Notes under the pieces: model-generated
Seen by the model: the letters and a program-made list of their open reading frames with translations, nothing else
Database searches by the model: none
Told to the model about the DNA's origin: nothing
DNA from: a bacterium
Lineage (GTDB): Bacteria > Sysuimicrobiota > Sysuimicrobiia > Sysuimicrobiales > Humicultoraceae
NCBI GenBank assembly: GCA_041497675.1
Contig: JBGQGY010000042.1
Coordinates: forward strand, 1 to 25,086
Direction: 5' to 3'
DNA length: 25,086 nucleotides
Translations under genes and position numbers: made by a program
In this document: positions 1 to 25,086 of the stretch, in pieces
Position numbering within the stretch: the stretch's first letter is position 1
Layout: each line of letters opens with the position of its first letter

Positions 1-737
1 ATCTTTGGGGTCACATCGAGCGTCATCGCAAACGTCGCGACCGCCGTCGTCATGCGCACGTCGACAGGTTGGTCGAGGTCGAACACCACCCGGGTGATAT
101 ACGGCTTGATCTGGAATTGTGCGGCGCGGATTCGTGTGACCCCGGCGTATCCAACCGGCAAATCCTGATCGGAGGGGCGAAATGCCCCGCCGTGAAGATC
201 GACCACCAGCCGATCGGGATTGACCAGGGTGTGGGTCTCCGCCCGCAGCGGACCGGTGGCATCCACCACGACCCGGACCGCGTCACCGGCGCGCTGCACG
301 TGGAGGGCCTTGATCTGCGACGCGACGTGCAGCGTCCTCGCCGCCTCGTCGTATCGCACCCACGCGCCCAGGGTGGAGAAGACGAACTGCGCCGGGACAT
401 ACGCGATCTCGCCGACGAGCGCGGGTGCCACCGGCAGGGACCGGGTCTCGTTGTTCACCTGTGCGGTGGACTGATTGATGCGCAGCCGGATCACGAGCCC
501 GGTGCGATTGGAGATCAGGATGACGCGGTCATCGGGGAGCCACGCCGCGCCGGCGCCAAACGCCTCAAACGCGCGGGCCGCCGGGATCATCACCTGGCCG
601 TCGCGGACAATCGGCGGCGCGGCCAGGGAGAGCGGCGACCCGTTGACGACGACTCGAACGACACCCTGAGCGGCGGCCGGCGCCACAAGCGCCGTCGCCG
701 TCACAGCCACGATCATGAAGACCACACTTGCACGCAT
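1..737 (-). CDS. Secreted protein with copper-amine-oxidase-N (stalk)-like and AMIN domains, probable N-acetylmuramoyl-L-alanine amidase; 3' end runs off the window
   Basis: Absent from the ORF track because there is no stop in the window. Manual translation from ATG 737 gives MRASVVFMIVAVTATALVAPAAA (signal peptide), VVVNGSPLSLAAPPIVRDGQVMIP...AQVNNETRSLPVAPALVGEIAYVP (stalk-like) and HTLVNPDRLVVDL...IRAAQFQIKPYITRVVFDL (AMIN). The amidase catalytic domain is not visible, so that part is inferred. Confidence 0.75.
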   Translation of the reverse strand, partial: MRASVVFMIVAVTATALVAPAAAQGVVRVVVNGSPLSLAAPPIVRDGQVMIPAARAFEAFGAGAAWLPDDRVILISNRTGLVIRLRINQSTAQVNNETRSLPVAPALVGEIAYVPAQFVFSTLGAWVRYDEAARTLHVASQIKALHVQRAGDAVRVVVDATGPLRAETHTLVNPDRLVVDLHGGAFRPSDQDLPVGYAGVTRIRAAQFQIKPYITRVVFDLDQPVDVRMTTAVATFAMTLDVTPK

Positions 738-898
738 TCAGCACCGTGCCTAGTGCGCCGTCACACCCTCCCCGATCGCTCTGTTCCCCTCCGGCAGTCC
801 CCGAAGACCTGCACGTTCGTCGCCGTGGGGGGAACTCCTGCCCCAGCGCGGAATGCCCCGCAGGAAGCGGGACGACCCGCGACATGAAGGAGACGCCC

Positions 899-1909
899 GT
901 GCGCTTCGATGCCCATCTGGTCTACCAGTCGCTCCGCGAGATTCCCGAGATGGCACGGGCGGCCGAACGCCTCGGGTTTGATGGGTTGTGGACGAGCGAG
1001 ACGGATCACGACGCCTTCTTAGGCGCGGCGCTTGCGGCCGAGCACTCGACGCACTTGGCGGTCGGCACGTCTATTGCGCTGGCCTTCACGCGTAGCCCGA
1101 CCGCGCTCGCGTACACGGCCTGGGACCTCGGCCAGCTCTCCGGCGGCCGGTTCGTGCTGGGTCTCGGCACGCAGGTTCGCGGCCACATCGTGCGGCGCTT
1201 CGGCATGCCGTGGGATCCCCCGGCGCCCAAACTTCGCGACGTCATCGGGGCGATCCGCGCGGTGTGGGCGTCGTGGAGCGAGCGCACACCGCTGGACTAT
1301 CGCGGGCGATACGTCACGCTGACGTTGATGACGCCGTTCTTCACCCCACCGCCGCCGGCCCCCCCGCTGCGGATTGAAATCGCGGGGGTCGGCGCGCGGA
1401 TGTGCCGGCTCGCGGGGGAGGTCGCCGACGGGTTCCACCCCCATCCGTTTCACACGCGCCGCTACATGAACGAGGTCGTGGTCCCCCAAGTCGCCGCGGG
1501 GCTGGCGCGCAGCGGGCGCTCGCGCCGCGACGTCTCCATTTCAGCCTCGGTGTTTGTGGCCACGGGGACCAACGCGGAGATCGAGGCGGGGTTGCAGGCG
1601 ATCCGCCGGAGCATGTCTTTCTACGCTTCGACACCGGCGTACCGGCCGGTGCTCGACCTGCACGGGTGGACCGATATCGGTGAGGCCCTGAGCCGATGCG
1701 CCGCGCGCGGGCAGTGGCAGGAGATGCCCGGCATGGTCACCCAAGAGATGCTCGAGGCCGCAGCGCTGTGGGGGCCGCCGGATGAGGTGGCCGCGCGACT
1801 GGTGGCCGAATACGGCCCCGTGGCCGACCGTGTCAGGATCTACGACGCCTTCATCCCTGGGCAGCGGGACGCGGTGTGGCAGGCGCTGGCCAGGGGCGTG
1901 GCCGGCTAG
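899..1909 (+). CDS. LLM-class probable F420-dependent oxidoreductase (MSMEG_2256/TIGR03617-like)
   Basis: Motifs GFDGLWTSETDHDAFL, AWDLGQLSGGRFVLGLGTQVRGHIVRRFGMPW, TLMTPFF and FYASTPAY. AAGGAG (887-892) precedes GTG 899; ATG 884 is an alternative start. Confidence 0.85.
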   Translation: MRFDAHLVYQSLREIPEMARAAERLGFDGLWTSETDHDAFLGAALAAEHSTHLAVGTSIALAFTRSPTALAYTAWDLGQLSGGRFVLGLGTQVRGHIVRRFGMPWDPPAPKLRDVIGAIRAVWASWSERTPLDYRGRYVTLTLMTPFFTPPPPAPPLRIEIAGVGARMCRLAGEVADGFHPHPFHTRRYMNEVVVPQVAAGLARSGRSRRDVSISASVFVATGTNAEIEAGLQAIRRSMSFYASTPAYRPVLDLHGWTDIGEALSRCAARGQWQEMPGMVTQEMLEAAALWGPPDEVAARLVAEYGPVADRVRIYDAFIPGQRDAVWQALARGVAG

Positions 1910-2941
1910 ACCCCGAGCTCAGCGGCCAGCCCGTGCATCAACGGCCGCAGCGTCTGGGCGGAGAAGTCGAACCGCGCACCGGCGGCCGCGAAGAGTTCGG
2001 GCAGCGGGCGCGACCCGCCAAGCGCCAGCGCCTCGCGATATTGGCGGAGCGCGCCGGCGTGATCGGTCCGCGCACGCAGCCAGATCTGCAGGGCGCCGAT
2101 CTGTGCGATCCCGTATTCGATGTAGTAGAACGGAGACACGAACAGGTGGAGCTGCTGGTGCCACAGTGTCTCAACCACGTCCTCGTAGCCTGAGTAGTCG
2201 GCACCCGCCGAAAAGCGGGCAAAAACGCCCACCCAGGCGGCGCGCCGCTCGTCGCGCGAATACATACTCGCGATAGTCGACGCACCCGGCGTTGCGCGCG
2301 ATCCTGTAGCGAAGCACCAGCAGCTCATCAAAGATCGCGTCGAGCCGCTCTCGATCTTGCATGCGCCGGCGGACGACGGCCTCCCAGGCCTCCTGCCGCA
2401 CCGCCCGGTCGAGTTCTTCCAAATACCGCGCCATCTGCGGGAGCGTGTGGTCGCTCCCCTGGTAGGTAACGGTCATCGCTCCGGCGATCTTTTGGAACTG
2501 CTGTCGCAGCCCCGCCTCGTCGGTCTCGAGGGGGATATTCTCAGATCGGAACAGGGCTACCTGATTGTCGATCTGCCGATCGAGGACGGCGTACCGGCGA
2601 GGCAACGCTCGCCGGTGTGCGGAACAGAGATAGGCTTCGTTCAACGCGTGCGCCGGCGGCTTGAGCCTCGGGACGATCTCTTGAATGTAGAACAGATAGG
2701 CCCGCTCGCGCTCAGGGTCATCGGTCTGACACGTCATCGCCGTGTACCGGCGCGCCCGCTCCTCTTCGAGCACCGCGAAGAGCTCGCTCCCATCCTCCAG
2801 CCAGCGCTCCAGCGCCTCGGGGGAGTCGGGACGGGCGTCCAGCAGCCGCTTGAACAACGGTTCGATCTGCGCCCAATCACCGGGATCGGCCTGCGGCGGG
2901 ACGAAGCGGCGTGGATAGGTGATCTCGAGATCGACGGTCAC
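1906..2941 (-). pseudogene. M3-family oligoendopeptidase (PepF-like) with an out-of-frame internal deletion that removes the catalytic core
   Basis: About 229 N-terminal residues (YPRRFVP...MTCQTDD...LFRSENIPL...IARNAGCVDYREYVF) join at about 2250-2257 to about 115 C-terminal residues in another frame (DERRAAW...WHQQLHLFVSPFYYIEYGIAQIGALQIW...ALALGGSRPLPELF). Neither part has HEXXH. The GTG start overlaps the pyk stop (GTGA). Confidence 0.8.
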
Positions 2942-4371
2942 AGGTGTTGCTCTTCGACCTTCACCACTTTCAAGAAGTTCGTCGTCCCCTGGCGGCCAAG
3001 TGGGAATCCCGCGGTGACGACGACCAACTCGCCGAGCCTTGCGGCCCCCACCTCGACCGCCGCTCGCACACCGCGGTCCACCAGCTCATCGAGAGTCGAC
3101 GCCGGATCGACCAGCACCGGGCGGACGCCCCAGGTGAGACAGAGTTGCCGCCAGGTCGCTTTGGAGTGCGTGACGGCGACAATCGGTCGCCGCGGGCGGA
3201 ACCGCGACACCCGCCGCGCCGTGCTGCCGGATTCGGTGGACGCGACGATCGCGGCGGCCTCCACCGCCTCGGCGGCCTGGCAGGCGGCCAGGGCAATCGC
3301 TTCACCCGTATCGGTGCCGCGCTCCCGCGCGCGCTCGCGAAGGATCAAGTCATAGGGGAGCGCGGCCTCGGCGCGCGCCGCGATCGTGGCCATGGTCGTC
3401 ACCGCTTCAACCGGGTGCGCCCCGACCGCCGTCTCGGCGGACAGCATCAACGCGTCGGTGCCGTCAAACACCGCGTTGGCCACGTCGGCGGCCTCCGCAC
3501 GAGTCGGCCGCGCGTGGACGATCATACTCTCGAGCATCTGGGTAGCGGTGATCACCGGTTTCCCCAAACGGTTGCACAACCCGATGATCGTCTTTTGCAC
3601 GATGGGGACTTCCTCGATCGACGTCTCGACGGCCAGATCGCCACGCGCGACCATCACGCCATCGGCGGCCGCGACGATCTCGTCGATCCGATCGAGCGCG
3701 CGGCGCCGCTCGATCTTGGCGATCAGGCGGGGACGGGCGCCCCGCGCCGCCGCCAGCGTTCGGACGCGCTCGATATCCTCGGCGCTCTCCACAAATGAGA
3801 GCCCGATGAAGTCCACCTCGTGGGCCACGCCCCATTCGAGATGCCGGACGTCGTCGTCGGTGAGCGCCGGGACGCTCAGTGTCACGTCGGGCAGGTTGAG
3901 ACCGGCGTGCTCTCGCAGATGCCCGCCGCACTCCACGTCGCATCGCACGTGGGATCCGCCGACTTCGCGCACGAGCAGGATCAGCTCGCCGTCCTGCAGG
4001 AAGATCCGGTGGCCCGGACGCAGGTCCGCGACCAGGTGTGGATACGCGACGGGGATTTCACCGTGTGCCGCGTGCGGTTCCGTCGTCAGGACCACCCCGG
4101 CCCCCGTGGCGAGGTCCACCGCGCCCCCGGGCAGCGCGCCGATTCGCAGCTTGGGTCCGGGCAAGTCTTGCAAGACGCCCACCGGCCGACCCAGATCGGC
4201 GGCCACCCGGCGCGCCGTCTCCAGGCGCTGACCGTGCTCGTCCGGCGTGCCGTGCGAAAAGTTCAGCCGAACGACGTCGGCGCCGGCCGCGAGTATCCCG
4301 TGGAGGACCTCAGGCGTCTGCGAGGCGGGGCCGAGCGTGACAACGATTCGGGTGCGGCGAGACCACGACAT
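2938..4371 (-). CDS. pyk: Pyruvate kinase
   Basis: TRIVVTLGPAS, RLNFSHG, DLPGPKLRIG, IAKIE, DGVMVARGDL, ATQMLESM, PTRAEAADVANAVFDGTDALMLSAETAVG. ATG 4371 chosen; TTG 4374 is in frame. Confidence 0.97.
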   Translation of the reverse strand: MSWSRRTRIVVTLGPASQTPEVLHGILAAGADVVRLNFSHGTPDEHGQRLETARRVAADLGRPVGVLQDLPGPKLRIGALPGGAVDLATGAGVVLTTEPHAAHGEIPVAYPHLVADLRPGHRIFLQDGELILLVREVGGSHVRCDVECGGHLREHAGLNLPDVTLSVPALTDDDVRHLEWGVAHEVDFIGLSFVESAEDIERVRTLAAARGARPRLIAKIERRRALDRIDEIVAAADGVMVARGDLAVETSIEEVPIVQKTIIGLCNRLGKPVITATQMLESMIVHARPTRAEAADVANAVFDGTDALMLSAETAVGAHPVEAVTTMATIAARAEAALPYDLILRERARERGTDTGEAIALAACQAAEAVEAAAIVASTESGSTARRVSRFRPRRPIVAVTHSKATWRQLCLTWGVRPVLVDPASTLDELVDRGVRAAVEVGAARLGELVVVTAGFPLGRQGTTNFLKVVKVEEQHL

Positions 4372-4470
4372 CAATCCGTTGGAAGTATACCAGCCGCGAC
4401 GCTAGAAGGCGCGCCCCAGCGTCGGGGCGAAATGGTCGGGGCAACGACAAGGCTGCGAGGGAGGCCCATC

Positions 4471-6006
4471 GTGATTCTGCGGGTCGTCGTCTTCGGCAGC
4501 GGCGCGGTCCTGATGGGGCTGGAGATCGTCGGCAGCCGTATCATCGCGCCGTTCTTCGGGAGTTCAGTCTACGTGTGGGGCGGGCTGATCAGCATCTTTT
4601 TGGCCGCGCTCAGCCTCGGCTATTACCTGGGCGGCACCATGGCCGATCGCTGGCCGCGCCCAACGCTGCTCGCCGGACTGCTGGCGCTGTCGGGTCTGGC
4701 GATCCTGATCCTGCCGGTCGTCTCGCGTCCCGTGCTTGTGGCCTTCGACGCCTGGGATCTCGGCCCGCGGCTGAATCCGCTGCTGGCATCGGTGACGCTG
4801 TTCACCGTCCCGAGCGTGCTGATGGGGATGACCTCACCGTTTGCGATCAAACTGGTCGCGCGGGATCTGGCGACGGTCGGTACCAGCGCCGGGGTGCTCT
4901 ACGCCTTGTCGACCGCGGGGAGTATCGTGGGGACGATCAGCACGGCGTTCTTTTTGGTACCGGCGATGGGCGTGCGCGCGATCCTGTACCTGCTCGGCGC
5001 ATCGTTACTCGGGCTCTCGGCACTGCTGCTGCTGCGGTACAGCACGGCGCCGAGACCCGTGCTGCGCGCGGGCGTCGCAGCCCTGTTGGTGTTGCTGGCC
5101 ACCGGGTCGCTGCAGGGCGGCCCGATCAAACTGCCTGAGTCCAAGGTCGTCTACGAGAAGGACAGCGCCTACCATCAGATCAGCATCCTCGAAGACGGTC
5201 TGAACCGCTATCTCCGTTTCAACCGGTCGTTCCAGGGCGGGATGGTGCTGAAGGACGCGTTTGAGAGTCCGTTCCTCTACACCTCATATGCGCACCTGGC
5301 GTGGATCTTCAACCCGGCGATCAAGCGGATGCTGGTCGTCGGCTTGGGCGCGGGGTCGATCCCCAAGCGCTTCACGCGCGACTATGCCGACGTGACGGTC
5401 GACACCGTGGAGCTCGACCCTGCGGTTGTTGACGTCGCCAAGCGGTTCTTCGAGGTCAAGGAGGATGCGCGGCAGCGCATCACCGTACAGGACGGCCGCG
5501 TGTTCCTGCGGCGCGCTGAGGCGAAGTACGATCTGATCATCCTAGACGCGTACTTTGCGGAAGGGATCCCTTTCCATCTGGCGACAAAGGAGTTCCTGGA
5601 AATCGTGCGCGATCACCTGGCGCCGGGCGGGGTGGTGGTCTCGAACATCATCGGCGCGATGGAGGGAGCGAACAGCTACCTGTTTCGCGCGCTCTATCGC
5701 ACCTACAACGGCCTGTTCCCGGGGCTCTATCCATTCCCGGTGGCCTTTGGGCTCGCGCGCATCGCGACCGAGACCCGAACGATCATTCTGATATCGACCG
5801 GCCGCGCCGGAATCGATGGAGACGAAATCCGTGCCACGGCGGGCCGGCTGCGTGCGAGCGGAAAAGTGCGACTCACGGTGGACCGCTATGCGAGAGACTA
5901 CTACGACCGCCGTGTGGCGGTCGACGACGTGCCGGTGCTGACCGACGACTACTCCCCGGTGGACATTCTCCCCGTGTACGGCTGGCAGCCCGAGCGGACC
6001 AAGTAA
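4471..6006 (+). CDS. Fused multi-TM (MFS-like) / spermidine-synthase-like SAM-binding protein
   Basis: GGGAGG precedes GTG 4471. N-terminal TM domain with LEIVGSRIIAPFFGSSVYVWG and LYALSTAGSIVG. C-terminal Rossmann domain with LVVGLGAGS, VELDPAVV, DGRVFL, YDLIILDAY, HLATKEF and VLTDDYSP. Confidence 0.88.
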   Translation: MILRVVVFGSGAVLMGLEIVGSRIIAPFFGSSVYVWGGLISIFLAALSLGYYLGGTMADRWPRPTLLAGLLALSGLAILILPVVSRPVLVAFDAWDLGPRLNPLLASVTLFTVPSVLMGMTSPFAIKLVARDLATVGTSAGVLYALSTAGSIVGTISTAFFLVPAMGVRAILYLLGASLLGLSALLLLRYSTAPRPVLRAGVAALLVLLATGSLQGGPIKLPESKVVYEKDSAYHQISILEDGLNRYLRFNRSFQGGMVLKDAFESPFLYTSYAHLAWIFNPAIKRMLVVGLGAGSIPKRFTRDYADVTVDTVELDPAVVDVAKRFFEVKEDARQRITVQDGRVFLRRAEAKYDLIILDAYFAEGIPFHLATKEFLEIVRDHLAPGGVVVSNIIGAMEGANSYLFRALYRTYNGLFPGLYPFPVAFGLARIATETRTIILISTGRAGIDGDEIRATAGRLRASGKVRLTVDRYARDYYDRRVAVDDVPVLTDDYSPVDILPVYGWQPERTK

Positions 6007-6021
6007 GAGCAGCTCGGCACG

Positions 6022-6219
6022 TTAGACCGACGGCGTACCTTCCGGACTGGGCGTGCTCTCCGGGCCGGGGACGGGGACGGCGCCTTCAGGCTGCGCCGGG
6101 GCCTGGGGAGCCTGAGGCTCGGCCAGCCGTCCATGCTTGCGGGCGAGCTTTCGGGCCCGCTCCTCTTGTTTGCGGATCTCCCGCGCCCGCTTGGCTGCGG
6201 AGTACCGTGGGCGTGCCAT
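6022..6219 (-). CDS. Small basic hypothetical protein (65 aa)
   Basis: ATG preceded by purine-rich GAGGAAAGGGGGG. R/K-rich helical N-terminus and P-rich tail. Fills the gap between two + strand genes without overlap. Confidence 0.65.
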   Translation of the reverse strand: MARPRYSAAKRAREIRKQEERARKLARKHGRLAEPQAPQAPAQPEGAVPVPGPESTPSPEGTPSV

Positions 6220-6330
6220 GAACGACCCCCCCTTTCCTCTATCCTCCCACGGATAGGTCCGCGGCGCAAATGAGTTCGCACTCGCACCGACACGCGGAGG
6301 GAGTCTCCCCGGTCGCGGGGAAGTGGCCTC

Positions 6331-7584
6331 GTGATGGTCATGCGAGGCGTCGTCCTTGCGCTCGTCGTCCTGCTGCTCACCGCAGCGGGAACCGGCGCGC
6401 AGTCATCGATCTTCGCAGAGGGTGCCGCCGCGGGTGACGTGAGGGCCGACAGTGCCGTCATCTGGACCCGCACCAGCAGACCCGCCGAGGTTCGCGTCGA
6501 GTTCAGCACCGCCCCCGACTTCCGGAACGTCCAGACGTCAGATTCCACGACGACCGGCCCCGAGGGCGACTACACGGCGCACGTCGGCCTGCGCGACCTG
6601 CCACCCGGTCAGCGCATTTACTACCGCGTCGCCGCCGCGTCTGAGACGGGCCCCGGCGGCAGCTTCATCACCGCGCCGGCACCCACCCGTGACGCGCCCC
6701 TTGCGCTGATCTGGGGCGCCGACACGCAAGAGGAGCTCCGTCCCTTCCGGATCTTCCAGGCGATGCAGCGGCGCGCTCCGGATGTCTTCTTGTATCTGGG
6801 CGATACCATCTACTCGGACCTGGGTTCGGTCCGCGCCACGACTCTCGACGCGTACCGGCAGAAGTATCGCGCCAACCGCGAAGACCCGCACCTGCGCGCG
6901 TTCCTGTCGTCGACGTCCTCGTGGGTGATGTGGGATGACCATGAAGTGGCGAACAACTTCGACAGCCGCCACGCGCGTCTCGCCGTCGGCCTCCGAGCGT
7001 TTCTCGACTCCTGGCCCATCCGCACCCCGCCCGGGCAGCCGACCCGCCTGTACCGCAGCCTCCGGTGGGGCCGCGGCGCGGAGATCTTCATCCTCGATAC
7101 CCGGCAATACCGGTCACCGTCGCGCGCGCCGGACGGCGCGGGCAAGACGATGTTGGGGCGCGAACAGAAGCAATGGCTGATCGATGGGCTGCGACGGTCC
7201 GATGCCGCCGTGAAGATCGTCGCCAGCAGCGTCGTGCTGCGCCATCACGGGGCGGACTCGTGGGAAGGCTATCCCACCGAGCGTGAGGAGATCCTACAGG
7301 CGGTCCGCGATCTGCGCATCACCAACGTGTTTGTCTTGTCCGCGGACGTGCACTACGCGGCGTGGATCCGCCACCCGGAAGGAATCTTTGAAGCCGTGTC
7401 CGGGCCGCTGGCGGCGTCCCGAGCGACGACGGCGAGGTCCTCGGGGCGGCCGGGTGTCCTGTGGACCGCGGCCGACCGATTCAACTACGGATGGATGCGG
7501 ATCGCGCCGGATGCTGTCACACTGGAATGGCGAGACGACGGCGACGCGTTGTTGCATCAGGTGCGGGTCACGATCACGCGATAG
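6331..7584 (+). CDS. phoD: Alkaline phosphatase D (PhoD) family metallophosphoesterase, secreted
   Basis: Signal peptide, then AGDVRADSAVIWTR, YLGDTIYSD, MWDDHEVANN, LDTRQYR, MLGREQKQWL, DSWEGY and LSADVH. The start could be 6331, 6334 or 6340. Confidence 0.9.
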   Translation: MMVMRGVVLALVVLLLTAAGTGAQSSIFAEGAAAGDVRADSAVIWTRTSRPAEVRVEFSTAPDFRNVQTSDSTTTGPEGDYTAHVGLRDLPPGQRIYYRVAAASETGPGGSFITAPAPTRDAPLALIWGADTQEELRPFRIFQAMQRRAPDVFLYLGDTIYSDLGSVRATTLDAYRQKYRANREDPHLRAFLSSTSSWVMWDDHEVANNFDSRHARLAVGLRAFLDSWPIRTPPGQPTRLYRSLRWGRGAEIFILDTRQYRSPSRAPDGAGKTMLGREQKQWLIDGLRRSDAAVKIVASSVVLRHHGADSWEGYPTEREEILQAVRDLRITNVFVLSADVHYAAWIRHPEGIFEAVSGPLAASRATTARSSGRPGVLWTAADRFNYGWMRIAPDAVTLEWRDDGDALLHQVRVTITR

Positions 7585-7608
7585 ATCACGCTTGGGCCGG
7601 AGGGAACC

Positions 7609-8145
7609 GTGGACGCCTATCTGGCGCTTATAGGCAAACGAGAGGTGCGTCGCTACGAACAACGGCCGATCCCCGAAGACGTGCTCGCCAGGATCCTCGA
7701 GGCGGGTCGCGCCACGGGGAGCAGCCGGAACCGGCAGCCGTGGCGCTTCATCGTGGTGACCGACCGGGCGCGTCTGCGCGAGGTGGGCGCGCTGGCCTCC
7801 CGACCCGCCAACGTGGAATCGTGCGCGGCCGCGATCGTCGTCGCCATGCTCAATCCGCGGGCGGTGTTTGACGCGGGACGCGCGGCGCAAAACATCATGG
7901 TCGCGGCCTGGACGCTAGGCGTGGGCACGTGTCCCAACACGCCGACCGATGAAGCGGCGTTGAAGCGACTGCTGCATCTTCCGGATGACGCGATTGTCCC
8001 GACCGTCCTGTCGTCGGGATACCCGGCGCCGGGTGAACCGCGGCCGCGATCCAAGGCCGACGCGGTGCAGGTGCTCGCCCGGATCAACCGCCTGCCGCTC
8101 GCGGACGTCGTGTATCGGGAGGCGTTCCGATCCGCGACCGCGTAG
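7609..8145 (+). CDS. Nitroreductase family protein
   Basis: KREVRRYEQRPIP, ILEAGRATGSSRNRQPWRFIVV, DAGRAAQNIMVAAWTLGVGTC. GGAGG precedes the GTG start. Confidence 0.92.
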   Translation: MDAYLALIGKREVRRYEQRPIPEDVLARILEAGRATGSSRNRQPWRFIVVTDRARLREVGALASRPANVESCAAAIVVAMLNPRAVFDAGRAAQNIMVAAWTLGVGTCPNTPTDEAALKRLLHLPDDAIVPTVLSSGYPAPGEPRPRSKADAVQVLARINRLPLADVVYREAFRSATA

Positions 8146-8156
8146 TCGAACACCCA

Positions 8157-9566
8157 TTGCGCAGCCACCAGGCGGGCATGGCCCTCCTCGCCGTGCTGGT
8201 CGTCCTGATGATCGTGGCGAGTGTGGCCGCGTCGCTGATCTGGTCGATGGACCAGCAGCAGGCGCGCGCCGGGACTCGTCTGCGGTCGGTCGCCGCGCTA
8301 GCTGCCGCCGAGGCCGGGATGCACCGCGCACTCGCGGCGCTCGAATCGCGAGCGCCGGACAGCGGGGGCCCCGGGCGCGCCTGGCGGCCCGTGGCGTACA
8401 GCGAAGCGTTTCAGAGCGGGCCGCTGCAGGGTCGCTTCACGCTCACGCTGACCAACGAACCCGGGGGCGCCGTCTCGATCACCAGCGTCGGTGAGATCGC
8501 CGGCGTCACGCGGCGAGTGCGGGCGCGGGTGTATCTGGCGTCGCCGTCGATGCTGGCCGCCTTGTACGGCGCCGGTCTGCTGCGCCTCGAGAAGGCCCCC
8601 GCCCAGATGGTCATCACGGCGTACGGGCCGATCGCCGCCACGCAACCGTGGGTGCACATGGCGGCCGGCGGTGGCATCCTCTTTGGGACGACCGAAGCCG
8701 CGATCAACGATCCGGCCGCGCGATACGTCGCCGGACCAGGACCGGTGGATGCCCCCGGGCTCGTGGGTTCGCTCTCAGCCCAGACCGAACCGGCGCGGCT
8801 GGTGCTGCCGCGCGGCGTGGATCTCACCACCGGCTCCGAACAGCGCAGGGTCGGCGCTCAGGACCTCCGGGTCATGGGTGTGCGGATCGATCCCGCCGTG
8901 GTGTGGACGGACGCCTTCCCGCAGGCGCCCGAGATCGATCGGGGCTTCATGCGGGCGCTGGCCGCGGGTCACGCGGGCAACGCGGCGCTCAACGAGGCCG
9001 CCGGCAAGCATGTCGGTGACGACGCGCTGACCGTGAAGCGTGACAGCCTCTACACCGAGGCGCAGTTCGCGCAACTGCAGACGTATCTGCAGACGCGGCC
9101 CCGCGCGGCCACCTTGCGGGGCGTCGTCTACGTCACGGGGCCCGTTGCCCTGGCAGAAAACCAGCGCATTACGATCGTCGACGGTGCGCTCGTCACCGAA
9201 GGCACCGTGCGGCTGCGGTGGGGCGCTTCACTCGAGATCGTCCACTCCGCGGCATCCCGGGCGCTGCCTGGTCTCGTGGCGCTGCAGCAGGGCGTGGCCG
9301 GTCAGGGGGCGCTCATCGTGGCGCAGTCGGCGCGGCTCCGCGTGCACGGCCTCGTCCACACCGATGGTCCCATCGACGTCTGGGAAGGCGCGCGCATCGA
9401 TGTGGTCGGTGCGATGGCGAGCACCAGCCCCGACCTCAGCTTCCGCAACTTGGGGGCGTCAGTGGTGATCCGCTATGATCCCGCGGTGCTGGGCACACCC
9501 GGGCTGATGGTGAGCGAGGACAGCCCGGTGATCGCCTGGGTCGCGTCCTGGGAGGAGCTCCCCTAG
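8157..9566 (+). CDS. PilX-like (type IV minor pilin N-terminus) protein with a repetitive beta-rich C-terminal domain
   Basis: QAG|MALLAVLVVL prepilin-like start without Glu+5, AALAAAEAG (PilX-N-like), ITSVGEI..VTRRV. C-terminal GVVYVTG / GALVTEG / GLVHTDG repeats ending in IRYDP. Confidence 0.65.
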   Translation: MRSHQAGMALLAVLVVLMIVASVAASLIWSMDQQQARAGTRLRSVAALAAAEAGMHRALAALESRAPDSGGPGRAWRPVAYSEAFQSGPLQGRFTLTLTNEPGGAVSITSVGEIAGVTRRVRARVYLASPSMLAALYGAGLLRLEKAPAQMVITAYGPIAATQPWVHMAAGGGILFGTTEAAINDPAARYVAGPGPVDAPGLVGSLSAQTEPARLVLPRGVDLTTGSEQRRVGAQDLRVMGVRIDPAVVWTDAFPQAPEIDRGFMRALAAGHAGNAALNEAAGKHVGDDALTVKRDSLYTEAQFAQLQTYLQTRPRAATLRGVVYVTGPVALAENQRITIVDGALVTEGTVRLRWGASLEIVHSAASRALPGLVALQQGVAGQGALIVAQSARLRVHGLVHTDGPIDVWEGARIDVVGAMASTSPDLSFRNLGASVVIRYDPAVLGTPGLMVSEDSPVIAWVASWEELP

Positions 9567-10174
9567 TCCCGGCACTCGACGTTCGCCCATCCCGACTTGA
9601 AGTCCACAACAACCGCGGCGTCGGGATCGAACCGGTGCCGCACGATGCAGCCCAAATCATTCCCCAGCAGATGGATAGAGATCGATGCTTCTGGCGAGAT
9701 CGTCCTGACGCGATGGATGTCGCCGGCGGGCGGTAACAGCGTATAGCAGTCACCCGGCACGAGCCGGCGGCGTTCCACGAGCTCGAGCTGCGCGCGGCCC
9801 GGTGTCCGACCGTCGTCGGCGCGCCGGTACACGTCCTCTTCCTGCCGTCCGCGGTACAGACCCACGAGTCCCCACGCCAGGTGATCGTGGACCGGTGAGG
9901 CGACCCCTGCGGGAAAGACGGCGGCGTGCAACGTGACCGAGCGGTCGCCGCGGCGAAAGAGCAGATATTGCGCGATGCCCCCACCCATCCCACTGTTGGG
10001 GTTCGGCTGTGTGAAGGGCTCGGGAAGCCAGCCGTCGGCCGCCAGCAGGCCGGCGAACGCGGGCTGGAGGGAGTCAACCAATCGGTCGCGTCGTGTCTCC
10101 GCGGCCGCCATCGTCACCACACGTTCAACGAACGTGCGGACCACAGGTGCGTCGACAAAATACTCGTCGTCCAT
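9563..10174 (-). CDS. Cysteine/thiol dioxygenase-like cupin
   Basis: SPVHDHLAWGLVGLYRG and GDIHRV supply a 3-His metal site; SISIHLLG follows. GGAG lies upstream of the ATG. Confidence 0.82.
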   Translation of the reverse strand: MDDEYFVDAPVVRTFVERVVTMAAAETRRDRLVDSLQPAFAGLLAADGWLPEPFTQPNPNSGMGGGIAQYLLFRRGDRSVTLHAAVFPAGVASPVHDHLAWGLVGLYRGRQEEDVYRRADDGRTPGRAQLELVERRRLVPGDCYTLLPPAGDIHRVRTISPEASISIHLLGNDLGCIVRHRFDPDAAVVVDFKSGWANVECRD

Positions 10175-10276
10175 CGGGCACGGTCTCCCTATGCAGGCGT
10201 CACTAGCAGTGTACTCCCCGCCAGGGCAGGCATCCTCCCAAGGATGAGGCCGGGCCGGGTGAGGAACTGCGGGACA

Positions 10277-10900
10277 TCAGGGGACGAGCGTTGTCATCGT
10301 CCACCCCGACGGGTTCTTCTGGAATCGCCGCCGCTGGTGGAGCCGATCTTCGGGAGACCCGTGCCACGTCTCCACCTCGTCGGCGACGAGGTACACGCCT
10401 TGGAGGGTCTCGGGCAGCGGCACGTCCTCGGGCCGCGGATAGCGGCGGGTCAGCTCCGCGATGCCCTCCATGAGATCGGCGTGTGATGCGATCGGATGGC
10501 TCTGGGGAAGAACGGCGCTGTAGTAGCACTCCAGCAGCCGAGACCCGTGGCTCTTCTGGCTCCAGTAGCGCTCGATGCGCTCCTGATCCATCCGCGCCGG
10601 ATGGCCCCAGATGCGGTATTGCCGGCGCACCCTCGGCCAGTGGATCAACAGCGTCGCGCGTCCCGCTTGGGACAGTTGCGCCCACTTAGGGCTGGTCCGA
10701 TTGATGAGCAATCCAAAACCCTCACCGCTGATATCACGCAGCGACAAGGCCCGCACCTCCGGCCGCCCCTCCGCCGACACCGTCGCCAGGTAGCAGACGT
10801 CGACCAACGGTTCGCCGGCCAGCCGGGCCAGATCACGCATGTCGCGGATCTCCCGGATCGGATCGGCCACCGTGCCGGGCGCGCTCTCCGCCGCCGTCAC
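10277..10900 (-). CDS. Pyridoxamine 5'-phosphate oxidase (PdxH/PhzG)-like flavoprotein, divergent
   Basis: C-terminal part of ORF 10277..11539: YLATVSAEGRPEVR, NRTSPK, RQYRIWG, VETWHGSPEDRLHQRRRF, GWTMTTLVP. The start is GTG 10900 (GTGA overlap with the upstream stop) or GTG 10870. Confidence 0.8.
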   Translation of the reverse strand: MTAAESAPGTVADPIREIRDMRDLARLAGEPLVDVCYLATVSAEGRPEVRALSLRDISGEGFGLLINRTSPKWAQLSQAGRATLLIHWPRVRRQYRIWGHPARMDQERIERYWSQKSHGSRLLECYYSAVLPQSHPIASHADLMEGIAELTRRYPRPEDVPLPETLQGVYLVADEVETWHGSPEDRLHQRRRFQKNPSGWTMTTLVP

Positions 10901-12426
10901 AGCGGCACCCCGACGCCGGTAGCGGTCGCGTCGACGGGCCCGCGCTTCAGCGTCTCGCGGACGATCCGCCCGAGGATCTCGACGCCGCGGCGGATCTCGT
11001 CCGGTGATGGCCACCCATAACACAGCCGGAAGCAATTGAGGTAGCGACCGTCGATATCGTGCGCGGGACCCGGGTAGATCGTGACGCCCTGTTCCAAGGC
11101 GCGGAGATACACTTGAATCGCCGAGGAGCCCGACGGCAGCTGCACCCAGAGCGAAAACCCGCCATCGGGCACCGTGAAGGTGACGCCGTCGGGCATCGAC
11201 GACCGCAACGCATCGCGGGCGGCGTCCCGGCGCTGGCGATAGTGCGCCCGCATCGTCTCGAGATGGCCCGGGTACGTGTTCTCGAGCAGGTCGGCCATGA
11301 TGGCCTGCGTCATTGGCGAACCCCCCAGATCCATCCAGCGGCGGATCAGGGCCAGATCTTCGATCAAGGGCCGGTCCGCTGCGAGAAACCCGATCCGCAG
11401 CCCCGGCATGAACGTCTTGGAGAACGATCCAACGAGCATCCGCCGCGCGGGCGGCAGTTGCACATAGAGGCTGGGCGTTTCTTTGCCCGCAAATCGCAGG
11501 TCCCGAAAGATATCGTCGACGACCACGACCGCGTCCCACCGGGTCGCCGTCTCGACCAGCGCGGCCCGTCCGTCAGCACTCAGGCACTGGCCGGTGGGAT
11601 TGTGAAACTCTGGACAGCAGTAGACGACCGAGGGTCTCGCGCGCACAGCGCGGGTCAGCCGATCGGAACGGAGTTGCGGCCCATCCCAGGGGACCGTTTC
11701 CAACATGGTACCGGTCTGCATGAAGAGCCGCGGCGTGCCGATGTAGGTCGGCGTCTCGACGACGGCGGTGCGCTGTTCGTTGAGCGCCCACGTGGCGATG
11801 AGACCGATGGCCTGTTGCGAGCCGTTCGTGATGAGGATCTGATCGGGTGCCAGGTCGTAGCCGCGCGTCGACAGCCATTTCGACAAGCGCTCGCGGAGTT
11901 GCGGCAACCCGTTGTGGTGATAGCGGTACAACGCCTCTCGATGGTGCCGGATGGCGCGGATGGCCGCGCGCTCGAGCAGGCTCGGCGGGATCGTCGTTTC
12001 CGGCGGCACGCCCGCCCAGAGATTGATAAAGGGTTTTGGCGGGTCGACCCTGAGGAGCTGCACGACCCCAGAGACGTGGGTATCGCGCAGCCTCCGAACG
12101 AGGCCGACCACTTCGGGTCGCGTGAGTATCGCCTGATCATCGGCGTCGCCGTCCCGTTGAACGGTCTCGCCGTTCTTGAGGGCGCGGGCGGCCACGAAAG
12201 AGCCGCGCCCGACTTGTGAAACGATCAGCTTCTGCCGCTCGAGCTCGCGAAACGCCCGGACCACCGTGGCCTTGTTGACCGACAACCTGTTGGCGAGTTC
12301 GGCTACGGACGGGATGCGATCGCCCGGCTTGAGCCGCCCCGAGGCGACCGCGCTGCTGACGAAGTCCATCATCTGACGATACTTGGGCTTGGGACCTGTG
12401 GTCTTGAGCTTCAGTCTCCAGTCCAC
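10897..12426 (-). CDS. MocR/GabR-family regulator (GntR wHTH + PLP aminotransferase-like domain)
   Basis: LKPGDRIPSVAELANRLSVNKATVVRAFRELE...GRGSFV, ILITNGSQQA, VETPTY, FHNPTG, and GSFSKTFMPGLRIG containing the PLP lysine. GGGAGG precedes the GTG. Confidence 0.93.
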   Translation of the reverse strand: MDWRLKLKTTGPKPKYRQMMDFVSSAVASGRLKPGDRIPSVAELANRLSVNKATVVRAFRELERQKLIVSQVGRGSFVAARALKNGETVQRDGDADDQAILTRPEVVGLVRRLRDTHVSGVVQLLRVDPPKPFINLWAGVPPETTIPPSLLERAAIRAIRHHREALYRYHHNGLPQLRERLSKWLSTRGYDLAPDQILITNGSQQAIGLIATWALNEQRTAVVETPTYIGTPRLFMQTGTMLETVPWDGPQLRSDRLTRAVRARPSVVYCCPEFHNPTGQCLSADGRAALVETATRWDAVVVVDDIFRDLRFAGKETPSLYVQLPPARRMLVGSFSKTFMPGLRIGFLAADRPLIEDLALIRRWMDLGGSPMTQAIMADLLENTYPGHLETMRAHYRQRRDAARDALRSSMPDGVTFTVPDGGFSLWVQLPSGSSAIQVYLRALEQGVTIYPGPAHDIDGRYLNCFRLCYGWPSPDEIRRGVEILGRIVRETLKRGPVDATATGVGVPL

Positions 12427-12462
12427 CGCGAGCGCCTCCCAGTGAGCGTGTTCAATTGTACC

Positions 12463-12492
12463 AATATATATGGATATAAATCAGTACGTCAA
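12463..12492 (-). promoter_or_regulatory. Putative sigma70 promoter of the MocR gene, in an AT-rich patch
   Basis: The minus strand reads TTGACG (12492-12487) - N18 - TATATT (12468-12463), about 36 nt before the GTG start. TACCA repeats flank it at 12459-12463 and 12493-12497. Confidence 0.6.
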
Positions 12493-12648
12493 TACCAGAC
12501 CTGTGGTTCGCCGGCGCGCCGGGGGCACTGCTGGCAGCCTATGTCGTGCCACCGGCGGTAGCGATGGAGAGTCTGGTGATCGGGATTCCTAGAATCGTTC
12601 GCCTCAGGCTGAGGGCGTTCGGGCCTGGGAGACCAAGCAGTCCCGGCG

Positions 12649-14562
12649 TCAGGTGGCGGCTTTCACAAGGGTGCAGCACAGATAGTCGGCCTGACCGGCG
12701 TTGAGCATTTGGAAAGTGCGCGTGCCCTTGGTACCGGCGAACCGCATAAACGGTTGGCGGAGGAACGCAGGGATCTTCTGGGACACAAGCATCTGTCTTC
12801 GTTCGTGCTCACACTCCAGTGCTTTCACAACGCTCCTGGTGATCACATGCTCGTCGAGCAGCAGGAATCTGGAAGACCGAAGGTGCTCGCGCAGCCGGGC
12901 GGTGCCGTCGTTGAACCGTAGATCCGCCAACAACAGCAGCCCTCCAGGTCTCAAGACTCGATAGACCTCAGCGAGGAATCGTTGCACAGAGCCGTAGCAG
13001 TGCGATGACTCGATGTTGAGCACCACGTCGAACTCGTCATCGCCAAATGGCAGCGCTTCGGCGTCACCGTGGGCAAAGGACAGACCTGGCATCGTCCGAT
13101 GGCGTCGACAGTGGACGATGGCTTCGCGCGAGAAGTCGACGCCGACCATAGTTCGCGGCCGCAGGTACCGCGAAATGTATGATGCACCTCCCCCCCGTCC
13201 GCAGCCGACCTCCAGGACGTCTCGACCTCCGAGGTCCACGGAAGCGGCGACGTGATGGTACAGCTGGATCGCGGACCGATCCTTCTCGTCTGCAGGAGCC
13301 AGCGGCAGGCGATGGGCCTGGGGATCCAGGTCGGCGAAACCATAGTTCATGAACGCCCAGTCGACGTCGTCGTCACGCGCCGCGAGGGCCTCGTAGAGCA
13401 TCCTCCAGAGCCACCGGCGCATGAACGGGGAGACGTTACAGAGAAACCCCAGGAGCGTCACCAGCATGCCGTCTTCGGCAACCCATGGCTGTGAGGTAGG
13501 ACTCGGCTGGGTGGCCGACGTTGCCGCCGCCCCAGCGTAGATCACGCTGCCAATCCATCGACCGCAGGCGAGACCCGCACCGCCGCTCGCGGCGCCAAGA
13601 AGGGCGCAGACCGCGAAGCCCCAGACGTCGATACCGGCCGGCAATTGGAGGAGAGACAGCACGACGTGCACCTGGCCGGCGTACAGCAGCCCCGCGAGCA
13701 CACCGCCGCCGAGGGGCATCGTGGCGATGAACCTGGACGTCACCAGAACCGGCGCAACCGCCCCGGCGAAGAACGCCAATTCAAAGGGCCAGCGCGGGAA
13801 ACTGACGGGGTTCACGACATACCCGAAGATGGCGGCTGCTGGAGGCGTCAGGGCGAGATGCAGGACCTGCTGCCCTCCCCAGAAGGCAAAACCGATCGTC
13901 GCCAGACGCTGCAGCTGAGATGGCCCGAGCACCTCCCGCGACACCAACAGAATCGCCGGCATGAGCAGGCTGGCAAATCCGGCGAGCATAAGAGGCGAAG
14001 GGGCAAAAAGGAGGCGCGATGTCACCACGAGGTTAGGGTGAAAGACGAGCATGGCGATCGGAAGGAAGCTAAAGGAGCCCGCAGTCAGCAGCACGCCAAC
14101 GAATACCCGGGTTGCCACGCTTGCCAGGCCGTCTGGGACGACGCCATCGCGTGCGGCGCGGACGAACGCCGTCGCCATTCCCAGCCCTACGATAAGTCCG
14201 CCCAGGACAAATAGCACATGCGGCGGACTCCAAACCGTCCGATCCCCGATCGTGCGATGCCAGAGGATATCGATTAGCGCCGCGCTCAACATCGCCGCAG
14301 CGCCTACAGCGACGACCCGGTGTGCTTGGGGCACGCGCGACCCGGTCATAGCGGGAGCCCTGCGCAGCGCCATGACAACCGCCAGGACAGCGCTCGCCCC
14401 GATCCCAACGTACATCAGGATGTGCGGAGGGATCCACAGCGAGTCGCGTCCGATCCACCAATGCCAGTGCGCATCCCAGGAGCCTGCCCACGCAAGACAC
14501 ACCGTGAACGCGACGAACAGTCCGGCCAGGACGAGCCGCTCGGCCACGCCCCCGCGCGTCAC
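12649..14562 (-). CDS. Fusion protein: polytopic membrane domain with two D-x3-H-x12-H motifs plus a class I SAM methyltransferase (phthiotriol-dimycocerosate MTase/Rv2952-like)
   Basis: WDAHWHWWIGRDSLWIPPH and IDILWHRTIGDRTVWSPPH lie in a hydrophobic N-domain, followed by an S/T/Q/P linker. The C-domain has AFMNYGF, IQLYHHVA, VLEVGCGRGGGASY, GDAEALPF, NIESSHCY and VLRPGG. GGAGG precedes GTG 14562; TTG 14589 is an alternative start. Confidence 0.8.
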   Translation of the reverse strand: MTRGGVAERLVLAGLFVAFTVCLAWAGSWDAHWHWWIGRDSLWIPPHILMYVGIGASAVLAVVMALRRAPAMTGSRVPQAHRVVAVGAAAMLSAALIDILWHRTIGDRTVWSPPHVLFVLGGLIVGLGMATAFVRAARDGVVPDGLASVATRVFVGVLLTAGSFSFLPIAMLVFHPNLVVTSRLLFAPSPLMLAGFASLLMPAILLVSREVLGPSQLQRLATIGFAFWGGQQVLHLALTPPAAAIFGYVVNPVSFPRWPFELAFFAGAVAPVLVTSRFIATMPLGGGVLAGLLYAGQVHVVLSLLQLPAGIDVWGFAVCALLGAASGGAGLACGRWIGSVIYAGAAATSATQPSPTSQPWVAEDGMLVTLLGFLCNVSPFMRRWLWRMLYEALAARDDDVDWAFMNYGFADLDPQAHRLPLAPADEKDRSAIQLYHHVAASVDLGGRDVLEVGCGRGGGASYISRYLRPRTMVGVDFSREAIVHCRRHRTMPGLSFAHGDAEALPFGDDEFDVVLNIESSHCYGSVQRFLAEVYRVLRPGGLLLLADLRFNDGTARLREHLRSSRFLLLDEHVITRSVVKALECEHERRQMLVSQKIPAFLRQPFMRFAGTKGTRTFQMLNAGQADYLCCTLVKAAT

Positions 14563-14585
14563 CCTAACCACCTCCCCTGCGGCCC

Positions 14586-17500
14586 TCAAACCGTCTCGCG
14601 GAGCGCGCAGTCGATGGCTTCGCCGAGGCTCATCACGCGGCCCTCCGCCAGTATCACCTTCGCCGCGTTCCCAAGAGCGGCATGTACCGCCGCCAGGCCG
14701 CGGTCGTAGTCGGCACGATCGATGGGCGGGAGAATTGCGCCGAGGGCGTCGCGCTGTTCCTGAGCGGCCCCAAACAGCCGGCCGGCGCGCTCCCAGCGCT
14801 GTTCATCGATGGCCACCGCCCCCAGGGCTTCCAACCCCTCAGCCACACCCAGGGTGTATCCGAATTCGCCCCGAGTGACCAACGCCTCGGCATAGAGCTC
14901 TGCCGCGCGCCGCGGATCGCTTCGATGCTGTGCGACCTTCCCCAAATTCATCAGGCTCGATGCACTGCCCAGTTTATCCCTGACCTCGCTGAACAATGCG
15001 AGAGCCTCCTCATGCAACCTCACGGCCTGATCCAGCGCCCCTCGGTGCCGGGCCAGTACTCCTAGTGCATCGAGCGAGTCGCCAACGCTGCTCTTCTGCC
15101 CGAGCGCTCTGAAGAGCTCAAGCGCCTCCTGAAGCCGTGTATCTGCATGCGCGAGGTCTCCCCGATCGAGAGCCACCATGCCCAATCGTCGGAGGCAAAG
15201 ACCGACTCCAGTCTTCCAGCTAAACTGACGGTAAATCGCCAGACTTTCCTCGATGAGCGTCCGCGCGCGGTCGTAATCGCCTTGTGTCCTCGCCACGCCG
15301 CCCATCCCAAAGAGCGAATAGGCGATACGTTCCTTGTACCCGAGTTCGCGTCCCAAAGCGGCGCACTCCGAGTACAACTCGGTGGCACGCCGATAGTCAC
15401 CGCGCAGCCATGCCGTATCCCCTAGGGCGCCAGCCACGACCGCTAGTCCCCTCTTGTCACCAGCATGGCGCAGCACCACGAGGCTCCGCTCCCATAATGC
15501 CGTCGCCCGCCGGTAATCGGAACCTGACACCGCATGTCCCAGGTAGAATTGGGCCATGCCGATGCCTTGAGGATGACCCACGGCCTTGAACAGTTCGAGA
15601 CCTTCTTCCAGCAACGTCACCGCTCGATCGCTATCGCCCCGCTCCGTGGCGACGACGCCCAGGACAAAGATGGAGCACGCCATTCCCCACTTGTCCCCAA
15701 ACTCCCGACACATGGTGAGACTCTGCCGCGCCAATTCGATGGCCTCCGTGGTCTCTCCATGGAGCCACTGAACGAGCGCCAGGCCATACAGCGCCTTCGC
15801 GCGCGCCGGTGATGATGCAGCGTCTGGACGCGACAGCGCCCGCCTCAGCCACTCCAGCGCTTCATTCCATTGCCCGCGGGTGAACCAAAACCACACCAGG
15901 GCGCCGGCCAGCCGCAACATGACCTCCGTGCTGTGCTCTCCACTATGGCTCCACTCCAGCGCCGCTCGAAGGTTGGCATCCTCCGCCCCGAGGCGTTCCA
16001 GCCACACTCGTTGATTCGGACCTGTGAGAATCTCGGGTTCGGCGCGTTCTGCTAGGGCCATGTACCAATCGCGATGCCGCGTGCGCACGCCTGGCAGTTC
16101 TCCTGACGCCAGGAGCTTCTCGCGACCATACTCACGCACGGTCTCCAGCAGGCGGTAGCGCACCTCTAGCCCATGTTCAGTAACCACGAGCGACCTGTCG
16201 ACCAACCGGGCCAGCAGTTCGATCGCGCCGAGGTCACCGAGTTCATGGCTCCCGCACACGGCCTCCATGGCTTCCAACGTGAACCCACCCGCAAACACCG
16301 CCAGGCGGCACAGCATTATTTGTTCAGCTTCGGAAAGCAATTGATAACTCCATTCCATGACGGCTCGCAGCGTCCGATGTTGGGGCAAGGCTGTTCGGTC
16401 CCCGGCGGTGAGGAGCCGAAAGCGGTCATCGAGTCGGGAGGCGATCTGGTCGACCGCCAGTGTATTCACACGGGCCGCCGCCAGTTCGATCGCCAGCGGC
16501 ATGCCATCCAACCGGCGACAGATCTCGACGACAACAGGCGCGTTGCGGTCCTCAACGCTAAAGCCCGGCAGACGGGACGCGGCCCGTTCTACGAAGAGGC
16601 GCACGGCCTCAAAGTGGACCACCTCGGCTGCCGATACTGGCTGCTCGGGACCGGGGAGGGACAGCGATGGAACGTAATAGACGGTCTCGCCGGCGATGCC
16701 CAGCCCCTCCCGGCTCGTGGCGAGGATGCGCAACTCTGGCGCGGCCCGCAGCAGCCCAGCAGTCAGTCTCGCACAAGACTCCAGAAGATGCTCGCAGTTG
16801 TCCAGCACGAGCAATACCGCACGAGTCCTGAGGAAGTCGGCCAAGGTGTCAAGTAAGGGGCGGCCACCTTCCTCTTCCCGTACGCCCAACGCCGACGCCG
16901 CCGTTTGAGCAAGCAGCACGGGGTCAGAAAGCCTTCCGAGGTCGACAAACCACACTCCGTCGCTGAACCCGTCAAGCACTTCCGCCGCAACGTGCAGGGC
17001 GAGCCGCGTCTTGCCTGCGCCGCCTGCCCCGGTGAGCGTGAGCAGCCGAGTCTTCACCAGCAGCTGCTTGATCTCTGCGATCTCTCGCTCGCGGCCAATG
17101 AAGCTGGTGAGTTGCAGCGGGAGATTGTTGGCAAAATGATCCAGGGATCTCAGCGGCGGGAAGTCGGCGGGGAGATCCGGGTGCAGGAGTTGGTAGACTC
17201 GTTCCGGGCGCTGCAGATCTTTGAAACGGTGGAATCCGAGATCACGGAGTCCAGCGCCAGCCGCCAAGTAGTATTCGACAAGGGCCTGCGTTGTTTGAGA
17301 GAGCAGAACCTGGCCGCCGTGACCGGCGGCGCAAATTCGGGCGGCACGGTGGACGTCGACGCCAACGTAGCTCTCGACGGTACTCACGGGTTCGCCGGAA
17401 TGCAGGCCCATGCGCACGCGGAGTCTCACGCCATCTGGCCAGGCATGAGCATCGATCGCGCGCTGGGCCGCAACAGCCGTCCACAGCGCTTCTTGTGCCC

Positions 17501-17699
17501 GTGAAAACACCACGAGAAAACCGTCGCCTTGATCTTGCAGCTCGTGCCCGCCACCGGCAGCGAACGCTTCGCGAAGCAACCGCCGATGCTGTTCGAAGAC
17601 CTGCGTTGCGCGAGCGTCGCCCAGATGTTGGAGCAGACGTGTCGAACCCTCGACATCGGTGAAGAGGAATGTGACTGTTCCAGATGGGACAGGAGGCAT
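14586..17699 (-). CDS. Class III nucleotide cyclase - STAND ATPase - TPR protein
   Basis: Cyclase motifs VTFLFTDVEGST, GDGF, RVRMGLHSGE and VHRAARI. SFIGRE, Walker A GAGGAGKT, Walker B LLVLDNCEH, RLDGMPLAIELAA, YRLLETVREY. Many TPR-like repeats (GDY.RA..L.EE.L). Confidence 0.92.
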   Translation of the reverse strand: MPPVPSGTVTFLFTDVEGSTRLLQHLGDARATQVFEQHRRLLREAFAAGGGHELQDQGDGFLVVFSRAQEALWTAVAAQRAIDAHAWPDGVRLRVRMGLHSGEPVSTVESYVGVDVHRAARICAAGHGGQVLLSQTTQALVEYYLAAGAGLRDLGFHRFKDLQRPERVYQLLHPDLPADFPPLRSLDHFANNLPLQLTSFIGREREIAEIKQLLVKTRLLTLTGAGGAGKTRLALHVAAEVLDGFSDGVWFVDLGRLSDPVLLAQTAASALGVREEEGGRPLLDTLADFLRTRAVLLVLDNCEHLLESCARLTAGLLRAAPELRILATSREGLGIAGETVYYVPSLSLPGPEQPVSAAEVVHFEAVRLFVERAASRLPGFSVEDRNAPVVVEICRRLDGMPLAIELAAARVNTLAVDQIASRLDDRFRLLTAGDRTALPQHRTLRAVMEWSYQLLSEAEQIMLCRLAVFAGGFTLEAMEAVCGSHELGDLGAIELLARLVDRSLVVTEHGLEVRYRLLETVREYGREKLLASGELPGVRTRHRDWYMALAERAEPEILTGPNQRVWLERLGAEDANLRAALEWSHSGEHSTEVMLRLAGALVWFWFTRGQWNEALEWLRRALSRPDAASSPARAKALYGLALVQWLHGETTEAIELARQSLTMCREFGDKWGMACSIFVLGVVATERGDSDRAVTLLEEGLELFKAVGHPQGIGMAQFYLGHAVSGSDYRRATALWERSLVVLRHAGDKRGLAVVAGALGDTAWLRGDYRRATELYSECAALGRELGYKERIAYSLFGMGGVARTQGDYDRARTLIEESLAIYRQFSWKTGVGLCLRRLGMVALDRGDLAHADTRLQEALELFRALGQKSSVGDSLDALGVLARHRGALDQAVRLHEEALALFSEVRDKLGSASSLMNLGKVAQHRSDPRRAAELYAEALVTRGEFGYTLGVAEGLEALGAVAIDEQRWERAGRLFGAAQEQRDALGAILPPIDRADYDRGLAAVHAALGNAAKVILAEGRVMSLGEAIDCALRETV

Positions 17700-17729
17700 G
17701 GGAAGTCCCCCTCTCCGCGTTTCCGCAGA

Positions 17730-18635
17730 TCACCTCGAGTTCGGCAACGGGGTCAGGATCCGCTCGAGTTGGGCGCGCAGGTGCTCGAACTTCGGCGGCA
17801 GCGACAGCGCTTCACCCAGGCGATCCGCGGGCTCATCGATGGCGAACCCGGGACCGATCGTCGCGATCTCGAACAGCACACCGCTCGGCTCGCCAAAGTA
17901 GATCGATCGGAAGTAGAAGCGCTCGACGATCGGGGTCGGCCGCCCGCCACTCCGCAGCACGCGCTCGCGCCACGCGGCGTGGTCGTCCACCAGCGATGAC
18001 CAGGCGACGTGATGCACGGTACCCGCGCCGCTGACACCGAGGGTCGTGGTCCGGTCGTAGGCGTAGAACGAGCCCCGCCGCTCCCCACGAACTTCGAACT
18101 CTGCGTCCCCGCGGGCGAAGAAACCAAGTGTCTCTTGCAGAAACTGCCGGCTCCGCGCAGGGTCGGCGCTGTACGCGCGGACGCCGTCGAATCCCTGGAG
18201 CGCGAGGTCGGCCGGGATGTCAGGGTGCCGGGCGATGAGCGACGGGTCGGTCGTGTTGACCACGCGCAGTTCGAGTTCGAGTCCTTCCGGATCCTCGAAA
18301 CGAAGACCGGCGGCCTCACCAGTGACGGCGACGCCCTCGCGCGACAAGCGCTCTTGCCAGAACCCGCGCGCCTCCGGCGAGGCAATACGCCACACGATCC
18401 GGTGCACCATACCGGCGCCGGCGCGGCCCCGCTCGACGCCCGGGTATTCGAAGAAGGTCAGATCCGCGCCCGCGCTGCCCTGCTCGTCGGCATAGAAGAG
18501 ATGATACACGGACGGATCGTCCTGATTGACGGTCTTCTTCACCAGACGCAGGCCGAGGACGCGTGTATAGAAGTCGACGTTCCCCGGCGCGTCGCCGGTG
18601 ATGGCGGTGATGTGATGGATGCCCTCGAGGTTCAT
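17730..18635 (-). CDS. VOC-family ring-cleaving dioxygenase (MhqA/MhqO-like)
   Basis: GIHHITAI, LGLRLVKKTVNQDDPSVYHLFY, LTFFEY, GAGTVHHVAW, RFYFRSIYF.EPSGVLFEIAT.GPGF. Confidence 0.92.
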   Translation of the reverse strand: MNLEGIHHITAITGDAPGNVDFYTRVLGLRLVKKTVNQDDPSVYHLFYADEQGSAGADLTFFEYPGVERGRAGAGMVHRIVWRIASPEARGFWQERLSREGVAVTGEAAGLRFEDPEGLELELRVVNTTDPSLIARHPDIPADLALQGFDGVRAYSADPARSRQFLQETLGFFARGDAEFEVRGERRGSFYAYDRTTTLGVSGAGTVHHVAWSSLVDDHAAWRERVLRSGGRPTPIVERFYFRSIYFGEPSGVLFEIATIGPGFAIDEPADRLGEALSLPPKFEHLRAQLERILTPLPNSR

Positions 18636-18657
18636 GGCTTCATTCTATCAGAGAGAC

Positions 18658-19431
18658 TCAACGCAGGCGGATGGCCTCGAGCAAGCCGTGCCAGGTGTCG
18701 CGAATGCCGTTGTCGGTCCACATCAGGAAATGCATCCCCACGATGGCGCCGAGCACCACGGCAGTCTGGACCGGGGTTTCAAAAGGCCGCCAGATGTAGG
18801 CGAAGCCCGACCGGATGAGGGCCCGACCGCCATAGTTCAAGAACAGCATGTTTGTCGCGAGGCCGAAGAGGCCGAGCCTGACCACGTGACGCGGGATCCG
18901 ATAGGCGGCGCGCCGCCCAAGGCGCTGCTCAAGCCGGCTGGTCACCACGAGGACGACCAGCGCAATGATGAACGCGATCACGACAGCACTGCTGTTGACC
19001 GCGCCCGGGAGCTTCGGCAGGCCGCCCTGGAGGAACAAATAGACGCCAACCGCAGTCCCAAGGGTTGCCAGGCCGCTCAGCGGGTAGAGACACACCCACA
19101 GCTGCACGCCGAGGATGATCAGGACGGGCACGAGGAGGCACCCGAGCCCGCCCCCTGTGGTGGTCGTGGTGTCGCCGCTCGGCACTGTCGTGCCTCCGCC
19201 AGACGGCGACCAGCCGCCGCTGGGCGCGGTTGGGCCGCCGGTCGGAAACGTCGGGGCACTCGGGGAAAACGTGCTGCCGCTGCCCGCTGCTGCCTGGCGT
19301 TGAAGTTCGGCGTCGTTCAAGTTCTTGATGGCCTGGCCTTGCTGCCAGGCATCCAGTTGGGACCCGCCGGAGGGCGGAGGGCCGCTTCCGTACCGTCCCG
19401 TCTCCCACGCGTTCCTGTCCTCTTCGCTCAT
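18658..19431 (-). CDS. Hypothetical membrane protein (G/S/P/T-rich linker, about 5 TM segments)
   Basis: AGAGGAG precedes the ATG. Polar N-terminus, then hydrophobic segments. Ends 22 nt before the VOC gene on the same strand. Confidence 0.7.
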   Translation of the reverse strand: MSEEDRNAWETGRYGSGPPPSGGSQLDAWQQGQAIKNLNDAELQRQAAAGSGSTFSPSAPTFPTGGPTAPSGGWSPSGGGTTVPSGDTTTTTGGGLGCLLVPVLIILGVQLWVCLYPLSGLATLGTAVGVYLFLQGGLPKLPGAVNSSAVVIAFIIALVVLVVTSRLEQRLGRRAAYRIPRHVVRLGLFGLATNMLFLNYGGRALIRSGFAYIWRPFETPVQTAVVLGAIVGMHFLMWTDNGIRDTWHGLLEAIRLR

Positions 19432-19581
19432 GACCGGTCTCCTCTGGCATGAACACTACCATGAAGCCTGTGCGGCACCTGCCACAAATCGGCTCGGCAC
19501 CCGATTGCGCGCTGACCCAAACCGCCACACTCTGAGAGATGGTTAGGCAGAGCAGAGTAAGCAGGCCAGGAGGTGGCCAAG

Positions 19582-20076
19582 ATGCTGGCACGGTGGAACC
19601 GCTGGAACCCGTTCGAGGACATCAACATGATGCACCGCGAGATGACGAACGTGTTTGACCGCTTCTTCGGGACCGTGGAGGGTCGGCTCGGTCCCATGAC
19701 TCGCCTGCCCCACTGGTTCCCCAAGGTGGAGGCGTTCTACTATCACAACAATTTGGTTCTGCGAGCCTTCCTCCCGGGCGTCGAACCGAAGAATGTGGAC
19801 GTCTCGGTGAGCGGCAACCTGCTGACCATCAAGGGTGAGCGGAAGCCGGGTTTGGAGATCCCGAAGGAGGACTACCTCTTCTCCGAGGTCTTCTACGGCC
19901 CGTTTGAGCGTACACTCACCCTGCCCGATGGGCTAAAGACCGACAAGGTGAACGCCAAGTACTTCAACGGCGTGCTCGAGATCGCCATCCCGATGGCTGA
20001 GGCGGTGCTCCCCAAGAAGATCGCCGTGGAAGTGGTGCCGCCGGGTGAGAGAATCCTGACTGGCGTGGTCAGGTAG
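19582..20076 (+). CDS. Hsp20/alpha-crystallin small heat-shock protein
   Basis: RWNPFED, LPGVEPKNVDVSVSGNLLTIKGER, YGPFERTLTLP, AKYFNGVLEIAIP. AGGAGG (19568-19573) precedes ATG 19582. Confidence 0.93.
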   Translation: MLARWNRWNPFEDINMMHREMTNVFDRFFGTVEGRLGPMTRLPHWFPKVEAFYYHNNLVLRAFLPGVEPKNVDVSVSGNLLTIKGERKPGLEIPKEDYLFSEVFYGPFERTLTLPDGLKTDKVNAKYFNGVLEIAIPMAEAVLPKKIAVEVVPPGERILTGVVR

Positions 20077-20113
20077 CGAGTCACAGCCGTCCGCCTGCTC
20101 TGTCCGGTAAGGC

Positions 20114-20145
20114 CGCGGGGTAACCGGGGACTCGGTTGCCCCGCG
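20114..20145. terminator. Strong GC-rich hairpin downstream of hsp20 (possible terminator or stabilising stem)
   Basis: CGCGGGGTAACCG-gggact-CGGTTGCCCCGCG is a 13-bp stem with one G-U pair. The U-tract is weak. Confidence 0.45.
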
Positions 20146-20204
20146 TGTCGTTGCGCGTCGGCCCCGAAGGAACCGCAACGCACCCCGCGAAACGGCCAAG
20201 GGAC

Positions 20205-20900
20205 ATGCCGCGGGTGTGGAGTTCTGACGTGGAGTTGTTCCAGGCCGCGCGTGAGAGTCTGTTCACGGCCGTCCTGGGCGACATTCTGGACGCGCTGGGC
20301 TTCTTGCACCAGTTTCTCCCGCCCCACATCAAACCGCTGCGTCAGGACATGGTGGTGGTCGGCCGAGCCATGACGGTCCTCGAGGCCGATTACTTCGGAC
20401 TCAAGGCAGAGCGGTGGCACAACCCGCTCAGTGAGCGCCCGTTTGGCCTCATGCTCGAGGCCCTGGACGATCTCAAGGCGAACGAGGTCTACGTGGCCAC
20501 CGGCGGCTCAGCCCGCTACGCGCTGTGGGGTGAGTTGATGTCGACCCGCGCCGCCCACCTCGGGGCCGCGGGCGCGGTCCTCGACGGCTACTCCCGCGAT
20601 TCGCTCGACATTCTGCGGCTCGGCTTCCCGACGTTCTCGCACGGCGGCTACGCCCAGGATCAGGGCCCTCGTGGAAAAGTCGTGGACTTCCGCATCCCGG
20701 TGGAGATCGGTGGCGTGCGCGTGGAATCCGGAGATATCGTCTTCGGTGACGTCGACGGCGTCCTCGTGGTGCCCAGGGCGGTCGAGCACGATGCGTTTTC
20801 ACAGGCATTGGAGAAGGTGGAAAAGGAGAGCCTGGTGCGGGAAGCGATCGGGAAAGGCATGAGCGCGTCGGAGGCGTTCAAGCGTTACGGGGTCATGTAG
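20205..20900 (+). CDS. RraA-like / 4-hydroxy-4-methyl-2-oxoglutarate aldolase family protein
   Basis: TAVLGDILD, VVGRAMTV, ALWGELMSTRA, GAVLDGYSRD, GDIVFGDVDGVLVVP. AAGGGA precedes ATG 20205. Confidence 0.88.
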   Translation: MPRVWSSDVELFQAARESLFTAVLGDILDALGFLHQFLPPHIKPLRQDMVVVGRAMTVLEADYFGLKAERWHNPLSERPFGLMLEALDDLKANEVYVATGGSARYALWGELMSTRAAHLGAAGAVLDGYSRDSLDILRLGFPTFSHGGYAQDQGPRGKVVDFRIPVEIGGVRVESGDIVFGDVDGVLVVPRAVEHDAFSQALEKVEKESLVREAIGKGMSASEAFKRYGVM

Positions 20901-22116
20901 TCCCCTTCTGCGGCTGTGCCCCGAGCCGTTGTTCCAGTTTCTTGGTGTTCAGTGCAATGATGAGGCCGATCGCGGCCATGTGAAACGTTGCAACTCGTTT
21001 CATTCTTTTCTGGAAGAAGACTCGGGCGGTCACGCGCACGGAGATCCAGGCAAGGACGGCAACGATGCAGAGTCCAAACAACAATACTCCGGACCAGTCG
21101 ACGCTGCCCTGGACGTCCGGCCTGACCTGCCACGCGACGGCCGCGAGGCCCAACCACAAGCCCACCGCCCCCAACGCGGTCGTCGCCAGCCACGGCAGGC
21201 GCGACGCGCGCACGCGGAGCGCGTCCTCGAGTGACGCGAACGGGACGCTCTTTACGGTCGCATGGTTGTAGCCAAGCAGATAGTCGGGGCTGCCGTCGGC
21301 CATGCGTCGCCCATCCCCAACAAAACTGACGATGTGACCCTGCCGCGCCGGAAAGATGCCGCTTGCGAACGCCGCGGTACTCTCGTGCCCGGACAGATTG
21401 CGGATCCACACGCGATCGTACCCACCGGTCGAGTCCGTCTGAATGACGATGCCCGACTCCACTTGGAACTCGAAACGTTTGCCGAGAATGTTGACCGCGC
21501 GGAGACGATCTGATAGCTCCAGCGGGTCATCGGCGGGGCCCGCGCGCGACGCGTGTGCCGGGGAGCCTCCGTCGAAGAACAGGGCGAACGCTGCCGGCAG
21601 CAACGCGACGACCGCAAGGGTGGCCAGCCAGAACGGCAGGGCCCGCGGAAGCAGTCGCAGGATCTCATCCGTCGCGTGCTGCGCCATGGCGCCGATCCTG
21701 ACAGGCGGTCTCAGGGGGCGGTCGGGAGGCACGGCGGCAAGCCGGTACCTGTTGAGCACCGTGCTCTTGAAATTCGGGTCGGAGAGCAACTGGCGGACGC
21801 GCGCGTAGTAGTTCTTGCGGGCGGTGGAGTTGGCGCCCTGTTTGTCGTACCGGTAGTCCACCTCGCCAAACGCCCTGAAGTAGTCGGTGATCCGTTGCGA
21901 GGCCGCCTCGGAGCGCGGTGCCGGCGCCTTCTCCTGGAGTGCAAAGTACAAGATTTGCAGGGCCACACGGCGGCTGGGATCGTCGCCAAAATCCTTTGTG
22001 ACCTGCTGTGGAGTCGGAAAGCGGCCGACGATCCCCCGGCCCTGCGCCGATACCTCCCAAGGCGCAAGGAGCGCGGCGAGGGCAAGGAGCGCGAGAGTCA
22101 AACGGCGACGGCCCAT
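20893..22116 (-). CDS. Hypothetical membrane protein with N-terminal signal peptide
   Basis: MGRRRLTLALLALAALLAPWEVSA signal, a soluble helical domain, one TM, a beta-rich domain, then 2-3 C-terminal TMs. Co-oriented with the adjacent lipoprotein gene. Confidence 0.65.
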   Translation of the reverse strand: MGRRRLTLALLALAALLAPWEVSAQGRGIVGRFPTPQQVTKDFGDDPSRRVALQILYFALQEKAPAPRSEAASQRITDYFRAFGEVDYRYDKQGANSTARKNYYARVRQLLSDPNFKSTVLNRYRLAAVPPDRPLRPPVRIGAMAQHATDEILRLLPRALPFWLATLAVVALLPAAFALFFDGGSPAHASRAGPADDPLELSDRLRAVNILGKRFEFQVESGIVIQTDSTGGYDRVWIRNLSGHESTAAFASGIFPARQGHIVSFVGDGRRMADGSPDYLLGYNHATVKSVPFASLEDALRVRASRLPWLATTALGAVGLWLGLAAVAWQVRPDVQGSVDWSGVLLFGLCIVAVLAWISVRVTARVFFQKRMKRVATFHMAAIGLIIALNTKKLEQRLGAQPQKGTT

Positions 22117-22155
22117 TCAGCGCCACTCAGGCCAAACGGGTAGCGTCGCCGCGAC

Positions 22156-22470
22156 CTACGACTTCTTTGTCAGGGCTCCAATCATGTTCCCGGGCGGTCC
22201 CATGAGCGACCCGTCGGCCTGCTTTGTGAAGGTAATTTTGTCACCCATGTTGCAGTCGAGCGTCAGCGTCTTGGTCCCGTCCGTCGTGTAGGTGCAGTCC
22301 TTCTTCTCACCGGCGAGCGCGAAGGAGCCCTTTCCGCCCGACTTGATCTCAAGAACGACCGAACTGTTTGCATTCGAATACACGCCTACCCACGGATCGC
22401 GGCCGCCGCCGCAACTCGCCGCGAGAAACACTAACACCAGAAGAACCACAATGAGCCTGGACGAGTTCAA
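22156..22470 (-). CDS. Small hypothetical lipoprotein
   Basis: GGAGG precedes the TTG start. Hydrophobic stretch ends in the lipobox LAAS|C. The beta-rich body (WVGVYS, LEIKSGGKG) contains two further Cys. Confidence 0.72.
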   Translation of the reverse strand: MNSSRLIVVLLVLVFLAASCGGGRDPWVGVYSNANSSVVLEIKSGGKGSFALAGEKKDCTYTTDGTKTLTLDCNMGDKITFTKQADGSLMGPPGNMIGALTKKS

Positions 22471-22621
22471 GTATTGTTCCTCCCTTTGTCGTTACTTGCA
22501 TGGCATGGGCATAGATTTCAACCCATCTGGCTCTTTACCTCTGCTGGAGCGCCCTGCTTCACCAGGAGAAGGCAGCAAAGCACGGAAAGAGAAAGGTCTA
22601 TTCATCGAGGAGGTGGTGCCT

Positions 22622-23140
22622 GTGAAGGTCCGGACTCTTGTGACCGCAGCTGTCTTCATTGCGCTCACCTTTGCCGTCACACGATTCACGGCGATCCCAA
22701 TTCCCGCGACCAAAGGCTTCTTCAACCTTGGAGAGGTCGTCATCTATGTGGCGGCTATCGCCCTGGGGCCGATAGTTGGAATGTTGGTCGGCGGGATCGG
22801 GTCGGCGCTCGCCGACGTGGTGGCAGCGCCGCTGTTCGCTCCCTTCACGCTGGTCATCAAGGGGATCGAGGGATATGTGGTCGGCCGGCTGGCAGGCGAA
22901 ACCAGCCGGAGCCGCTTCCGTGCGGCGATCATCGGGGGCGCCTGCATGGTCCTTGGGTACTTTGGCGCTGAGGTGCTCTTCGCCCGCGTGCTGGGCATTG
23001 CGCCGACGCCGACAACCGCTGTCGGCCTTGCGCTCACTGAAGTACCATTCAATATCGTCCAGGTTGCGGTCGGCGTCGCCGTCGCGGTGCCGACATCTGT
23101 CCGCCTCGCGGGAGTGTTGCGTGCGTCTCGTGGGGGGTGA
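22622..23140 (+). CDS. ECF transporter S component (PdxU/HmpT-like)
   Basis: AGGAGG precedes GTG 22622. IPIPATKGFFNLGEVVIY, LGPIVGMLVGGIGSALAD, APFTLVIKGIEG and PFNIVQ are typical S-component motifs. The substrate is inferred only. Confidence 0.85.
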   Translation: MKVRTLVTAAVFIALTFAVTRFTAIPIPATKGFFNLGEVVIYVAAIALGPIVGMLVGGIGSALADVVAAPLFAPFTLVIKGIEGYVVGRLAGETSRSRFRAAIIGGACMVLGYFGAEVLFARVLGIAPTPTTAVGLALTEVPFNIVQVAVGVAVAVPTSVRLAGVLRASRGG

Positions 23141-23218
23141 CACCATCCACGCCGCGGCCAGCACGAGGAAAGGAAGACTACGGCAGGTAGCGCCCCCTAG
23201 ATGCCGCGGATCCGGACT

Positions 23219-24265
23219 CTAACCGGTCCTGCGGTATCCGATGCCCCGGATCCTGACGTGGCGGTCTACCAGATCAACGTCGGCACCCAGGATCTCGCGG
23301 GCCAGCCAGCAATTGGTCTCCACATGTTCGGTGACGGACGGCGCGATGTATTCTGTCGTTCCTTCCGCAAGGGCTCCGTAGATCACCAGTTGATCGGCCG
23401 CATGCCTGTCCACCGTGCCGCCCGATTCCAGGTCGTCCATCAGCCTCCTGGCCACGGTGTGCGCAATGGCCTCGGATGGCCGACCCGGCGTGCCCGCCCC
23501 ATCGGCTCCGAAAATGCACCCGGCATCCGTGCGGGCGAAGACGGCGAGCGCAGCCCCAGGCTGTAGTGCCGTCCGATCGTAGGCCACCTCGATCGAGGCG
23601 TCGAGGCCGTGCGGCGCCAGGTTGCGCCGGCAGCGCTCGGCCATCCGATCGCTCACGCGGCGCCCTTCGAGGTGTGAAGAGAGGGCAACGCCCCACACTC
23701 GTTCGGCCTTCCCCGGGTGGACGAGCGACAGGGGGCGCAGCGGGCCGTCCATGGGCGGGACCTCCATCTCGATGATCCCCCCACCCTTCGGGACGTACCC
23801 GGGCCGCACGATTCGGATTTCCGCCCGCAGTCCCATCCGCTCCAGGAGTGACAGCAGCACGTGCTGCAGGTGGTACGCGGTAGGCGCGAAGTCCTGGAAC
23901 AGGCCTCCCTGCAGTCGGAACGAGCACGGCTCCCGAGCAAAGGCGGCCACGGGCAGCAGCGTCATCGCCAGAAGGGTTGTGGAGCCCGCGGTCCCGATGT
24001 CCCAAAGGTGCGTCCCTCCCCGGATCGGACCGGAGGGGCGGAAGCGCAGGCGCGAAGAGCCCACTCGGGCGCCGTCCAGCTCCGCGCCGACCAGATGAGC
24101 GACCGCTTCGACGGCCTGCAGGTGTTGAGGTCGGAGCCCCGGCTGATCACGCCTGGCCCGGATGTTGGTCAGTGAGAGCTCTTCGCCCAGCAGAGCGGCC
24201 AGAGCGACAGCGCACCGGACGATGGTGCCGCTTCCCGATTTCTGGCTTCCATCAATCGCAAGCAT
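23219..24265 (-). CDS. rtcA: RNA 3'-terminal phosphate cyclase, divergent
   Basis: IDGS...IVR, NIRARRDQPGLRPQH, DIGTAGS, GYVPKGGG, VDRHAADQL, and TEHVETN carrying the catalytic His. Confidence 0.9.
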   Translation of the reverse strand: MLAIDGSQKSGSGTIVRCAVALAALLGEELSLTNIRARRDQPGLRPQHLQAVEAVAHLVGAELDGARVGSSRLRFRPSGPIRGGTHLWDIGTAGSTTLLAMTLLPVAAFAREPCSFRLQGGLFQDFAPTAYHLQHVLLSLLERMGLRAEIRIVRPGYVPKGGGIIEMEVPPMDGPLRPLSLVHPGKAERVWGVALSSHLEGRRVSDRMAERCRRNLAPHGLDASIEVAYDRTALQPGAALAVFARTDAGCIFGADGAGTPGRPSEAIAHTVARRLMDDLESGGTVDRHAADQLVIYGALAEGTTEYIAPSVTEHVETNCWLAREILGADVDLVDRHVRIRGIGYRRTG

Positions 24266-24396
24266 CGGGCTGTTGCGGGATGCTGGTCACCCTTCGGATG
24301 TCGAGATACCCCTTGTTCACCCCATCCCCTTTCGGCCATCAGCAGGCCGGTGATCAAGGCATAGATAGCGAAGCCTCTGTGACTCACAATCTGTTC

Positions 24397-25086
24397 TTAC
24401 CTCACGTTCGCCCTCTGCTCCGACCGCATGGCGGTTTCGCGGCGGACGACGGGCGCGACCTCGGTCCCCAGCAGTTCGATGGCGCGCAGCACCTTGTCGT
24501 GCGGCATCGAGCCGACGGTCAGCTGCAGGAGGAACCGCTGATTGCCGAAGAGCTCGTGCTCGTAGAGGATCTTATCGATCACCTGCTGTGGGCTGCCCAC
24601 CAGCAGGGCGCCGCGCGGCCCGCGTTCCGCCTCGAACCGCGCCCGGGTCGTCGGCGGCCAGCCGCGCTCGCGACCGATCCGCGTCATCACCTCTGCAAAC
24701 GGCGGGAAGGCCTCATCCGCCGCCTGCTGCGACTCTTTGGCAATCCAGCCGTGCGAGTTGATGCCTACGGCAGGCGCGGGGTCGTGCCCGGCGCGTCGGG
24801 CAGCCTCTCGGTAGAGCTGCACGAGGGGCGCGAACCGCGCCGGCGCGCCGCCGATAATGGCAAGCGCCATGGGCAACCCGAGCGAGCCGGCGCGCACCAC
24901 CGACTCGGGCGTACCGCCGACGGCGATCCAGATCGGCAGCGGCCGCTCCGGCCTTGGGTAGACGACGAGATCCTTCAGGGCTGGGCGATGCTTTCCCGAC
25001 CAGGTGACGCGCTCGCCGTCTCGCAGCTTGACCAGCAGGTCGAGTTTTTCGGCGAACAGTTCGTCGTAGTCGTCGAGGTCGTAGCC
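24397..25086 (-). CDS. LLM-class flavin-dependent oxidoreductase (Atu2307/SP_0267-like); 5' end outside the window
   Basis: The frame is open from the window edge: [18 protein letters not shown]...[47 protein letters not shown]...IGRERGWPP...GALLVGSP. Confidence 0.88.

Follow-up and report, generated by a model that had tools for sequence, protein, structure and literature searches.

One clade of a broad and unnamed family of membrane proteins has an enzymatic partner, a methyltransferase of the Rv2952/Mtf2 kind, and the partnership, which is new, is evident both from gene order and from outright gene fusion. The fused form described here is encoded on contig JBGQGY010000042.1 of a bacterium of the Sysuimicrobiota, in the window of 25,086 nucleotides that we analysed, and joins in a single chain a membrane domain, a polar linker and a class I SAM methyltransferase (Table 1). 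The first 140 residues are a distant homologue of PmoC and AmoC, and they carry two Asp-His-His triads whose six ligands are invariant. We regard the protein as a candidate copper membrane monooxygenase core, one that by Pfam score and by operon stands outside the PmoCAB family. Our literature search covered titles and the beginnings of abstracts, with most subscription journals outside its coverage, and within those bounds it returned no description of either the distant family or the fusion.

Table 1. Features of the fused gene and its upstream neighbour, in positions of the window
Feature	Position	Strand	Basis or remark
Fused gene, 637 aa	12649..14562	(-)	Ten-helix membrane domain, polar linker, class I SAM methyltransferase
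Ribosome-binding site, GGAGG	14571..14575	(-)	8 nt before GTG start at 14562; read from sequence
Four-helix PmoC/AmoC-like core, residues 1-140, two similar helical hairpins	14143..14562	(-)	Profile matches, model, structural alignment
Triad 1, D30-H34-H47, CuC-type, with R39 and Y51	14422..14475	(-)
Triad 2, D98-H102-H115, CuD-type, Asp where PmoC has Asn	14218..14271	(-)
Six-helix ECF S-component-like/PmoA-like domain, residues 141-345	13528..14142	(-)	Model, fold search, HmoA profile match, conservation
Polar linker, residues 346-365, poorly conserved	13468..13527	(-)
Rv2952/Mtf2-like class I SAM methyltransferase, amphipathic N-terminal helices	12649..13467	(-)
Adenylate/guanylate cyclase - NB-ARC - TPR gene, 1037 aa	14586..17699	(-)	Upstream, co-oriented; recurring neighbour

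The fusion is not an accident of one assembly. Translation of the frame from 14562 to 12649 on the minus strand yields 637 aa with no internal stop, the GTG start lies 23 nt from the stop of the gene upstream, and the methyltransferase match (aa 382-634) is in frame with the membrane domain. The 90% cluster to which the protein belongs has five members, four of them full-length 637-aa records, and there are two more fused clusters, P0003 (668 aa) and P0004 (633 aa), whose membrane parts are 61% and 60% identical, respectively, to that of the window's protein. Contigs from all four of the other runs examined, none of which is flagged as a possible source, bridge the junction at 13467, with no insertions or deletions inside the reading frame. 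The first-pass annotation had left room for a fusion unique to this assembly, the methyltransferase being made separately from the ATG at 13467 after loss of a stop codon. Neither idea survives. The fused gene of another genome, G024, has GCG, then CTG GTA, at the position equivalent to that ATG, so the fusions do not keep an internal start in common; and this, together with the recurrent fused clusters and the junction-bridging contigs, rules out both an assembly artefact and a lost stop codon. A survey for recurrence, which the same annotation had proposed, finds adjacent split genes in relatives as well as the fused clusters. The fused methyltransferases form, with P0186, P0187 and P0188, a single clade (support 99/97); read most simply, the fusion arose once. 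P0187 starts within the linker region; in P0186 a piece of helix 7 is joined directly to the methyltransferase, and most of the membrane part is gone. Both triads are intact in all three fused clusters, at ~40% divergence.

That residues 1-140 descend from the same stock as PmoC and AmoC follows from profile, ligands and identity taken together. When the membrane domain was searched against 1.84 billion representatives it matched 645 at E<=0.001, and an alignment of 108 sequences was assembled from the window's domain and 107 matches taken, mostly by length, from the 150 of these that were listed and from those of one other search. The profile of these 108, run against 177,635 PDB sequences, places PmoC/AmoC C subunits in all of the top 11 positions (best E 5.9e-5), ahead of the first unrelated match at E 0.0085. 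It scores HmoC of the control plasmid at 32.4 bits with both triads in register, and hhalign of the family against HmoC gives 81.7%. AlphaFold predicts ten membrane helices for residues 1-345 (pLDDT 90), and the first 140 residues of the model superimpose on four PmoC/AmoC chains with Z 8.5-9.3 and rmsd ~3.1 over 137-138 residues, 7s4m_C among them (Z 9.3, rmsd 3.1, 138 residues, 20% identity). Identity in these fold alignments is 17-20% to the PmoC/AmoC chains, versus 4-12% to the other chains listed. The fold score by itself does not discriminate, because generic four-helix bundles reach Z 12.3. The wide fold search with the whole membrane domain lists such bundles together with cytochrome b561 (4% identity at Z 11.9); its top 50 includes no PmoC chain, and we treated it as uninformative. 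Foldseek returned no match at E<=0.001 for the models of the membrane domain and of residues 141-345, and a single-sequence search of the PDB with the membrane domain found nothing.

The relationship is a distant one, and the Pfam results say so. Residues 1-365 match no Pfam family at E<=0.1, NCBIfam likewise has none for the membrane part, and 18 of the 108 relatives match PF04896 weakly, with a best E of 0.0012. At its cut-off PF04896 matches neither the window's protein nor anything else in the genome, and PF02461 and PF04744 are absent from that genome, which is 98.6% complete. The same searches scored on the control plasmid, that with PF04896 recovering HmoC. PmoB (PF04744) is found in none of the 94 genomes of the phylum. 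A true pmoC or amoC, or a part of a pmoCAB operon, is thereby ruled out: there is no Pfam match, and there is no gene of the A, B or C families in the genome. Two earlier suggestions fare well. The likeness to PmoC/AmoC, first proposed from the letters of the window, is upheld by the ranking of the profile matches, the HmoC alignment and the structural alignment of the model, and the lack of a pmoA or pmoB partner, first noted within the window, extends to the genome, which has no pmoC either.

The triads are the heart of the matter. Both have the form D-x3-H-x12-H at the places where they were originally remarked upon, and two such motifs arise in 5.5e-5 of 200,000 shuffles of residues 1-345. 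The halves that bear them share 33% identity across 64 columns, in support of the internal duplication that had been suspected; and since the triads match two different sites of PmoC, CuC and CuD, the duplication is common to PmoC itself. Conservation in homologues, the lack of which the first-pass annotation had named as a refutation, is complete for the ligands: none of the 108 sequences departs from any of the six, and conservation of R39 and of Y51 reaches at least 90%. D30/H34/H47 align with D115/H119/H132 of HmoC, and D98/H102/H115 with N188/H192/H206, with Asp in place of Asn and a spacer of 12 residues versus 13. The 12-residue spacer is found in both triads in 18 of the 19 clade rows, P0047 having 15 in the first, and outside the clade the second-triad spacer is 13 or 18 in the 14 rows compared, 13 being its length in PmoC and in the greater part of the family at large. 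In pMMO, the CuC ligands are Asp156/His160/His173 and the CuD ligands Asn227/His231/His245; the two sites, separated by ~6 A, are never occupied at the same time, and Arg165 and Phe177 of PmoC are neighbours of the CuD site, according to PMC12576850. R39 and Y51 stand at the same offsets as these two residues.

With PmoC, AmoC and HmoC (PF04896; 3rfr_C, 7s4m_C, 9cl6_C), then, the protein shares the four-helix core, a CuC-type Asp-x3-His-x12-His followed some 70 residues later by a CuD-type triad, and an Arg and an aromatic residue at the second-shell offsets. It differs from PmoC in having no Pfam match, no N-terminal PmoC helices and no pmoCAB operon, in the Asp for Asn and the spacer shorter by one residue in triad 2, and in its fusion to a six-helix domain and a methyltransferase. 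Orphan copies of pmoC and amoC, C-subunit-type genes outside pmoCAB operons, occur in methanotrophs, nitrifiers and phages, going by partial accounts of them, and to this extent resemble the gene in the window. So far as is known, the orphan copies are typical of PF04896 and associated with oxidisers of methane or ammonia. The window's protein, unlike them, has no PF04896 match, and its genome has neither an A nor a B subunit.

The second membrane half, modelled separately, is predicted with equal assurance (pLDDT 92), and appears, at moderate confidence, to be S-component/PmoA-like, the PmoA likeness being the weaker. S-components occupy nine of the ten top rows of its fold search, the best being 5edl at Z 10.2, below the Z of ~13 that is the tool's safe level for helical proteins (rmsd 4.3, 164 aligned); RibU (5kbw) scores Z 8.4, FolT (5d0y) Z 7.8, and the PmoA chain 3chx_B Z 6.5. 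Identity to S-components and PmoA is 7-15%, with rmsd ~4-4.6 A. HmoA scores 20.2 bits with the family profile, versus no more than 10.9 for unrelated proteins among the genome's 416 hydrophobic ORFs. Alignment of the C-half with HmoA by hhalign is not significant (1%), and no PmoA chain surfaced when the family profile was searched against the 177,635 PDB sequences. Four polar residues of helix 7, W228, Q231, H235 and T239, are each shared by 11-14 of the 14 clade members, whereas the family at large does not conserve them. A specificity pocket would show such a pattern, and these residues are our candidates for one. In its six-helix fold this half resembles PmoA, AmoA and HmoA (PF02461) as well as ECF S-components, and it differs from PmoA and S-components in being part of a larger chain and in having no adjacent ECF module; no ECF genes recur among the neighbours of the clade. 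The original description of a stand-alone PmoC-like protein can be refined. It holds in that the genome has no pmoA, pmoB or pmoC, but it falls short in that the six C-terminal helices are of S-component/PmoA-like character, for which "C+A-like single chain" is a better name than "lone PmoC".

The methyltransferase is complete and in frame, as had been said of it, and it is a relative of Rv2952 rather than its equivalent. NF045823, the family of phthiotriol dimycocerosate methyltransferase, matches at 245-248 bits against a cut-off of 300 (E 6e-73), NF045825 (Mtf2) at 233-236 bits against a cut-off of 400 (E 4e-69), and the next-best methyltransferase family at E 3e-17. From these scores the enzyme would appear to be related to both, yet it lies under both equivalog cut-offs. 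PF08241 matches at 77.4 bits against a cut-off of 21.2, and in the SAM-binding glycine motif E86, G90, R91 and G92-G94 are invariant in 15 of 15 homologues. The N-terminal helices have hydrophobic moments of 0.56-0.98 in the same number of homologues (15/15), and are likely to dock the enzyme to the membrane. The family is a very wide one (2,617 matches at E<=1e-40 among 8,000 scored), and a search of the PDB with the methyltransferase found no close solved structure (best E 4e-12). In the partial accounts we have drawn on, Rv2952 methylates phthiotriol dimycocerosate, and Fmt, which we take to be Mtf2, acts on the lipid moiety of glycopeptidolipids, which bears 3-hydroxy and 3-methoxy fatty acids. 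The full-length profile match is common ground with Rv2952 (NF045823) and Mtf2 (NF045825); unlike them, the methyltransferase of the window has no polyketide or glycopeptidolipid genes nearby, and is fused or linked to a predicted membrane metalloprotein.

How firmly the two halves belong together can be judged from their distribution. The window's membrane domain falls in a clade with support 100/99 that is present in 12 of the 94 genomes of the phylum and is separated from other members of the family by a gap from E 1e-99 to 1e-28. The methyltransferase is present in 15 of the 94, or in 14 by a stricter profile search that drops a contig-cut copy in G015. It accompanies the membrane gene in 10 of the 12 clade genomes versus 5 of the 82 others; by genus, the overlap is 5/6 versus 8/31 (p 0.002, an overstatement, since kin are not independent). 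In eight clade genomes the two are fused or near one another: they are fused in G000 and G024, head-to-head in G015, G016, G019, G048 and G051, and head-to-head with one cyclase gene between them in G049. In G021 and G050 the methyltransferase lies elsewhere in the genome, unlinked. The two clade genomes that have no methyltransferase are 59% and 72% complete. Dependence runs one way, for five genomes keep the methyltransferase and have no membrane gene; one of these, G017, has lost the membrane gene and retains beside its methyltransferase a 154-bp remnant of the neighbouring region.

Metagenomes tell a similar story on a smaller scale. Among the best 80 of 291 relatives, many of whose loci are short and several of which repeat lineages already counted, there are seven full-length clade matches. 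Four have a methyltransferase nearby, two have less than 310 bp of upstream sequence, and one, L065, has no methyltransferase within 6 kb. Two contig-cut loci, L096 and L099, also have a methyltransferase nearby, and L099 is probably a clade member. The other 71 of the best 80, distant members of the family and many of them short, have none nearby. Since relatives retain the two genes either fused or adjacent, the pair is likely to work on one fat-soluble molecule.

A third gene keeps them company, though less faithfully. In 5 of the 12 clade genomes a cyclase-ATPase-TPR gene, from one or other of two subfamilies, is the immediate neighbour of the membrane gene; three have it upstream in the same orientation, and two have it downstream and convergent. 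This adjacency is suggestive. The family is abundant—some 10 genes in the window's genome, and present in 72 of the 94 genomes with up to 14 matches each—and so its membership of the module is uncertain.

What might such a protein do? Our preferred reading, a tentative one that we would stop short of calling probable, is a two-step tailoring enzyme, in which hydroxylation by a predicted copper site is followed by O-methylation of a membrane-soluble intermediate. The copper site would use O2 to hydroxylate a lipid-soluble substrate, and the methyltransferase would turn the new hydroxyl into a methoxy group. By analogy with pMMO the two triads may form one site; the S-component-like half may hold the substrate and set specificity; and the methyl acceptor, if the two named relatives of the methyltransferase are a guide, would be an aliphatic hydroxyl. 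pMMO draws its electrons from the quinol pool, and the same source may serve here. The loops after helices 2, 4, 6 and 8 average 1.9-3.2 Lys+Arg, versus 0.6-1.5 after the odd helices, a moderate signal which by the positive-inside rule would place the two ends of the chain, and with them the methyltransferase, on the cytoplasmic side, and the metal site towards the outer face. If so, the intermediate must be membrane-soluble and must cross the bilayer, and simple channelling between active sites on opposite faces of the membrane is ruled out. A more ambitious and, we think, doubtful version has the protein as a one-chain copper monooxygenase, made of the C and A cores of pMMO with no B, that hydroxylates a C-H bond in a biosynthetic pathway and is coupled to an O-methyltransferase, the product being a methoxylated lipid or signal possibly read by the cyclase-ATPase-TPR protein.

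Whether CuC or CuD serves as the active site in pMMO and AMO is a long-running question, hard to study in a three-subunit enzyme, and here is a large unnamed family (645 representatives, E<=0.001) with both ligand sets in one chain. The methyltransferase partner gives that family a concrete activity to test, and makes it assayable because the methyl group transferred from SAM can be traced. Were the one-chain monooxygenase to prove true, the methane/ammonia monooxygenase superfamily would gain its first member with a biosynthetic role, and the pMMO/AMO active site a simple model that can be expressed.

Other readings of the same facts deserve a hearing. The membrane domain might be a receptor or a carrier, its S-component-like half binding or moving the methyltransferase's substrate or product, such as a signal lipid that has been methylated, its metal site structural or sensory, and its cyclase-ATPase-TPR neighbour relaying a signal. 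The predominance of S-components in the fold search of the C-half invites this, for their fold is used by transporters and receptors alike (PMC11109136, a term search of which found no mention of monooxygenases), and so do the recurrence of the cyclase gene in two arrangements and two subfamilies and the presence of other signalling genes in single lineages. We think it unlikely nonetheless: conservation in the family is centred on the metal core and not on the C-half, the residues that probably make up the second shell of the pMMO site are retained, neither an ECF module nor a signalling output domain is fused to the protein or regularly found beside it, and the cyclase family is common throughout the phylum. 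Alternatively, the metal in the triads might be zinc or some other that is redox-inert, or there might be two metals, and the reaction might be hydrolysis of an ester, amide or similar bond in a lipid, so freeing a hydroxyl or carboxyl group for methylation. Zinc did sit in the CuC ligand set of the first pMMO crystals, and zinc there abolishes the activity of that enzyme, as the relevant parts of PMC12576850 relate, a fact that cuts both ways. Both triads begin with Asp, a harder ligand set than Asn-His-His, and there is no linked redox partner or PmoB; but the copper monooxygenase C subunit is the only enzyme family with detectable homology, and no membrane hydrolase appears among the significant sequence matches or the top fold matches, and so hydrolysis strikes us as unlikely too.

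It could also be that no shared pathway exists, the two genes having become neighbours once and been co-inherited, with the fusion serving merely to anchor a membrane-loving methyltransferase. Every linked case is in one phylum and could stem from one event, the fused methyltransferases are a single clade, and P0186 and G017 have lost most of the membrane part and the membrane gene, respectively. Hitchhiking of this sort is improbable, in our judgement, because going from a head-to-head pair to an in-frame fusion needs a rearrangement that keeps the same two genes together, because the triads have stayed intact through the divergence of the fused clusters, because G021 and G050 retain both genes after unlinking, and because free methyltransferases already have amphipathic N-terminal helices. 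Copper membrane monooxygenases can cleave ethers, and the two domains might act in opposition: a methoxy compound or methyl ester written by the methyltransferase would be erased by oxidative demethylation on the outer face, the work of the membrane oxygenase, so turning over a signal or a protective molecule. This would suit active sites on opposite faces, the one-way dependence by which the membrane clade is nearly always found with the methyltransferase and not the reverse, and the signalling neighbours; fusing opposed activities with no regulatory domain risks a futile cycle, however, and we consider it quite improbable.

The remaining neighbours can be dealt with briefly. Neither the upstream glyoxalase-family gene nor the downstream GntR-PLP gene is found again next to homologues, and both were rejected as parts of the module. 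Around the clade as a whole, the neighbouring genes include no PmoB or PmoB-like partner and no recurring reductase or lipid-synthesis gene. No more than two lineages have cupredoxin genes, at a distance of 3-5 kb, which is not enough to serve as evidence of copper, and HD-GYP-like, SpoIIE-GAF and cNMP-binding genes are each found nearby in single lineages.

The membrane gene, or most of the membrane part of a fusion, can be lost while the methyltransferase persists. In genome G017 the membrane gene has been lost and the methyltransferase gene beside it left intact: the short remnant at that locus, L028, is 78% identical to the stretch where the membrane gene begins in genome G016. P0186 is a fusion derivative with an internal deletion, in which some 30 residues of helix 7 are joined to the methyltransferase and both triads are missing.

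Other members of the membrane-domain family stand alone or continue into a different soluble domain. The paralogue at L020, in G000, one of the genomes that carry the fusion, has a second spacer of 13 residues, falls outside the methyltransferase-linked clade, and overlaps the open frame of a gene on the opposite strand that we take to resemble a GT-C membrane glycosyltransferase. In four proteins of 470–487 aa (P0023, P0024, P0025 and P0027) the membrane domain is followed by an extra helix and a soluble domain—opening with a conserved His-Asp-Pro-Gly motif—that is possibly a fused extracytoplasmic metal-binding partner.

In a fold search, the predicted C-half of the membrane domain (model m24ed7bd1c33b) was matched by both PmoA (3chx_B) and ECF S-components. 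Because the two match the same model, there are hints that PmoA has the S-component fold. In a term search, the paper on the S-component fold (PMC11109136) showed no mention of monooxygenases.

Features of the window and of related loci
Feature	Location	Strand	Remark
Membrane-gene remnant	L028 (G017), about 1445-1600		154 bp; beside intact methyltransferase gene
Stand-alone wider-family paralogue	L020, G000:C106:2099-3136	+	345 aa
Small cupredoxin gene	L046:13446-13931
Small cupredoxin gene	L063:10404-10868
Glyoxalase-family gene (PF00903)	window 17730-18635	-	two-domain
Sigma-70-like promoter match	window 12463-12492	-	10 of 12 positions
Adenylate/guanylate cyclase - NB-ARC - TPR gene	window 14586-17699	-
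Two overlapping ORFs	window 1906-2941	-	2171-2941 and 1906-2331

Small cupredoxin genes lie 3–5 kb from the membrane gene/methyltransferase pair in two lineages. The glyoxalase-family gene sits upstream of the cyclase gene in the same orientation, and was not found adjoining homologues in the neighbourhood comparison. The GntR-PLP regulator gene (10897-12426) is preceded by its own sigma-70-like match, which suggests that it is transcribed separately from the fusion; chance would give 0.8 sites of this quality. Of the two overlapping ORFs, one looks like the N-terminal part of an M3 oligoendopeptidase and the other like its C-terminal part, with a frameshift and no middle section. Cyclase - NB-ARC - TPR genes occur in 72 of the 94 genomes of the phylum, with up to 14 matches per genome (E<=1e-60): the family is strongly expanded there.
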